From a phage: a stretch of DNA of 64,000 bases. The position numbers and the translations under genes were made by a program. This document shows, piece after piece, positions 1-64,000 of the stretch (the stretch's first letter is position 1; the number at the start of each line of letters is the position of its first letter). The notes below the pieces were generated by a model. The model saw nothing but the letters and a program-made list of their open reading frames with translations, did not search any database and had not been told where the DNA came from. The stretch lies in the sequence record PZ452596.1; one strand, given 5' to 3'.

Positions 1-930
1 ACGAAGTTTATTAATAGGACCATCATACGGTAATTTACCTTTTTTGGTTTCATGTTGAGCAACTGATTCCAAAGAGAATGACGGCAAATTAGTAAAAGCG
101 AATTTCTTGTACAAATCTAAATAATCAAGAATAGATACGCCATCAATAGAATAAATTTCTTTGCTACCGTACATGTTTTGAATTAGTTTAGATTTTACTC
201 GACCGATTGGAGAAAAGCGTTTCATACTGCGTTCACCGAGAACCATTTTAACGCGATTCATGATATACGGAACGTCAAATCCCTCAATATTCCAACCGGT
301 AAAAATAGCAGGTCGTTTCTGTTCCCAGAGATTGATATATTCCATGAGCATATCACGCTCATTATCAAATGGCATATAAATTACTCGGTCAAGAATTTCT
401 TGAGGAACTTCATCGCCACCTTCACAGTCAAGCTTAGCAGCTAACTTTGCATCCCATTTTGATACTGAACCGTACATTGAATTCAAAAGGTCGAAAACAT
501 AAAAACGATCATCAATTGAATCGTAATGAGTGATAGCATCAATTTCATATTCAGCTTTCATTGGGTCAGGAAATTTATCACCAGTAACCTCAATGTCACA
601 GTTAGCTACACGAACAAATTTTCGGTCATAAACAATTTCTGAACCATATGTATCACTGATATAAGCGAGTTTAAAATCGTTCATACCGAGAGCTTCGAGA
701 CCGATGTCTTCCATTCGCTTCATCCAATCTCGTGCATCTTTCATTGATGGAAATTTTTGAGGAGTGCAGTTTTTACCATAAATGTCTTTGTATTTTGACT
801 CTTCCTTACAATGCCTAAACATAGTTGGAAGATATTCTACTTCACGAGTACGTTCCTTTCCGTTTTCATCAATATAACGTTCAACAATGTTATTTCCGAC
901 TGTTTCAATAGAGATATAAAATTCTTTCAT
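1..930 (-). CDS. 43: DNA polymerase gp43, N-terminal ~310 codons (rest of gene lies left of the window)
   Basis: Reverse strand open from window edge to ATG at 928-930; translation starts MKEFYISIETVGNNIVERYIDENGKE and contains the exonuclease DIE motif; matches the T4-type family B polymerase N-terminus from memory. Confidence 0.9.
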   Translation of the reverse strand, partial: MKEFYISIETVGNNIVERYIDENGKERTREVEYLPTMFRHCKEESKYKDIYGKNCTPQKFPSMKDARDWMKRMEDIGLEALGMNDFKLAYISDTYGSEIVYDRKFVRVANCDIEVTGDKFPDPMKAEYEIDAITHYDSIDDRFYVFDLLNSMYGSVSKWDAKLAAKLDCEGGDEVPQEILDRVIYMPFDNERDMLMEYINLWEQKRPAIFTGWNIEGFDVPYIMNRVKMVLGERSMKRFSPIGRVKSKLIQNMYGSKEIYSIDGVSILDYLDLYKKFAFTNLPSFSLESVAQHETKKGKLPYDGPINKLR

Positions 931-985
931 AGATATTCCTTAGTTTATAGCCCGAGTTATTAGGCTCTTGATATATTATACTCCA
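931..985 (-). promoter_or_regulatory. Gene 43 leader with operator-like hairpin and a GGGGC-UUCG-GCCCC tetraloop hairpin (approx 968-985)
   Basis: Minus-strand RNA reads GGGGCUUCGGCCCC...GAGCCUAAUAACUCGGGCUAUAAACUAAGGAAUAUCUAUG; resembles the T4 gp43 autogenous translational operator as remembered. Confidence 0.45.
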
Positions 986-1008
986 ATTAAGGGGCCGAAG
1001 CCCCTTGC

Positions 1009-1377
1009 TTAATTACCAATCGTATATTTAGGAACGAGTTTCCATTCATGTTTTTGTTTAAAAGAAATAACTCGGAAATTATTAGTTAAATCTTTCATAA
1101 AAGTTCTTTGACCAGGAACGATTTCAATCAGTCCCCAATCTTCTAACAACCATGCAATCGAATCACGACGAACTTCATCTTCTTCTGTCATTTCAACCTG
1201 GCGACCATCCATACGAAGCATTTCTTTAAAATGAACGATATAGTATAGTCCTTTTTTCTGAAGAATATGACAGGACTGATACAGAACTTTATCTTTATTA
1301 TTAGCAATTCCCATACGAGTCAAAGTTTCTTTTACTTTCAGAAAATCTTCAGGTTTTTTAAGAGTAATTTCAATCAT
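1009..1377 (-). CDS. regA: RegA translational repressor
   Basis: 122-aa ORF MIEITLKKPEDFLK...; ATG verified; position between 62 and 43 as in T4. Confidence 0.9.
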   Translation of the reverse strand: MIEITLKKPEDFLKVKETLTRMGIANNKDKVLYQSCHILQKKGLYYIVHFKEMLRMDGRQVEMTEEDEVRRDSIAWLLEDWGLIEIVPGQRTFMKDLTNNFRVISFKQKHEWKLVPKYTIGN

Positions 1378-1378
1378 T

Positions 1379-1942
1379 TTACCATTCCAATGCTAGTTTT
1401 TTGAGTTGTTTCTGTTCTTTTACGTTCTTAGTCACTTCTTTCAAAAAATCATCCGTGACTAAACCTTTTAGTTCTTTTAATACTAAAGGAAGTTTTCCAT
1501 TTTTAGTAAGAATTGATTTATAGTTAATTGCATCATTTGTATTAACTTGATACCGCTTAGCAAGTAACTTAATAATCAATACTTCGGTGGAATCTTCAAC
1601 CAGTTTTGCCCATTTACCATATCTTTTACCACGAGGAACTGCAGCCATTAGATAATTAAAATGAGCTTCATCACTTAAACCTGATCCAATTAAATTCATA
1701 GCATATACAGCTGGCATGCACTCTGGAAATTGTGATAATGCATTTTCAACCATGAATTTTGAATAATCTTTTTGAGCAATAGAGCATTTAGTTTTATTAT
1801 TAATAGCTCCAATTATTTCAAAAAACTCATTTTCAGCTTTTTCTTTAAAAGAATCAGCAGCGGATTGGACAGCTGTCCAATCTTTTGAATACCAAGCAAC
1901 TTGATGCTCGTTTAATTGAATATCATCTTCAAATAAGCTCAT
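1379..1942 (-). CDS. 62: Clamp loader small subunit gp62
   Basis: Track ORF 1379..1963 trimmed to internal Met ([20 protein letters not shown]), 187 aa; stop/start coupled with gene 44. Confidence 0.85.
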
Positions 1943-1943
1943 A

Positions 1944-2903
1944 TCACTTCCACTGCATTTCACATGCTAATTGAATGAAAAGATAAGCTAAATGCAATTC
2001 AGTATTAGCTGCAATACCATGATACTGATTATTTTCGCCGACAATTTCGTACATACGAATAATACTCTGTGGAGTTACACGTGAATAGATTTCTTCGGCA
2101 AGTTTACCCACGAACCACGAATAATCGGCTGCATATTTTGGTGCTAAAGCTCTGAGTTGTTTAACATCTTTATTTTTGAGAGACTCAAGAACATCATCAA
2201 TAGCACCACGATCGTTAGTAACCAGTGATAAAATACCAGCATCCAAAACACCTTTAGATGAATAACTATCGAGCTCGCCAATAGTTTTACGAAAATCAGG
2301 AAAATTCTTTTTAACCAAAGCTGCTACAACTTTCATATCAGCTATAGCAATACCTTCATGCTTGCAGATTTCAGTCAATCGACGAATCATCTGCTTCATC
2401 ATTTCAATTTTATCTTCATCGGTCGGTTGACCGAATGTAATAACTCGGCAGCGTGACTGGAGAGGTTTAATAATACCATCAATATTGTTAGCAGTAATAA
2501 TAATACTACAGTTTGAACTATAAGCTTCCATAAAGGAACGAAGATGTCGCTGAGACTCTGCTAACCCTGAACGGTCAAATTCATCAATAACGATTACTTT
2601 TTGACGACCATCAAATGAAGCTGCACTGGCAAAATTAGTCAAAGGACCACGAACGAAATCAATTTTACAATCTGATCCATTCACAAACATCATATCAGCA
2701 TTTACATCATGACACAATGCTTTTGCTACAGTTGTTTTACCTGTTCCTGGAGAAGGAGAATGAAGAATAATATGTGGAATCTTACCTTTACTTGTAATAG
2801 ATTTAAAGGTTTCTTTATCAAAGGCGGGAAGAATACATTCATCGATAGTAGATGGACGATATTTCTGTTCAAGAATGTGTTCTTTTTCATTTACGGTAAT
2901 CAT
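1944..2903 (-). CDS. 44: Clamp loader large subunit gp44 (AAA+ ATPase)
   Basis: Track ORF trimmed to [17 protein letters not shown]; Walker A SPGTGKTT; 319 aa. Confidence 0.9.
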
Positions 2904-2935
2904 AATTTCCTCATTCAAGTTTTAGTGTAAATTAT

Positions 2936-2953
2936 AAAGGGCCGAAGCCCTTT
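2936..2953 (-). other. Intercistronic stable hairpin AAAGGGC-UUCG-GCCCUUU between genes 45 and 44
   Basis: Perfect inverted repeat with UUCG tetraloop on the transcribed strand; no U-run follows. Confidence 0.5.
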
Positions 2954-2954
2954 A

Positions 2955-3641
2955 TTAAAAATCGTGGGTAGAATCAGCTTCAAGAGCTACTACATAATTC
3001 GCATGTTCACCTTCAAATTTAGCAGCGCCTTGTTTACCTTTTGCCCAGAGCAGAAGTTTATAATTTCCTGGTTGCATTTTCATATTTGCCATATTGATAA
3101 TGAAATTAAATGTATTTTCACCATCATAATCACCAAGAGTCAAAGAATATTTAACACGGGTCAGAGCAGAATCTTCTACTTTATTAAAACCGTTAATTAC
3201 GATTTTACCTTCTTTTACTGTGATAGCAATTGTATCAATTTGCAGACCACGAGATACACGCAACAGTTGTTGAAGGTCTTCAGCTTTAATTTCAGTAACA
3301 ACAGATGCTACCGGGAATGGAATTGGTTTATTAGGAGCAACTACTGTACTCGGATCGGCTGCTGGCCAAAAAATTGTTGAACGAGCATCAGCAATTTTAA
3401 TATTTCCATCTTCTGACTGGGAAATTTCTGCATCATCATTAACTAGAGACAGAATACCGAGAAAACCGTTCAAATCGTAAATTGCTACATCAAAATCAAT
3501 AACGTCAGAAATATTTGCTTCCGCGTAAGTTGTACCATTAACTGCGCGAGTCATAATAAATTGACCGGATTTAAGCATAATGCCAGAGTTAATAGTAGCG
3601 AAATTTTTAAGCAGAGCAGTAGTATCTTTAGACAGTTTCAT
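2955..3641 (-). CDS. 45: Sliding clamp gp45
   Basis: 228-aa ORF MKLSKDTTALLKNFATINSGIMLKSGQ...; ATG verified. Confidence 0.9.
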   Translation of the reverse strand: MKLSKDTTALLKNFATINSGIMLKSGQFIMTRAVNGTTYAEANISDVIDFDVAIYDLNGFLGILSLVNDDAEISQSEDGNIKIADARSTIFWPAADPSTVVAPNKPIPFPVASVVTEIKAEDLQQLLRVSRGLQIDTIAITVKEGKIVINGFNKVEDSALTRVKYSLTLGDYDGENTFNFIINMANMKMQPGNYKLLLWAKGKQGAAKFEGEHANYVVALEADSTHDF

Positions 3642-3670
3642 GTAATTTCCTTCAATTCAAATGAGATTTA

Positions 3671-3695
3671 ATTTTATAACTAATTTAATAAAGCA
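3671..3695 (-). promoter_or_regulatory. Middle (MotA-dependent) promoter upstream of gene 45
   Basis: Minus strand TGCTTTA (MotA box) - 12 nt - TAAAAT, about 30 nt upstream of gene 45 ATG. Confidence 0.5.
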
Positions 3696-3696
3696 A

Positions 3697-4086
3697 TTAA
3701 CGATTAAAATCAGCCACAATTGTTTCCGCAACAATTTGAGCAGCAACAATTAGACGTTCATCTGCATTACCACAATAATCATCTTCAAGACGTTCACCAC
3801 ATGAAGTCATAATAAATTTAGCACCGGCGTTTAGAGATTCTGTAGTATGTTTGCGCATTAGTTCAATCCATTTATTACTTACTTCACGATCGATAGCTTC
3901 ATAATACGCATGACGAGCAGGTGCAGATTTAATTTTGTTCTGAATAACTTCCATTGCGTTATCAGAAAGAGACAAAACCCATGCTCGACGAATTTTATTT
4001 TGGTTTTGTGGATTTGATTCAGAACGCACGTGTTTTGGCTGAATATCTTTTACATCAACAGTATAATTCACAGTAATTTTAGTCAT
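3697..4086 (-). CDS. rpbA: RNA polymerase binding protein RpbA
   Basis: 129-aa [21 protein letters not shown]...; T4 order 45-rpbA. Confidence 0.75.
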
Positions 4087-4095
4087 AATACACCT

Positions 4096-4284
4096 TTAGT
4101 CATAATAATCAGTAACAGTCCAAGCTTCATTTCTATTGGACATTATTTTTGTATATTCTGCTTTAAATGCATTCCTAAGCATAGATTCAGTAACTATATG
4201 CTCTTCATTAGAAAAATTATTTCTCAGAATATATCGTTTTATTTCAGGAATAGTTAATAGATGTTGTCCAGTTGAATATTCCAT
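4096..4284 (-). CDS. Hypothetical protein (T4 45.2 position), 62 aa
   Basis: Track ORF with ATG; RBS GGAGGAAA upstream. Confidence 0.55.
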   Translation of the reverse strand: MEYSTGQHLLTIPEIKRYILRNNFSNEEHIVTESMLRNAFKAEYTKIMSNRNEAWTVTDYYD

Positions 4285-4289
4285 GTTTT

Positions 4290-4313
4290 TCCTCCACAGA
4301 GATTATACTCTAA
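4290..4313 (-). promoter_or_regulatory. Middle promoter upstream of the 45.2-like gene
   Basis: Minus strand ATGCTTTA - 11 nt - TATAAT, then RBS GGAGGAAAAACATG. Confidence 0.5.
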
Positions 4314-4339
4314 TAAATTAAAGCATAATCTCTTATAAA

Positions 4340-6022
4340 TTAAACCATTACAGTAAATCGACCAACTTTCTTCATTTGAAGATGCTGACCATATGCTTGC
4401 GGGTCATGGTCTCTATGTGAAATAACAAAAACATTAGTATTTTTTAAACTATCTAAAATAGTTGAAATAGCTTTTACACCTTCAACGTCGGTCGCTGAAT
4501 CAAAAACTTCATCAAGAATTAGTGTGTTTATTTTAACACCTGAAACTTTTTCAGCAATATCACGCCAAGTAAATAAAAGAGCAATATCAATTCGTGCTTT
4601 TTCACCTTGACTGAATGAAGCATAACTAAAATCTTCACGACCACGGGATTTAATTGTCTCATTAAATTCTTCATCTAATGTAAACACATAATCCGCTTCC
4701 ATTATTTTAAGATAATGGTTAATCTGCTTATTAAATAATGGAATGTACTTTTTAATAATAGCACCTTTAATACCAGAATCTTTGAGCATATCAGTCAAAA
4801 TTCCTCGGTGGTATTTTTCCATTACTAAATTAGTTTTTGTCTTAACAATTTTATCAAGTTCTTCTTGAAGCAATGCTATTTCATCAGCGTGGTCAATAAA
4901 CTCAGAAGATGCTTTTTCTATAGCCGCTTTAACTTTTTTAGCTTTATCTACCGTCGTGATTAGAGATTGCTTTTTATTGCGAATATCATTTGCCAACGAC
5001 TGTTGGGTTTTAATATTATCTCGGTATTCATCAACAAGAACTTTTAAATTATCACGATGCGTTGAAAGCTGTTCAAATGAATGTGTGCATTCAGAAACTT
5101 TATCTTTAATTTTAGAAACAACTTTATCACCGGAACTTAATTGTGACAAACAGGTTGGGCATAATCCACCTTCGTGATACATATTAATGACTTTATTATA
5201 CGAGTCAATTTTTGATTTAATTAAAACTGCTTCTTGACCGATTTTATTAAATGCATCAGTCGGGTCTTCATCCAAAACAATATTAACTAATCTTTCATTA
5301 GCTTCTTCTATTTCCGATTTTAGCGTTCTAGCTTCTTTTGCCAAATCATCATACATATTTTGAAGACGTGTAAGGTTGTCACCCGTTAATTTTTTCTGGC
5401 GTTCAACGTTATCATTATATATTTTAATTTGTTGGATAATACTATCTTTTTTAACATCAAGCACTTGGTTTTGTGAATTTAATTCACGTATTAGTGCTTT
5501 ATTAAGCTTATCCATTTCAGCTAATGTTCCTACCTCGAGCAGGTCTTCCACAAGCTTTCTTCGCGCAGGGGTCGACAAACCCATGAAAGGGGTATACCCT
5601 GCTGTACCAAGGACAACAATCTGCTTGAAACTGGCATATGACATTCCGATAAGCTGTTCAAATTCTGCTTGGAAATCTTTACTGCTGGCAGATTCATTAA
5701 GACGTGTACCGTTAACGGTGATTTCGAAAACGTTCGGTTTTTGTCCTCTTTTGATATAGTACTTTTTCTCATCATATTCCATCCACAGTTCAACTAAAAG
5801 TTCTTTCTTATTTGTGCTGTTTATTAATTGGCCTTTCTTTACGTCACGAAATGGTTTGCCAAAAAGCCCAAATGTGATGGCTTCTAACATAGTAGACTTA
5901 CCACCGCCATTTCGGCCAGTAATAAGAGTTTTTTGAACCTTATCTAATTGAATGTCAATAGGATTTCCACCTACTGACATTATATTTTGATACCTAACTC
6001 GGTTTAGTTTAAAATTCTTCAC
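4340..6022 (-). CDS. 46: Recombination endonuclease subunit gp46 (SbcC/Rad50-like ATPase)
   Basis: 560-aa ORF; Walker A GRNGGGKST; apparent GTG start. Confidence 0.9.
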   Translation of the reverse strand: MKNFKLNRVRYQNIMSVGGNPIDIQLDKVQKTLITGRNGGGKSTMLEAITFGLFGKPFRDVKKGQLINSTNKKELLVELWMEYDEKKYYIKRGQKPNVFEITVNGTRLNESASSKDFQAEFEQLIGMSYASFKQIVVLGTAGYTPFMGLSTPARRKLVEDLLEVGTLAEMDKLNKALIRELNSQNQVLDVKKDSIIQQIKIYNDNVERQKKLTGDNLTRLQNMYDDLAKEARTLKSEIEEANERLVNIVLDEDPTDAFNKIGQEAVLIKSKIDSYNKVINMYHEGGLCPTCLSQLSSGDKVVSKIKDKVSECTHSFEQLSTHRDNLKVLVDEYRDNIKTQQSLANDIRNKKQSLITTVDKAKKVKAAIEKASSEFIDHADEIALLQEELDKIVKTKTNLVMEKYHRGILTDMLKDSGIKGAIIKKYIPLFNKQINHYLKIMEADYVFTLDEEFNETIKSRGREDFSYASFSQGEKARIDIALLFTWRDIAEKVSGVKINTLILDEVFDSATDVEGVKAISTILDSLKNTNVFVISHRDHDPQAYGQHLQMKKVGRFTVMV

Positions 6023-6234
6023 AAAAGATTCCTTTTAATGTATCTTTTAGACCATTCTATCATATCATCATAATCTAAAAAGTATTCATCAAATTCAGCC
6101 ATGCAAACAACGCCTTGTGCTGTTTTTGATGTAATGTAAATTATTCCAACATATCTAGAATCTTCTTCGATATAATCAATATTTGCTATGAATTCATCAT
6201 TAATGTCAAATGTCGAAAACTTCACAGTATGCAT
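6019..6234 (-). CDS. Hypothetical protein (46.1 position)
   Basis: Track ORF 6019..6282 trimmed to internal ATG; stop overlaps gene 46 start. Confidence 0.45.
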   Translation of the reverse strand: MHTVKFSTFDINDEFIANIDYIEEDSRYVGIIYITSKTAQGVVCMAEFDEYFLDYDDMIEWSKRYIKRNLL

Positions 6235-6469
6235 CCTTAATACAAGATACAGCCATATCTCGCAATGATTTAGGTGTGTCATTATCTAAAATGTTGAAGT
6301 TAAAAGATACAGCCCAGTCAGTGCAGACCGTAACCTTTTTAATACAATTATCTTCAACCTCTAACGGTTCAAACCAATATTCAATAATTTCTTTATGCCC
6401 AATATCATCCTTTACTTCGCATTCAAAATGCTGACTCATCATAACATTTTTAAATTCATCAAAAGTCAT
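6206..6469 (-). CDS. Hypothetical protein (46.2 position), 87 aa
   Basis: Track ORF; start overlaps gene 47 stop. Confidence 0.5.
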   Translation of the reverse strand: MTFDEFKNVMMSQHFECEVKDDIGHKEIIEYWFEPLEVEDNCIKKVTVCTDWAVSFNFNILDNDTPKSLRDMAVSCIKDAYCEVFDI

Positions 6470-7485
6470 TGTGTTGCCTCTACATATAGCTGATTTGCAT
6501 ATTGAATAAGTGCTTCACGATCAGAATCAGTGATGTCTGGAATTGCATTAATATACTCTTCCATTAATGTCTGAAGCGATTGAACTTCAACTTCTTCACT
6601 GTCATCTGACTCAACAGAGTTATCAATCTTTGACACAACTCGTAATGAATGCACAACTTTTTCTAGTTCAGATTCGAACTTCGTCAGATTTTTGTCTACT
6701 TCAGTTACTATAACACGTACTGATAGATTTGTAAAATCTTTATAGTCAATTTTTCCCTTAAATGGATAATGAATTCGACGATGCCAGGTAGTGTTGTTTG
6801 GAATAAATTCCATTCGTTCTGTTTCTGTATCAAACATCCAGAACCCACGAGGGTCATTCTCGTCACCTGCAGTTAGTGTCCATGGTGTCCCAATATATCT
6901 GACGTTAGCAGCCTCAGAGATAGTATGGAAGTGACCAGACCACACCTCTTTATAAGTCTTAAGGAAATCAGGTTCAAGACCGTGAGATTTCATTCCTTTA
7001 TAAAAATAAAATCCATTCAGTTCCCAATGACCAACACAAAAAGAAGCAGATGAAGTTTTGATATGCTCAAGAATTTCACCAGTATTTTCTTCGCACATCC
7101 AAGGAATCAAATCAATCAAACACCCGTCAAAATCTACTGTAGTAGGCTTATCATATACTTTAACATTAGGATATTTAGCCAAAAGCTCAGTAGAGGCATT
7201 TGGATGCATTACATTTTTATAGTGGAGATCGTGATTTCCTACAATAGTATGTAATGTAATTCCAGCATCATCAAGCGTTTGAACTATTTCACGGGCGAAC
7301 TCCATAGTTTTGTGTGTGATTGCTTTTCGCACATCAAAAATATCACCGTATTGAATCCAGGTAGTAATTCCATTTTTCTTAGAATATTCTATTGCTTGTT
7401 TAATTCCATCAATTTGAATACCGCGAATCCACTCATCATCAGCTTTAACGCCTAAATGCCAATCACCTAAATTTAAAATTTTCAT
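6466..7485 (-). CDS. 47: Recombination endonuclease subunit gp47 (Mre11-like phosphoesterase)
   Basis: 339-aa ORF with GDWHLG and GNHDLH phosphoesterase motifs. Confidence 0.9.
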   Translation of the reverse strand: MKILNLGDWHLGVKADDEWIRGIQIDGIKQAIEYSKKNGITTWIQYGDIFDVRKAITHKTMEFAREIVQTLDDAGITLHTIVGNHDLHYKNVMHPNASTELLAKYPNVKVYDKPTTVDFDGCLIDLIPWMCEENTGEILEHIKTSSASFCVGHWELNGFYFYKGMKSHGLEPDFLKTYKEVWSGHFHTISEAANVRYIGTPWTLTAGDENDPRGFWMFDTETERMEFIPNNTTWHRRIHYPFKGKIDYKDFTNLSVRVIVTEVDKNLTKFESELEKVVHSLRVVSKIDNSVESDDSEEVEVQSLQTLMEEYINAIPDITDSDREALIQYANQLYVEATQ

Positions 7486-7620
7486 ATATCAAGAACCGTC
7501 ATTGAAATGCAAAATAAAATTATTGAAATAAATCCATCTGGAGTACTAAAGAACCCAATCCAACATGCTCTAGTGAATAGATAAAATGCAAGAAAAAGTA
7601 TCACATATCCAAGAAATATC

Positions 7621-7646
7621 ATTATATCAAACTCCGTATAAAGCTA
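7621..7646 (-). promoter_or_regulatory. Candidate middle promoter with variant MotA box upstream of the gene 47 leader
   Basis: Minus strand AGCTTTA - 12 nt - TATAAT. Confidence 0.3.
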
Positions 7647-7663
7647 AAGGGCCGAAGCCCTTT
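7646..7663 (-). other. Stable hairpin AAAGGGC-UUCG-GCCCUUU overlapping the a-gt stop codon
   Basis: Same repeated hairpin as at 2936; no U-run after it. Confidence 0.5.
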
Positions 7664-8864
7664 ATTTTGTAATAATGTCAAACTGTTCTTTAAAACAGAA
7701 GCTTGAATCTTGATGCTGATACAAAAATTCATATGCTTTTTCTCGCTCACGGTCATAAAGAGCTCGGTCAGATGACAGTTCTTTAATACGCTCGAATGTT
7801 GATTCCATATCATTTTCATCAAACCAAACGATACCGCTATCATGCGAGGTCAAAGGAGTATTATCAACACGGAATTTTAAATTTTCGCCAGTAGATTTCC
7901 AAAATACCGGAATTGTTCCACATGCACCAAGCTCGAGATGAGTATATTCTAAAGAACGTTGTAGATATTTTTTATCCAACTTACTCAACTGATAACCAAA
8001 TCCGGATTTACTCATACGTTCAAGCATTTCGCTATTTACATAACGGTCAAGAATTTGCGTTGGCAAATTAGGAGCAATTTTAATTTGGTCTACTTGATGA
8101 AGACGATAATACTCGTATGGAATTCCTTTTTCTTTAATAGGAATGAACGCTGGAGAACGTTCCAGACCTTCCATAATAGTACTTAGTCCTGCAGGTTTAA
8201 GATGTTTTTCGTGAAAATCAAACATCTGATAAAAACCTTTCCATGTAGTCGTACGACCAATCCAACGGTTGATATTCATGTTAATTTCAGAAACATCTTT
8301 CCAGTAGGTTGATCGAACCTTTGCAATATCCATCGGAGGCTGAAAGTTATATACGGTCGGTGCTTCTTCAATATCATCAAACAGAGAAACAGTTTCTGGA
8401 TACCATTCTTTCATCAGAACTTTATTAAAATCACCATTATCAGAATGGCTAAAAATAACATCAGCTCGACGAACAGTTTCTTCTAATCCCAAATTTCGGC
8501 GCAAAGAAAGAGAAGAATGGTCATGTTGATAAACTACAACACGAACCGAAGGTTTAATGTTATCAATAATTTTTTTATAGTTATTAATAGTGTCTTCTTC
8601 AACTGAAGTAGCAGGAACTGAATTGATAATTAGAATATCACAATCATTTACCAGCTTAAGTGTTTTATCGTATTCTTTTGCCAATAAAACCGGAATTGAA
8701 AATGATTTATAATCATGCGCGCAATTACGAGTAAATGATTTATCTTTAGCATAAACCAAAGTTACTTCATGACCATTTTTAATAAACCAATCACGTTGCT
8801 CAAGAGAAAATTTAGTTACACCGCAACCTTCAAGACCTCGAGCCATAAAAATACATACTTTCAT
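7662..8864 (-). CDS. a-gt: DNA alpha-glucosyltransferase
   Basis: 400-aa ORF MKVCIFMARGLEGCGVTKFSLEQRDWFIKNGHEVTLVYAKDK...; matches remembered T4 alpha-GT. Confidence 0.85.
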   Translation of the reverse strand: MKVCIFMARGLEGCGVTKFSLEQRDWFIKNGHEVTLVYAKDKSFTRNCAHDYKSFSIPVLLAKEYDKTLKLVNDCDILIINSVPATSVEEDTINNYKKIIDNIKPSVRVVVYQHDHSSLSLRRNLGLEETVRRADVIFSHSDNGDFNKVLMKEWYPETVSLFDDIEEAPTVYNFQPPMDIAKVRSTYWKDVSEINMNINRWIGRTTTWKGFYQMFDFHEKHLKPAGLSTIMEGLERSPAFIPIKEKGIPYEYYRLHQVDQIKIAPNLPTQILDRYVNSEMLERMSKSGFGYQLSKLDKKYLQRSLEYTHLELGACGTIPVFWKSTGENLKFRVDNTPLTSHDSGIVWFDENDMESTFERIKELSSDRALYDREREKAYEFLYQHQDSSFCFKEQFDIITK

Positions 8865-8888
8865 TTAATATCCTCTTTGTTTTGGTTT

Positions 8889-8912
8889 ATTTTACCAAAA
8901 ATTTATAAAGCA
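8889..8912 (-). promoter_or_regulatory. Middle promoter upstream of a-gt
   Basis: Minus strand TGCTTTA - 11 nt - TAAAAT. Confidence 0.45.
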
Positions 8913-8914
8913 AT

Positions 8915-8934
8915 ATAGGAGCCGAAGCTCCTAT
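8915..8934 (-). other. Hairpin AUAGGAGC-UUCG-GCUCCUAU
   Basis: Inverted repeat seen directly; overlaps the stop of a small upstream ORF. Confidence 0.4.
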
Positions 8935-9104
8935 CCGCATAATACGCCATACAGAGGCTCATTAGAGCTTCTAAATTTTATGCGCTTATATGTTATAGTT
9001 CCTTCTGCTTTAGCTTTATCATGAGACTCTTTAAAGCGTCTCATCATTTCCTCTTTAGAGGAACGAATTTTATTATAATCTATTTCAGAAGTCTGGGTGT
9101 TCAT
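8931..9104 (-). CDS. Small hypothetical ORF, 57 aa (MNTQTSEIDYNKIRSSKEEMMRRFKES...)
   Basis: Hand-translated; below the ORF-track size cutoff; 3 nt after the upstream stop. Confidence 0.3.
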   Translation of the reverse strand: MNTQTSEIDYNKIRSSKEEMMRRFKESHDKAKAEGTITYKRIKFRSSNEPLYGVLCG

Positions 9105-9107
9105 CTT

Positions 9108-9314
9108 TCATAACTGCCACCATTTTTTGACTTGATAAGAATCAACCCACACTTTCATATTAGGGTCTGCTCTTACAATAGGAGGATTAACTTCTTTAAT
9201 TGAACTATCATGGTATTCTTTTTCAGAAATTTTCACACAAAGATGACCATTCAAAGATTCAGTAAATCCTGCATTAATTTTAAGACGCTTGAATTTTACG
9301 TGTGTAAGCATCAA
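9108..9314 (-). CDS. Hypothetical protein, 68 aa
   Basis: Track ORF. Confidence 0.45.
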   Translation of the reverse strand: MMLTHVKFKRLKINAGFTESLNGHLCVKISEKEYHDSSIKEVNPPIVRADPNMKVWVDSYQVKKWWQL

Positions 9315-9597
9315 TCATATCCTCAATCTGCGATCTAGTAGTCTTCCAAAGAATACTGATGAGTTCATCGTTATATGGCTGTTTTAGAATATCCCGACTT
9401 TTCTTGATAGCATATTCGTATTGAGCAAAATTATTATTTTCAGCTGCAATCTGAGCGTGCTTATAAAGACGATTCAGTTCACGTTTGTTTTTAGACAATA
9501 ACTTATTTGCTTTTCTTTCTGCTTCAAGACGGTTCTTTTCTTCAATAGAAGAAATAAGCTTTTCCACTTCATCATTAATTTCGGGTTTATCAGTCAT
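9280..9597 (-). CDS. Hypothetical protein, 105 aa
   Basis: Track ORF. Confidence 0.5.
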   Translation of the reverse strand: MTDKPEINDEVEKLISSIEEKNRLEAERKANKLLSKNKRELNRLYKHAQIAAENNNFAQYEYAIKKSRDILKQPYNDELISILWKTTRSQIEDMIDAYTRKIQAS

Positions 9598-9598
9598 A

Positions 9599-9817
9599 TT
9601 ATTTCTCTAATATAAAATAAAAATCATCATCTGTTAAATGATACCGATAGTTTAATTCTACACCATTAGATTTAAAAGCGGTATCATACGGATTTTCTGG
9701 ATCAATATCAATGTCAAGAGCTAAAACTTCCCTGAGATACATTTTAAGTAAATAGGGAATAGCTTCAACTTCAGGTATTTCTTCCAAGAATCCGGAGAGG
9801 TTAATCGTTAGCCTCAT
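9599..9817 (-). CDS. Hypothetical protein, 72 aa
   Basis: Track ORF; start overlaps gene 55 stop. Confidence 0.5.
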
Positions 9818-10358
9818 ATAAAAAATCCAAACTAGGAGAATCGTCTACAACACTTTTCTTTTCAGCCCCCGGTGTTCTATAGGTTGATTCTTCGTAATGC
9901 GTCATTTTATCATAGATGTCTTGAATAAAAGTTTCATCTACTAACGCAACCATATCGTCGTCACGACTGTCATAGACATTGTGAACGAAGTAACTATATT
10001 TCTTTGCAACTTCCTTACGTTCTTTTTTAATACGTTGGACAAATGCATTAAAACAAGCTTGAGTTATATACGCATGTGGGTTTTTATATTTCGTTTCATC
10101 AAAATTGTGAAGCCCCTTAATAGAAGCTTCTATACCATCTGCAATCATTTCTTGTTTCCAAGACTGGGTGTATCCTGAAAAGTTGAAACGTTTAGATAAG
10201 CCTTCTGCAATAAGCATAATGGCTAATCCGATAGTATCATTCTGACGAACTACTTTATTTGGGTCTTTATTATTTGCTAATTCTGTTTTCCAATCAATAA
10301 TAGCTTGTAAAAGCTCTTTATTGTTTACGTAATTATATTTAGGCTTAGTTTCTGACAT
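9801..10358 (-). CDS. 55: Late-transcription sigma factor gp55
   Basis: Track ORF trimmed to [24 protein letters not shown] (185 aa). Confidence 0.9.
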
Positions 10359-10438
10359 TTTCACCTCTTAGCTCAATTCATAGATCTATTATATCATAAT
10401 ATTTGAAGATCTATCTTAAAGCACAGAGGATGAATCAG

Positions 10439-10708
10439 TTATCTAAGTAAACAGTATGCTTGGAACACTTTCTCCATCATCTTTTTAAATTCATGAATAT
10501 CTATATAATGACTAGTTAAATCAGCATGATATAAAAAGTCTAAAAACTTTTCATGTGTGCTAACATATTCACTTTCATTTAATTCAGAAACATGACTTTC
10601 CCAATATCCAACACCAGTCTTATTTGGGAAAAATGAAATTTTCATGTATTGGTCAACATAGAAAATGCCATAATTTTCAATAGTAATAGAAATATTAATA
10701 AATTTCAT
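10439..10708 (-). CDS. Hypothetical protein, 89 aa
   Basis: Track ORF. Confidence 0.5.
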   Translation of the reverse strand: MKFINISITIENYGIFYVDQYMKISFFPNKTGVGYWESHVSELNESEYVSTHEKFLDFLYHADLTSHYIDIHEFKKMMEKVFQAYCLLR

Positions 10709-10920
10709 ACATTCATCAACTTAGCCGCTTCAAGAGCTGCATCTAGTGAATCAAATTGGTCAACATATTCAATCAATTCGCCATAATTGGCATATAACCA
10801 CCATTGGCTAAATTCATACTCAAGGATGAATCCGTTTCCTTCAATTTGAGTTAAACCAATGCCATTTGTATTTACTTCATACCCAGCAAGACGTAAATCG
10901 TTAATAAGAGCTTCGTTCAT
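10705..10920 (-). CDS. Hypothetical protein, 71 aa
   Basis: Track ORF; 4-nt start/stop overlap. Confidence 0.5.
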   Translation of the reverse strand: MNEALINDLRLAGYEVNTNGIGLTQIEGNGFILEYEFSQWWLYANYGELIEYVDQFDSLDAALEAAKLMNV

Positions 10921-10922
10921 AA

Positions 10923-11249
10923 TTATACCTTAGTAATTTTCAGGTCTGCAAATTTTTTCTTGCGTTGATTTTTCATGCGACGAATAGTTTTATCGGAAAT
11001 TTCATGCTTTTGATAAGCTTTAGATTCTACACCAAAAGCTTTAACATCAAATTCTGACAAGATATATTGAACTAACAATTCACGGATAGTATTACGTCCA
11101 ATCTTCTGTTCATTCTGTTTCATCGTCTGATGAAGCTCTTTTTCCCATTTATCCAAAATTTGAGGAGTTACAATATCGCCTTTTTCTAGCAAAGAAACTA
11201 CTTTATCATATGCGAAATTATTGATGGCGTTTTTAATTTGAATAGTCAT
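10923..11249 (-). CDS. Hypothetical protein, 108 aa
   Basis: Track ORF. Confidence 0.5.
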   Translation of the reverse strand: MTIQIKNAINNFAYDKVVSLLEKGDIVTPQILDKWEKELHQTMKQNEQKIGRNTIRELLVQYILSEFDVKAFGVESKAYQKHEISDKTIRRMKNQRKKKFADLKITKV

Positions 11250-11270
11250 ACATTATCCTCAATTACGTTA

Positions 11271-11304
11271 AAATTTTATTATCCAAAAAAGGGCCGAAGC
11301 CCTT
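11271..11304 (-). terminator. Rho-independent terminator (GGGC-UUCG-GCCC hairpin plus UUUUUGG)
   Basis: Hairpin overlapping the stop of ORF 11303..11503, followed by a T-run on the transcribed strand. Confidence 0.45.
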
Positions 11305-11503
11305 AGCTAAACTTTTTGGCACCCTTCCAGCCTTCATACATCATTGCGACTGACAATGACAAAGCTCCTTCACATGCTGCATACTTATTATTCCAGAACC
11401 AATTTAGAAAAACTTCATCCTCAATACCATTGTGTTTCATGTTCTGGAAAAATTTGGCGCGTTCTTCACGAAGCTTTTGCGATAACATAGATTCAGGATT
11501 CAT
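11303..11503 (-). CDS. Hypothetical protein, 66 aa
   Basis: Track ORF. Confidence 0.5.
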   Translation of the reverse strand: MNPESMLSQKLREERAKFFQNMKHNGIEDEVFLNWFWNNKYAACEGALSLSVAMMYEGWKGAKKFS

Positions 11504-11635
11504 TTAAATTTTCCAATTACCGTTTTCATCAATGAATTTAATCCAGTCATTTACTGACCACTTAGTTGTATCACCTTTTGGAGTAACATTTAAAGTGTAT
11601 AGCCCTTGCTTAAAAAGCATTCGTTTGATATTCAT
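11504..11635 (-). CDS. Small hypothetical protein, 43 aa (MNIKRMLFKQGLYTLNVTPKGD...)
   Basis: Internal ATG of track ORF 11504..11719, preceded by RBS GAGGAA. Confidence 0.3.
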   Translation of the reverse strand: MNIKRMLFKQGLYTLNVTPKGDTTKWSVNDWIKFIDENGNWKI

Positions 11636-11642
11636 AATTTCC

Positions 11643-11936
11643 TCAGCTATAACGATAACACTCGTTTGATTTACGTTTAGCAACTCGTTGAGAAGTATTA
11701 TAATCAAAATCATCGTCAATGTAAACTGATTTTTTCAACTTTCTTACTTCACCACGTAATTGGCGATTTAGCTCATCTTTAACTTCTGAATCAATACCTT
11801 TCATTCTACGCCATTTATCTGAGCGAAAAATGTTTTCAACCATATCTTTATGACTTACACCGTCTGGAGCTTTACGCTTTCCAAAATAGTCATAATCACG
11901 CACTTTTAAGTCTTTACGACGATACGTTTTACCCAT
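11643..11936 (-). CDS. Hypothetical basic protein, 97 aa
   Basis: Track ORF 11643..11981 trimmed to MGKTYRRKDLKV. Confidence 0.45.
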   Translation of the reverse strand: MGKTYRRKDLKVRDYDYFGKRKAPDGVSHKDMVENIFRSDKWRRMKGIDSEVKDELNRQLRGEVRKLKKSVYIDDDFDYNTSQRVAKRKSNECYRYS

Positions 11937-12104
11937 GGAGTTTAATTTCCTTAGCAACTGAACTAAATACAGCACGATCACAAATCATACGTTTGTTCCA
12001 TTTAATCACAGTATAATGAACATCTAAATCATCGACTGCTGTAACAATAACGATATGTCCGTTAACACGATAGTACTGGTCAATTTTAATCTCTTTATCA
12101 ACCA
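11928..12104 (-). CDS. Small hypothetical ORF, 58 aa (MVDKEIKIDQYYRVNGHIVIV...)
   Basis: Hand-translated; RBS GAGGA; immediately downstream of the early promoter at 12136-12165. Confidence 0.4.
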
Positions 12105-12135
12105 TATCAATTCCTCAAAGGTAATTCATATGTTA

Positions 12136-12165
12136 ATAATACCACGGTTTGAACTTGTTGTAAAC
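12136..12165 (-). promoter_or_regulatory. T4-type early promoter (GTTTACA - 17 nt - TATTAT)
   Basis: Sigma70-like -35/-10 with T4 early-promoter GTTTAC -35 on the minus strand. Confidence 0.5.
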
Positions 12166-12227
12166 AACTTTGTGAAAAATATTTTAGGGAATGACAAGAA
12201 GGGAACGATAGCTTAGAATGGTAATAT

Positions 12228-12260
12228 ACAGAATGCGAGAAAGAAAGGCCCAGAGGGCCC
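12228..12260 (-). terminator. Rho-independent terminator after nrdH
   Basis: GGCCC-loop-GGGCC hairpin followed by UUUCUUUCU on the transcribed strand. Confidence 0.4.
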
Positions 12261-12263
12261 GTC

Positions 12264-12572
12264 TTAATCTTCTATGATATCTCTATCATATCCAAGTGAA
12301 ATGAGAGTTTCTTTGAAGTGTTTAATGTTCTTTTGTCTAGAATCATTAATGAAAATGACTGGATAACGAATGTTAAGAGATGTGAATCCAGCGCGTTTAG
12401 CAAGAGATACAATCAGTGGACGATCATACTCAATCTTACCGTTATTTGTAAGAACTTTATAGAAAGTAAAAGGAGCATTGAGCTCCTTTAGAAGTTTTGT
12501 AACTGATTGACATCCAGGACAACGACCTACTTCATCTGGAATTCCATAGACTTCAATCTTATTTTGTTTCAC
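12264..12572 (-). CDS. nrdH: Glutaredoxin-like protein NrdH
   Basis: 102-aa ORF with CPGC redox motif; apparent GTG start; next to nrdG. Confidence 0.75.
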   Translation of the reverse strand: MKQNKIEVYGIPDEVGRCPGCQSVTKLLKELNAPFTFYKVLTNNGKIEYDRPLIVSLAKRAGFTSLNIRYPVIFINDSRQKNIKHFKETLISLGYDRDIIED

Positions 12573-12574
12573 AA

Positions 12575-12787
12575 CTATTCCTTACTAAGAGCAGCATTCA
12601 GCTTGTTAGTAATTTTATCCAGACGCTCATTAAACTCACTAGAAGATAAGCCCTTTTCTGGAGAAATTAAACTAATCACGAAAAATATAGCAATAAAAGG
12701 AATAAGGAAAATAGCTCCAACTGCCATAAACAGAAAGAATGTTACAGTTGTAAGAAAATCAGCTAAACCTTTACGAAATTTATACAT
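12575..12787 (-). CDS. Small hydrophobic membrane protein, 70 aa
   Basis: Track ORF; long hydrophobic segment. Confidence 0.5.
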   Translation of the reverse strand: MYKFRKGLADFLTTVTFFLFMAVGAIFLIPFIAIFFVISLISPEKGLSSSEFNERLDKITNKLNAALSKE

Positions 12788-12902
12788 ATTTTACCCTTAA
12801 TTGATTAACCAAGCATTGATAAGCACTAAACTATATTGGGAATAAAATTCTGGACCAAAATGAAAAATCATATCATTTATAGTATCCATAATATAATTCA
12901 AT

Positions 12903-13373
12903 TTAATCATGTTTCCACACCCCATCGGTATTTGACCAAAGTCGCTGATTGTCTGATCCTCGCCACAGCTTTTTGGTCGGAAGATTTTTCTCATACTTCC
13001 CATCAATAATAACATCAACATATTTAAGCATTTCTAGTTGTTTAATATCTTCAAACTTATATCCTGTCCACAACCAAATGCTTTTATTGGGATAAAGATT
13101 TTTTACTGTTTGAACGATGCAATGAATAACATCTCGGTTATCAGGATAGAGAGGGTCACCTCCGGTTATAGTCAATCCTTCTATATAATCATTATTCAAA
13201 CATTCAATTAATTGTTCTAGTGTCTCTCCAGTGAATGGAACACCATTTCTAGCATTCCATGTTGATTTATTATAACACCCTTCGCATTTATGCAAACAAC
13301 CTGTAACGAAAAGAACGACCCTGCAACCAGGGCCATTAACAAAATCGCAAGGATAAAATCTATCATAATTCAT
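12903..13373 (-). CDS. nrdG: Anaerobic ribonucleotide reductase activase NrdG (radical SAM)
   Basis: 156-aa ORF with CLHKCEGC (CxxxCxxC) motif. Confidence 0.9.
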   Translation of the reverse strand: MNYDRFYPCDFVNGPGCRVVLFVTGCLHKCEGCYNKSTWNARNGVPFTGETLEQLIECLNNDYIEGLTITGGDPLYPDNRDVIHCIVQTVKNLYPNKSIWLWTGYKFEDIKQLEMLKYVDVIIDGKYEKNLPTKKLWRGSDNQRLWSNTDGVWKHD

Positions 13374-15187
13374 TGGTGCTTAACCCTATGCATGATTTCT
13401 TTATTTTTACCGAGATTAAATCCGCGTTCGTTCGGATTTCCCAAATAACCACATGTTCTTCTTATGGTATTCATCTTTTTAGGATCAGTTTCTCCACAAA
13501 TAGAACAAACAAATCCGTTTTCAGTAGGAGTCATTTCATGGGTACTTCCGCATGTAAAACATTTATCTACCGGCATGTTAACACCAAAATAATCTAAATG
13601 TTGTGCAGCATAATCCCATACGGCCTCAAGGCCTTTCAAGTTATTTTTCATATCAGGAAGTTCAACATAAGAAATGTGACCACCTGTCGCAATGAAATGA
13701 TATGGCGCTTCACGAGAAATCTTTTCAAACGGAGTAATATTTTCTTCTACTGAAACATGGAAACTGTTAGTGTACCAGCCTTTATCGGTAACATCTTTTA
13801 CGCTTCCATATTTTTCTGTATCGAGTTTACAGAAGCGATAACAAAGGTTTTCAGCAGGAGTCGAATATAAACTAAAAGCAAATCCAGTTCTTTCAGTCCA
13901 CTGTTTAAGATGAGCATTCATTTTAGTTAAAATTTCTTGTCCAATATCACGACCGACAAGAATATTCAATTCGTGAATACCAATGTATCCCAAAGACACT
14001 GAACTTCTGCCGTTTTTAAATAACTCAATTATATCGTCATCAGGTTTAAGACGAACCCCAAATGCACCTTCTTGGTAAAGAATAGGAGCAACAGTAGCTT
14101 TAACTCCTTTTAAGGAACTAATTCTACACATCAAAGCTTCAAAACACAGATCCATTCGTTCATTGAATAATTCAACAAATTTCTGTTCATTGAACTGTGT
14201 TCCAATATAAGAATCTAACGCGATGCGAGGAAGATTCAGTGTTACAACACCAAGATTATTACGTCCATCAAGAATTTCATTACCAGTCGAATCTTTCCAT
14301 ACGCTCAAGAAACTACGGCATCCCATCGGAGAAACAGGAACAGATGAACCAGTGATAGCTTTATTGTTCTTAGCTGAAATAATATCAGGATACATCCTTT
14401 TGCTTGCACACTCTAGAGCAAGCTGCTTAATATCATAGTTCGGATCGTCTTTGTAAAGATTAACGCCTTCTTCGACGAACATAACAAGCTTAGGAAAAAT
14501 AGGAGTTATCCCATCACGACCAAGACCTTTAATACGATTTTTCAGAATTGCTTTCTGAATCATTCGTTCAGTCCAGTCAGTTCCCGTACCAAATGTAATT
14601 GTTACAAAAGGTGTTTGTCCGTTTGAACTAAAGAGAGTATTTACTTCATATTCATAAGCTTGGAATGCATCGTATACGTCTTTTTCTGTTTTAGATTGAG
14701 CATAATTCAACGCATCAGCGATTTGCCATTTTTCTGCATCCTCAATATGTTTTGCATAGGTGCGTTTAACATAAGGAGAAAGTACTTTATCTACATTCGC
14801 AAAAGTCGTTCCGCCATATTGATGGGAAGCAACTTGCGCAGTAATTTGTGCCATAATTGCAGTAGCAACACCGATTGATTTAGGAGTTTCAATCTGCGCA
14901 TTACCAAGCTTAAATCCGTTCTCAAGCATTCCTTTTAAATCTACTAAACAACAATTAGTAAATGGAAGAGCAGGGGAATAATCAATATCATGGAAATGAA
15001 TAATTCCGCTTTCATGCGCTTTCATAATAAAAGACGGGACCATATTTTTGGCAATGTGTTTAGACACAATACCAGCCATAAGGTCCCGTTGAGTTGGAAA
15101 AACACGAGAATCTTTATTAGCATTCTCGTTTAAAAGGTCTTTATTAGTTTTATGAATCAATCCTTCAATTTCTTTTTCAATTGTCAT
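13370..15187 (-). CDS. nrdD: Anaerobic (class III) ribonucleotide reductase NrdD, uninterrupted ORF
   Basis: 605-aa ORF with C-terminal glycyl-radical motif RRTCGYLG; no intron-like interruption. Confidence 0.9.
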   Translation of the reverse strand: MTIEKEIEGLIHKTNKDLLNENANKDSRVFPTQRDLMAGIVSKHIAKNMVPSFIMKAHESGIIHFHDIDYSPALPFTNCCLVDLKGMLENGFKLGNAQIETPKSIGVATAIMAQITAQVASHQYGGTTFANVDKVLSPYVKRTYAKHIEDAEKWQIADALNYAQSKTEKDVYDAFQAYEYEVNTLFSSNGQTPFVTITFGTGTDWTERMIQKAILKNRIKGLGRDGITPIFPKLVMFVEEGVNLYKDDPNYDIKQLALECASKRMYPDIISAKNNKAITGSSVPVSPMGCRSFLSVWKDSTGNEILDGRNNLGVVTLNLPRIALDSYIGTQFNEQKFVELFNERMDLCFEALMCRISSLKGVKATVAPILYQEGAFGVRLKPDDDIIELFKNGRSSVSLGYIGIHELNILVGRDIGQEILTKMNAHLKQWTERTGFAFSLYSTPAENLCYRFCKLDTEKYGSVKDVTDKGWYTNSFHVSVEENITPFEKISREAPYHFIATGGHISYVELPDMKNNLKGLEAVWDYAAQHLDYFGVNMPVDKCFTCGSTHEMTPTENGFVCSICGETDPKKMNTIRRTCGYLGNPNERGFNLGKNKEIMHRVKHQ

Positions 15188-15657
15188 TTTAAACTCTTTC
15201 TAAGCTGCTTCTTAAATGAAGCTATTAACTGTGTTTTGGTGTCAGATTCATTATATTCAAATCCTCTTTGAAGCATCTCGGCCATCATTTCCTCTTTTCC
15301 TAAACGAGAAAATTCCTTTGATTTATCTCCAACAAAGTTAGGGTGAATATTATTTTGGGTGTAATCGGATTTTAAATAAGTAAGTAAATTTTCTAACCAT
15401 TCAAGATAATCAACACCCTGTCCCTTTAAGCCAGAACGATTAAATTTATGCTTCATTTGACCTTCTGCGGCATTGCAGAGATTACAAAGCAATCCACGTA
15501 CCTTTCCTGCTTTTGGTCCATTTAATTCATGGTCATGGTCGAGGTGATTAGCTTGAACATCAGGATTTAGTTCTCGTTGGCAAATTAAGCATTTACCGTT
15601 TTGTGCATTATAAAATTTTTGTTTTTCTTCTTTGTATAATTTGCCAGTCAATAACAT
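15184..15657 (-). CDS. 49: Endonuclease VII (Holliday junction resolvase) gp49
   Basis: 157-aa ORF MLLTGKLYKEEKQKF...CLICQRELNPDVQANHLDHDHELNGP...; matches remembered T4 endo VII almost exactly. Confidence 0.9.
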   Translation of the reverse strand: MLLTGKLYKEEKQKFYNAQNGKCLICQRELNPDVQANHLDHDHELNGPKAGKVRGLLCNLCNAAEGQMKHKFNRSGLKGQGVDYLEWLENLLTYLKSDYTQNNIHPNFVGDKSKEFSRLGKEEMMAEMLQRGFEYNESDTKTQLIASFKKQLRKSLK

Positions 15658-15698
15658 AATAAACCCTTACCTTAAATAGATAAGGGTATTTATTATTT

Positions 15699-16184
15699 TC
15701 AAGTATTGTAAAACATTTGATGCAATCGCTTATATTGCCGAATCTTTTGGTCAGAAAAAGAAATTTGAGTTTCAAGCCATTCAATGTACTCTGCGGCAGC
15801 TTGCATTAAATTTCCTTCATAGCCATCGTTATTTTCTTGTGCAGCTAATTTAGCTAATGCGTATGAAATACGTTCACCTTGAAAATCGGCTTTAGGCTTC
15901 TGAACAACTTGATTAGTTCGCTCTACAACTTCTTCAATTTCGCCGTTTTCGACTGATTCAGTATTCCACAAACACCAATACGTAATTGGCTTATCGTAGA
16001 TGTTAATAATCTTTCCGTCGGAAAGTTCAATTTCAATAATTCCAGTATCAGGTTCTATATCATCTTCACATTCTTTTGCAAGTTCACGAACTTTAAAGAC
16101 AGTACCTGCACTAAGTTCCGGCCAGTAATTACACAGCCCTGTATCAACACGATTAATTCTAAACCACTTATCTACTGTAATCAT
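15699..16184 (-). CDS. pin: Pin-like protein (Lon protease inhibitor position), 161 aa
   Basis: Track ORF trimmed to MITVDKWFRINRVDTG; assigned by size and position between 49 and nrdC. Confidence 0.45.
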   Translation of the reverse strand: MITVDKWFRINRVDTGLCNYWPELSAGTVFKVRELAKECEDDIEPDTGIIEIELSDGKIINIYDKPITYWCLWNTESVENGEIEEVVERTNQVVQKPKADFQGERISYALAKLAAQENNDGYEGNLMQAAAEYIEWLETQISFSDQKIRQYKRLHQMFYNT

Positions 16185-16307
16185 GTCCCATCTCCATATC
16201 AATTATGTCATTTATTGTAGGTTCATTATATACTGTTTCTTCATCAGTGTAAACCGGTTCTTCCGGCTCTGGCTCTACAGTTTCCCATCTAGCCGCCCAC
16301 CAGGGTT

Positions 16308-16628
16308 TTATAGCGTAATCCATTCTCGTACTGTCTGAGTTACTACACGTTCTCGAGGTTCGACTAGTTCAACAGTCGGAACTGCATAATACCAGTCAGA
16401 ATGATAAGAACCTGAACGGCATTCATTTACGGAAACATGTACATTATGTTTTGGACTAAAATAAACACACTGACGATATTGGCATTTACCGTCTTGCACC
16501 CAGTCTTCTATTTCGACAGGTTTAAGATAATCGGAAAAATCGAAATCATAGTTTTCTGAAAATGCATCATGGTCTTCAATGATTTCACTCAGAACTGCAT
16601 CAACATCTAATTTATTTTCAATAGTCAT
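16308..16628 (-). CDS. Hypothetical protein, 106 aa
   Basis: Track ORF. Confidence 0.5.
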   Translation of the reverse strand: MTIENKLDVDAVLSEIIEDHDAFSENYDFDFSDYLKPVEIEDWVQDGKCQYRQCVYFSPKHNVHVSVNECRSGSYHSDWYYAVPTVELVEPRERVVTQTVREWITL

Positions 16629-16638
16629 TTTTCACCAA

Positions 16639-16809
16639 TTAATTTCGCAATTTATTAAGTTCTTCATCATCAATCCAGGATTCTAGTCCTGATGGCAGGT
16701 CACATTCAATTTCCCAAAGAAGTTCTTCAATTTTCTGAAGACGTTCTAGTTCTTCGGCTGGAATAGTAACCATTGACGGAGCTCGTGATACATTAATATC
16801 GTAAATCAT
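16639..16809 (-). CDS. Small hypothetical ORF, 56 aa (MIYDINVSRAPSMVTIPAEELERLQK...)
   Basis: Hand-translated; fills the gap between track ORFs. Confidence 0.3.
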   Translation of the reverse strand: MIYDINVSRAPSMVTIPAEELERLQKIEELLWEIECDLPSGLESWIDDEELNKLRN

Positions 16810-16811
16810 AT

Positions 16812-17027
16812 TTACCCCAATTTAACCATACAATCGCCGTATTTCCACTTAGAAATAGACTTTTCACCATTAGAATAATAAACTTCGAGTTTAGCACGAT
16901 TATTTTTAATTTGAATAACCTTTGCTGTCATCAAAGTTCCATACCCATAATAAACTGCAACTTCATCACCTACATATACCGCGCTTCCGCGGTAATCGTG
17001 AATATAGTCAGTTCCTTCGAGCATCAT
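16812..17027 (-). CDS. Hypothetical protein, 71 aa
   Basis: Track ORF; 4-nt overlap with nrdC start. Confidence 0.5.
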   Translation of the reverse strand: MMLEGTDYIHDYRGSAVYVGDEVAVYYGYGTLMTAKVIQIKNNRAKLEVYYSNGEKSISKWKYGDCMVKLG

Positions 17028-17287
17028 TTAAAATATTCTCGCAGTTGGTCAAATCCACCAATATGACTTCCATCAGGAGCAAATACCTGGGGCATTGTCA
17101 AGCCGATTTGAGTATCACGACCTAGTTTAGTCAGAAGCTCAGCGATTTTCTCATCATCAAAAACACCTTTTTCCGGCATAATGTTGATAAATTCAAACGG
17201 CTGTTTCTTCACGGTCAAAAGACGTTTTGCATTATCGCAATACACACATTTATGGATGTTGCTATCATAACCATATACTTTAAACAT
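17024..17287 (-). CDS. nrdC: Thioredoxin/glutaredoxin NrdC
   Basis: 87-aa ORF MFKVYGYDSNIHKCVYCDNAKRLL... with CVYC redox motif. Confidence 0.85.
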   Translation of the reverse strand: MFKVYGYDSNIHKCVYCDNAKRLLTVKKQPFEFINIMPEKGVFDDEKIAELLTKLGRDTQIGLTMPQVFAPDGSHIGGFDQLREYFK

Positions 17288-17288
17288 A

Positions 17289-17531
17289 TTATTCCTTAAT
17301 TCCTAGTACTTGTTTAAAAGTCTCGTCGTAATCAAGACTTTGGCCCGTTTGTTCTTTATGTTTGTATATAATATCACTTACTTCTGATAGCATATTTTTA
17401 TATGAACGAGTTAAAGCTGATTTAAGCACGCTGTATCTATCAGGAAATTTACCATGTTCATTATAATAAGCTATTGCTAATTCGCGGACTGCCTTTTCAG
17501 CAGTCTCCATATATTCTTTACGCTTTGTCAT
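17289..17531 (-). CDS. Hypothetical protein, 80 aa
   Basis: Track ORF 17289..17672 trimmed to [13 protein letters not shown]. Confidence 0.4.
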
Positions 17532-17832
17532 TTTCTTCTTGGTCAAATCGGTGTTTACAATGGCGGCATTTATAACGAAGATTATTAGTCTGCCAATGGA
17601 CCAATTGCACCTGTTCAGTTCCACATTCAGGGCAATTAGGAACGTTTTTAGAAGCCCTTTCGCGACGTTCAACCATGACCATTACAGAATCCCAATTAAT
17701 AGGGCTGCTATAATCATCACAACCGTGAATCTTTCCACGCATTTCCAAATTGTCTTCTTCACCAGCCATAATAATTTTAATTAGACTAGAATTACTTGAA
17801 GCTGCAATGTCTTCTAATAGACGCTTTTTCAT
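17518..17832 (-). CDS. Small zinc-ribbon protein, 104 aa
   Basis: CPECG...CRHCKH Cys4 pattern. Confidence 0.5.
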
Positions 17833-18755
17833 TTCAATACCTCAATAGCATTACGTAAACCATTTGCTTTTGCATTAAGAGCTTTTAACAATTTGGTGTG
17901 TTCTGCAATTTGGGCTTCAACTTCAATCAAACGAGCATTGAGATATTCGCGTTCTTCTTTCATAGTATCATTCTCATGATTGGATTTTGGCGTAGGTTTA
18001 AATTCACTAGGGTCCTTTAATTTAATAACAAATTTAGTTTCAAACAGTGAAAGACCATAATTCGTATTATCATCAAAGGATTTGACTACATCCATATCAG
18101 ATAATAACACGTGTAAATTATAAGCCAAAGAACTAATAGTTTTATTGTGTTTATTAGCTTCGCGTGGTTTCATATACGGAAGATTTTTATATATCTCATG
18201 CGGAGCGCAAACGATAATTGACAATTCAAATTGTCCATTCTGGGACGATGGAGTGAATTTAGCCGTAACCCAGTCTTTTACATTCACATTAATAGTACGG
18301 TTATCACCATGACAAAACAGTCTACGAGAATGCTTAAAAAGCATATTCACATTATTATTAAATTCGTGTGAAAACTCACTGGCAAATTTTTCTTTACTAT
18401 TTTTAGAAAACCATTCTTCTAAATAAGTTCTTTTCACGTCATTAATAATATTAAATGTAACAACACTAGCATTTGATACATTAGTCTCAATGTAGCTTGG
18501 ATACATAAATTTTTTAACATTATTAACAGCTATCACAGAAGATAGTAATCGGGAACGTTTGAACCACTCGAGCAAAGAACCAAGAGAATGTGAATACGCA
18601 TTTTGTGTATCTTTACAAATATGGTTTTCCCATCCAATATAGTCTAAAAAATCACGAAGAATATTATTGATTACTGCTCTGTGTCCTATCTGATAATTAC
18701 GATATTTAGTAATAAGACTGTCAAAATAATCAATATAATGTTTACGAGTTTTCAT
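17829..18755 (-). CDS. Paralog family member P1: 308-aa protein with C-terminal coiled coil
   Basis: Track ORF; shares the SRRL...GD block and heptad-rich C-terminus with the next three genes. Confidence 0.6.
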   Translation of the reverse strand: MKTRKHYIDYFDSLITKYRNYQIGHRAVINNILRDFLDYIGWENHICKDTQNAYSHSLGSLLEWFKRSRLLSSVIAVNNVKKFMYPSYIETNVSNASVVTFNIINDVKRTYLEEWFSKNSKEKFASEFSHEFNNNVNMLFKHSRRLFCHGDNRTINVNVKDWVTAKFTPSSQNGQFELSIIVCAPHEIYKNLPYMKPREANKHNKTISSLAYNLHVLLSDMDVVKSFDDNTNYGLSLFETKFVIKLKDPSEFKPTPKSNHENDTMKEEREYLNARLIEVEAQIAEHTKLLKALNAKANGLRNAIEVLK

Positions 18756-18807
18756 GTTCTTCTCACTTGGTTAATGATTTATACTCCGAGCCATCCTTGG
18801 CTTTAAA

Positions 18808-19809
18808 TTACTTAATTAACTGTAAAGCTTGTTCCAGACGATCAAGACGATTAACAGATTCTTCCCAAATCTTTTTAGCCTGCTCATATTCTTTCTGCGC
18901 TTTATTAGAAATTTCTAGAACTTCTTTATAAGCTTTTTCTAGTGCAATAACTTCTGGACGAATTTCTATCGGTTCAGGTGAATCGTCAAGACATTCCATT
19001 AGTTCCTCAAGGGTAGTTTCTTCTTTAGGAGTATTCACAATTTCATCACATTTTTGTTGATAAATTTCTTTATCAGTAGGTGAGTACGCGCACTTTACTT
19101 CACGAAGACTAATTACAATTTTATATCCTTCCCAGCCGCATATATTCTTAAAAGGATATGTATGAATATTTTCTACTGTTTCCATACAAAGTAATGCGGT
19201 CTCTAATTGACGAGTTATAGTGCTAGCAATTGAGAAAAATTTATTAATGTTCTTTTGGTTAGTTTCTGGTGTAAAAAATCCATAATTCACAAAAATAGCT
19301 GCTTTATTTTTATCAAGTTCATATTCTTTTATGATAATCATATCAGAAGCCCAAGGATGAATTTGACGATAATCGCCATAGCATAATTTAGAAGCTGATT
19401 TTAAAATTTGCTTTTTGAAAAGTCTGAAATTACTGATCCAACGACGAGTAAAAATATTCTCAGGGTCTTCTTTATTATTAAGATGATAAGAATTAACATC
19501 ACCGAACCAATTATATCCTACTACATCTTTAGTTCGTTTAATTTCTTTCCCAAAATTACCAAGAATATCCCGATTAACCAAATATGAAAGAAGACGAGAC
19601 TCTTTAAAGGTTTTCTTGATAACATCTTTATCTACACGGCTAGAAATTTTATGAATTTCATGAATAAATTTAGTAGAAGAAACAATACTTGCATCAACAC
19701 TATTGAGCCATTGATTGATAATAGAAAGAACGACATTTTGACCAAACATCGGTATAGCTTTATCATCAATAACGCTATTGAATGATTTGATATATTCGTT
19801 ACGAGTCAT
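18808..19809 (-). CDS. Paralog family member P2, 333 aa
   Basis: Track ORF trimmed to MTRNEYIK (RBS GAGGAG, directly downstream of the early promoter at 19848-19876). Confidence 0.6.
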   Translation of the reverse strand: MTRNEYIKSFNSVIDDKAIPMFGQNVVLSIINQWLNSVDASIVSSTKFIHEIHKISSRVDKDVIKKTFKESRLLSYLVNRDILGNFGKEIKRTKDVVGYNWFGDVNSYHLNNKEDPENIFTRRWISNFRLFKKQILKSASKLCYGDYRQIHPWASDMIIIKEYELDKNKAAIFVNYGFFTPETNQKNINKFFSIASTITRQLETALLCMETVENIHTYPFKNICGWEGYKIVISLREVKCAYSPTDKEIYQQKCDEIVNTPKEETTLEELMECLDDSPEPIEIRPEVIALEKAYKEVLEISNKAQKEYEQAKKIWEESVNRLDRLEQALQLIK

Positions 19810-19847
19810 ATTAATCTCCTCAGTAGAAAGTAAGAACATTATACCAC

Positions 19848-19876
19848 ATCCTTGTGGCAAAGTAAACTAGTTCAGT
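19848..19876 (-). promoter_or_regulatory. T4-type early promoter (TTTACT - 17 nt - TATAAT)
   Basis: Seen on the minus strand just upstream of the P2 RBS. Confidence 0.5.
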
Positions 19877-20886
19877 GCATTTAGTGCATTGTTCAGTTTA
19901 GAACGTTGCTTTGTCAGATTTTGAACCCTTGACTGAGCTTGTTCTAACGCCTTTTCAGCTTCTAGCACTTCATTGGTCGCTTTAATGAGTTCATCATCTA
20001 CTGCCTTAAGAGACTTCTCAATCGCGTCAGCGTGCCATTTTTCTACAGGTTTAAAATTTGAATTTTCAGTAGGAAGAAAACTCACTTTATTAAGTTTACA
20101 TGCATCTATATTGCTTGAGCTATACATCCAAAATTTAGGATCGTTTGATAAGTAATTGGATAAATTTAAGTTATCTTGCACTTCCTGCTTTTTCTCTTGC
20201 GGGACTTCGTCCTTTCTCAAAAAATCGTATTTAAATGAAACGATCATATCAAGTTCATATGATGTTGTATCTAACTTAAATCGTTCAAAACGAGGTAAAA
20301 TCTTAGATTGAACAGCAGCAACAACATCCATATACTTAAATGCTTCTGTCAACTGTGATTTAAGGCATTCACAAATTGAAAGAGAATTTTTTGTATTAGG
20401 TTTAAAGCTAATTCGTGCAGTTCTATTATTTTCTTTTAATGGTCTTACTTCCATTTGAAGAGTATAACAATCAAATTTCAGATTCTTTAAGTTAATATCA
20501 GAACCTTTTAATCGACTAGCCGTCGACAAAATTTGCTTCAATTGTTTACGGAATAGAGCAATAAATCTCCATTCAATACGATAATGATTTGGATTAAAAA
20601 ATCCAGATGATAAATCGACCTTACTCTGACCAACGCCTTGAACAAATAGAGGATTTTTATAATCAATAGTTTTACAGAAATCGGTGAGCTGCTCACGAGC
20701 AGTCATTTGTGTAATATACCCCGCTTTACTAAAATGACGTAACAATTCACTGCTATTTAGATATTTAAAGTGAATAGCACGATTAACTTTATCAGGGTCT
20801 AAATTATTTTCACACAAAAATGTCATAACATTACGAGTATCGCTGGCAGTACGAACCATATCTTCAATTTGAGAACGAGTTTTCAT
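19867..20886 (-). CDS. Paralog family member P3, 339 aa
   Basis: Track ORF; motif FRKQLKQILSTASRLKGSD matches P2 FKKQILKSASKLCYGD. Confidence 0.6.
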   Translation of the reverse strand: MKTRSQIEDMVRTASDTRNVMTFLCENNLDPDKVNRAIHFKYLNSSELLRHFSKAGYITQMTAREQLTDFCKTIDYKNPLFVQGVGQSKVDLSSGFFNPNHYRIEWRFIALFRKQLKQILSTASRLKGSDINLKNLKFDCYTLQMEVRPLKENNRTARISFKPNTKNSLSICECLKSQLTEAFKYMDVVAAVQSKILPRFERFKLDTTSYELDMIVSFKYDFLRKDEVPQEKKQEVQDNLNLSNYLSNDPKFWMYSSSNIDACKLNKVSFLPTENSNFKPVEKWHADAIEKSLKAVDDELIKATNEVLEAEKALEQAQSRVQNLTKQRSKLNNALNALN

Positions 20887-20894
20887 GGTGTTCC

Positions 20895-21782
20895 TTAAGA
20901 TTTAAGTAAATCAACAATTTTAATTAACTTTTCACGCTCAGATTTAGCTTTACTACTCAATCCGGATAGTCTAAAGATTTCATCGTCATATTGTTGAATA
21001 GAAATATTCAGCTCTTCAATTTGCTTATTAAAATAATCAATTTGCTCAGAATGTTTTTCGTTACTACGAACTGGTACAGGTTTTGTAGGCAATTTAGTTG
21101 AACTGGATTCATTCGGGCGATAAATTAAAATGCAATTTGAACCAATCGGGCATTTAGCACCAGATGAATATTCTAATGTTCCGGCTTCTTTTAAAACTTC
21201 AAAAGCTAAACAGAGATGATACCCCATATTAACATAATCTGTAGAGTGAGCTCTGATATAATAATCATCGCCGCGAATACTAAATTTAAAGCATTTAAGG
21301 TCTTCTGTATTATTGGTCTTAAAAATCATTTGTTTATCTAGACCTTTAGCTAATCGAGCGCCTAATGCTAATAATCGTCGTTGATTTTCCCACAAATCCG
21401 CAATCATTTGGTCAAATGATAATTTTGGCATTAGTCGACCATAAAGGTCATATCCTTTATTATAATTACGAAGGATTTCACTCGCATTAATACGAGACAA
21501 CGCTCCAATTTTATTAAGGGCTTTCATGATGCGATTAGATAAACCCATTCCAGACCCGTTTGTTCGTTGTAAATGTTTATCTAATCCAAACCCAATATCA
21601 ACTTTAAATTTATCTAAAATTTCAGCATGAACATCTCTGTCAATAACATTCAAATCCAAAGTTGGGTTAAATCTATGAAAAAATTTATCTGGCTCTCCAC
21701 GACGAAGTACAGTCCATTCATTCAATTTTTTATTAACTAAAGATTTAATTACTGCATTGACATTATTAATTACTACTGACAT
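20895..21782 (-). CDS. Paralog family member P4, 295 aa
   Basis: Track ORF (TTG start) trimmed to ATG MSVVINNVNAV. Confidence 0.55.
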   Translation of the reverse strand: MSVVINNVNAVIKSLVNKKLNEWTVLRRGEPDKFFHRFNPTLDLNVIDRDVHAEILDKFKVDIGFGLDKHLQRTNGSGMGLSNRIMKALNKIGALSRINASEILRNYNKGYDLYGRLMPKLSFDQMIADLWENQRRLLALGARLAKGLDKQMIFKTNNTEDLKCFKFSIRGDDYYIRAHSTDYVNMGYHLCLAFEVLKEAGTLEYSSGAKCPIGSNCILIYRPNESSSTKLPTKPVPVRSNEKHSEQIDYFNKQIEELNISIQQYDDEIFRLSGLSSKAKSEREKLIKIVDLLKS

Positions 21783-21793
21783 ATTTTTCTCAC

Positions 21794-21973
21794 TCAATTT
21801 TCAATTTTACTAAATACACAGAATATGATTGAAAAGACTATATAAGCACCGCACACAGATTGAACTAATACCATTCCAAAGAACCAAATAATATTATCAA
21901 ACAGTGTCTGTTTTACGTCGAAAGGACGTAAACTTACAGTAATATTATCACCTTTTTCTATTGAAGAATACAT
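21794..21973 (-). CDS. Small membrane ORF, 59 aa (possible C-terminal half of a frameshifted gene)
   Basis: Hand-translated MYSSIEKGDNITVSLRPFDVKQTLFDNIIWFFGMVLVQSVCGAYIVFSIIF...; overlaps the 3' end of ORF 21958..22200 in another frame. Confidence 0.3.
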   Translation of the reverse strand: MYSSIEKGDNITVSLRPFDVKQTLFDNIIWFFGMVLVQSVCGAYIVFSIIFCVFSKIEN

Positions 21974-22200
21974 CTCTGGTGAAATATATTCACTAAATCT
22001 ATAACCGTCTTTGAGTTCATATACAGAGCAATAAACGATAAACTAGACCCCTTTCCTTGAGTTCCTGTAAGGGTATTAACTACAGTAACATCATAATCTT
22101 TATAATGCATATAATCATTAATTGCGTAATAACCATATGCAACTACTACACATAAACAACATATCAATAAATTCAATCTTTTAATTATCAACTGTTTCAT
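21958..22200 (-). CDS. Hypothetical membrane/secreted protein, 80 aa
   Basis: Track ORF with hydrophobic N-terminus. Confidence 0.4.
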   Translation of the reverse strand: MKQLIIKRLNLLICCLCVVVAYGYYAINDYMHYKDYDVTVVNTLTGTQGKGSSLSFIALYMNSKTVIDLVNIFHQRCILQ

Positions 22201-22255
22201 AATAATCTCAATTAAAAGGGCTTAGAACCATTATACCATCCTTGGTATAAAGCGG

Positions 22256-22783
22256 TTATGCGAGTACCGTCTTTAACCGTTCTTCAAACTTCCGAAGAGT
22301 ATTCTGGCGTTCAGCTCTTTGCTTTTTGTAAGTTTCAATACGCTCTGAAATGAGAGTGTATCGTTCATTTACTGATTCTTTCATAAAATCAGGAATTTCA
22401 CGAGAAGCTTTAATCTCGTCAAATTTATCAATAACAGCTTGCTCTTCAGCAATTAAATTATCATACATCAAAATATCTTTCTTGATGAACTCAATATCTT
22501 CTTGAGTTACACGAGATAATTTAGATGCTTTATCCTTTTTGTACTGTTCGTTAGTATCACGAGACCAGTGTAATGTACGATTTTTATTCGTATTCTTATA
22601 AATTTCTACAATACCGATCTCGTCAATAATAACGATCCAATTCCAACAGGATTTGTAAATTTGTCCTCCATCAACTGTGATTTCACCACCAATTGAGACA
22701 TCATTAAAGAACTTGCTTTGAGCTTCAGATTTAAATTTACCATCGTTATAATTTACCAGGTTGAAAATATCTTTAGCGTTCAT
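22256..22783 (-). CDS. Hypothetical protein, 175 aa, coiled-coil C-terminus
   Basis: Track ORF; RBS GGAGG; directly downstream of early promoter. Confidence 0.55.
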   Translation of the reverse strand: MNAKDIFNLVNYNDGKFKSEAQSKFFNDVSIGGEITVDGGQIYKSCWNWIVIIDEIGIVEIYKNTNKNRTLHWSRDTNEQYKKDKASKLSRVTQEDIEFIKKDILMYDNLIAEEQAVIDKFDEIKASREIPDFMKESVNERYTLISERIETYKKQRAERQNTLRKFEERLKTVLA

Positions 22784-22810
22784 TTTTGTTCCTCCGCAGT
22801 TGATAGTTGT

Positions 22811-22840
22811 ATAGTACCACAGAGGAACGGTCTTGTAAAC
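22811..22840 (-). promoter_or_regulatory. T4-type early promoter with conserved leader module
   Basis: GTTTACA - 17 nt - TACTAT, then conserved ACAACTATCAACT leader. Confidence 0.5.
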
Positions 22841-22842
22841 AA

Positions 22843-23157
22843 CTAAAAGAAACTTCTTTCACAATTTTTTCCACTGAACCAAGCGCTCACTGCTTTCTTA
22901 GTCTCAGGAGCAGTGTTATCCATAAACCATTCAAAGGCAGCCTTTTTATGATTCTGGAGGGCTTCTCGGGCTTTAATCTGCTCACGGTCTATTAACACTA
23001 ACATATGAGCCTTTCTTGTCACCAAGGGCTTCTTATGATTTTTTGAATACTCCCAGTCATTTGTCCAACGCATTGTCGTTGCGAACTGATGAACCGCGTC
23101 TTTAATTTTAGTTTCATAAATTTCACGAGCCTTTGAGTATAACATCATTACCTCCAT
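22843..23157 (-). CDS. Hypothetical protein, 104 aa
   Basis: Track ORF, ATG verified. Confidence 0.5.
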   Translation of the reverse strand: MEVMMLYSKAREIYETKIKDAVHQFATTMRWTNDWEYSKNHKKPLVTRKAHMLVLIDREQIKAREALQNHKKAAFEWFMDNTAPETKKAVSAWFSGKNCERSFF

Positions 23158-23246
23158 CTACCAGTTTAATTCTAGTCATCTTTTTGATGGCAGTCCATAT
23201 AATCTATTTCTGAACTGCCTTTTTATCTTAGAAGGCCTCTTATGAA

Positions 23247-24215
23247 TTATTTCAGAAGAGTAACCTCAGCGATTTCTTCCCAACCGTTTTTGTCGGTCAT
23301 AATAAAGTCAGCAAGATAAAGAGCAGTACGCAGTGAAACATTGCGTAAACGATTAACATTGACTTTCATCCATGATAATGCTTTATAAGTTTCTTCATCA
23401 GAAAGACCGCGCTTTTGCATCATGTCAGTTGAAAGAATAACATCTTCAACCCTGACCATAATTTCTTCATTAGTGTGAACACCCAAATCCAAATAAACCG
23501 AGCGGGACACTAATGCTTGTAAATGTGGAGCAAGTTTAGTACCACGGTCTAATTCGCGGTCAATGTCAACGTTTGTGATAAAAACAATCGTTCCTTTAAA
23601 TTCAAACTCACGCTCAATGCCTTTTTCTTCTAAGTAAGAAGATGCAGTGCTCCAGCAGACTTTACGGGTCTCTCCAGTGTCCAGAGCAGCTTTCAGAAGA
23701 TTAAGAATGTCCATATCAGAGAAAACATCCACATCGTCAATCAAAAGGACAGAATTCTCTTCACGATTATTCCAAAGCTGCTCATAAAGACCAATACCAG
23801 AGATTTTACCATTAATACTTTTATATTCAATGTATCCAACATCATTTGCTTTATTTAAAGCTTTATCTAAAGAATATGTTTTACCTATACCTGCCGCACC
23901 AGAGATAATTAATGAACGAATGTTTCCGTTAATAATACCATTCGTCATCATTCCCATAACATTAAATCTTTTATTAATGCGGGTTTTCATATCTTCATAT
24001 GATTCTTTAACTTCTTCAACTTTTACACCATCATATGAAATGTCTGATTTGTAAACCCAAACACCGCGACGTTTACCGTCAATTTCAACAAAAACTTTAC
24101 CATCTCCTTGTGCATCTACCGGAGCATTATCCGGGAACCATTCGCCTAAGAGCTCAAAAGTTCCAGAGATTTCTTTACCGAAGTAGATACCCTTATTGAT
24201 AGTTACAGTTTTCAT
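23247..24215 (-). CDS. P-loop NTPase (AAA-like), 322 aa
   Basis: Walker A GAAGIGKT, Walker B LLIDDVD; track ORF trimmed to MKTVTINKG because the early promoter overlaps the longer ORF. Confidence 0.6.
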   Translation of the reverse strand: MKTVTINKGIYFGKEISGTFELLGEWFPDNAPVDAQGDGKVFVEIDGKRRGVWVYKSDISYDGVKVEEVKESYEDMKTRINKRFNVMGMMTNGIINGNIRSLIISGAAGIGKTYSLDKALNKANDVGYIEYKSINGKISGIGLYEQLWNNREENSVLLIDDVDVFSDMDILNLLKAALDTGETRKVCWSTASSYLEEKGIEREFEFKGTIVFITNVDIDRELDRGTKLAPHLQALVSRSVYLDLGVHTNEEIMVRVEDVILSTDMMQKRGLSDEETYKALSWMKVNVNRLRNVSLRTALYLADFIMTDKNGWEEIAEVTLLK

Positions 24216-24252
24216 TTTATTCTCCAAATCTGTATCAGTAGTTGATAGTTGT

Positions 24253-24282
24253 ATAGTACCATAAAGCTTTATGCTTGTAAAC
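24253..24282 (-). promoter_or_regulatory. T4-type early promoter with conserved leader module
   Basis: GTTTACA - 17 nt - TACTAT, then ACAACTATCAACTACTGA, RBS GGAGA, ATG. Confidence 0.5.
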
Positions 24283-24300
24283 AACTTTGTGAAAAATTTT

Positions 24301-24331
24301 TGAAATAAAAAAGGGAGCCCGAAGGCTCCCT
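24301..24331 (-). terminator. Rho-independent terminator after the nucleotidyltransferase gene
   Basis: AGGGAGCC-UUCG-GGCUCCCU hairpin followed by UUUUUAUUU. Confidence 0.55.
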
Positions 24332-24332
24332 A

Positions 24333-25346
24333 TCATTTATAATAACTTCGATGGTTTTCAAGATAGACCTTCTCAAGGAAGTCATCCCAGAAACTCATGT
24401 CTACTTTTTGCTGCATACCGTTCTTAGAAGCTTCAGTAGATGCTGCTTCTACTTGATCGACCACATCTTCCAAAAACTCTTGAACTGTTTTAAATGGATG
24501 CTTACCCAACTTCACGTCGAGAATAAATGGAGCGTCTTGAAGTGGATAAACCAAGTCGCCAGTTTTGTAAATTTCCAATAGTTGAAGTCCACCACGACAG
24601 GCATGGCTCAGAGCTTTCCAGTCAATGCCTTCGTTGGCTTCGGCCTTACGAGCGCGTTCACCATATTCAGCATCTAATTTGTTCAGTGACTGCTTAAGCT
24701 CAATAAGAGAAAGAGTTGTCTGATATTTACGACCCAACACAGTGTAGAACGTTTGTGGGCCTGTTTTCTCATGATTATGGAACACCCATTCACAGAATTC
24801 GTTTTCTGGAAGACGATGCTTAATATCTTCAACTTTAGTGCGACGCTGCTTAATAGAACCATCTTCTTGGTAATCAACCCATTGCTCAGGGATTTGATTA
24901 ACTACTTTCAATACATCGCGTAATGCAGCCAAACGAGAACCCTTGACACCGTATTTAGAAGCTTGCTTGCGAACATATCCTAAATAGGATTTCATGTTAG
25001 TCGTATAAAAACGAGAACGGTTGTCTTGAATAAACTTCCACACATCAGGCAAATCAGATTTAACCACTAGTTCAGGTGGAGTGTGAAGCATATCCAATGC
25101 TACAGTTTCACCATCTGCTGCTAATTTAAAGAAATATTTAAGACTGTATAGTTCATGGTCAATATCATCTTTAGTGTTTTTAGATGATGTGTTGTTAGTG
25201 TTTTTACTCATATGCTCTTTAACATTTCCGATAAGAATATCGCGAGCAGGAGGAACAAAAATTTCTTTAAAATCTACATCAGATTCTGGGGTAGAAGTTC
25301 CATAAAGATGACTACCAAAATAGCTTTTCATTACTGTTTTCATCAT
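24333..25346 (-). CDS. Pol-beta superfamily nucleotidyltransferase-like protein, 337 aa
   Basis: N-terminal FGSHLYGTSTPESDVDF fits hG[GS]-x9-13-DhDh; large helical C-terminal region. Confidence 0.55.
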   Translation of the reverse strand: MMKTVMKSYFGSHLYGTSTPESDVDFKEIFVPPARDILIGNVKEHMSKNTNNTSSKNTKDDIDHELYSLKYFFKLAADGETVALDMLHTPPELVVKSDLPDVWKFIQDNRSRFYTTNMKSYLGYVRKQASKYGVKGSRLAALRDVLKVVNQIPEQWVDYQEDGSIKQRRTKVEDIKHRLPENEFCEWVFHNHEKTGPQTFYTVLGRKYQTTLSLIELKQSLNKLDAEYGERARKAEANEGIDWKALSHACRGGLQLLEIYKTGDLVYPLQDAPFILDVKLGKHPFKTVQEFLEDVVDQVEAASTEASKNGMQQKVDMSFWDDFLEKVYLENHRSYYK

Positions 25347-25804
25347 TCAGCCTTATATTCAATAACAGGACACACTTTAGCTTTACGAGCCTTTAAAAAT
25401 TCAACGATAATCGATTTCTTGGGTTGAATAGGAGGTAAACCTTTATACGCTCTATCAATATTTTCTACGTGTAAAGCATAATCCTTTTTCCATTTATAAT
25501 CTTTATATTTTTCACGCAAATGTGCAGGAATAACAAATGAACCGATAATAAGTAAAACAACCAAAAGCGCAAGTATAAATGCCGATGGAAGAAGAGTCCA
25601 TAAACTACCGAAAATAAGCCAACGTTGTAGGCTTTCTGCACAAATAATTGTTAGCCCTACGAGTATAGTACATCCAAAAATAGAAACGAAAAATGTAGGA
25701 ATGGCAATAGACCAAAAATATGCGCATAGTGTCTTAGGTCGTTGCCATTCATCGTTAAACAATTTGAATAATTTATAATGCCAAGAGTTTTCATTAATAA
25801 TCAT
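25343..25804 (-). CDS. Integral membrane protein, 153 aa
   Basis: Track ORF with several hydrophobic helices; 4-nt overlap with downstream gene. Confidence 0.55.
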   Translation of the reverse strand: MIINENSWHYKLFKLFNDEWQRPKTLCAYFWSIAIPTFFVSIFGCTILVGLTIICAESLQRWLIFGSLWTLLPSAFILALLVVLLIIGSFVIPAHLREKYKDYKWKKDYALHVENIDRAYKGLPPIQPKKSIIVEFLKARKAKVCPVIEYKAE

Positions 25805-25806
25805 AA

Positions 25807-26328
25807 TTATCCTTTCATTGAAGGCGTAACAGTTGTTAAATACTTAATCATAGCTTCAGCTTCTGATTTTGATAATGAAATTTCTCCATTGTTTTGACGA
25901 ATAGAAATAAAATCCGGATGACGGTCACCACCAGCTTTTAAAACACACATATAAGTATCAACTTCGCCTTCAATATTTGAAATGATTGAAGCAGTTCCAC
26001 ATGAATGTGGTTTTTGATAAATCAATACAGCTTTTCTTCCGCCATTTGACTGCTCATAGGCTTTTAATACATCAAGCAAATCAGTTCTTTTATCAATAGC
26101 TAAAATGTTATTTTCATCTTCAATGTTAAATCCTTCGGATACTTCATAAAGTGTCACCCATAAATCGCCAATATCAATAACAGCATTTACGTTTCCACGG
26201 CTTTCAAGAGCATGACAAATTTTCTTGATTTCGTCATAACTCATTTTAATAATATCATCTCCTTGAATAAGAAAGATGTCATTTTTAAATTCAACACGAA
26301 TTAAACCACTTCCACTTGAAATAAACAT
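25807..26328 (-). CDS. Hypothetical protein, 173 aa (paralog of 26335..26877)
   Basis: C-terminus AEAMIKYLTTVTPSMKG resembles neighbour's AIALKTYLDSVIPTMISK. Confidence 0.55.
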   Translation of the reverse strand: MFISSGSGLIRVEFKNDIFLIQGDDIIKMSYDEIKKICHALESRGNVNAVIDIGDLWVTLYEVSEGFNIEDENNILAIDKRTDLLDVLKAYEQSNGGRKAVLIYQKPHSCGTASIISNIEGEVDTYMCVLKAGGDRHPDFISIRQNNGEISLSKSEAEAMIKYLTTVTPSMKG

Positions 26329-26334
26329 ATTTCC

Positions 26335-26877
26335 TCACTTTGAAATCATAGTTGGAATGACAGAATCAAGATAAGTCTTTAGCGCAATAGCTTCGTCTTT
26401 GGTAAATGTGACAATATGCGCTCGAGAATCATCAATTTGGCGAACAAGTACGACATCGCCATCTTCATAAGAAGTCTTGACATCCAAAGTCGTAGTATAA
26501 TTTGCAGCTACTGGATTAATAATGTTAGCGCCGCGGTCTTTAGCCCATTGAAGTTTAGCCTTTTCGGATGTTTCGACTGTTTCAGATTCCAAGAATTCTT
26601 TCACCTTGACAACGAATGTTGCCCAATTGTTGATAGAAAGACACATAAATTCAGTTTCAATATTACCGCCGTAAAGGCCACGATAAAAACGAACTTGGAG
26701 GTCGTCTGTAATATTAGTTACACCGGTAACTCCTGAGGGAGCATAAGATAAAATCGCAGCCAGTTCCATAGGAAGAATAGTAATACTATCGTCTTCCTGC
26801 GTCAGAACGTATACATTACCACGTTTTTCGATAACCAGGTCACCGAACAAATCAGTTGTTTCAATTACAGCTTTCAT
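26335..26877 (-). CDS. Hypothetical protein, 180 aa (paralog of 25807..26328)
   Basis: Track ORF (TTG start) trimmed to ATG MKAVIETTDLF. Confidence 0.55.
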   Translation of the reverse strand: MKAVIETTDLFGDLVIEKRGNVYVLTQEDDSITILPMELAAILSYAPSGVTGVTNITDDLQVRFYRGLYGGNIETEFMCLSINNWATFVVKVKEFLESETVETSEKAKLQWAKDRGANIINPVAANYTTTLDVKTSYEDGDVVLVRQIDDSRAHIVTFTKDEAIALKTYLDSVIPTMISK

Positions 26878-26878
26878 A

Positions 26879-27064
26879 TTATTTACCAATTAAAGTTTCA
26901 ATATAAGAATCAAGATTTACTTTAGCTTCTTCCATAAGAGTTTTGTATTTAATCTTGTTAGCATGTCCGGAGAAAGCTGATTCATCAATAACTGTTGCTG
27001 TATGAACAGCTTTGCTATATGTTTCAATTAATTCTCTTAATTTAAAAGCCTGCTCACTTGTCAT
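26879..27064 (-). CDS. Small helical protein family member, 61 aa (MTSEQAFKLRELIETYSKAVH...)
   Basis: Track ORF 26879..27067 (GTG) with ATG one codon in; shares the M-x-S/T-x-EQ start and DLxxYxE end with five other small ORFs. Confidence 0.5.
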   Translation of the reverse strand: MTSEQAFKLRELIETYSKAVHTATVIDESAFSGHANKIKYKTLMEEAKVNLDSYIETLIGK

Positions 27065-27168
27065 CACATACTCCTCTGAATCATATCAATAATGTTGTTC
27101 ACCAGATTATAAGTAAACATTGGGTAATTATATTGAATCATCACATACACAACAAACAAAACTTTCAT
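27064..27168 (-). CDS. Small hydrophobic peptide ORF, 34 aa
   Basis: Hand-translated MKVLFVVYVMIQYNYPMFTYNLVNNIIDMIQRSM; RBS AAGGAGAAGAGA just downstream of the early promoter. Confidence 0.3.
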   Translation of the reverse strand: MKVLFVVYVMIQYNYPMFTYNLVNNIIDMIQRSM

Positions 27169-27196
27169 TCTCTTCTCCTTGGCAGCTGACAAGATT

Positions 27197-27225
27197 ACTA
27201 TACCATAACCTTGCCAACTTGTAAA
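27197..27225 (-). promoter_or_regulatory. T4-type early promoter (GTTTACA - 17 nt - TATAGT)
   Basis: Seen on the minus strand; heads the operon ending at the 24301-24331 terminator. Confidence 0.5.
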
Positions 27226-27228
27226 CCA

Positions 27229-27402
27229 TTAAATGATGTTTTCAATAAAATTCTGAAGCTTTGTGTGAGCATCAACCATGATTTTCAATTCTTCTTTAGC
27301 GAAAGCTGTACCTCTTTCCCGAGAAGAACACTCATAGTCAGAAACTGCATTAGCATATTCTTCAATTAGTTTCATTAAAAACATCTGCTTTTCAGTTTTC
27401 AT
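27229..27402 (-). CDS. Small helical protein family member, 57 aa (MKTEKQMFLMKLIEEYANAV...)
   Basis: Hand-translated; ATGA overlap with the upstream stop. Confidence 0.4.
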   Translation of the reverse strand: MKTEKQMFLMKLIEEYANAVSDYECSSRERGTAFAKEELKIMVDAHTKLQNFIENII

Positions 27403-27586
27403 TATTCCACCTAATCATTTCAAGATATTGAACTAACTTAGCTTTAGATTTATCCAAATCCTTTTTAGCTGCTTCTATACCGTCGTATGAATATCCTTCA
27501 CAATGCTCAACTGCTAATTGATATGAATCTATTTCAACATCACGTGCTAATTTAATGATTTTTTCAAACTGTTCACATGTTAGCAT
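27392..27586 (-). CDS. Small helical protein family member, 64 aa
   Basis: Track ORF MLTCEQFEKIIKLARDV... Confidence 0.5.
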   Translation of the reverse strand: MLTCEQFEKIIKLARDVEIDSYQLAVEHCEGYSYDGIEAAKKDLDKSKAKLVQYLEMIRWNNEN

Positions 27587-27588
27587 AC

Positions 27589-27792
27589 TTAAACTCTCGT
27601 ATTATGATCGATAATTTCATCAAGAAACATATCTAACGCTTCTATAGCATTATCAACTTTAGCTTCAAGTTCATCAATACCTTTATTTGCAATGCCTGAC
27701 GAAAACCAAGCAAAGTCACTAAGTTCCTCGTCTGCTTTACGAATTAAAGCTACTAATTCCTTAATTTTATCCGCTTGTTCGATACTAATCAT
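27589..27792 (-). CDS. Small helical protein family member, 67 aa
   Basis: Track ORF trimmed to [17 protein letters not shown]; TAATG coupling. Confidence 0.5.
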   Translation of the reverse strand: MISIEQADKIKELVALIRKADEELSDFAWFSSGIANKGIDELEAKVDNAIEALDMFLDEIIDHNTRV

Positions 27793-27977
27793 TATTCCAC
27801 CACATATGAAAGAGAGAATATTGCACACGCCATGTGAGTTGCAACTTCATCACACATATTATAACGTTTCTTAAGAAGTTCTACAAGTTCTTCACTAGTA
27901 ACTTCATCCATGTCGACGAAAAAATCACCATTAATGATGACGTAAATATTTCCTTCTTGATTGAGTGCTTCAATTTT
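27792..27977 (-). CDS. Hypothetical protein, 61 aa
   Basis: Track ORF trimmed to [10 protein letters not shown] (RBS GAGGAG downstream of early promoter). Confidence 0.5.
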
Positions 27978-27997
27978 CATGATGTTCTCCTCTTTAT

Positions 27998-28026
27998 CCG
28001 ATAGTTGTATAGTATCACAGCTCAAA
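27998..28026 (-). promoter_or_regulatory. T4-type early promoter with conserved leader module
   Basis: TTTACT - 17 nt - TACTAT, then ACAACTATC. Confidence 0.5.
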
Positions 28027-28040
28027 CGGAAAGTAAACCG

Positions 28041-28070
28041 GTAAAATGAAAAAAGTCTCCCGAAGGAGAC
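28041..28070 (-). terminator. Rho-independent terminator after the rI.-1-like gene
   Basis: GUCUCC-UUCG-GGAGAC hairpin followed by UUUUUUCAUUUU. Confidence 0.55.
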
Positions 28071-28075
28071 TAATG

Positions 28076-28462
28076 TTATTCGAGGGAAAGAAGATACTTA
28101 CTCTGGTAAAACATCCCAGTAATATCATCTATCGTGCTTTGAATGGCTGGAGGCATTTCTTTATAAATGCTGTTAGATTGGTCTAGTATGCGATCAATCA
28201 TTTTAATTGTGTCGGTAGGAAGTTTACTGGCATCTGGAATTGAAGGTGTGTATTTTCTACCAGAATACCCCAAATATTGCTCACCAAATTTATCAATCAA
28301 ATCTGGTAACTCGGAGAAAATAAAATCGTATGCTTTGTGTCTAGCATAACTTTTAGTTTCAAAATGTGCAGAATGAAAATAAGCTTGTGCAGCCATTAAT
28401 AAACCTAAGTATTCATCTGCCTTTGAAGGTTTTCCACTTTGTGAAAAGTCGCTGAATTTCAT
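28076..28462 (-). CDS. Hypothetical protein (T4 rI.-1 position), 128 aa
   Basis: Track ORF; 4-nt overlap with rI stop. Confidence 0.55.
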
Positions 28463-28752
28463 TCAGTCTCCAATTTAATGTTCATAATTCTAGCGTATGA
28501 TTGTGCCATCTCCGCGCCTCGTTCTATACATTCAAAATCAGAAGAGCACGGGTCATTTTTATAGGTCGTTCTCATAAAACTATAGAATTGTTCAGACGAT
28601 TCTACGCTTTTATTTTCAAAAAGCATATAAACGTGCCTAATACCAGATTCCATAAATTTATCAAAATGAGGATCGACATTCGCTTCAATTGGTGGAGATA
28701 AAGCAAATGACAATCCTAGCATGGCAAATAGTGCCGTTGCTTTTAAGGCCAT
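28459..28752 (-). CDS. rI: Lysis-inhibition regulator RI (periplasmic antiholin)
   Basis: 97-aa ORF MALKATALFAMLGLSFALSPPIEANVDPHFDKFMESGIRHVYML...; matches remembered T4 RI. Confidence 0.85.
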   Translation of the reverse strand: MALKATALFAMLGLSFALSPPIEANVDPHFDKFMESGIRHVYMLFENKSVESSEQFYSFMRTTYKNDPCSSDFECIERGAEMAQSYARIMNIKLETE

Positions 28753-28764
28753 AAAGGCCTCCTA

Positions 28765-28977
28765 TCATTTTTGTCCTGTATTTACTTTATGCCGATGCAC
28801 GGCCTTAACTTTATCAAGGTATTTTTCAAAATTTCGCAATCTAGTATAGTCTGCCGGAGATTGGTTGAGTGATACTTCTCGACGCAAAGCTGAAATGATA
28901 TTTCCAACTTCCCTACGAATTTCATCTAATTGAAGAACAGTAAGATTGCGAAGTTGCTTTTCAGTTAATTGTAGCAT
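28765..28977 (-). CDS. Hypothetical protein (rI.1 position), 70 aa
   Basis: Track ORF. Confidence 0.5.
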
Positions 28978-29019
28978 ATATACCCCTTTAGTTAGATAAA
29001 CCTATTTATAACTTTTGCA

Positions 29020-29601
29020 CTAACCGAGCTTTTTAGTTAATTCATTCCAATGTTTTCTACACAAAGAAACATAAATTTCATCGCCAATACAGATTTGATT
29101 ACCCTCTTTAACTGGTGTTCCATCTTCCATTAATCGAGCTGTCATAATCGCTTTTTTACCACAGTGACAAACTGCTTTTAGTTCAATAAGTTTATCTGCA
29201 ATCGCCAAAAGTTCTTTAGAACCTTCAAATAATTTTCCAGCGAAATCAGTCCTTAATCCATAAGCCATAACAGGAACATTATATGTATCAACAATTCGGC
29301 TCAATTGATGCACTTGTTCAGTTTTTAAAAACTGAGCTTCATCTACAAATACACAATGAATATCTTTTTGTGCTTCAGCCCATTTATAGAACTCGAAAAT
29401 ATCCATATCATCTGTAATAATATTCGCTTCCTGCTTAATTCCAATGCGAGAAACGACTTCACAGACAGAATCGCGAGTATCAATAGCAGGCTTAAGAACT
29501 AATACGCTCATTCCACGTTCTTTATAATTATGTGCAGCAGTCAAAAGAGAAGCAGATTTTCCAGCATTCATTGCTGCATAAGTAAAAATTAAACTCGCCA
29601 T
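29020..29601 (-). CDS. tk: Thymidine kinase
   Basis: 193-aa ORF with P-loop MNAGKSASLL and C-terminal Cys cluster. Confidence 0.85.
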   Translation of the reverse strand: MASLIFTYAAMNAGKSASLLTAAHNYKERGMSVLVLKPAIDTRDSVCEVVSRIGIKQEANIITDDMDIFEFYKWAEAQKDIHCVFVDEAQFLKTEQVHQLSRIVDTYNVPVMAYGLRTDFAGKLFEGSKELLAIADKLIELKAVCHCGKKAIMTARLMEDGTPVKEGNQICIGDEIYVSLCRKHWNELTKKLG

Positions 29602-29602
29602 C

Positions 29603-29791
29603 TTAGTCCTTAGTTAAATTTTCTAAATATGTTTCTAAATCATTTTCAGCTTTATCGATAGATTTTACTAATTCGTAATATGTTTCGGCATCTCCATAAT
29701 CAGAAGATAATTCAAAAGACAAATCCTTTTCTAAACTAATAATTTCACCAACTAAAAATAATATTTCGTTCTTTTGTTCGCGAGTAATCAT
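29603..29791 (-). CDS. Small helical protein family member, 62 aa
   Basis: Track ORF MITREQKNEILFLVGEI... Confidence 0.5.
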   Translation of the reverse strand: MITREQKNEILFLVGEIISLEKDLSFELSSDYGDAETYYELVKSIDKAENDLETYLENLTKD

Positions 29792-29973
29792 AAGGAATTT
29801 ATATAATTAATAAGTTCTTGTTCTTTATTATCGAATTCTTTAGAAAGTTCTTCGTACTCGTTTGCATTAAAAGGACCGCATTCATCACAAACTTTTTCCA
29901 ATTCACTGTTTTTATCCATAACTTCGTGGATAAGAGAAAAGAGTTTGTCTTTTTGTTCTTTGCTTAGGCTCAT
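29788..29973 (-). CDS. Small helical protein family member, 61 aa
   Basis: Track ORF MSLSKEQKDKLFSLIHEV... Confidence 0.5.
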   Translation of the reverse strand: MSLSKEQKDKLFSLIHEVMDKNSELEKVCDECGPFNANEYEELSKEFDNKEQELINYINSL

Positions 29974-30143
29974 ATATTAATTTCCAGAAGTTTTAAAATA
30001 ATTCGCTTTTGCTTAAATATTTCAATAGTTAAATGATCAGTATCTTTTTGACCAATTCCAATGGCAAAACCTTTATTAGCAGCGAGTTCAATTAAATTAT
30101 CAAGTTCACGTAACACTTCGTACTGTAACTCATAACTATTCAT
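29970..30143 (-). CDS. Small hypothetical ORF, 57 aa
   Basis: Hand-translated MNSYELQYEVLRELDNLIELAANKGF...; ATGA overlaps at both ends. Confidence 0.35.
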   Translation of the reverse strand: MNSYELQYEVLRELDNLIELAANKGFAIGIGQKDTDHLTIEIFKQKRIILKLLEINI

Positions 30144-30367
30144 TTCGGTTTACCTTCTTTAACGAAATCTGGATAAGGATAAAATCCCGAATAAAATCCT
30201 TCACCTTTATGATTGATGCATCCTTTATTAGAACAATAGCACCAATAATCGAAATCACAAGCCATTTCATCGTTGCATAAAGCAAAAACAACCGGCCACT
30301 TACACTTTTCGCAGTGGGCATTTTTAAGAATACTAGTTTGGCTCATAACCATGTAACCTTTAAGCAA
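30140..30367 (-). CDS. Cysteine-rich small protein, 75 aa
   Basis: Track ORF with HCEKCKW...CNDEMACDFDYWCYCSNKGC. Confidence 0.5.
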   Translation of the reverse strand: MLKGYMVMSQTSILKNAHCEKCKWPVVFALCNDEMACDFDYWCYCSNKGCINHKGEGFYSGFYPYPDFVKEGKPK

Positions 30368-30555
30368 TATTCTTCTACATGTTGTTTACGACCTTTCTTA
30401 TCAATAAAGGTATATTCAACGAATGTTCCAATGTAGTCTTTATCTACATCATGTGGACTATTAATTGGACATTTAGTACGGCAAATGCGTTCCCATTGAC
30501 GAATAATTACTGCCTTATTCTTTGGGTCATACGGATGTGGATAATGTATATTCAT
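30343..30555 (-). CDS. Hypothetical protein, 70 aa
   Basis: Track ORF 30343..30570 trimmed to MNIHYPHPYD; ATGA overlap with the macro-domain gene stop. Confidence 0.45.
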   Translation of the reverse strand: MNIHYPHPYDPKNKAVIIRQWERICRTKCPINSPHDVDKDYIGTFVEYTFIDKKGRKQHVEEYCLKVTWL

Positions 30556-31019
30556 AATAACGGTTCCCAATCAACAATCACAATTTCTAATTTAGAAGAA
30601 TATGTATCTAAAATCCCCTCAATAATATCCCAGTTCCCTTTACCTATGCCTGCACCAATCCTAGGCATATAGATTGTGGGTTTAATCAGTTTATTTTCAC
30701 CAAACTCATTTAATTCTAACATACAATTCATTAAAGCGGAATACTCAAAATTTGGCCCTGGTTGAAATTGAGTATAAAGGTTGAAGCAATACGCTTTATG
30801 AGTCCTAAAGTATTTTTCATAGACTGAGTAAGAACCGAGTTTAGTTACATCACCCCATTCAGTCTGTAATTTATCAGCTTCCAAAATTTTAGGGAAAGCT
30901 TTGGTTAATTGACCCGCTACGCCTGAACCCATAGTATGAAAACAATTGCATCCATGCGCAATATTTTTACCTTCAGCGAAAAGGGCGACAATATCGCCCT
31001 TGATATATTTTACAATCAT
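30552..31019 (-). CDS. Macro-domain-like protein, 155 aa
   Basis: GDIVALFAEGKNIAHGCNCFHTMGSGVAGQL and YMPRIGAGIGKG resemble macro-domain signature blocks. Confidence 0.5.
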   Translation of the reverse strand: MIVKYIKGDIVALFAEGKNIAHGCNCFHTMGSGVAGQLTKAFPKILEADKLQTEWGDVTKLGSYSVYEKYFRTHKAYCFNLYTQFQPGPNFEYSALMNCMLELNEFGENKLIKPTIYMPRIGAGIGKGNWDIIEGILDTYSSKLEIVIVDWEPLL

Positions 31020-31363
31020 CTAGTACTCAATCCTCGATTATAAGAATCTACCAAACGGTCAACCATTGAATGACAAGCGGCTTTATCTTTCTCCTCCGCA
31101 ACTGAGCATTCTAAGGTATTCCACTTTTTAGCATATCGTTTTAATAATGTATCGTTTTTGTATCTGCTTGATTTATCTCTTTCTCCGTCTTTATATGCAT
31201 ATATTAATTTCTGTGCAAATTCAGCTTGGCATGCTTTATTTTTCCCACAATAATCTGCCGCAGTGCGGTTTACATATTCTCTAATTTCAGTATATGATGT
31301 ATCTGCTGATGCAGAAGCAGAAAATGAAATTAATCCTATACATAAAACCAAAATTTTAGTCAT
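31016..31363 (-). CDS. Small secreted Cys-containing protein, 115 aa
   Basis: N-terminal signal-peptide-like MTKILVLCIGLISFSASASA; four Cys. Confidence 0.5.
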   Translation of the reverse strand: MTKILVLCIGLISFSASASADTSYTEIREYVNRTAADYCGKNKACQAEFAQKLIYAYKDGERDKSSRYKNDTLLKRYAKKWNTLECSVAEEKDKAACHSMVDRLVDSYNRGLSTR

Positions 31364-31901
31364 TTACTATTTCCAAAAGTTTATTATTTTTAAGGTAATT
31401 AGCCTTTTCTAGGACTTCAGAAGCATATTTAGAACCTGCTTTAACATTCCATCCCGAATTATAAGAGGATATTGCTTTTCTTATATCGCCCTTATGTATA
31501 TTTAACCAATAAGAAAGTTCAATGTACGCCCAGGAAGCTGAATTGGATCGTTTATTCAACATTCTTTTTATTTCAGCATCAGTCATATTATAACCAAGTT
31601 CCTTAACTCTCGCTCGCATAGTAGGCAAATAATTTTGGAACATTCCATAAGCGTGATGCTTTGGTTTAGATTTTAAATTAACTCCGCCAGAGCTTTCTTG
31701 CCATAAAATGGCTGCCATTATATGACCTAATCCGCTCTTGTGGATATTTTTATGTGTTTTATATTTTCCATCCTTAGAAAATTGTTCCCCGAATTGATAC
31801 GCGTAACGCATGTTATCGAGTTGGACATTACTGAAAGTATGCTCGGAGCTATGTGCCATCATTGAAATGGCCAATAGACCAGCGAGTAGTGCTTTTCTCA
31901 T
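31356..31901 (-). CDS. Secreted lytic transglycosylase (SLT)-like protein, 181 aa
   Basis: Signal peptide MRKALLAGLLAISMMAHS; SLT-type AILWQESSGG motif. Confidence 0.55.
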   Translation of the reverse strand: MRKALLAGLLAISMMAHSSEHTFSNVQLDNMRYAYQFGEQFSKDGKYKTHKNIHKSGLGHIMAAILWQESSGGVNLKSKPKHHAYGMFQNYLPTMRARVKELGYNMTDAEIKRMLNKRSNSASWAYIELSYWLNIHKGDIRKAISSYNSGWNVKAGSKYASEVLEKANYLKNNKLLEIVND

Positions 31902-31908
31902 GCTTACC

Positions 31909-32370
31909 TCATTGAGTTTTAATTACTGCTTTAGAAGCCTTTCCTGGTAAACGACGACTGTTAATAATTGCCATCCTACATTGAAGTGACGGGTCTTTGA
32001 ACTTCTCGTTAGGTTTACAAACTGTAAATCCAAGCCAAAGATTTCCATCTGTGATTTCTAAACGTCCAGGACGATATTCAACCCCATCAATAAAATCCTC
32101 GTCAATGTCAGGACGCGGAGGCATACTCAGGAATTCATTAACTTCTAAAACATGGTCTTTTATTTTATGGAATAATTCAAAAACGTATGTCTCATCAATC
32201 TCCCGTTGAATTGCGCGATCAAGAAGATGTTGAGAATATTTTAGATGAAACGATGAGACCCCTGCTGCTTTTGATGCCTCACGAATCTCATTGTTAATTT
32301 GACGAAACTCCGACTCAAAGTGACGACGGAGCTTATTTCGACGGATAAAAACTTCTGTGTTGATAGTCAT
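31909..32370 (-). CDS. regB: RegB endoribonuclease
   Basis: 153-aa ORF MTINTEVFIRRNKLRRHFESEFRQINNEIREA...; early promoter directly upstream. Confidence 0.8.
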   Translation of the reverse strand: MTINTEVFIRRNKLRRHFESEFRQINNEIREASKAAGVSSFHLKYSQHLLDRAIQREIDETYVFELFHKIKDHVLEVNEFLSMPPRPDIDEDFIDGVEYRPGRLEITDGNLWLGFTVCKPNEKFKDPSLQCRMAIINSRRLPGKASKAVIKTQ

Positions 32371-32398
32371 GTTATTCTCCTCTTAACTGATAGAAAAA

Positions 32399-32428
32399 TT
32401 ATACCACAGTCAAGAGGAAAAGTAAACA
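32399..32428 (-). promoter_or_regulatory. T4-type early promoter upstream of regB (TTTACT - 17 nt - TATAAT)
   Basis: Seen on the minus strand. Confidence 0.5.
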
Positions 32429-32429
32429 G

Positions 32430-32708
32430 TTATTCTTTAAATCTGATCAATTTATTCATAGACTTTGAAACTTCTGCACGAACCTCATGTAGATTTTTGA
32501 GCTGTTCAAGACGCTGCGTATAGTAAGCAATTTCATCTTCTTCGAGACAGTCCTGCGAATCTTCTTTAAGATAACGTGCATAGTCCTGAAAAGCGTTACG
32601 GATTACTTCCTGGAAGTCATCAAGACTTTGAATTTTCTTAGGAGCAGCAGATACACGACGAGGGGCAGTATAATACTCATAACCAAACCCTGCGCTTAAT
32701 TGAGCCAT
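32430..32708 (-). CDS. Hypothetical protein, 92 aa
   Basis: Track ORF 32430..32750 trimmed to [13 protein letters not shown]. Confidence 0.45.
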
Positions 32709-32974
32709 TAGTATTTTTCCTCTGGTTGGAACACTGCACGACAAGCCCACATACTGGCTTCTTTGAGTTTCGTTTTAGCAATAGTTAACTGATCGAGGCT
32801 TTCGGAGTAATTCTTCGCGAGTTCATCATCTTCACAGCTATCAAATGCTTCCCAAAATTCATCGTATAAAGCATCAAAGATAAGTCCTAAACGAACTTCA
32901 GCGTCTTTAATAGCATTTACTTTACCGATTTTTTCGTCGGTATGTGGCTTATAACCTTTAATATCTTCAATCAT
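32708..32974 (-). CDS. Acb2-like (T4 Vs.4-type) candidate anti-CBASS nucleotide sponge, 88 aa
   Basis: Track ORF trimmed to [15 protein letters not shown] (RBS GAGGAA); C-terminal [10 protein letters not shown] resembles the Acb2 family; position in the vs cluster. Confidence 0.45.
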
Positions 32975-33188
32975 ATTTGACTTCCTCACCAGTACATAAA
33001 TCGTATTCAACTAAACGAATAGGTTCATGAATGCCATATCCCTGAACAGAAATTTCTGTCGTAGGATAAATTCCACTAATATCACCCATGTTCCACGCTT
33101 CATTAAATTGCTGTTCGCCTGAATTACTAAACCATTCTGCGAAAGCATTTAGCACATCTTTAGAACCTTCAATAATTATCTTTGCCAT
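32967..33188 (-). CDS. Hypothetical protein, 73 aa
   Basis: Track ORF. Confidence 0.5.
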   Translation of the reverse strand: MAKIIIEGSKDVLNAFAEWFSNSGEQQFNEAWNMGDISGIYPTTEISVQGYGIHEPIRLVEYDLCTGEEVKYD

Positions 33189-33550
33189 TACAGACTCTCA
33201 GTAAAGGTACGAGCGATAACGTCGCGCTGCTGTTCCGGAGTCAGAGAGTTAAAGCGAACTGCATAACCGGATACACGGATGGTCAGCTGCGGATATTTTT
33301 CCGGATGCTTAACTGCATCTTCCAGAGTTTCACGACGCAGAACGTTAACGTTCAGATGTTGACCACCTTCAATTTTAACTGTAGGCTGTGGCTCAATTTC
33401 AATTTCACGGGCATGCAAACCGTAGAAAATTTCTGGGTCTACAAAAGAGTCCTCTTTAAAGGTTTTAGAGACAATAATTCGTGCTTGAATACCATCTTCA
33501 AAATAAATAGTGCCTTTGTGTGTGCCTTCAAGAATTTGATATGCTTTCAT
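33188..33550 (-). CDS. GrcA/YfiD-like autonomous glycyl-radical cofactor protein (T4 Y06I type), 120 aa
   Basis: C-terminal glycyl-radical domain with [27 protein letters not shown]. Confidence 0.8.
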
Positions 33551-33557
33551 ATAAACC

Positions 33558-33887
33558 TCAATTAGAAAATAAATTTATCCAAGATTGTTCTTTAATTAAA
33601 AATGGCTCAGAATCATATGCCATTAAACTTTGCGTAATTAATCCTTTAAAAGGTCCATCAATAAATTCCATGGTAAAATATGGAATTTTATTCATTAGCC
33701 GTGCATTAGGAGCAGTACACAAAACTCTGCATCCTTTGAATACGCCTTTTTGTAATTTGTATTGCTTAGGATAAAATTCGCTCAAGACGTTGTTATTTGC
33801 CAAAATTTCAAAATGATTCACCAATTTATTTTTAATAGTTTTTGGCGAAAAATAAAGATATTCGAAAAGCTGAGTGTCTGTCATCAT
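33558..33887 (-). CDS. Hypothetical protein, 109 aa
   Basis: Track ORF 33558..33938 trimmed to [10 protein letters not shown]; ATGATGA overlap with the upstream stop. Confidence 0.45.
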
Positions 33888-34471
33888 TGCATTCCGATTA
33901 CGAAAAACTGTGGACGAGTAATACCACCAATACAACATTTAATATTACAGCAGCAGTGTACAGTGTCAATATGGACACTATAAATCTTATCCATATCAGG
34001 AGATTTGACAGGCTCATCAATTATATACAAAATTCGCGAAAGCGATAAACCTCTGAACTTGCTTCCTTTATTACCAATAAAACTGCGCACAGAATCAGTA
34101 AATAAACGAAAACGTATATCATCATTAGAATAACGCGAAAATTCCTTTTTAATGTTATTTGCAGAAATTTTAGCGTAAGCTGAAGTATTAGAAAGAACAA
34201 TAACTGTTCCGCCATCATACAACCAATTAGCAGCAAAATTAGTTACTGCAGTTGATTTACCGGATTGACGTCCACCATCTAGTCGAAGTGTGCAGTACTG
34301 TTTAAGTAATTCTTCAAATGGCGGGATATATTCGTTTTTACAAATTTCTTCTACTCTAGCATCAGAATGGTGTGTAAAAGCATTCATCAGGGATAGATAA
34401 GGACCAGTTAAAAATGTTCTCATTTTATTCTCTCTAAATTTGGGCCATTCCATGGCGCATGAATTGTCCAT
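33884..34471 (-). CDS. P-loop NTPase-like protein, 195 aa or shorter
   Basis: Walker A GGRQSGKST, Walker B-like LYIIDE; occupies the position where T4 has denV. Confidence 0.5.
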   Translation of the reverse strand: MDNSCAMEWPKFRENKMRTFLTGPYLSLMNAFTHHSDARVEEICKNEYIPPFEELLKQYCTLRLDGGRQSGKSTAVTNFAANWLYDGGTVIVLSNTSAYAKISANNIKKEFSRYSNDDIRFRLFTDSVRSFIGNKGSKFRGLSLSRILYIIDEPVKSPDMDKIYSVHIDTVHCCCNIKCCIGGITRPQFFVIGMQ

Positions 34472-34563
34472 TTCTGTATTTATCCATTACCGCACTCAGG
34501 CTCGACCTTATTACAGGTTGGCGGAATCCCTCATAGAATCATGAGGTCCAGGTTGTTCCCATA

Positions 34564-35037
34564 TTATTTGAACGATTTAACGTACTGAATAGAACCTTTA
34601 CTATTCACAAAGGCAATTTTACCATTTTTGTTATACATGGTAGCAGTACGTTGATAGCCATAAGTTTGTTTACCAGATTGATAACCAACTAATGCAAAAT
34701 TATCTTCACCCATTTTATTCTGTTTAGCGCGAATACGTTCATGACCATGTGCCATAAGAACCTTAGCATCACCAGTTGCAATGGATCGACGAGTTTTTTC
34801 ATCTTCAACTGTATTAACAAAGTCGTCAAATGAATCAAATTTAGCATGAGATTTATTATATAGTTTTCCATCTACTGCATAATTATATCCTTGTACATCC
34901 ATCTCAACTTCTGTACCATCATCCAGTACAGCAGTGATTTTCTGTCCTTTTTTAAATTTCAAAAGATCAGTAAAAGATTCAGCAATAATTTGAGAACTAA
35001 TAGCTGCTTCAGTAATAAATTCTTGATATGTTTTCAT
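34564..35037 (-). CDS. Internal-protein-like protein with capsid-targeting N-terminus, 157 aa
   Basis: N-terminus MKTYQEFITEA matches the T4 internal-protein targeting sequence with ITE cleavage motif; adjacent to gene e as ipII/ipIII are in T4. Confidence 0.65.
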   Translation of the reverse strand: MKTYQEFITEAAISSQIIAESFTDLLKFKKGQKITAVLDDGTEVEMDVQGYNYAVDGKLYNKSHAKFDSFDDFVNTVEDEKTRRSIATGDAKVLMAHGHERIRAKQNKMGEDNFALVGYQSGKQTYGYQRTATMYNKNGKIAFVNSKGSIQYVKSFK

Positions 35038-35107
35038 GTGTATCCTTTAAATGTAAATATTTTAATTAATAATTTATCTCTTCAAGTAACTGTGAATATA
35101 CTATCAC

Positions 35108-36100
<993 letters not shown>

Positions 36101-36104
<4 letters not shown>

Positions 36105-36589
36105 TTTAATTTCCTGCATTCAGTGATAAAGTTATTTAAATTTTGAGTATATTTCTTTTCATCAAAAATCTTTTGCTGTCTGCGTAACCGCCATGGCATT
36201 TCAATGAACGCGCACCATATCCCAGATAATATTGCTGCTGTCAAAATATTAACAAGCATAATTAAAAGAATCCAATCTCCTATTCTGTCTATTGGATTTT
36301 TTATAAAAAAGTAAAATACGAATGATGTCACAGGAAGACTAATAATATACCACAGAATCATAATTTTATCTGTGAACCAATCAGCGTTCGTTAACTTAGC
36401 GCGACCATTATGAATACACACGAATTTATCATCTGTTATAATAGATGGCTTAGCTGCTTGATATCCCATTCTAAACTCCCTAATCAACAAATTTTTCATA
36501 TCTTCGGAACAACCATTCCAGTCAACTCTATCAACTGAAATGCCATCATCCCCATCATCTAAATCATACCAGCGAGTTTTTAAAATCAT
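36101..36589 (-). CDS. Membrane protein, 162 aa
   Basis: Track ORF; hydrophobic helices; C-terminus ECRKLK. Confidence 0.5.
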
Positions 36590-36948
36590 TTAATTTTCCT
36601 ACAATCACTCACAAACTCTTCCATTGATTCTTTTTCAATATAAGACATGTAGCTATTATATTCTTTTAATTGTATTTTGTAATCTTTTTTTCTTTGCCAA
36701 TTTATTTTAAAATTATCATAATGAAAATATAACATGGTACCAAAGAATGAAAATAATGAAATAATTTTAGTATAGTGAAGTTCACTCCAAACTTCTATTA
36801 TATTTACTGTGCCGTCAATGTTTAAAATAAGACAGTCAATTAACAATCCAAAAAGACTACCCGCAAGAGCTGCAGCCAACGCCACAGCAAAAATTAAAAA
36901 TGACTCAGGAAGCGAATATTTGACTTTATTTAGTTTTGGCTTTTGCAT
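36586..36948 (-). CDS. Membrane protein, 120 aa
   Basis: Track ORF; C-terminus DCRKIK. Confidence 0.5.
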   Translation of the reverse strand: MQKPKLNKVKYSLPESFLIFAVALAAALAGSLFGLLIDCLILNIDGTVNIIEVWSELHYTKIISLFSFFGTMLYFHYDNFKINWQRKKDYKIQLKEYNSYMSYIEKESMEEFVSDCRKIK

Positions 36949-37322
36949 CGTGATTCCTTAACAAATTTCATAATTTCATCAAATTCATACGCAGCAAGTT
37001 TAAGCTGATGTTCCTTTTTAATCTTTTTACACTGTGCTTTCCAATCACGTACGCGTTTACGATAATGCCTTCCTTGATACCAGTATCCTACCCAATTTAC
37101 AGGTACTAATAAAAATGGAACTATCATTGGAAGAATTAGTGTTGACGCAAATATTATATTAGATTCAATATTAGTCATAACATCTATAACTATTCCAACC
37201 CCCAGTAGAATTACAAATGATACAGCTATTACAGGACCTATTAATACATCAGTAGAAATTATCTGACGCTTTAATTCATACTTTAAGGGTTTACTTGGAA
37301 GATACATTGATGGCTTTGACAT
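36930..37322 (-). CDS. Membrane protein, 130 aa
   Basis: Track ORF; C-terminus ESRCKSQN. Confidence 0.5.
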   Translation of the reverse strand: MSKPSMYLPSKPLKYELKRQIISTDVLIGPVIAVSFVILLGVGIVIDVMTNIESNIIFASTLILPMIVPFLLVPVNWVGYWYQGRHYRKRVRDWKAQCKKIKKEHQLKLAAYEFDEIMKFVKESRCKSQN

Positions 37323-37899
37323 ATTCTCTGCATTCCTTCACAAATTTTTCTAGTAATAAATCGCTTTCAAAATTGGGATTTTCTACGAATTTATCAAAAA
37401 GATCATCAACAATAGTTAAGATATTCTTTTTACTAAGAATACGTTTATTTTCATGCTTCGTTTCAGAATCAACTATAAGAGTAAAGAAATATTTCTTTCC
37501 CTGAAATTTTACCGTAGTATCAATATAGAATAAATTTGACTTTTGTAAGTTACGTTTAAACCATGCGTCACTTAAACTATAAACGCCAAGATAATCATAA
37601 TCGTCGTTTAAATAACAAACTGTCCATTCAGGAGAAATGAAATCAGTAAATTCAACATCAAAATCACATGTTAATAAATGAATTGATTCAATACTGTTAA
37701 TAAGTATTCCAGGACGTATTAAAGACTTTTTACCTCTAGAAAATCTTCCAGAAAGACTTTCATCAGTTTCATATGAAGAACCCCAATAATAATTACGCCC
37801 TTCTGCCATACGTTTAAGAGCATTTAATAATTGGTCTGGAACATCAACCTGTCTTTGGAACTCTTCAAACATTGAATTGAAATCACTTTGCATTTTCAT
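37291..37899 (-). CDS. Hypothetical protein, 202 aa
   Basis: Track ORF; C-terminal KFVKECREYVK similar to neighbours. Confidence 0.5.
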   Translation of the reverse strand: MKMQSDFNSMFEEFQRQVDVPDQLLNALKRMAEGRNYYWGSSYETDESLSGRFSRGKKSLIRPGILINSIESIHLLTCDFDVEFTDFISPEWTVCYLNDDYDYLGVYSLSDAWFKRNLQKSNLFYIDTTVKFQGKKYFFTLIVDSETKHENKRILSKKNILTIVDDLFDKFVENPNFESDLLLEKFVKECREYVKAINVSSK

Positions 37900-37918
37900 T
37901 CCTACTTACTCCAAGTAA

Positions 37919-37937
37919 TAGGGGCCGAAGCCCCTTA
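37919..37937 (-). other. Stable hairpin AGGGGC-UUCG-GCCCCU
   Basis: Inverted repeat between ORFs; no U-run. Confidence 0.45.
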
Positions 37938-37940
37938 TCA

Positions 37941-38534
37941 TTATTTCAGAGAATTAATATATTCCTGAACATCGGCAGAGGTAGTTTCAACCCCAGAAAT
38001 ATTACCATTAAAGGTTTCAACTCGAGCAAGAGTATCTTCAATATCAACCTTAGTCAGTGCTGCAATTTCAACTACATCATCAGCAGTACTAATTCCGAGA
38101 GCATTTGCTGCGCGAGTTTCACGGATATATTCCAATTTAACTGCAAGTTCTTGACGAGCATCATCTAACTCAACTACTTTCTTGGCGATTTCAATTCGCA
38201 TTTCAGCATACCCATCAGCTTTAGTAGTCAACTGCTCAGCTGTTCGACGATATAGCAAACCGAGCTTAGCGTGCATTGTTACATCTTGACCTTCAGAAAG
38301 GAGCTTGCGAATTTCGCGCTCTTTTGATTCGGCTTGTCGATTCTTTTCAATAACAAGTTCACGAATACGTTTTTCTTCATTAATAGATTTAACAGAAGCA
38401 GTTTTTAGGTCTTTAATTTTATCAAGTAATTTTGCTGCTGCAGCAGTGTACTGTTCTTCAACAGATAGATTTTTAGCCATAGCAGAACCAAGTTTAGTGC
38501 GAATAAACTCAACAATTTTCTTCAGCATGTTCAT
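37941..38534 (-). CDS. Coiled-coil protein, 197 aa
   Basis: Track ORF; early promoter upstream. Confidence 0.55.
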
Positions 38535-38569
38535 AGCATTTCCTTTAGTTAATTAAGGGTTTTATAATC

Positions 38570-38598
38570 CGTGGGAGTATTATACTCTACTCCCAAGA
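38570..38598 (-). promoter_or_regulatory. T4-type early promoter (GTTTACA - 17 nt - TATAAT)
   Basis: Seen on the minus strand; flanked by GGGAGTA/TACTCCC inverted repeat. Confidence 0.5.
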
Positions 38599-38608
38599 GT
38601 TTGTAAAC

Positions 38609-38941
38609 TTATTCTTCGTCCAATTCATCAATAAATTTATCGATACTACTAATAATAGACTCATCGATAATTAACAAAGCATCATCATCCATAATATTAA
38701 TATTTTCTAAAGCATCAATATAAGCTTGATTGACTATAGACCATGCCCTTTGAAAATATGGGGCTTCATCATCAGGACAAATATCCCGCACGCCTTCAAA
38801 GATACGTTTGGCATAATCTAACACCCATTGTACAGGCATGTTTTGAGAACGTTCGTTAAACTCTTTAAAGTCCTTAGATTCAAAAAGCTCTTCAGGATAA
38901 TAATTTCTATTACAAAAAGCTTTACTAAAGTTACGTTTCAT
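38609..38941 (-). CDS. Hypothetical acidic protein, 110 aa
   Basis: Track ORF. Confidence 0.5.
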   Translation of the reverse strand: MKRNFSKAFCNRNYYPEELFESKDFKEFNERSQNMPVQWVLDYAKRIFEGVRDICPDDEAPYFQRAWSIVNQAYIDALENINIMDDDALLIIDESIISSIDKFIDELDEE

Positions 38942-38967
38942 AATGTTCTCCTCAAAGTTATAGGCTC

Positions 38968-38996
38968 ATAATATCTCAATCATGAGCCTGTGTAAA
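38968..38996 (-). promoter_or_regulatory. T4-type early promoter (GTTTACA - 17 nt - TATTAT)
   Basis: Seen on the minus strand. Confidence 0.5.
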
Positions 38997-38997
38997 C

Positions 38998-39261
38998 TTA
39001 TTTCATATTATTGAAATATTCTTCAGCAATTTCATCATTATCATGATAAACTTTAGAAGACAGTTTAACATAACCTTCTGCTGCGAACATGTTAATCACA
39101 ACCTTTACAGTATACCACTGACCGTCTTCATTACCCATTACTGCATAGGTTTCAAACATCGGATGATCAGGACCGATAACTTTAATATCATTCACTGTAC
39201 GACCAAAATCTTCTGAAACACATTTCATAAAGAAGTTGAACAGTTCGCCGTAATTATCCAT
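38998..39261 (-). CDS. Hypothetical protein, 87 aa
   Basis: Track ORF 38998..39324 trimmed to MDNYGELFNF (RBS GGAGAA); the longer ORF would overlap the promoter. Confidence 0.5.
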   Translation of the reverse strand: MDNYGELFNFFMKCVSEDFGRTVNDIKVIGPDHPMFETYAVMGNEDGQWYTVKVVINMFAAEGYVKLSSKVYHDNDEIAEEYFNNMK

Positions 39262-39304
39262 TTCATTCTCCAAGTTGTTTTCTATATCAGTAGTTGATAT
39301 TGAT

Positions 39305-39333
39305 ATAGTACCATGGAAGGACAAGGATGTAAA
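39305..39333 (-). promoter_or_regulatory. T4-type early promoter with conserved leader module
   Basis: GTTTACA - 17 nt - TACTAT, then ATCAATATCAACTACTGA. Confidence 0.5.
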
Positions 39334-39452
39334 CCGTTTTGTGAAAAAATTTTTAAAAAGTTTTGGGGAATTCTAGGGCAGGGAGAGGAAATTAAAAGGT
39401 AGGATAATATATTATAAAGGGTATAAACTAAATGATGCCTAGAGAGGCCCGG

Positions 39453-39487
39453 AAAGGCCTAGATACCAAAAAGCCCCAACCTTTCGG
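39453..39487 (-). terminator. Rho-independent terminator, copy A of a 36-bp direct repeat
   Basis: GCCCUAGCC-GAAA-GGUUGGGGC hairpin followed by UUUUUGG; 35/36 identical to copy B. Confidence 0.55.
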
Positions 39488-39502
39488 CTAGGGCTAAGAA
39501 TG

Positions 39503-39964
39503 TTATTTGATTTGTTTAGCAGACCAAATGCGGTCTTTGATGATTTTTTGGAGGTCTTCAACATACTCTAGGTCATGAGCATGTGGATTATCTTTGAAAC
39601 TATGAGCTCGCGCAAGTTTCTGGCCTTCGGTCTTAATTATCAAAAGTTCTTTAAGAATTGCTTCATACCTAGAGATAATTCCTTTAGCAATATTTTTTTC
39701 TTGTGCTGCTTTAGGGTCAGCCTTAGGAGCAGGTTTACCAGAAGGTTTTTCGAAAGCCGCGCCAGTAGCAACCAGGCTTTTCCAGGCGGTGGTAACATAG
39801 TTACCCACAAAGCCTTCAGCTCTCATATCGTCGTAGAACTTGTACCGAGATTCGTCAGAAGCATCTTTATAAGAATATTTACCAGCTTTAATAGCAGCAG
39901 TTGCTACAGCGCGAACATCTGAAGCGGATGCTTCGGTCATTAAAAATTGAGCATAAGTTTTCAT
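39503..39964 (-). CDS. Internal-protein-like late gene with capsid-targeting-like N-terminus, 153 aa
   Basis: MKTYAQFLMTEA N-terminus; own TATAAATA late promoter; flanked by near-identical terminators. Confidence 0.6.
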   Translation of the reverse strand: MKTYAQFLMTEASASDVRAVATAAIKAGKYSYKDASDESRYKFYDDMRAEGFVGNYVTTAWKSLVATGAAFEKPSGKPAPKADPKAAQEKNIAKGIISRYEAILKELLIIKTEGQKLARAHSFKDNPHAHDLEYVEDLQKIIKDRIWSAKQIK

Positions 39965-39992
39965 TGTTATTTCCTGTGTTAATTAACTCATC

Positions 39993-40000
39993 TATTTATA
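39993..40000 (-). promoter_or_regulatory. Late promoter TATAAATA for the IP-like gene
   Basis: Minus strand TATAAATA about 29 nt upstream of ATG, directly abutting terminator copy B. Confidence 0.5.
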
Positions 40001-40033
40001 CCAAAAAGCCCCAACCTTTCGGCTGGGGCTAAG
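39998..40033 (-). terminator. Rho-independent terminator, copy B (end of the tRNA transcription unit)
   Basis: GCCCCAGCC-GAAA-GGUUGGGGC hairpin followed by UUUUUGG. Confidence 0.55.
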
Positions 40034-40078
40034 CCTTGCGGCAACCTTGTCGGGGTTCCACCTGCTAAGGCAAGTGTT

Positions 40079-40240
40079 TGTACGAAACGCCGGGATTCGA
40101 ACCCGGTTATTAAGCAGTTGACGCTACTCAATATTTTTAAAAGGCCATATCTCGACCATATCCGAACGTTCCGTCAAAAACGCTACTCGGCTTACGGCAA
40201 AGATATTTCCTCGAATCGATAATTCGGTGCGCCGTTTCTG
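40079..40240 (-). ncRNA. Probable stable structured RNA downstream of tRNA-Arg (T4 species 1/2 RNA position)
   Basis: tRNA-like T-arm CCGGG-UUCGAAU-CCCGG and terminal acceptor-like pairing; between tRNA-Arg and the terminator. Confidence 0.3.
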
Positions 40241-40346
40241 CTGTGATATAAGAGGACATTAACAAAACATAAAGATTTATTAATGCCAGTCCTTAAACAG
40301 GGAACATCAGTCCGACGACTTGCCGGTAGCGACCCGGCTTCTTGTC

Positions 40347-40422
40347 TGGTCGAGGCAGTAGGGATCGAACCTACGACCCAGGACTTAGAAGGTCCTTGCT
40401 CTTCCTTCTGAGCTATGCCTCG
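40347..40422 (-). tRNA. tRNA-Arg (anticodon UCU), CCA encoded
   Basis: Hand-folded cloverleaf: 7-bp acceptor, T-loop UUCGAUC, anticodon loop CUUCUAA. Confidence 0.8.
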
Positions 40423-40426
40423 GATT

Positions 40427-40501
40427 TGGCGGACGTGATAGGATTCGAACCTATAACCAATCGCTTAACAGGCGATCGCTCTGCCATTGAGCTACACATC
40501 C
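40427..40501 (-). tRNA. tRNA-Asn (anticodon GUU), CCA encoded
   Basis: Hand-folded cloverleaf; anticodon loop CUGUUAA; T-loop UUCGAAU. Confidence 0.75.
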
Positions 40502-40505
40502 AAAT

Positions 40506-40592
40506 TGGTGGGGAGTGATGGAGTCGAACCACCCGAGTCGCAATGACAATGGATTTACAGTCCACACCGCTACCTCTACGGGATAACTCCCC
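40506..40592 (-). tRNA. tRNA-Tyr (anticodon GUA), long variable arm, CCA encoded
   Basis: Hand-folded; anticodon loop CUGUAAA; 15-nt variable arm; T-loop UUCGACU. Confidence 0.75.
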
Positions 40593-40601
40593 TAATTAAT
40601 T

Positions 40602-40676
40602 TGGTGGCCCTGGGTGGAATTGAACCACCATCTGGCGATTATGAGTCGCTTGCTTGAACCTTCCAGCTACAGGGCC
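40602..40676 (-). tRNA. tRNA with CAU anticodon (Ile2/AUA-reading type as in T4, or elongator Met)
   Basis: Hand-folded; anticodon loop CUCAUAA; anticodon stem lacks initiator-type GGG/CCC pairs. Confidence 0.7.
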
Positions 40677-40677
40677 T

Positions 40678-40753
40678 TGGTGCTGATTGACGGAATCGAA
40701 CCGCCGACCTTCTCATTACAAGTGAGTTGCTCTACCTACTGAGCTAAATCAGC
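40678..40753 (-). tRNA. tRNA-Thr (anticodon UGU), CCA encoded
   Basis: Hand-folded; anticodon loop CUUGUAA. Confidence 0.8.
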
Positions 40754-40758
40754 AAAAC

Positions 40759-40848
40759 TGGCGGAGGCGATAGGATTTGAACCTATGAGTCGCCGGAGCG
40801 ACTGCCGGTTTTCAAGACCGGTGCATTAAACCACTCTGCCACGCCTCC
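40759..40848 (-). tRNA. tRNA-Ser (anticodon UGA), long variable arm, CCA encoded
   Basis: Hand-folded; anticodon loop CUUGAAA; 18-nt variable arm. Confidence 0.8.
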
Positions 40849-40850
40849 AG

Positions 40851-40924
40851 TCTCCATACAAGGATTTGAACCTTGGACCTCCTGATCCCAAATCAGGCGC
40901 TCTACCAAACTGAGCTACACGGAG
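40851..40924 (-). tRNA. tRNA-Pro (anticodon UGG), CCA not encoded
   Basis: Hand-folded; anticodon loop UUUGGGA. Confidence 0.75.
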
Positions 40925-40934
40925 TAAATTAAAT

Positions 40935-41008
<74 letters not shown>

Positions 41009-41013
41009 AAATT

Positions 41014-41100
41014 TGGTGCGAGAAGTGGGACTCGAACCCACAAGGAAATCATTCCGCAGCATTTTAAGTGCTGTGCCTTTACCAATTTGACCATTCTCGC
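41014..41100 (-). tRNA. tRNA-Leu (anticodon UAA), long variable arm, CCA encoded
   Basis: Hand-folded; anticodon loop CUUAAAA. Confidence 0.8.
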
Positions 41101-41101
41101 G

Positions 41102-41174
41102 CTGGGAATAAAGGACTCGAACCTTTGCATCTAGCAGTCAAAGTGCTATGCCTTACCAACTTGGCTAATTCCCA
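41102..41174 (-). tRNA. tRNA-Gln (anticodon UUG), CCA not encoded
   Basis: Hand-folded; anticodon loop CUUUGAC. Confidence 0.75.
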
Positions 41175-41260
41175 ATTATTAACAAAGGCTCTCTAACAAG
41201 AACCCTTGATGATAGAGGGTATTAATCAGTGCGGTATGAGTTAATAATAACAAATATTTC

Positions 41261-41776
41261 TTAAAGCAAATCAACCATTTTAACAGTCGGCAAAACAATT
41301 TCTTCTTCGATATAAGCAAATTCTACATGTTCAACTACACGCAAGAAATCATATTCATAGTATTCAGAAGCATGACCAAGAATATCAATGAGGCCTTCAG
41401 ATATCTTATTACCATTCACAAAGAATAAATCAAATACACGTTCTTCATCTTCTTCGGATTTATTACCAAGGTCAACTTCTATATCAAAGACCTTTTTAAT
41501 GAATTCTGGATAAAGTTGGTCTGAGAACAGTCCTTCAACCAAATATTCATATATAAAAAGCTCTTGCTCGCTGAACAACCCATTACCACAATAACGGTCA
41601 GCTTTAGTACTAGAATGACGACTCTTAAACTTCTTCAAAAGATATTTAAATTGTTGGAGCTCATGCTCTTCTACGCCAAACAGTGTTTTGGTTTTATAGT
41701 TATCACCATCATTTTCCCAGGTAGTGACATCAATTACGTAACCCTTAGGAATTGTGCTGCCTAAACGAATATACAT
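41261..41776 (-). CDS. Hypothetical acidic protein, 171 aa
   Basis: Track ORF; ATG overlaps the end of the upstream ORF in another frame. Confidence 0.5.
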   Translation of the reverse strand: MYIRLGSTIPKGYVIDVTTWENDGDNYKTKTLFGVEEHELQQFKYLLKKFKSRHSSTKADRYCGNGLFSEQELFIYEYLVEGLFSDQLYPEFIKKVFDIEVDLGNKSEEDEERVFDLFFVNGNKISEGLIDILGHASEYYEYDFLRVVEHVEFAYIEEEIVLPTVKMVDLL

Positions 41777-42066
41777 TTGTTCACCATATTAATGTAAGTA
41801 TATTTAATACATTCAAGACCCAAAGGATTCTTGAAAATATCATATTCAAGAGGACCTTTTTCTGTTTCAATAAAGAAATCAAAATTTACTGTATTAAATT
41901 TACGGTCTTCCTTCACTAATTTAACTTGAGAAGATGAACGGTCAATGTAAACCTTTTCAACTTCAAAACATGTTAAAATGCCATAATCATCAATCAAGGC
42001 TTTAGCCGCATCTTGATCATATTTATATCCATTTTCAACGGACGATACTTTCGCATAAAGAATCAT
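41761..42066 (-). CDS. Hypothetical protein, 101 aa
   Basis: Track ORF. Confidence 0.5.
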   Translation of the reverse strand: MILYAKVSSVENGYKYDQDAAKALIDDYGILTCFEVEKVYIDRSSSQVKLVKEDRKFNTVNFDFFIETEKGPLEYDIFKNPLGLECIKYTYINMVNKCIFV

Positions 42067-42068
42067 TA

Positions 42069-42449
42069 TTAGCCTTCATCAACAATAGTATGAGTATGGG
42101 CATTTACAATTTGCCACCAATCAAAGCGATTGGAACCATACATTGGTTTGTTTTCATTTTCTTTGATAATATCACGAAGTTCATCTTCGGTAGCGGCTTT
42201 CGCGATTAAATCAGCATATCCACCACGAGGATAATAATTATCACCTGCAAAAAGTAAAAAATTTGGTTTAATATTATTAAACTCTTCAAGAGTAATAACT
42301 GTTCCACCAGGTTGAACAATATCTACATAACTATATCCTAATTTTTGAGCAGCATCTACTGCTTCAAGCAGGGTATCATGAGCCCATCCAATTTGGCAAT
42401 CTGGCTTTTCAGATGGATTAGCTTGATAATCTGCATACACTTTATACAT
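42069..42449 (-). CDS. Hypothetical protein, about 126 aa
   Basis: Track ORF 42069..42458 (GTG) trimmed to ATG MYKVYADYQ. Confidence 0.5.
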   Translation of the reverse strand: MYKVYADYQANPSEKPDCQIGWAHDTLLEAVDAAQKLGYSYVDIVQPGGTVITLEEFNNIKPNFLLFAGDNYYPRGGYADLIAKAATEDELRDIIKENENKPMYGSNRFDWWQIVNAHTHTIVDEG

Positions 42450-42450
42450 T

Positions 42451-42636
42451 CTATTCACCTTTAGAAATTTTATCCATAACGATAGCGATTAAACCAATTA
42501 AAAATGCTACTACAAGTGAAAAAACATTTTCTGCTGTAGTCAATAATCCGCATATAAATCCAACAAACATTGAAAAACTAAAAGCAGAAGCAGAAATTGC
42601 AATAGCAACATTTCGAATTAATTCACAACGTTTCAT
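42451..42636 (-). CDS. Small membrane protein, 61 aa
   Basis: Track ORF, hydrophobic; directly downstream of early promoter. Confidence 0.5.
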   Translation of the reverse strand: MKRCELIRNVAIAISASAFSFSMFVGFICGLLTTAENVFSLVVAFLIGLIAIVMDKISKGE

Positions 42637-42664
42637 TTTATTCTCCTCAGTAGTTGATAGGGTA

Positions 42665-42693
42665 ATAGTATCACTACTAAAACCCTATGTAAA
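42665..42693 (-). promoter_or_regulatory. T4-type early promoter with conserved leader module
   Basis: GTTTACA - 17 nt - TACTAT, then CCCTATCAACTACTGAGGAGAATAAAATG. Confidence 0.5.
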
Positions 42694-42713
42694 CAACTTT
42701 GTGAAATTGTTTA

Positions 42714-43004
42714 TTACAAAAGATTTTTAGCAATAATCTTGAGATGTGCTGCAGAAATGTGTTTAGCTTTAAACAACGCAGTTTCTTCAGCAGGAGAGAT
42801 AACGATTGTAGCACCATCCTTTTTAGCAGACCACCCATCACCTAAGTAAACAGTACCTTTGATTTCTTCGCCATCAACCAGACTAATCATTGGTTTACCT
42901 TCTCGTCCTTTATTTGCTTTAATAACTTCAGAAGTAAGAGTAGCTTCGGTAATGGTAGAAACCGGGGTAGTTGTAGTAGAAGTAAATTCTTTAAATGTTT
43001 TCAT
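42714..43004 (-). CDS. Internal protein I-like protein with capsid-targeting N-terminus, 96 aa
   Basis: MKTFKEF...STITEA N-terminus; position between the tRNA region and 57B as for T4 ipI. Confidence 0.6.
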   Translation of the reverse strand: MKTFKEFTSTTTTPVSTITEATLTSEVIKANKGREGKPMISLVDGEEIKGTVYLGDGWSAKKDGATIVISPAEETALFKAKHISAAHLKIIAKNLL

Positions 43005-43034
43005 TTTATTTTCCTAATTAATTTTGATGAGGTA

Positions 43035-43063
43035 ATAGTATCACTACCTCATCAACGTGTAAA
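43035..43063 (-). promoter_or_regulatory. T4-type early promoter upstream of the ipI-like gene
   Basis: GTTTACA - 17 nt - TACTAT; flanked by inverted repeat TTGATGAGGTA/TACCTCATCAA. Confidence 0.5.
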
Positions 43064-43076
43064 CAACTTTGTGAAA

Positions 43077-43773
<697 letters not shown>

Positions 43774-43774
<1 letters not shown>

Positions 43775-44499
43775 TATAGTACCTTTAGTGTATTTTTAAT
43801 TTTAGAAAAAAGTTCTTCAAGAGAACCATCGTTTGTAATTACTAAATCGCCATCACGAATTGGCAATCCAGCTTCTGTAATATGTGTATCATTGGATTTT
43901 TGACCAGGACGAACTACATGAATTACTGTAGCACCCATCGCCCTAGCCGCATCCATTTCATGATCTTGACGGGTATCAGGAACGATATAATAATCATAAC
44001 CTGAGTTAAATTTATCAAGATAATCTAAAGCAAATAATTTTACCCAGTACATGCGGTCGAAGTTATTAACAATCAAATCCGTACCTAGGGCTTGCATCAG
44101 ACGACGGACTGACCATTGATCTTCAATATTATTTATAACGTCAATAATCTTGTTAAATGCTACGGAATTAACTGATTCTTGTCCTTCGTCATCAAAAACA
44201 AACACACCCTTAATTGGGCTTTTACCGTTAAGATAGCAAAATGCTTGTTCCATAATCGTGATTACTTCTGATTTAGTCAGATTTAAATTAGTCTCACGAT
44301 CATAGTCAATTCCTTCAAACTCTTTACGAGTTAAGCAAGGATAGTCAGTGTTTGCTGCAAATACTCCCCATGCATAAGCCAATGCATCCTTAATAGGACC
44401 AGCAAGTTGATATTTAACTGCAGAATAATTATTCATGATAAAATCTGCAGTAGTATCTTTTCCACTACGCTTTACACCACTTAAAAAGATTAGTTTCAT
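43774..44499 (-). CDS. 1: Deoxynucleoside monophosphate kinase gp1
   Basis: 241-aa ORF MKLIFLSGVKRSGKDTTADFIMNNYS... with P-loop. Confidence 0.9.
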
Positions 44500-44524
44500 A
44501 TGTTTCTCCTCAAATTTAGTTAAG

Positions 44525-44548
44525 ATTATAACACATGAAACTGAAGCA
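44525..44548 (-). promoter_or_regulatory. Middle promoter upstream of gene 1
   Basis: Minus strand TGCTTCA - 11 nt - TATAAT, then RBS GAGGAG. Confidence 0.5.
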
Positions 44549-45079
44549 TTAAACTTCTGCTATAATTTTTCCATCTTTTTCTACTTGAAAATAGGTGTAA
44601 GGAATCGTTGCAGTACATACTAAAGCCGGGTCTGAATCTTCTGTGTAGCTAAATTCTACTTCAGATAGGTCAGAAACCCAAGGCTTATAAAAATTTATTG
44701 ACATCACGATTTCAGTTTTACTATTATCTAAAATGTAAAGCGTAATGTATTCAGGGCCTGTTTTTTGGGCAGTATTTTCACCTGTAAGATAGTTACTAGT
44801 TCCTAACATCCATTCATACATTCCTATCCACGACTTAAGTTCTTCATCAACTATAAATCTCACAATGAGTGGATCATACTCAAATGTAACACCTGGACGT
44901 TGTGCTCGACCCAGGCCAAATGGCCCAGTCACGGTATCAGTAACAGGTATTCTAATTCCTGGAATAGGAACTGACTGAGCATTTAAAGTAAAAGCAGATG
45001 TAGTATTACTATGTGGTATTGATACTACAAAGTTAGTTGTATTTGCTTGGTTAAAAATTTGTTGCAGAGCTTGCGACAT
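44549..45079 (-). CDS. 3: Tail completion/sheath stabiliser protein gp3
   Basis: Track ORF 44549..45160 (non-ATG start) trimmed to MSQALQQIFNQ (176 aa). Confidence 0.8.
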   Translation of the reverse strand: MSQALQQIFNQANTTNFVVSIPHSNTTSAFTLNAQSVPIPGIRIPVTDTVTGPFGLGRAQRPGVTFEYDPLIVRFIVDEELKSWIGMYEWMLGTSNYLTGENTAQKTGPEYITLYILDNSKTEIVMSINFYKPWVSDLSEVEFSYTEDSDPALVCTATIPYTYFQVEKDGKIIAEV

Positions 45080-45185
45080 ATATTCCTCATAATGCTTTAT
45101 AACTGTTGGTGGTATAATGGGTCTAAGTCCCTTCCATTCAATTCCATTTAGAACAAACAACAGAAAAGAATGGAAGATAATAGAA

Positions 45186-46010
45186 TTAGATATTTGACCA
45201 GACTTTGTTTGCAGAGAAACGTTTTCCTTTTGAAACGAACTGCTGAAGTGGCATCAACACAACGTTCGCCCAGTCTTTCGGGGCGATTTCAACAAGGCTA
45301 CCCATAATATTACCAGGTATATATGCCTTAATCATTTGGTCTGCACCCCTAAATCCTTTCACTTGACTCCAATCAATTTTTAATTTCGTTTTATTAGTAA
45401 TAGTAGGTGTATTTGCATATTGCTTTAAAAGCTCTTCTAGGAATTGCTGACGAGCTTTAGGTGGAATATAGTGCAAGTTTAATCCGTACATTAAATTATG
45501 CTTACCTAAACCAAGGTAAATTATCAAAGGAAATTTATCCCAGTAAGGAAGAGTTTCCTTGTGTTTAGCATCATAAGCAAAAGCATATATTCGTCCCGGC
45601 TGCGGGCGAACAACTTTATGTCCTTTTACTTGCTTAATAGTTTCAGCAAACCACTTTCTGGTTTTATTATTAATTGCTGCGCCTTCATTACGAATTTTAT
45701 CACGCAATGTTTGTCTGAATGAATTTATCATAAGCAGTTGTCTTTCTTGCTTATTGAGTTTATTCATTGGTTTTGATTCAAGTTTTTGAATCTTTTCAGC
45801 CGTTTTAATTCCTGAAGCATATTTTGACATTGCTGAAGTAAACGTAGAGTATTTGATTCCTCTTTCTTCGGCAAATTGCTTTCCTGTCATTCCTTTTGCT
45901 TTGGCCTTTTTATACTCAAGACCTATCTGAATCCATTTCTTTTCGTTTAATGATTGCTTAACCTTTGGAACTTGGGGAGTGCTTTCATTAATTATTTGAA
46001 AAATAGCCAT
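45186..46010 (-). CDS. 2: DNA end protector protein gp2
   Basis: 274-aa ORF, ATG verified; order 4-2-3-1 as in T4. Confidence 0.8.
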
Positions 46011-46462
46011 TATGCCCCCTTAAAGCCAAGAGCTCGTAATCCATCTTCTGTTAGAATTCTAAATTTTATTCCACGCTTTTCAGCTAAAGATTGTGCTGCT
46101 TTCCATTTGTCAGTATTAACAGAATATGTATAAATTTCATTCATAAATCTTTTCTTCGCTGCGGTTGTTAGATGCGCCGGTTTAACTGGTGGTTGTGTTT
46201 CTTTTTTAGGTTTTATTTCAATAAAAAATTCTTGTCCAGAAGAATCTTTCATCCAAATATCCATGAAGTATCTACGTTTTTTCCCTTCTGCATTACAAAA
46301 ATAAGGAATTACTGCTGTTTCACTACCCCATGCAATAATTTCTGGATTTTTATCTAACCATTCAAAAAAGAATTTTTCCCAATTTGATCTATACGTAATT
46401 TTTTTAGGGTCACCTCTATACTTTGATATATTTTTAGGAACCCATTTTCCAGAATATGCCAT
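46010..46462 (-). CDS. 4: Head completion protein gp4
   Basis: 150-aa ORF; late promoter upstream. Confidence 0.8.
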
Positions 46463-46473
46463 TGGATTCTCCT

Positions 46474-46481
46474 TATAAATA
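46474..46481 (+). promoter_or_regulatory. Late promoter TATAAATA for gene 53
   Basis: Plus strand TATAAATA about 28 nt upstream of gene 53 ATG. Confidence 0.55.
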
Positions 46482-46488
46482 GATAATA

Positions 46489-46496
46489 TATTTATA
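46489..46496 (-). promoter_or_regulatory. Late promoter TATAAATA for gene 4 (divergent from the gene 53 promoter)
   Basis: Minus strand TATAAATA about 27 nt upstream of gene 4 ATG. Confidence 0.55.
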
Positions 46497-46509
46497 AACA
46501 GGAGGGCCC

Positions 46510-47100
46510 ATGCTCTTTACATTTTTTGATCCGATTGAATATGCGGCCAAAACGGTGAATAAAAACGCGCCGACTATTCCTATGACAGATATTTTTAGAA
46601 ACTATAAAGACTATTTTAAACGCGCTCTTGCGGGATACCGCTTACGTACTTATTATATCAAAGGTTCACCACGCCCGGAAGAATTAGCAAATACTATATA
46701 TGGAAATCCACAGTTGTATTGGGTTTTATTGATGTGTAATGATAATTATGACCCGTATTATGGATGGATTACTTCGCAAGAAGCTGCTTATCAAGCATCT
46801 ATACAAAAATATAAAAACGTAGGTGGAGACCAAATAGTATATCATGTGAATGAGAACGGTGAAAAATTTTATAATTTAATATCATACGATGATAATCCAT
46901 ATGTTTGGTATGATAAAGGCGATAAAGCTAGAAAATATCCTCAATATGAAGGAGCACTTGCTGCGGTCGATACGTATGAAGCGGCTGTTCTTGAAAATGA
47001 AAAACTTCGTCAAATAAAAATAATAGCAAAATCCGACATTAATTCATTTATGAACGACCTTATACGTATAATGGAGAAATCTTATGGAAATGATAAGTAA
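46510..47100 (+). CDS. 53: Baseplate wedge protein gp53
   Basis: 196-aa ORF; RBS AGGAGGG. Confidence 0.85.
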   Translation: MLFTFFDPIEYAAKTVNKNAPTIPMTDIFRNYKDYFKRALAGYRLRTYYIKGSPRPEELANTIYGNPQLYWVLLMCNDNYDPYYGWITSQEAAYQASIQKYKNVGGDQIVYHVNENGEKFYNLISYDDNPYVWYDKGDKARKYPQYEGALAAVDTYEAAVLENEKLRQIKIIAKSDINSFMNDLIRIMEKSYGNDK

Positions 47101-48811
47101 TAACCTTAATTGGTTTGTTGGTGTTGTTGAAGATAGAATGGACCCATTAAAATTAGGTCGTGTTCGTGTTCGTGTGGTTGGTCTGCATCCACCACAAAGA
47201 GCACAAGGTGATGTAATGGGTATTCCAACTGAAAAATTACCATGGATGTCAGTTATTCAACCTATAACTTCTGCAGCAATGTCAGGAATTGGAGGTTCTG
47301 TTACAGGGCCAGTAGAAGGAACTAGAGTTTATGGTCATTTTTTAGACAAATGGAAAACTAACGGAATTGTCCTTGGCACGTATGGTGGAATAGTTCGCGA
47401 AAAACCGAATAGACTTGAAGGATTTTCTGACCCAACTGGGCAATATCCTAGACGTTTAGGAAATGATACTAACGTACTAAACCAAGGCGGAGAAGTAGGA
47501 TATGATTCCTCTTCTAACATTATTCAAGATAGTAACTTAGACACTGCAATAAATCCCGATGATAGACCACTATCAGAGATTCCAACCGATGATAATCCAA
47601 ATATGTCAATGGCTGAAATGCTTCGCCGTGATGAAGGATTAAGATTAAAAGTTTATTGGGATACCGAAGGATATCCGACAATTGGTATTGGTCATCTTAT
47701 CATGAAGCAGCCAGTTCGTGATATGGCTCAAATTAATAAAGTTTTATCAAAACAAGTTGGTCGTGAAATTACAGGAAATCCAGGTTCTATTACAATGGAA
47801 GAGGCGACGACTTTATTTGAGCGTGATTTGGCTGATATGCAACGTGACATTAAATCGCATTCTAAAGTAGGACCAGTCTGGCAAGCTGTCAACCGTTCTC
47901 GTCAAATGGCATTAGAAAATATGGCATTTCAGATGGGTGTTGGTGGTGTAGCTAAATTTAACACAATGTTAACTGCTATGTTAGCAGGAGATTGGGAAAA
48001 AGCGTATAAAGCCGGTCGTGATTCATTATGGTATCAACAAACAAAAGGCCGTGCATCCCGTGTTACCATGATTATTCTTACGGGAAATTTAGAATCATAT
48101 GGCGTTGAAGTGAAAACCCCAGCTAGGTCTCTATCAGCAATGGCTGCTACTGTAGCTAAATCTTCTGACCCTGCTGACCCTCCTATTCCAAATGACTCGA
48201 GAATTTTATTCAAAGAACCAGTTTCTTCATATAAAGGTGAATATCCTTATGTGCATACAATGGAAACTGAAAGTGGACATATTCAGGAATTTGATGATAC
48301 CCCTGGGCAAGAACGATACAGATTAGTTCATCCAACTGGAACTTATGAAGAAGTATCACCGTCAGGAAGAAGAACAAGAAAAACTGTTGATAATTTGTAT
48401 GATATAACCAACGCTGATGGTAATTTTTTGGTAGCCGGTGATAAAAAGACTAACGTCGGTGGATCAGAAATTTATTACAACATGGATAATCGTCTTCACC
48501 AGATAGATGGAAGCAATACAATATTTGTACGTGGCGACGAAACGAAAACTGTTGAAGGTAATGGAACTATCCTAGTTAAAGGTAATGTTACTATTGTAGT
48601 TGAAGGCAATGCTGACATTACAGTTAAAGGAGATGCTACCACTTTAGTTGAAGGAAATCAAACTAATACAGTAAATGGAAATCTTTCTTGGAAAGTTGCT
48701 GGGACAGTTGATTGGGACGTTGGTGGTGATTGGACAGAAAAAATGGCATCTATGAGTTCTATTTCATCTGGTCAATACACAATTGATGGATCGAGGATTG
48801 ACATTGGCTAA
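47084..48811 (+). CDS. 5: Baseplate hub/tail lysozyme gp5
   Basis: 575-aa ORF; lysozyme block MAEMLRRDEGLRLKVYWDTEGYPTIGIGHL; C-terminal VxGNxT beta-helix repeats. Confidence 0.95.
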   Translation: MEMISNNLNWFVGVVEDRMDPLKLGRVRVRVVGLHPPQRAQGDVMGIPTEKLPWMSVIQPITSAAMSGIGGSVTGPVEGTRVYGHFLDKWKTNGIVLGTYGGIVREKPNRLEGFSDPTGQYPRRLGNDTNVLNQGGEVGYDSSSNIIQDSNLDTAINPDDRPLSEIPTDDNPNMSMAEMLRRDEGLRLKVYWDTEGYPTIGIGHLIMKQPVRDMAQINKVLSKQVGREITGNPGSITMEEATTLFERDLADMQRDIKSHSKVGPVWQAVNRSRQMALENMAFQMGVGGVAKFNTMLTAMLAGDWEKAYKAGRDSLWYQQTKGRASRVTMIILTGNLESYGVEVKTPARSLSAMAATVAKSSDPADPPIPNDSRILFKEPVSSYKGEYPYVHTMETESGHIQEFDDTPGQERYRLVHPTGTYEEVSPSGRRTRKTVDNLYDITNADGNFLVAGDKKTNVGGSEIYYNMDNRLHQIDGSNTIFVRGDETKTVEGNGTILVKGNVTIVVEGNADITVKGDATTLVEGNQTNTVNGNLSWKVAGTVDWDVGGDWTEKMASMSSISSGQYTIDGSRIDIG

Positions 48812-48845
48812 TATACTTCCAATGAGCGCTGATTTAGGAGAATCC

Positions 48846-49340
48846 ATGGAAGGTTCTTCTATCGACGTCACCTTTACCGCTCAATTAGAAACGGGTGAAA
48901 CGTTAGTATCTATAAATATAACTAGTTACGAAGAAACTCCTGGGGTTTTAGTAGAAGAAAATCGCTTATATGGAACATATGAATCTGTATTTGGTTTCGG
49001 AAATGACGCGTTGAAATATCGTTTAGGCGATGAATTTAAAACTGCTGCTTCATGGGAAGAACTTCCTACTGATTCTGATACTCAGTTGTATTTGTGGAAA
49101 GCTCCTCAAAATCTCCAGAAGACATTCACTTACGAAGTAACATTAATATATGACTACCAAGAACAAAGTGAATCTGGGGGTTCTGGCAGTAATTCTAGGT
49201 CATCTTCTGATACTACTGAACCGACGGATCCTCCTGCTCCAGTAAGAAAAACTCTCGTTAAAAATTATACTAAAACTATAGTTGGAAATTGGAGTCGTTG
49301 GGCTAATAAATTGAGAAGCTATGTGTATGAGAGGCCATAA
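48846..49340 (+). CDS. Hypothetical baseplate-region protein (T4 5.1 position)
   Basis: Track ORF 48783..49340 trimmed to [10 protein letters not shown] (RBS GGAGAA); start uncertain. Confidence 0.5.
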
Positions 49341-49634
49341 ATGTCAGGATTAAGTTATGATAAGTGTGTTACTGCTGGCCATGAAGCGTGGCCTCCAACA
49401 GTTGTGAATGCTACACAAAGTAAAGTATTCACTGGAGGAATTGCTGTTCTAGTAGCAGGCGATCCAATTACAGAACATACAGAAATTAAAAAGCCATATG
49501 AAACACATGGCGGAGTGACACAACCCAGAACTTCTAAGGTATATGTCACTGGAAAGAAAGCTGTTCAAATGGCTGATCCAATATCATGCGGTGATACTGT
49601 GGCTCAGGCATCATCTAAAGTATTCATTAAATAG
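49341..49634 (+). CDS. 5.4: PAAR-repeat spike tip protein gp5.4
   Basis: 97-aa [36 protein letters not shown]... Confidence 0.85.
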
Positions 49635-49642
49635 GATTTAAA

Positions 49643-51625
49643 ATGGCAAATACCCCTGTAAATTATCAATTAACAAGAACAGCAAATGCTATTCCCGAGA
49701 TATTCGTCGGGGGTACATTTGCTGAAATAAAACAAAACCTCATTGAATGGCTTAATGGCCAAAATGAATTTTTGGATTATGATTTTGAAGGCTCAAGATT
49801 AAACGTTCTGTGTGACCTTTTGGCTTATAATACGCTGTACATTCAACAGTTTGGTAATGCTGCTGTGTATGAAAGCTTTATGCGTACTGCTAACTTACGA
49901 AGTTCAGTTGTTCAAGCTGCACAAGATAACGGATATTTACCTACTTCAAAATCCGCTGCACAGACCGAAATTATGTTAACGTGTACAGACGCATTGAATA
50001 GAAATTACATTACTATTCCTCGTGGTACTCGCTTTTTAGCATATGCAAAAGATACTTCTGTTAATCCATATAACTTCGTTTCTACCGAAGACGTTATTGC
50101 TATTCGTGATAAAAATAACCAATATTTTCCACGTTTAAAACTTGCTCAAGGACGTATCGTAAGAACTGAAATCATTTATGATAAATTGACACCTATTATC
50201 ATTTATGATAAAAATATTGATAGAAACCAGGTTAAATTATACGTTGATGGAGCGGAATGGATTAACTGGACAAGAAAGTCAATGGTTCATGCTGGTTCTA
50301 CATCAACAATTTACTACATGCGTGAAACTATTGATGGAAACACTGAATTCTATTTTGGCGAAGGTGAAATTTCTGTTAATGCGGCAGAAGGAGCTCTAAC
50401 TGCTAACTATATTGGAGGTCTTAAACCTACCCAGAACTCTACTATTGTTATTGAGTACATCAGTACTAACGGCGCAGATGCGAACGGCGCAGTCGGATTT
50501 TCATATGCAGATACATTGACAAATATAACTGTCATCAATATTAATGAAAATCCAAACGATGACCCAGATTTTGTTGGTGCTGATGGTGGTGGTGATCCAG
50601 AAGATATTGAACGTATTCGTGAATTGGGTACTATTAAGCGTGAAACTCAGCAGCGATGTGTAACTGCGACAGATTATGATACATTTGTCTCAGAAAGATT
50701 TGGTTCTATTATTCAAGCCGTTCAGACTTTCACTGATTCTACTAAACCTGGTTATGCATTTATTGCTGCTAAACCTAAATCAGGATTGTATTTAACTACT
50801 GTGCAGCGTGAAGATATTAAAAATTATCTCAAAGATTATAATTTAGCACCTATTACACCATCAATTATTTCTCCTAATTATCTTTTCATTAAGACTAATT
50901 TAAAAGTCACATATGCTTTAAATAAACTGCAAGAATCCGAGCAGTGGCTTGAAGGTCAAATAATTGATAAAATTGACCGCTATTATACCGAAGATGTAGA
51001 AATTTTTAACTCATCTTTCGCTAAGTCTAAGATGTTAACTTATGTAGATGATGCAGATCATTCTATCATTGGTTCATCAGCGACTATTCAAATGGTTCGT
51101 GAAGTACAAAACTTCTATAAAACTCCTGAAGCTGGTATTAAATACAATAATCAAATAAAAGACCGTTCTATGGAATCTAATACGTTTTCATTTAATTCTG
51201 GACGAAAGGTTGTAAATCCTGATACTGGTTTAGAAGAAGATGTATTATATGACGTTCGTATAGTATCAACAGACCGAGATTCTAAAGGAATTGGCAAAGT
51301 TATTATTGGTCCATTTGCTTCTGGCGATGTTACAGAAAATGAAAACATTCAACCATATACAGGCAATGATTTTAATAAATTGGCAAGTTCCGATGGACGT
51401 GACAAATACTATGTTATCGGTGAAATAAATTATCCAGCTGACATGATTTATTGGAATATCGCTAAAATTAATTTAACATCCGATAAATTTGAGGTTCAGA
51501 CTATTGAGTTATATTCTGATCCAATAGACGATGTTATTTTCACACGCGATGGTTCACTGATTGTATTTGAAAATGATTTACGTCCACAATACTTAACTAT
51601 CGATTTGGAGCCTATATCACAATGA
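49643..51625 (+). CDS. 6: Baseplate wedge protein gp6
   Basis: 660-aa ORF, size and order as in T4. Confidence 0.9.
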   Translation: MANTPVNYQLTRTANAIPEIFVGGTFAEIKQNLIEWLNGQNEFLDYDFEGSRLNVLCDLLAYNTLYIQQFGNAAVYESFMRTANLRSSVVQAAQDNGYLPTSKSAAQTEIMLTCTDALNRNYITIPRGTRFLAYAKDTSVNPYNFVSTEDVIAIRDKNNQYFPRLKLAQGRIVRTEIIYDKLTPIIIYDKNIDRNQVKLYVDGAEWINWTRKSMVHAGSTSTIYYMRETIDGNTEFYFGEGEISVNAAEGALTANYIGGLKPTQNSTIVIEYISTNGADANGAVGFSYADTLTNITVININENPNDDPDFVGADGGGDPEDIERIRELGTIKRETQQRCVTATDYDTFVSERFGSIIQAVQTFTDSTKPGYAFIAAKPKSGLYLTTVQREDIKNYLKDYNLAPITPSIISPNYLFIKTNLKVTYALNKLQESEQWLEGQIIDKIDRYYTEDVEIFNSSFAKSKMLTYVDDADHSIIGSSATIQMVREVQNFYKTPEAGIKYNNQIKDRSMESNTFSFNSGRKVVNPDTGLEEDVLYDVRIVSTDRDSKGIGKVIIGPFASGDVTENENIQPYTGNDFNKLASSDGRDKYYVIGEINYPADMIYWNIAKINLTSDKFEVQTIELYSDPIDDVIFTRDGSLIVFENDLRPQYLTIDLEPISQ

Positions 51626-54600
51626 CAGTAAAAGCACCTTCAGTCACTAGTCTCAGAATTTCCAAGTTATCCGCAAATCAGGTGCAAGTACGCTGGGATG
51701 ACGTTGGTGCTAATTTCTACTATTTTGTAGAAATCGCTGAGACAAAAACAAACTCGGGAGAAAATCTCCCGAGCAATCAATACAGATGGATTAACTTAGG
51801 ATATACTGCAAATAACAGCTTCTTTTTTGATAATGCTAATCCATTAACATCGTACATTATTAGAGTAGCTACAGCTGCGCAGGATTTTGAGCAGTCTGAT
51901 TGGATTTATACTGAAGAGTTTGAAACTTTTGCTACAAACGCTTATACATTTCAAAACATGATTGAAATGCAATTAGCTAATAAATTCATTCAGGAAAAAT
52001 TTACTCTTAATAATTCTGACTATGTCAATTTTAACAATGACACTATAATGGCTGCATTGATGAATGAATCGTTTCAATTCAGCCCATCATATGTTGATGT
52101 TTCATCAATAAGTAATTTTATTATTGGTGAAAATGAGTATCATGAAATACAAGGTTCTATTCAGCAAGTATGTAAGGATATTAACCGCGTTTATTTGATG
52201 GAATCAGAAGGGATTCTATATCTTTTTGAGCGCTATCAACCCGTAGTTAAAGTATCTAATGATAAAGGACAAACCTGGAAAGCTGTAAAGCTCTTCAATG
52301 ACCGCGTAGGATATCCTTTATCTAAGACTGTATATTACCAATCTGCAAACACAACATACGTTCTAGGATACGACAAGATTTTCTATGGCCGCAAATCTAC
52401 TGATGTTAGATGGTCAGCTGATGATGTCAGATTTAGTTCGCAGGATATAACATTTGCTAAACTTGGCGACCAATTACATCTAGGATTTGATGTAGAAATT
52501 TTTGCCACTTACGCGACTTTGCCAGCTAATGTATACCGCATTGCAGAAGCTATTACTTGCACCGATGATTACATTTACGTTGTCGCCAGAGACAAAGTTA
52601 GATACATAAAAACGAGTAATGCACCTATAGATTCTGATCCATTATCTCCAACATATTCGGAAAGACTTTTTGAACCTGATACAATGACTATAACTGGAAA
52701 TCCTAAAGCAGTATGCTATAAAATGGATTCTATCGGTGATAAAGTTTTTGCTCTTATTATTGGTGAAGTTGAAACATTAAATGCCAATCCGAGAACTTCA
52801 AAAATAATTGATTCTGCCGATAAAGGAATATATGTTTTAAATCATGCCACGAAAACATGGAAAAGAGTTTTTGGCAACACTGAAGAAGAAAGAAGACGTA
52901 TTCAACCTGGATATGCAAATATGTCAACTGACGGTAAATTAGTTTCTCTATCTTCGAGTAATTTTAAATTTTTAAGTGATAACATTGTTAATGACCCTGA
53001 AACTGCAGCGAAATATCAGTTAATTGGTGCTGTTAAATATGAATTTCCTCGTGAATGGCTAGCTGATAAGCATTATCATATGATGGCATTTATAGCAGAT
53101 GAAAAATCTGATTGGGAAACTTTTACGCCTCAGCCGATGAAATACTATGCAGAACCATTCTTTAACTGGTCTAAAAAATCTAACACACGCTGTTGGATAA
53201 ACAACTCTGACAGAGCTGTAGTAGTTTATGCTGATTTAAAATACACCAAAGTTATAGAAAATATTCCGGAAACATCACCAGATAGATTAGTTCATGAATA
53301 CTGGGATGATGGTGATTGTACGATAGTAATGCCAAATGTTAAATTCACGGGATTTAAAAAATACGCGTCTGGGATGCTTTTTTATAAGTCTTCTGGTGAA
53401 ATAATTTCTTACTATGATTTTAACTATCGAGTGAGAGACACAGTTGAAATAATTTGGAAGCCAACTGGAATATTTTTAAAAGCATTTTTACAAAACCAAG
53501 AGCGTGAAACTCCTTGGTCCCCGGAAGAAGAGCATGGATTAGCTGATCCTGATTTAAGACCATTGATTGGCACAATGATGCCTGATTCTTATTTGCTACA
53601 GGATTCTAATTTTGAGGCATTCTGCGAAGCATATATTCAGTATCTTTCCGATGGATATGGAACTCAGTATAATAATTTACGAAATTTAATTCGTAATCAA
53701 TATCCGCGAGAAGAGCACGCGTGGGAATATTTGTGGTCAGAGATATATAAAAGAAACATTTATTTAAATGCTGATAAACGTGATGCTGTTGCAAGATTTT
53801 TTGAATCACGTAGCTATGATTTTTATTCTACTAAAGGAATTGAAGCATCATACAAATTTCTTTTTAAAGTTCTTTATAATGAAGAAGTTGAAATTGAAAT
53901 TGAATCTGGGGCTGGTACTGAATATGATATAATCGTTCAATCTGATTCTTTGACCGAAGACTTAGTAGGACAAACGATTTATACAGCTACAGGAAGATGT
54001 AATGTTACTTATATAGAAAGAAGCTATTCTAATGGTAAATTGCAATGGACCGTAACTATTCATAATCTTTTGGGAAGATTAATTGCCGGTCAAGAAGTTA
54101 AAGCAGAAAGACTCCCTAGTTTCGAAGGCGAAATTATTCGCGGGGTTAAAGGAAAGGATTTGCTTCAAAATAATATAGACTATATTAATAGAAGTAGATC
54201 ATATTATGTAATGAAAATTAAATCCAATTTACCTTCTTCCCGCTGGAAATCTGACGTTATTCGTTTTGTTCATCCAGTAGGATTTGGATTTATAGCAATT
54301 ACCCTTTTAACAATGTTTATTAATGTTGGTTTAACTCTTAAACATACAGAGACTATAATTAATAAATACAAAAACTATAAATGGGATTCTGGATTGCCTA
54401 CTGAATATGCTGATAGAGTAGCCAAATTGACTCCAACCGGTGAAATTGAGCATGATTCAGTAACAGGCGAAGCAATTTATGAACCTGGCCCAATGGCTGG
54501 TGTAGAATATCCTCTTCCTGATGACTATAATGCTGAAAATAATAATTCAATATTTCAAGGTCAATTGCCATCTGAACGACGTAAATTAATGAGTCCTCTA

Positions 54601-54720
54601 TTTGATGCATCTGGAACAACATTTGCACAATTTAGGGATTTAGTTAATAAACGTCTAAAAGATAATATAGGAAATCCAAGAGACCCTGAAAATCCAACAC
54701 AGGTTAAAATAGATGAATGA
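51622..54720 (+). CDS. 7: Baseplate wedge protein gp7
   Basis: 1032-aa ORF. Confidence 0.9.
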   Translation: MTVKAPSVTSLRISKLSANQVQVRWDDVGANFYYFVEIAETKTNSGENLPSNQYRWINLGYTANNSFFFDNANPLTSYIIRVATAAQDFEQSDWIYTEEFETFATNAYTFQNMIEMQLANKFIQEKFTLNNSDYVNFNNDTIMAALMNESFQFSPSYVDVSSISNFIIGENEYHEIQGSIQQVCKDINRVYLMESEGILYLFERYQPVVKVSNDKGQTWKAVKLFNDRVGYPLSKTVYYQSANTTYVLGYDKIFYGRKSTDVRWSADDVRFSSQDITFAKLGDQLHLGFDVEIFATYATLPANVYRIAEAITCTDDYIYVVARDKVRYIKTSNAPIDSDPLSPTYSERLFEPDTMTITGNPKAVCYKMDSIGDKVFALIIGEVETLNANPRTSKIIDSADKGIYVLNHATKTWKRVFGNTEEERRRIQPGYANMSTDGKLVSLSSSNFKFLSDNIVNDPETAAKYQLIGAVKYEFPREWLADKHYHMMAFIADEKSDWETFTPQPMKYYAEPFFNWSKKSNTRCWINNSDRAVVVYADLKYTKVIENIPETSPDRLVHEYWDDGDCTIVMPNVKFTGFKKYASGMLFYKSSGEIISYYDFNYRVRDTVEIIWKPTGIFLKAFLQNQERETPWSPEEEHGLADPDLRPLIGTMMPDSYLLQDSNFEAFCEAYIQYLSDGYGTQYNNLRNLIRNQYPREEHAWEYLWSEIYKRNIYLNADKRDAVARFFESRSYDFYSTKGIEASYKFLFKVLYNEEVEIEIESGAGTEYDIIVQSDSLTEDLVGQTIYTATGRCNVTYIERSYSNGKLQWTVTIHNLLGRLIAGQEVKAERLPSFEGEIIRGVKGKDLLQNNIDYINRSRSYYVMKIKSNLPSSRWKSDVIRFVHPVGFGFIAITLLTMFINVGLTLKHTETIINKYKNYKWDSGLPTEYADRVAKLTPTGEIEHDSVTGEAIYEPGPMAGVEYPLPDDYNAENNNSIFQGQLPSERRKLMSPLFDASGTTFAQFRDLVNKRLKDNIGNPRDPENPTQVKIDE

Positions 54721-55717
54721 TTCAAGTGTTATCTATCGTGCGATAGTTACTTCAAAATTTAGAACAGAAAAAATGTTGAATTTTTATAATTCAATTGGAA
54801 GTGGTCCGGATAAAAACACTATCTTTATTACATTTGGAAGATCAGAACCGTGGTCATCAAACGAAAATGAGGTGGGATTTGCCCCACCTTATCCCACCGA
54901 TTCTGTGTTAGGTGTAACTGACATGTGGACTCATATGATGGGAACAGTGAAGGTTCTTCCATCTATGCTTGATGCAGTTATTCCTCGTCGAGATTGGGGA
55001 GATACTAGATATCCGGATCCATACACATTTAGAATTAACGATATTGTAGTGTGTAACTCAGCTCCTTACAACGCTACCGAATCAGGCGCAGGCTGGTTAG
55101 TATATCGTTGTTTAGATGTTCCTGATACTGGAATGTGCTCAATTGAGTCTTTAACTAATAAGGATGAATGCCTTAAGCTAGGTGGAAAATGGACTCCTTC
55201 TGTTAGGTCAATGACTCCTCCTGAAGGTCGAGGAGACGCGGAAGGAACAATCGAATCTGGAGACGGGTATGTATGGGAATATCTATTTGAGATTCCGCCT
55301 GATGTATCTATAAATAGATGTACGAATGAATATATCGTAGTTCCTTGGCCTGAGGAATTAAAAGAAGACCCGACTAGATGGGGGTATGAAGATAATCTCA
55401 CTTGGCAGCAAGATGATTTTGGATTAATTTACCGGGTTAAGGCAAATACTATTCGTTTTAAAGCATACTTAGATTCAGTTTATTTTCCTGAAGCTGCATT
55501 GCCAGGAAATAAAGGATTTAGACAAATATCGATAATCACGAATCCTCTTGAAGCTAAAGTTCATCCAAATGACCCAAACGTTAAAGCTGAAAAGGATTAC
55601 TATGATCCGGAAGATTTAATGAGGCATTCGGGCGAAATGATTTATATGGAAAATAGGCCACCTATTATTATGGCAATGGATCAAACAGAAGAAATCAATA
55701 TTCTGTTTACATTTTAA
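54713..55717 (+). CDS. 8: Baseplate wedge protein gp8
   Basis: 334-aa ORF. Confidence 0.9.
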   Translation: MNDSSVIYRAIVTSKFRTEKMLNFYNSIGSGPDKNTIFITFGRSEPWSSNENEVGFAPPYPTDSVLGVTDMWTHMMGTVKVLPSMLDAVIPRRDWGDTRYPDPYTFRINDIVVCNSAPYNATESGAGWLVYRCLDVPDTGMCSIESLTNKDECLKLGGKWTPSVRSMTPPEGRGDAEGTIESGDGYVWEYLFEIPPDVSINRCTNEYIVVPWPEELKEDPTRWGYEDNLTWQQDDFGLIYRVKANTIRFKAYLDSVYFPEAALPGNKGFRQISIITNPLEAKVHPNDPNVKAEKDYYDPEDLMRHSGEMIYMENRPPIIMAMDQTEEINILFTF

Positions 55718-55722
55718 ATTAA

Positions 55723-55748
55723 GGGAGCCCATGGGCTCCCTTTTTCTT
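55723..55748 (+). terminator. Rho-independent terminator after gene 8
   Basis: GGGAGCCCAUGGGCUCCC hairpin followed by UUUUUCUUU. Confidence 0.6.
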
Positions 55749-55756
55749 TATAAATA
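55749..55756 (+). promoter_or_regulatory. Late promoter TATAAATA for gene 9
   Basis: Plus strand TATAAATA 25 nt upstream of gene 9 ATG. Confidence 0.55.
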
Positions 55757-55780
55757 CTATAAACTCATAAGGAAACCGCT

Positions 55781-56647
55781 ATGTTCATTCAAGAACCAAA
55801 GAAATTGATTGATACCGGCGAAATTGGTAACGCTTCTACTGGTGATATCTTATTCGACGGTGGTAATAAAATTAATAGTGATTTTAACGCAATTTATAAT
55901 GCGTTTGGCGATCAGCGTAAAATGGCAGTAGCAAATGGTACTGGTGCTGACGGCCAAATTATCCATGCTACTGGATATTATCAAAAGCATTCTATCACAG
56001 AGTACGCAACTCCGGTGAAAGTTGGTACTAGGCATGATATTGATACCTCTACTGTTGGTGTTAAAGTTATCATTGAAAGAGGAGAACTCGGTGACTGTGT
56101 TGAATTCATTAATTCTAATGGATCGATATCAGTTACTAATCCTTTAACAATTCAAGCTATTGATTCAATTAAAGGTGTTTCGGGTAATTTGGTAGTAACT
56201 AGCCCATATAGTAAAGTAACTTTGCGCTGTATTTCATCTGATAATTCTACGTCAGTTTGGAATTATTCTATTGAAAGTATGTTTGGCCAAAAGGAATCAC
56301 CGGCCGAAGGTACATGGAATATTTCTACATCTGGATCAGTTGACATTCCATTATTTCATCGTACTGAATACAATATGGCTAAATTGCTAGTTACTTGTCA
56401 ATCGGTAGATGGAAGAAAAATTAAAACGGCAGAAATAAATATTCTTGTAGATACTGTTAATTCAACGGTCATTTCTTCTGAATATGCTGTCATGCGGGTT
56501 GGGAATGAAACTGAAGAAGACGAAATCGCTAATATTGCATTTAGTATTAAAGAAAATTATGTAACGGCGACTATAAGTTCTTCAACTGTCGGTATGAGAG
56601 CAGCAGTTAAAGTTATCGCTACGCAGAAAATCGGGGTGGCTCAATAA
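55781..56647 (+). CDS. 9: Baseplate wedge / long tail fibre socket protein gp9
   Basis: 288-aa ORF MFIQEPKKLIDTGEIGNASTGDILFDGG... Confidence 0.9.
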   Translation: MFIQEPKKLIDTGEIGNASTGDILFDGGNKINSDFNAIYNAFGDQRKMAVANGTGADGQIIHATGYYQKHSITEYATPVKVGTRHDIDTSTVGVKVIIERGELGDCVEFINSNGSISVTNPLTIQAIDSIKGVSGNLVVTSPYSKVTLRCISSDNSTSVWNYSIESMFGQKESPAEGTWNISTSGSVDIPLFHRTEYNMAKLLVTCQSVDGRKIKTAEINILVDTVNSTVISSEYAVMRVGNETEEDEIANIAFSIKENYVTATISSSTVGMRAAVKVIATQKIGVAQ

Positions 56648-58452
56648 TGAAACAAAATATTAATATCGGTAATGTTGTTGATGATGGTACCGGTGACTAC
56701 CTGCGTAAAGGTGGTATAAAAATAAATGAAAACTTTGATGAACTTTATTATGAACTTGGTGATGGAGATGTTCCATATTCAGCCGGTGCCTGGAAAACTT
56801 ATAATGCTTCATCTGGACAAACACTAACGGCAGAATGGGGAAAATCATATGCCATTAATACTTCGTCTGGAAGAGTAACTCTACAACTTCCTAAAGGAAC
56901 TGTTAATGATTACAACAAGGTAATTAGAGCTAGAGACGTATTCGCTACATGGAACATCAATCCAGTTACTTTAGTAGCTGCTTCTGGAGATACAATTAAA
57001 GGGTCGTCATCGTCAGTTGAAATTAATATTCAATTTAGTGATTTAGAACTCGTTTATTGCGCTCCAGGACGCTGGGAGTATGTCAAAAATAAGCAAATTG
57101 ATAAAATTATCAGTTCAGACATTAGTAATGTAGCTCGTAAAGAATTTTTAGTCGAAGTTCAAGGGCAAACAGACTTTTTAGATGTTTTTAATGGAACTAG
57201 TTATAATGTCAATAACATCAGAGTAAAACATCGTGGTAACGAATTGTATTACGGCGATGTATTTAGCGAAAACAGTGACTTTGGCTCTCCTGGAGAAAAT
57301 GAAGGCGAATTAGTTCCTCTTGATGGATTTAACATTCGATTAAGACAGCCTTGTAATATTGGTGACACTGTTCAAATTGAAACATTTATGGATGGTGTAT
57401 CACAATGGAGAAGTTCATATACAAGACGCCAAATAAAAGTACTGGATTCAAAACTAACATCAAAGACTTCTTTAGAAGGAAGCATTTATGTTACTGATTT
57501 ATCAGCGATGAAATCAATTCCATTTTCTGCATTTGGATTAATTCCTGGTGAACCCATTAATCCTAACTCTCTTGAGGTTCGTTTTAATGGAATTTTACAG
57601 CAGCAGGCTGGAACAGCTGGATATCCTCTGTTTTTGTGTGAAGGCGCTAATTCAGATACGCAAGAAGGATGTATATCTCTTGGTGGCGAATGGAAAGAAT
57701 CAAACACCGATTATTCTATAGAATATGAAGACGGAAAACCTATCAGTCTTTTATTTGATAGAAAATTTGAATCCGGTGACATTATCGTTATAACATGGTT
57801 CAATAATGATTTAGGAACTCTTTTAGAAAAAGATGACATCATTGAATTGACTGATGACCGTTATGTTAGTAAAGGATCATCTACTGAAGTTACTGGTGAT
57901 GTGGCCTTAACAGATTTTGATAAAATCGGTTGGCCAAATGTTGAAAAAGTTGATTCTTATACTAGAACGTATAATTCAATATCATCTATTTTCGACAGCA
58001 TTTATCCTGTTGGTTCAATTTATGAAAATGCTATAAACCCAAATAATCCGGTGACTTATATGGGATTTGGTTCATGGAAATTATTTGGTAAAGGGCAGGT
58101 TTTAGTAGGATGGAATGATGATGTTACAGATCCAAACTTTGCATTAAACAATAATGATTTAGATTCTAGCGGAAATCCTTCACATACCGCCGGTGGAACA
58201 GTTGGTACAACATCAGTAACGCTTGAAAACGCAAATCTTCCTGCGACTAAAACTGATGAAAGAGTTTTAATTGAAGACGAAAATGGATCAGTTATTATTG
58301 GAGGATGTCAATATGACCCAGACGAAACTGGTCCTATATATACAAAATATCGTGAAGACTACGCAACAACAAACTCTTCACATACTCCTCCTACTAATAT
58401 TAGTAATATTCAACCGTCTATTACTGTATACCGTTGGATAAGGATTGCATAA
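56647..58452 (+). CDS. 10: Baseplate wedge protein gp10
   Basis: 601-aa ORF; TAATG coupling with gene 11. Confidence 0.9.
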
Positions 58453-59111
58453 TGAGTTTACTTAATAATAAAGCGGGAGTTATTTCCCGCTTAGCAGATT
58501 TTCTTGGTTTTAGAACTAAGAAAAATGATATTTCGGTTATGAATAATCAGCCGGTAGGCGCTGTAACAATTTCACAAATAGCAAAAGGTTTTTATGACCC
58601 AAATGTAGAATCTGCTATCAATGATGTTAGAAATATGGCAGAGCAACAGGTTGGAGCTGTATTAATTAATATAAGTGGCGTATCTCCTACCGGAGTGCAA
58701 CAAACAGACTATTGGTCATTTGAAGGAACTGTTACTGATACTTCAGCCAAACCAGGTGACCCAGTTATTGTTAACATGTTTGGTATTCCGGTTAAAGCTA
58801 CTAACGGAATGACTTCAATTGAATTTACCAGTGCCGTTAGAATAGCTCTACAGGAAATGGTTGCAAAATTTATTGCAATTGATTCATTTGAAGACCATCC
58901 TACCATAGGAAATAAAATACAAGTTAAGTATTTAGATAACCAAGAACATATCTTAGAGCAATACTCTGATAAAGGAATTACTTTCAAACAAGAAATAATT
59001 TCTCCTTCTAAACCCGGATACGGAACTTGGCAATTATTAGGTGCGCAAACTGTTACGCTAGATAGTCACACACAACCTACGGTATTTTATTATTTTGAGA
59101 GAATAGCATGA
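58452..59111 (+). CDS. 11: Baseplate wedge / short tail fibre attachment protein gp11
   Basis: Track ORF 58434..59111 trimmed to [17 protein letters not shown] (219 aa). Confidence 0.85.
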
Positions 59112-60658
59112 GTAACAATACATATCAGCACGTATCAAATGAATCAAAATATGTTAAATTCGATCCTACTGGATCGAATTTTCCTGACACTGTCACGACA
59201 GTGCAGTCTGCATTATCAAAAATAAGTAATATCGGCGTAAATGGTATTCCTGATGCAACTATGGAAGTTAAAGGAATAGCAATGATTGCGTCAGAGCAAG
59301 AGGTTTTAGATGGAACTAATAATTCTAAAATCGTTACACCAGCTACATTAGCAACAAGATTATTGTATCCAAATGCTACTGAAACTAAGTATGGTTTAAC
59401 GCGCTATTCAACAAATGAAGAAACATTAGAAGGCTCAGATAATAATTCATCAATAACGCCGCAAAAACTGAAATACCATACTGACGATGTGTTCCAAAAT
59501 AGATATTCGTCTGAGTCATCAAACGGGGTTATTAAAATATCATCTACACCTGCAGCTTTAGCTGGAGTTGATGATACTACGGCAATGACTCCACTGAAAA
59601 CACAAAAACTTGCAATAAAATTAATTTCACAAATAGCTCCTTCCGAAGATACTGCATCAGAATCTGTGAGAGGTGTAGTTCAATTATCTACTGTTGCGCA
59701 AACACGTCAAGGAACTCTCCGCGAAGGATATGCAATTTCTCCGTATACATTTATGAATTCTGTTGCAACACAAGAATATAAGGGCGTTATACGTTTAGGA
59801 ACACAATCGGAAATTAACAGTAATTTAGGAGATGTTGCAGTAACAGGTGAAACACTAAATGGTCGAGGAGCTACCGGTTCTATGCGTGGGGTAGTAAAAT
59901 TAACGACGCAAGCCGGTATTGCCCCTGAAGGTGATAGCTCTGGAGCATTAGCATGGAACGCAGATGTAATTAATACTCGTGGTGGACAAACTATTAATGG
60001 TTCTTTAAATTTAGACCATCTTACAGCAAACGGAATTTGGTCGCGCGGCGGAATGTGGAAAAATGGCGATCAACCTGTTGCCACTGAAAGATATGCGTCC
60101 GAAAGAGTTCCAGTTGGAACTATTATGATGTTTGCGGGTGATTCAGCACCTCCGGGTTGGATTATGTGCCACGGTGGAACAGTGTCAGGAGATCAATATC
60201 CTGATTATAGAAACACAGTTGGAACAAGATTTGGTGGTGATTGGAATAACCCTGGCATTCCTGATATGAGAGGTCTTTTTGTTAGAGGAGCTGGCACGGG
60301 CGGTCATATTTTAAATCAACGTGGACAAGATGGTTATGGGAAGGATAGACTTGGTGTAGGATGTGACGGAATGCATGTTGGTGGCGTTCAAGCACAACAA
60401 ATGTCATACCATAAACACGCTGGTGGTTGGGGGGAATATAACAGAAGTGAAGGTCCATTTGGCGCGTCCGTTTATCAAGGATATCTTGGAACTAGAAAAT
60501 ATTCCGACTGGGATAATGCTTCATACTTCACTAATGATGGATTTGAATTGGGTGGACCGAGAGATGCCCTTGGTACACTTAATCGTGAAGGATTAATTGG
60601 TTATGAAACTAGACCATGGAATATATCATTAAACTATATTATTAAAATTCATTACTAA
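59108..60658 (+). CDS. 12: Short tail fibre protein gp12
   Basis: 516-aa ORF; slightly shorter than the remembered T4 length. Confidence 0.85.
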
Positions 60659-60667
60659 GGATTACAA

Positions 60668-62125
60668 ATGATTGAATTAAAAGAGTTACCTTTTGTTGAT
60701 AGCGTTCCTGGCGAAGGTCAGGAGCGTATTTCATGGATTAAAAATGGTGAAGAAATATTAGGAGCTAGTACTAAGTATGGAAACGATGGATCAATGAATA
60801 GACCAACTGTTTCCGTGTTTAAAAATGTTGAGGTTCTTGACGAAAATATAGGAATTCTTAAAACAGCATTAGAAACATCCCAGGAAGATATTAAAACCAT
60901 TCAGGGTATCTTAGATGTATCTGGTGATATAGAAGCTTTATCGCAAATAAGTATCAATAAAAAGGATATCACTGATCTTAAAACGCTTACGAGTGAACAT
61001 ACCGAAATATTAAATGGAACTAATAATACTGTCGATAGCATTCTTGCTGACATTGGTCCATTTAATTCGCAAGCAAATTCAGTTTATAGAACGATTAGAA
61101 ATGATTTGTTATGGATTAAAAGGGAATTAGGACAATATGCTGGGCAAGACATTAACGGTCTTCCTGTTGTAGGAAATAGCAGCACGGGTATGAAGCACCG
61201 TATCATTAATAATACAGATGCTATAACTTCCCAAGGAATACGTCTAAGTGATTTGGAAGAAAAATTTATTGAATCTGATGTAGGTTCACTGACAATTGAA
61301 GTCGGAAATCTTAGACAAGAACTTGGACAAAGACCATCTTCATTTAGTGAAAGCATATATTCACGTGTGCATAATTTAGATCAATCACAGATTAATCTTA
61401 GTTCCGAAATTAAATCTATCAAAACTTCTATTGGATATCCAGGAAATACTTCAATAATCACAGATGTTAACACTAATACACGAGAAATTTCAGCTTTAAA
61501 TGATGAACTAAATAAAAGCGGAGGTATTAAACAACGATTGACTGTCATTGAAACATCAATTGGCTCAGATGATATTCCTTCTAGTATTAAAGGTCAAATT
61601 AAAGATAATACCACATCAATTGAGTTTTTAAATGGAATTGTTGGTGAAAACACTTCATCTGGACTACGAGCAAATGTTTCATGGCTAAACCAAATCGTTG
61701 GAACTGATTCTAGTGGAGGTCAGCCTTCTCCTCCTGGGTCTCTTTTAAATAGGGTTTCAACTATTGAAACTTCCGTTAATAGATTGAACAATGATGTTCA
61801 AAACTTACAAGTTGAAATTGGTAATAACAATTCCGGAATTAAAGGACAAGTTGTAGCATTAAATAAATTAGTAAATGGAACAAATCCAAATGGTTCAACT
61901 GTCGAAGAACACGGATTGACTAATTCAATAAAAGCTAATGAGACTAACATTGCTTCAATTAATCAAGAAATGCGTAGTATTAAAAGTAATGTATCTTCAT
62001 TACAGGGGGATGTTCAGACTTTGCAGGAAGCAGGTTATATTCCTGAAGCTCCAAAAGATGGTCAAGCTTACGTTCGTAAAGACGGCGAATGGGTATTACT
62101 TTCTACCTTTTTATCACCAGCATAA
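60668..62125 (+). CDS. wac: Fibritin (whisker) Wac
   Basis: 485-aa ORF with heptad-rich coiled coil and C-terminal foldon [27 protein letters not shown]. Confidence 0.9.
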
Positions 62126-62128
62126 CAT

Positions 62129-62144
62129 GGGGCCGCAAGGCCCC
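62129..62144 (+). other. Hairpin GGGGCC-GCAA-GGCCCC after wac
   Basis: Perfect inverted repeat with GNRA-type loop; no strong U-run. Confidence 0.4.
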
Positions 62145-62156
62145 AAAGGATTTTAA

Positions 62157-63858
<1,702 letters not shown>

Positions 63859-63899
63859 TAAATATTATAAACTAATTAAAGCCCAGATTAGGAGAAATC

Positions 63900-64000
63900 A
63901 TGTTTGGTTATTTTTATAATTCGTCTTTTAGACGATATGCTACCTTGATGGGCGATTTGTTTTCAAATATCCAAATCAAACGTCAGTTAGAATCTGGTGA
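63900..64000 (+). CDS. 15: Tail sheath stabiliser/terminator gp15, first ~33 codons (gene continues right of window)
   Basis: ATG at 63900 after RBS AGGAGAAA; MFGYFYNSSFRRYATLMGDLFSNIQIKRQLESG. Confidence 0.75.
   Translation, partial: MFGYFYNSSFRRYATLMGDLFSNIQIKRQLESG

Follow-up and report, generated by a model that had tools for sequence, protein, structure and literature searches.

The vs.6 gene of the T4-like phage analysed here is a nucleotide mosaic, and the reading that we favour, with a probability of about 0.8, is that its 3' half, which encodes the glycyl-radical domain, has undergone recurrent, homology-dependent conversion by the grcA gene of the bacterial host, with transfer running from host to phage and with a 5' half that is old and of phage type. 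Such conversion appears to need prior nucleotide similarity between the two genes. On the evidence of its sequence, the window (the whole 64-kb stretch of DNA that was analysed) belongs to phage RB27, and the gene is its copy of T4 vs.6, which encodes the protein Y06I: the nucleotide identity of the 363-nt gene is 100% to its counterpart in Enterobacteria phage RB27 and 98.1% to T4 vs.6, and the RB27 vs.6 product shows no difference at the protein level from T4 Y06I. For brevity, the 5' and 3' parts of the gene, and of its homologues in other phages and in bacteria, are referred to below as the head and the tail.

According to the ORF list, vs.6 lies on the minus strand at 33188..33550 with an ATG start, and it encodes a 120-aa autonomous glycyl-radical cofactor, a homologue of GrcA/YfiD. 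A Shine-Dalgarno sequence, GAGG, can be read on the same strand at 33556..33559, 5 nt before the ATG, and the stop codon overlaps the start codon of the next gene in the sequence TAATG. This downstream gene, at 32967..33188 on the minus strand, is a vs.5 homologue as judged from the ORF list and the T4 annotation; it had no Pfam match, and the similarity to the host locus ends at it. With its own ribosome-binding site and start codon, and with small, unrelated neighbours, the 120-aa ORF is a stand-alone gene, as is expected of the GrcA/YfiD family. A scan for promoters and terminators around vs.6 gave counts that were not above those of shuffled sequences.

The protein carries the Pfam domain Gly_radical on residues 61-101 (E=2.8e-18); a weak match to Dehydratase_LU (E=0.018), which lies under the cut-off, was disregarded. 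Its top PDB match was 6owr, the NMR structure of E. coli YfiD/GrcA (8.6e-42), its tail aligned with residues 697-759 of the pyruvate formate-lyase (PFL) PflB (E=5e-26), and its PHROG is 1209. The C-terminal 60 residues of Y06I are identical to residues 68-127 of E. coli GrcA. This C-terminal glycyl-radical domain is of the PFL type and includes the glycine of the RVSGY motif, Gly95, which corresponds to Gly102 of GrcA and Gly734 of PflB. Alignment to 6owr and PflB predicts Gly95, encoded by the GGT codon at 33266..33268 on the minus strand, to be the radical-bearing residue, a role described for the conserved glycine in PMC8683613. Against the equivalog model TIGR04365 (GrcA/YfiD, IPR011140) the score was 153.3 bits, short of the 170-bit cut-off, with an alignment over residues 20-120; Y06I falls under this cut-off because its N-terminal half has diverged. 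The initial annotation had assigned the gene to the GrcA/YfiD type of glycyl-radical proteins, and this assignment proved correct beyond mere likeness of type, the protein being identical to Y06I itself.

The two halves of vs.6 differ in composition. GC content is 35.6% over gene nt 1-180 (GC3 25%) and 48.6% over nt 181-363 (GC3 41%), against a window mean of 35.0%. The peak 90-nt GC within the gene, 54.4%, is reached by 0.28% of the 90-nt windows across the 64 kb; when windows of 90-180 nt are considered, 0.3-0.9% are as GC-rich as the vs.6 peak, and the GC3 of the 3' half falls in the top 0.6%. Codon usage changes as well. In the 3' half, leucine is encoded by CTG in six of six cases, against 82 of 1291 (6%) in the 69 other long ORFs, and proline by CCG in three of three, against 77 of 572 (13%) in the other long ORFs, while the arginine codons are four CGT and two CGC. 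When adaptation to the phage's own codon usage was ranked among 1306 windows of 60 codons, the 3' half scored 0.54 (1st percentile) and the 5' half 0.68 (typical). A discontinuity of composition and codon usage within one reading frame, of the type known from cyanophage psbA/psbD, is present in vs.6. An earlier reading of the sequence had noted a GC content of about 50% against about 35%, with a break near the last 180 nt, and host-like codons in the 3' half; both observations hold (48.6% against 35.6%; CTG, CCG, and CGT or CGC for arginine), and on quantitative analysis the break is found in GC content and codon usage alike.

A blastn search against 5426 complete E. coli genomes matched grcA in all of them, with 98.4% identity over a span limited to gene nt 179-363. 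Compared with E. coli grcA, 182 of 185 nt of the tail are identical, against 80 of 178 nt of the head (44.9%; Fisher p=1e-34), and in a three-way alignment the junction is abrupt at gene nt 179. When the whole 64-kb window was compared with the same genomes by megablast, the sole universal match was 33184-33372. On the minus strand, the phage-type 5' part (gene nt 1-178, residues 1-59) occupies 33373..33550 and has a GC content of 35.6% and phage-typical codons; the host-derived tract (gene nt 179-353), delimited by blastn and by alignment to E. coli grcA, occupies 33198..33372, has a GC content of about 50% and host-type codons, and encodes the structured glycyl-radical domain; and the final 10 nt of the gene, at 33188..33197, mark the right-hand limit of the tract and contain two non-E. 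coli bases (G at nt 354 and T at nt 357) and the stop codon. Between gene nt 179-353 and E. coli grcA nt 200-374 there is a single mismatch, at gene nt 195 (window position 33356), and the bases at which RB27 differs from E. coli grcA over the whole tail are nt 195, 354 and 357. The right-hand end of the tract varies: T4, RB27, p000v and OES_C-2 each mix E. coli and phage bases differently over tail positions 174-180, and T4 departs from E. coli only at nt 357-358, the first 176 nt of its tail being 100% identical. In the protein, the tract begins at residue 60 of Y06I, the counterpart of GrcA residue 68, contains Gly95 and spans essentially the structured domain. As in psbA/psbD, the host-like segment extends to the synonymous sites (98.4% against 44.9% identity, dS 0-0.10). 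The raised nucleotide identity to host grcA on which the initial annotation had staked its proposal of a host-derived 3' half was likewise found, at 98.4-100% against E. coli.

The head is itself related to GrcA. When heads alone were compared by BLASTP, the N-terminal 60 residues of the phage protein matched the N-terminal 67 residues of GrcA with E=5e-6 and 14 of 40 residues identical, a weak but specific homology to the PFL-binding half of GrcA. E. coli YfiD/GrcA shares with Y06I the RVSGY glycine loop and the form of a small stand-alone protein, but its N-terminus is only about 35% identical over these 40 residues; the N-terminal 59 residues of Y06I are 7 shorter than their GrcA counterpart, and the 60-aa head alone matched none of the NCBIfam models. 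The identity of the head between phages tracks phage taxonomy, at 98% within Tequatrovirus, 88% for Mosigvirus, 72% for Jiaodavirus and 59% for Slopekvirus and Pseudotevenvirus. The same vs.6 neighbourhood is found in Karamvirus, Jiaodavirus, Slopekvirus and Pseudotevenvirus, and the comparison of T4-like genomes by Nolan et al. 2006 (PMC1524935) places vs.6 among the few ORFs that all of them keep. Taken together, these comparisons indicate that a pre-existing phage homologue of grcA lost its 3' half to host sequence, and that no unrelated pieces were fused. The initial annotation had envisaged a host segment fused to a phage N-terminal part; the host derivation of the 3' half stands, but the idea of a fusion does not, as the 5' half is a diverged GrcA homologue (E=5e-6, and the TIGR04365 alignment).

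The donor of the tail is E. coli itself. The RB27/T4-type tail is 98.4-98.9% identical to E. coli and 97.3-97.8% identical to cryptic Escherichia, with E. coli and Citrobacter at 92.9% to each other. The dS of phage tails is 0-0.10 to E. coli, 0.35-0.56 to Citrobacter and >1 to Salmonella, values that, like all dS estimates over so short a tract (171-183 nt), carry wide errors; for T4, the tail dS to E. coli is 0 over 57 codons. In comparisons between hosts, the head and the tail have dS values of similar magnitude, as with 0.63 and 0.38 between E. coli and Citrobacter. E. coli grcA has no discontinuity between head and tail comparable to that of the phage gene, which argues for transfer from host to phage. 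The same direction is implied by the host GC content and codons of the tract together with the absence of the phage-type 5' half from the 5426 E. coli genomes, where no site covering at least 80% of the query was found. We conclude from these alignments that the transfer ran from E. coli to phage.

Among the phages of E. coli, the head and the tail have decoupled histories, the tail being the younger. Between Tequatrovirus and Mosigvirus, identity is 40-85% in the flanking genes, 85-92% in the head and 97-100% in the tail, and dS is 0.405 in the head and 0.086 in the tail; the Mosigvirus contig L094 departs from T4 at 18 of 180 head positions and at none of 171 tail positions. Within the genus Tequatrovirus, dS is 0.133 in the head and 0.057 in the tail. 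A segment whose history is incongruent with that of the rest of the gene is another feature that vs.6 has in common with psbA/psbD. In 639 phage records the identity to E. coli grcA is 95% or more, and in all of them the match is confined to host nt 200-384. The changes from the E. coli sequence in phage tails are nearly all private to one phage; a derived base, T at gene nt 195, is common to RB27 and two Mosigviruses, a hint of exchange between phages or of homoplasy. Independent events from the host and the spread of tails from phage to phage are not fully separable in the E. coli phages. A neighbour-joining tree of the tails gave the expected groupings with moderate bootstrap values (59.5% for Escherichia with the T-even phages, 51.5% for K. 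pneumoniae with Jiaodavirus), and we base our conclusions on the identity values, on dS and on the numbers of differing positions. The base-by-base comparison covered about 20 phage genes, and BLAST summaries covered hundreds more.

In relatives that infect Klebsiella, the tract evidently derives from a Klebsiella or Raoultella-like donor. With K. pneumoniae grcA as the query, the phage collection yielded 106 records with 95-99% identity over host nt 202-369/374, and the matches that are listed are Klebsiella phages. In Jiaodavirus, the GC content of the gene is 35% in the heads and 56-59% in the tails. The tail of L114 has 1 difference from K. pneumoniae in 157 nt, those of L213 and Nispero are 99.4% and 97.5% identical to K. 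pneumoniae, and that of KP179 is 92.5-93% identical to K. pneumoniae or K. aerogenes (best match 93%). The tail of L205 is 91.9% identical to K. pneumoniae and finds its best match, at 95.0%, in a Raoultella MAG, the donor labels of MAGs being those given in their records. The heads of these Jiaodaviruses are at least 98.9% identical to that of KP179. Nispero and KP179 differ at 2 of 180 head positions and at 12 of 171 tail positions (p=0.005), an asymmetry opposite to that of the E. coli phages. The presence of three tail types behind near-identical heads points to several separate donors within this one genus, and multiple donors within Jiaodavirus are evident from these comparisons.

Homologues of the same family are also found in CC31 (Karamvirus), Matisse (Slopekvirus), leB (Pseudotevenvirus), KMB43 (Krischvirus) and Spc35 (T5-like). 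The Straboviridae homologues share the neighbourhood of vs.6, vs.7 - vs.6 - vs.5/vs.4, and have nearly the same tail protein; in all five phages, however, the GC step is much weaker than in vs.6 of RB27 or absent, and they represent the unconverted, or long-ameliorated, state. The tails of Krischvirus, Karamvirus and T5-like phages are 71-82% identical to E. coli grcA and at most about 80-83% identical to any sampled host gene; with Slopekvirus and Pseudotevenvirus included, the corresponding values are 71-85% and at most about 84%. The Cronobacter phage leB encodes a tail that is 100% identical in protein sequence to that of E. coli GrcA, with only 85% identity in the DNA; thus, selection explains the conservation of the protein but not the nucleotide identity of T4.

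Salmonella-infecting Tequatroviruses exist; no Salmonella-type tail was found in the phage collection, in which no phage was more than 90% identical to Salmonella grcA and only E. coli-type tails appeared with that query, at 82-84%; this counts against recurrent conversion. A scan of metagenomes by the phage-type junction pattern returned mostly chromosomal grcA of Haemophilus, together with about 10 phage-type contigs. An IMG/VR contig (L117) whose tail is 91% identical to Yersinia grcA was considered as a third host conversion and rejected: its N-terminus is complete and of host type (MITGIQITKA...) and its surroundings are bacterial, so that it is a bacterial grcA locus.

The mosaic probably arose when host DNA served as the template for homologous gene conversion in infected cells. 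A likely route is recombination-dependent replication of the T4 type, or else synthesis-dependent strand annealing, with a phage 3' end copying host grcA. Constraint on the glycyl-radical domain at the protein level would hold the phage and host genes at about 80-85% nucleotide identity, within recombination range, and every conversion would lift the identity to about 100% and ease the next one, so that the process would be self-reinforcing. The limits of the tract coincide with the limits of similarity, with the EGGQH codon boundary on the left and the stop codon with the overlapping vs.5 start on the right. For the protein, conversion is probably near-neutral, given that the tail protein is already the same in phages without a converted tract, and the host-optimal codons are possibly of some benefit. 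T4 degrades host DNA and carries modified cytosine. Both properties might limit exchange between host and phage and so count against conversion.

An alternative hypothesis differs in the number of events: the host sequence may have entered an E. coli phage once, and Klebsiella phages once or a few times, and may then have spread from phage to phage with no ongoing exchange with the host. It is well established that T-even phages recombine readily, and several of our observations are in line with such a spread, namely that the tails of Tequatrovirus and Mosigvirus differ from each other as little as they do from E. coli, that the T at nt 195 is common to two genera and that head and tail dS within Tequatrovirus (0.133 and 0.057) are similar in size. 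However, the same breakpoint would be needed every time, with identical tails joined to heads that are 9-12% diverged, and neither the three tail types of Jiaodavirus (K. pneumoniae-like, Raoultella-like and KP179-type), whose heads all share at least 98.9% identity with that of KP179, nor the variation in the right-hand end of the tract among phages is readily reconciled with it. We consider this history unlikely, and it would still include host-derived conversion, the number of events being its only difference from recurrent conversion by host grcA.

Very improbable, by comparison, is an ancient capture of the whole host grcA gene, of which the N-terminal half would have drifted while the C-terminal half was frozen by purifying selection. 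The tail protein is indeed nearly invariant across phage and host homologues, but selection on the protein cannot keep synonymous sites, and the dS of T4 is 0 compared with 0.38 between E. coli and Citrobacter; in addition, leB encodes the same tail protein with DNA that is only 85% identical, and Klebsiella phages carry synonymous variants of the Klebsiella type. We give the least credence of all to the suggestion that the mosaic is an artefact of host-read contamination or chimeric assembly, or that E. coli acquired the 3' half of its gene from a phage. Host DNA does occur in phage lysates, and the T4 tract is exactly host-like; yet about 750 independent phage records share the same in-frame junction, as do 165-kb metagenomic contigs, and the phages that bear it carry private substitutions and phage-type last bases. 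A transfer in the reverse direction is opposed by the comparable divergence of the head and tail of E. coli grcA from other Enterobacteriaceae, by the host GC content and codons of the tract and by the phage-type head, which occurs in none of the 5426 E. coli genomes. Recurrent conversion by host grcA thus remains the explanation that we prefer.

As the protein is identical to Y06I, the function reported in the literature should carry over to RB27 vs.6. O2 cleaves PFL at Gly734 (PMC8683613), and, according to the summary of Wagner et al. 2001 given in the same paper, YfiD and Y06I bind O2-cleaved PFL and restore its activity after activation by PFL-AE. Residues 1-60 of YfiD are disordered, yet required for binding and activation, and residues 61-127 are structured and duplicate PFL residues 693-759 (PMC8683613). 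The C-terminal domain of the small protein replaces the lost C-terminus of PFL, and PFL-AE, an activase of the host, places the glycyl radical on it, in Y06I presumably on Gly95. T4-type infection shuts off host gene expression; a phage-encoded copy would sustain fermentative production of acetyl-CoA and ATP in infected cells in the microaerobic gut.

The window also carries genes for a glycyl-radical enzyme of the phage, nrdD (13373..15187), and for its activase, nrdG (12906..13373), on the minus strand, outside the mosaic and identified by Pfam, with matches of the nrdD product to NRDD (1.7e-171) and Gly_radical and of the nrdG product to Fer4_12 and Radical_SAM. A BLASTP comparison of the Y06I tail with the NrdD of this window gave E=2.5 and left the glycine site unaligned, showing no likeness to NrdD. 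The Y06I tail matches PflB, unlike the phage NrdD, and the partner is therefore taken to be host PFL. The initial annotation had cited nrdD/nrdG in proposing that glycyl-radical enzymes of phage or host might be rescued; both genes are present in the window, but the rescue of phage NrdD is unsupported (E=2.5, against 5e-26 for PflB).

Neither the gene nor its biochemistry is new, and the glycyl-radical biochemistry is unchanged by the present finding. Our search of the literature found no description of the nucleotide mosaic of vs.6 and grcA, and an earlier remark in the T4 literature is possible. The nearest parallel lies in cyanophage psbA/psbD, in which Zeidner et al. in 2005 reportedly described host-phage intragenic recombination. 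Such recombination, with patchy %G+C, was also found in these genes by Sullivan et al. 2006 (PMC1484495). In both cases, an auxiliary metabolic gene of T4-like phages has exchanged segments between host and phage and shows patchy GC content. The carriers differ, being cyanophages for psbA/psbD and hydroxymethylcytosine-containing T-even phages of enterobacteria for vs.6. Unlike psbA/psbD, vs.6 has a single clean tract, whose left boundary is fixed at the domain border and whose identity to a named host species reaches 100%; only the direction from host to phage is seen, and the donor switches with the host genus (E. coli, Klebsiella, Raoultella-like).

In T4, the best-studied lytic phage, a stretch of 176 nt is identical to the host chromosome, and vs.6 offers a clean and experimentally tractable case of gene conversion from a host to a virulent phage. 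The locus further illustrates, in nature, how constraint at the protein level can hold a phage gene close enough to its host counterpart for the two to recombine. For phage engineering and therapy, the locus provides a ready-made perfect homology between phage and host. We further propose, tentatively and at slightly less than even odds, that the tail is re-templated repeatedly from the chromosome of the phage's recent host species, be it E. coli, K. pneumoniae or a Raoultella-like bacterium. If this is true, strictly lytic phages that degrade host DNA would exchange homologously with their hosts at an evolutionarily visible rate, and the tract of about 175 nt would be a species-level record of the recent host that could assign hosts to uncultured T4-like phages. 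In metagenomes, the tract may thus mark the host species of T4-like phages.

A base-by-base comparison of the tail, the host-derived 3' part of vs.6 (the grcA homologue of RB27), showed that a single interior difference separates RB27 from E. coli, namely CAC to CAT at nucleotide 195 of the gene (position 33356 of the window). The CAT codon is common to RB27 and the two Mosigviruses p000v and L093 and is absent from T4 and other Tequatroviruses, and it does not occur in any of the E. coli genomes that gave the best blastn matches. The base in RB27 could be a homoplasy, or it could be the trace of a tail exchanged between one phage and another.

The homologues of Cronobacter phage leB and Klebsiella phage Matisse (401-763 in both records, L005 and L006) are 82-86% identical to one another. 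Between the two tail proteins there are exactly two residue changes (LEDAVK versus LLDAVE), at the very positions that separate the E. coli-type from the K. pneumoniae-type GrcA; each tail protein is fully identical to one of the two host types, while the DNA reaches only 82-85% identity to these. Such tails could reflect matching to the host at the protein level, or they could be the product of an old conversion, that is, an overwriting of the phage tail by host grcA, which has since been ameliorated. In addition, a Jiaodavirus-like genome of 167 kb (IMGVR_UViG_2974754850_000001, entered as L114 and L184) carries the most K. pneumoniae-like tail among those examined to that point, despite a frameshift within the 5' half of its vs.6, where the frame changes after ...DAETF. 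This frameshift could be a sign of recent inactivation of the gene or could be a sequencing error.

Several records call for caution regarding database labels. The IMG/VR contig L117 (IMGVR_UViG_2706794630_000006), although labelled 'viral', carries an ordinary bacterial grcA locus, and the PLSDB 'plasmids' CP125156.1 and LR134122.1 (5.37 Mb and 568 kb), which were among the sources of host grcA used here, are evidently Klebsiella chromosomal sequence; in one of these two, grcA is frameshifted in an A-run.

Elsewhere in the window, positions 40441-40926 share 84-89% identity with about 240 non-mobilizable plasmids of Escherichia, Shigella and Salmonella, with no annotated feature beneath these matches, and the GC maximum of the window lies at about 40310, about 130 nt upstream of this stretch. 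The stretch may be the phage tRNA gene cluster, and the matching plasmids may be P1-like phage-plasmids. The vs.1 homologue (31356-31901, minus strand), whose start reads like a putative signal peptide, MRKALLAGLLAISMMAHS, bears no relation to the vs.6 mosaic.

The T5-like phages also harbor a grcA homologue of 122 aa, located immediately 3' of tRNA genes (401-769 in the record L008 of Salmonella phage Spc35, Tequintavirus). As the T5-like tails (L008 and L130-L156) reach only 70-75% identity to any host grcA, the family is widespread among virulent enterobacterial phages without recent conversion. In the T4-like Aeromonas phages PX29 (GU396103.1) and phiWae14 (LC778249.1), the homologue directly adjoins nrdG, and the match spans both annotations; the distance between vs.6 and nrdG in RB27 and T4 is about 18-20 kb. 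The arrangement in the Aeromonas phages suggests that the spare-part gene was ancestrally linked to the anaerobic nucleotide-reduction module.

Follow-up and report, generated by a model that had tools for sequence, protein, structure and literature searches.

A hairpin-bounded late-promoter unit carrying a candidate internal-protein gene at the variable e.8/rnaC site of Enterobacteria phage RB27

The DNA analysed here, a stretch of 64,000 nt referred to below as the window, corresponds to Enterobacteria phage RB27 (KM607000), with 100% identity over the 1.5 kb surrounding the locus of interest; window positions are obtained by subtracting 27286 from those of the KM607000 record. The locus centres on RB27_136 (39503..39964, minus strand; hereafter gene A), which starts with MKTYAQFLMTEA, encodes a 153-aa protein of 17 kDa with a pI of 9.3, and is annotated as "hypothetical protein". 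In the RB27 annotation, gene A has the tRNA-rnaD-rnaC cluster on one side and the early genes e.8 to e.2 on the other. On the right, the conserved flank of what is a variable site is formed by rnaC (species 1 RNA; 40081..40219, minus strand), which is 94-100% identical across Tequatrovirus. The conserved left-hand flank is the early promoter of e.8 (TTTACA-17-TACTAT; 39305..39333, minus strand), whose equivalent in fPS-2 is an annotated early promoter, and e.8 itself (38998..39261, minus strand) is the first early gene downstream of the gene-A cassette. An Rfam scan of positions 39300-41300 returned tRNAs only.

Two more genes with the same type of leader, reported by the earlier note at 34564..35037 and 42714..43004, are real and are annotated in RB27 as Ip4 and ipI, respectively, both on the minus strand. 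Ip4 has the leader MKTYQEFITE↓A and matches phrog_3155 ("internal virion protein") and DUF7412, while the leader-bearing ipI matches PF11634 and an "internal virion protein" PHROG. Two genuine ip genes are thus found within the same 10-kb stretch as RB27_136. The ipI gene, too, lies between repeats, in this case two copies of a 59-nt early-promoter sequence (42654-42712 and 43024-43082).

Gene A is enclosed by a 36-nt direct repeat, the two copies of which (39463-39498 downstream and 39998-40033 upstream, in the minus-strand orientation of the gene) are identical at 35 of 36 positions. The pair had been described earlier with the same identity and the same position for the upstream copy, but with the other copy placed about 10 nt off, at 39453-39487. 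No further copy was detected in the 64-kb window at up to three mismatches, and 100 shuffles yielded 0 matches. On the minus strand, both copies read AGCCC(C/U)AGCC-GAAA-GGUUGGGGCU followed by UUUUU, forming a hairpin with a 10-bp stem and a GNRA-type loop, in which the lone mismatch leaves one copy with a G-U pair where the other has G-C. The downstream hairpin (39472-39495; -20.5 kcal/mol, z = -2.5) is the predicted intrinsic terminator of gene A, and the upstream one (40007-40030; -21.9 kcal/mol, z = -3.5) is predicted to terminate the tRNA-rnaD-rnaC transcription unit. The two copies are the top two terminator-like sites in the 34-44 kb region, in agreement with their earlier description as terminator-type hairpins with a U-run, and a terminator function can be inferred for both.

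A T4 late-promoter motif, TATAAATA, is located at 39993..40000 (minus strand), with its first three bases lying within the upstream repeat copy, so that the late promoter previously noted as adjoining this copy in fact overlaps it by 3 nt. The motif ends 29 nt before the ATG of gene A, and a Shine-Dalgarno sequence, AGGAA (39971..39975, minus strand), can be read 6 nt ahead of the start codon. Since the octamer alone is not enriched in the AT-rich window (11 occurrences observed, 11.4 expected), the weight rests on its position and conservation: every Tequatrovirus and Dhakavirus gene-A locus sampled retains it, and its counterpart in Mosigvirus is AATAAATA.

The organisation of the site was compared across 21 related loci, in which hairpins, TATAAATA boxes and ORFs were mapped. 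At least five states occur among related phages: empty, A, B, B plus A, and A plus another ORF. T4, T2 and T6 are empty, with one hairpin and no gene. In T4, the single hairpin lies just downstream of rnaC and is followed, after ~130 nt, by the e.8 early promoter, with no ORF in between. The T4 order is therefore left flank, one repeat and right flank, with both flanks matching RB27 and the junction falling exactly in the repeat, which means that RB27 differs from T4 by a 535-bp unit. This unit comprises the ORF, the Shine-Dalgarno sequence, the late promoter and one extra hairpin copy, and is bounded exactly by the repeat. The upstream copy of RB27 is orthologous to the single copy of T4 (6326-6361 of the T4 locus, L004), while the downstream copy is joined on its right to the gene-A cassette (...GCTAAG↓AATG) and on its left to the T4-type flank (GGTATCTAGG).

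In RB27, G8, fPS-2, teqhad, RB68, Sf21, KIT03, RB33 and CAM-21, gene A lies between two hairpins. HY03 and ESh24 carry gene B, which encodes a 187-aa product unrelated to that of gene A and starting with MKTYAEFLTE↓A, and both genes are present, with a third hairpin copy between them, in fPS-65, PinkRuby, F25 and an IMG/VR contig. BYEP02 has gene A together with an 81-bp tandem duplication that includes the end of rnaC and the hairpin, resulting in three hairpins. Gene A is accompanied by a 184-aa ORF in WG01 (Dhakavirus) and GRNsp7, where the arrangement is bracketed by the variant hairpin GGCCCTTCC-GAAA-GGTTGGGCC, whereas p000y (Mosigvirus) has gene A with AGCCCCTTCC hairpins at both sides. 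Further afield, a gene-A homologue of 46% identity occupies this position in a divergent metagenomic T4-like contig, where it is preceded by CATAAATA and flanked on either side by "TTTCGGG(G)TATCTA". Overall, gene A was found in 471 phage records of Tequatrovirus, Mosigvirus and Dhakavirus, always as one copy, and gene B in 165 phage records; among 31 evenly spaced records containing both flanks, 24 were filled and 7 empty, a sample-based estimate. Carriers of gene A also include the BASEL Tequatrovirus members AndreasVesalius and TadeuszReichstein. A scan of IMG/VR for the hairpin matched only 3 contigs. A comparison of this locus across T-even phages had been proposed earlier, with ordinary conserved terminators lacking locus variability named as the outcome that would speak against a cassette; the opposite was found, T4, T2 and T6 being empty and other phages carrying varied or tandem cargo.

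The junctions at the site fall in the hairpin or at its edge. The hairpin downstream of gene B differs from that of gene A, gene B joins the common flank at GGGCTTTTTGGTATCTAGG, and cassette B shares only about 10-19 nt with the left flank (GGGCTTTTT GGTATCTAGG). Given this short left junction and the separate hairpin, some of the events were not a clean exchange within the 36-nt repeat. Homology between genes A and B was considered and rejected, as BLASTP aligned only the 12-residue leader and hhalign gave a probability of 23%. Both genes match phrog_2280, despite sharing only the leader.

The content of the site and its surroundings have diverged to very different extents. Within Tequatrovirus, the flanks are 93-100% identical to those of RB27 and the body of gene A 82-99%, while the leader/UTR segment of gene A exists as two haplotypes that are only 57-63% alignable. 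The gene-A alleles are thus far more diverged than their flanks, with dS values within one genus reaching about 1.0, as high as those between genera. At the same time, dN/dS ranges from 0.08 to 0.22, indicating purifying selection. On this evidence gene A is real and constrained, and its alleles either predate their surroundings or have been exchanged independently of them. GRNsp7, for instance, combines a gene-A allele that is 99% identical to the RB27 type with a Dhakavirus-type left context. The hairpins are mosaic as well, the arm variants CGACC, CAGCC and TAGCC and the loops GAAA and AAAA being freely reassorted within Tequatrovirus. In the first 8 loci the paired hairpins of a genome seemed to evolve in concert, an idea that was rejected once 8 more had been added, as RB68, KIT03, Sf21 and RB33 mix arm variants; co-evolution of the hairpin copies holds only between genera.

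The first 11 codons of gene A (39932..39964, minus strand) encode MKTYAQFLMTE, a leader of the capsid-targeting type with a predicted gp21 cleavage site after Glu11 (↓ASASDV...). Amber-suppression work on IPIII assigned head targeting to residues 4 and 7 and processing to residues 8 and 10, and the gp21 prohead protease cuts after L/I-X-E (PMC9026906). RB27_136 carries Tyr4 and Phe7, which correspond to the targeting determinants of IPIII (an aromatic residue at position 4 and Phe7), and no full-length homologue, even at 28-46% identity, departs from Y/F at position 4 or from Phe7; the T4-internal-protein-like leader ascribed to this ORF from the outset is thereby supported. The end of the RB27 leader, L-M-T-E↓A, has Met at P3 in place of the canonical Leu/Ile and is one residue longer than that of IPIII, while most relatives end in the canonical L-N-E↓A (some of them twice) or L-T-E↓Q. 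The motifs M-x-x-[YF]-x-[EQ]-F and (L/I)-x-E are retained both in homologues of 28-46% identity and in two chimeras with other C-terminal halves, a conservation that argues for selection on the leader and is the best available evidence that it is functional. Within the window, a start of the form MK[TS][YF]x(2,3)F is found in 3 of the 235 ATG-initiated ORFs of at least 40 aa, namely RB27_136, Ip4 and ipI.

The remainder of the protein is less informative. Its pI of 9.3 compares with 8.9-9.5 for the internal proteins (IPs) of T4, its size falls within the range of T4 IPI-III, and the sequence, basic and rich in Lys, includes a Pro/Lys linker, KPSGKPAPKADPKAAQEK. The sole profile match was phrog_2280, of "unknown function"; Pfam and NCBIfam searches gave no match, and thus neither the IPI (PF11634) nor the Ip4 (DUF7412) profile. 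Profile searching with HMMER, run exhaustively over 1.84 billion representatives, yielded 11 matches, all apparently from the same phage family or fragments. An AF2 model of moderate quality (pLDDT 73, from a 6-sequence alignment) is all-helical, with a three-helix N-terminal part, the Pro/Lys linker and a long helical hairpin, and a Foldseek search with it against PDB and BFVD recovered matches to its own family only, the rest having E > 0.6. On these searches, the RB27_136 family is narrow and gives no functional lead. The gene is truncated in fPS-65 and SfPhi01.

The proteins that RB27_136 most resembles in overall design are the internal proteins of T-even phages, which include IPI, IPII, IPIII and the Ip4-Ip10 series and whose variable, leader-bearing genes were described by Repoila et al. 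(1994), as cited in later papers (PMC12373910; PMC4122927); the work of the Black laboratory on these proteins has been reviewed (PMC9026906). Shared features are an MKT(Y/F)..F leader ending in Glu↓Ala, a small basic product, a late-promoter motif, and variable presence, with gene A missing from T2, T4 and T6 and hence dispensable. The Ip1-3 families are alike only in the leader (PMC12373910), and the same is true of genes A and B. RB27_136 differs from the named Ips in occupying a third site (e.8/rnaC) in place of the ipI or ipII-ipIII loci, and in being absent from T2, T4 and T6, the phages used for IP biochemistry. Compared with IPIII, it has an 11-residue leader with Met at P3, and its head packaging is that of a candidate recognised here from sequence. 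In the annotations inspected, including the RB27, WG01 and T6 records that use the names Ip4-Ip9, no member of the gene-A family is named as an Ip.

The targets so far assigned to internal proteins are all type IV restriction enzymes. The earlier note regarded IPI* as the only internal protein with a known target, which is outdated: Ip1, Ip2 and Ip3 inhibit type IV restriction enzymes of the GmrSD kind, a different one in each case (PMC12373910), and Bas37_0260, an ORF at the ipI locus bearing a CTS, inhibits McrBC (HIDEN-SEQ preprint, bioRxiv 10.1101/2025.11.20.689424). Like RB27_136, Bas37_0260 comes from a Tequatrovirus other than T4 and bears a leader, and it had lacked an annotation before it was identified as a type IV restriction inhibitor. 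It is the most recent precedent for a possible role of RB27_136; it differs in its locus and in having a function demonstrated by knockout, and the two are likened by description, not by sequence.

The reading that we consider probable is that RB27_136 encodes an internal protein packaged into the head and is expressed late, from a self-contained unit of 535 bp situated within the stem-loop of the rnaC terminator/e.8 early-promoter element. Its 11-residue leader would dock the protein to the prohead scaffolding core and be removed by gp21 after Glu11, and, by analogy with established T4 biology, the mature basic helical protein of ~142 aa would be packed with the DNA and then injected. The target would most probably be a nuclease-type host defence, with a type IV restriction enzyme as a first guess from the examples of Ip1, Ip2, Ip3 and Bas37_0260. 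RB27_136 is thus a candidate internal protein for which packaging, processing, injection and an anti-defence role are plausible. The account given in the earlier note is in this sense partly supported: the observation stands and its structural and evolutionary reading is supported, whereas the packaged, injected and anti-defence part is plausible.

A packaged protein could also serve the phage head itself, by neutralising the charge of the DNA or assisting prohead assembly as reported for IPIII, without inhibiting any host defence. The basic, Lys-rich composition and the linker of RB27_136 would suit such a role, and IPIII mutants assemble heads more slowly and IP lysines contact DNA (PMC9026906; PMC3012670). 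T2, T4 and T6, on the other hand, build their heads without gene A, and the presence/absence pattern, the truncated copies and the highly diverged alleles resemble those of an accessory gene in an arms race. Moreover, every IP to which a target has so far been assigned is an anti-restriction protein (PMC12373910; bioRxiv 10.1101/2025.11.20.689424). We regard this alternative as unlikely.

More doubtful is the possibility that RB27_136 is an unpackaged late cytoplasmic protein, its MKTY...F leader being a relic of recombining ip-type 5' ends. The leader and UTR do behave as a separately mosaic piece with two haplotypes, and the P3 residue of RB27 departs from L/I-X-E. The searchable literature also yielded no virion proteome, N-terminal mapping or transcript mapping for any member of the gene-A family; the fPS-2/fPS-65 paper holds no virion mass-spectrometry evidence, and a study of SH7 virions found only 13 structural proteins. 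The targeting residues and a Glu-terminated motif are nevertheless kept at 28-46% identity and in chimeras, which argues for selection on the leader, and the late promoter suits the timing of prohead-core formation.

The mobility of the unit raises a separate question, namely whether the repeats are simply two ordinary terminators of common origin, the T2/T4/T6 lineage having undergone one ancestral deletion or insertion, without further cassette traffic. The T4 state is exactly what a deletion between 36-nt direct repeats would leave behind, and a hairpin is needed in any case as the end of the tRNA operon. A single event of this kind is nonetheless improbable in view of the five or more site states, the tandem arrangements and the unrelated same-leader cargo in the same site, to which are added the 99%-identical allele of GRNsp7 in a different left context, the reassorted arm variants and the 81-bp duplication of BYEP02. 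That the homing endonuclease SegB, and not the hairpin repeats, drives the variability through co-conversion of flanking DNA is very improbable, since, although homing is known to drag flanking markers and segB is found about 0.5 kb from the site in T4, T6, G8, fPS-2, RB33 and GRNsp7, the state of the site does not track segB (T4 and T6 have segB and are empty; G8, fPS-2 and RB33 have segB and gene A; RB27 has gene A without segB) and the indel boundaries lie at the hairpin, not at the SegB cleavage site in the tRNA genes.

Exchange of small genes at stem-loops has a precedent in the PeSL elements and their middle-promoter variant, PmSL, in which cassettes of a stem-loop and a promoter lie on both sides of accessory ORFs and bring about indels (Arbiol et al., 2010, PMC2839356; Comeau et al., 2014, PMC4122927). 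PeSL recombination and mini-circles have been described, and homology patches of <50 bp suffice for T4-type recombination (PMC2839356). The earlier note had proposed a self-contained cassette able to move by recombination between the repeats; a bounded unit, a variable site and junctions at the hairpin were indeed found, while the idea itself had already been published as the PeSL model (PMC2839356, PMC4122927) and recombination here is presumed from the work on PeSLs. The e.8 early promoter and the hairpin together constitute a PeSL-type element, and the empty T4 site, a stem-loop plus an early promoter, is PeSL-like. The RB27 site shares several features with PeSLs: a stem-loop coupled to a promoter and repeated at both ends of a small accessory ORF, a location in a hyperplastic region, junctions that fall in the repeated element where close relatives differ by indels, and a predicted transcriptional insulation of the ORF.

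There are, however, differences. The upstream stem-loop is fused to a late TATAAATA box, whereas published elements carry a sigma70-type early or a Mot-box middle promoter; the early promoter of a PeSL lies directly downstream of the stem-loop, whereas the downstream copy in RB27 precedes the e.8 promoter by about 130 nt; and the unit repeated in RB27 is the 36-nt hairpin itself, not the promoter. PMC2839356 nowhere uses the term "late promoter". Judged by its sequence organisation, the RB27 element works like a PeSL while falling outside the published definition.

In the preferred reading, that of a late internal-protein gene on a hairpin-bounded unit, gain, loss and exchange of the unit would proceed by homologous recombination between hairpin copies, as in the PeSL model of excision and integration, possibly via a 535-bp circle with one hairpin, as PeSL work would suggest. 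The upstream hairpin would stop read-through from the tRNA operon, and gene A would for this reason depend on its gp55-type late promoter, being transcribed only from TATAAATA and late in infection. The downstream hairpin would keep these late transcripts off the early genes e.8-e.2.

A broader proposal can be put forward tentatively, as one that may well prove wrong. The e.8/rnaC hairpin would represent a third, hitherto unrecognised internal-protein locus of T-even-type phages, whose cargoes A (471 records) and B (165 records) would be injected inhibitors of defences beyond the scope of Ip1-3 and Bas37_0260, moving between Tequatrovirus, Mosigvirus and Dhakavirus in cassettes that have a late promoter and hairpin borders, as a "late" counterpart of the PeSL. 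Variable ip genes, PeSL shuffling and the role of IPs as type IV restriction inhibitors are already published; what seems to be new here is a further, unnamed leader-bearing gene, of a kind already described, and the involvement of a late promoter in a shuffling mechanism that is itself known.

To our knowledge, no phage anti-defence factors other than internal proteins arrive ready-made with the DNA. In tests of ip4-10, Silas et al. obtained no new pairs, and several GmrSD variants that are active are still without a known inhibitor. Genes A and B constitute two widespread leader-bearing families that seem to have been overlooked because T2, T4 and T6 do not carry them and because they are annotated as hypothetical. 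With T2, T4 and T6 as natural nulls, both genes are directly testable. The locus also offers a clean natural case of cassette exchange at a terminator with a late promoter, with the empty and several filled states available for study.

A second leader-bearing gene, unrelated to gene A (RB27_136, 39503..39964, minus strand), is found at the e.8/rnaC site, the variable locus that in RB27 carries gene A between two 36-nt terminator hairpin copies. This gene B encodes a protein of 187 aa (MKTYAEFLTE/AAKLPSE..., the slash marking the predicted gp21 cleavage point; pI 9.4) and is present at the site in 165 phage records, either singly or in tandem with gene A, as exemplified by HY03 (L010 1491-2054) and by the related-phage loci L008, L009, L014, and L023. 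It is preceded by AATAAATA, not by TATAAATA, and was annotated as hypothetical in all records inspected. Gene A and gene B are matched equally well by phrog_2280 (E 5e-52 and 3e-53, respectively), and the part alignable between them is confined to the 12-residue leader; judged on sequence, this family appears to group two unrelated cargoes through their common leader.

Other arrangements of the site were also observed. In BYEP02 (L015 2001-2108), the 3' end of rnaC and the hairpin are duplicated in tandem over 81 bp, which yields three hairpin copies and looks like the footprint of unequal crossing-over at the hairpin element. In one Dhakavirus and one Tequatrovirus, a 184-aa ORF (MKLLKYLSWVLLVPLDF...) lies downstream of gene A within the same hairpin bracket (WG01 ORF138, L011 1903-2457; GRNsp7, L012 1902-2456); its product has a hydrophobic N-terminus and belongs to phrog_2143, of unknown function.

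The neighbouring tRNA cluster of RB27 (40347-41174) comprises 10 tRNA genes and lacks segB, whereas T4 has eight tRNAs with segB inserted after tRNA-Arg; the position of segB and tRNA-Ile in T4 is taken in RB27 by tRNA-Asn, Tyr, and Met. The e.8 early-promoter region (39259-39357) is 73% identical over 99 nt to a second region containing an early promoter and 5'-UTR, located at a distance of 15 kb (24213-24305). The shared sequence, which includes AAATTTTTCACAAA..GTTTACA..TACTATA..ATCAACTACTGATACAG..GGAGAATAAAATG, is the extended early-promoter cassette conserved in T-even phages.

Among the other leader-bearing genes, Ip4 (34564..35037) has no bracket of the ipI type. The known internal-protein gene ipI is enclosed by a bracket resembling the published promoter-early stem-loop (PeSL) cassette, namely a 59-nt direct repeat (42654-42712 and 43024-43082; 81% identical, 370 bp apart) with a sigma70-type early promoter (GTTTACA-17-TACTAT) inside each copy.

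Gene A is shortened to 108-112 aa in fPS-65 (g136c, L008 2317-2655), SfPhi01 (P0008), and P0022, and the C-terminal end is changed there in a way that resembles a frameshift; these copies suggest that the gene is decaying in some carriers. Two distant metagenomic homologues, P0024 and P0026, retain the leader and N-terminal module (AGKYSY..ESRFQFARDM..GF) and have unrelated C-terminal halves, which points to domain shuffling within the gene A family.
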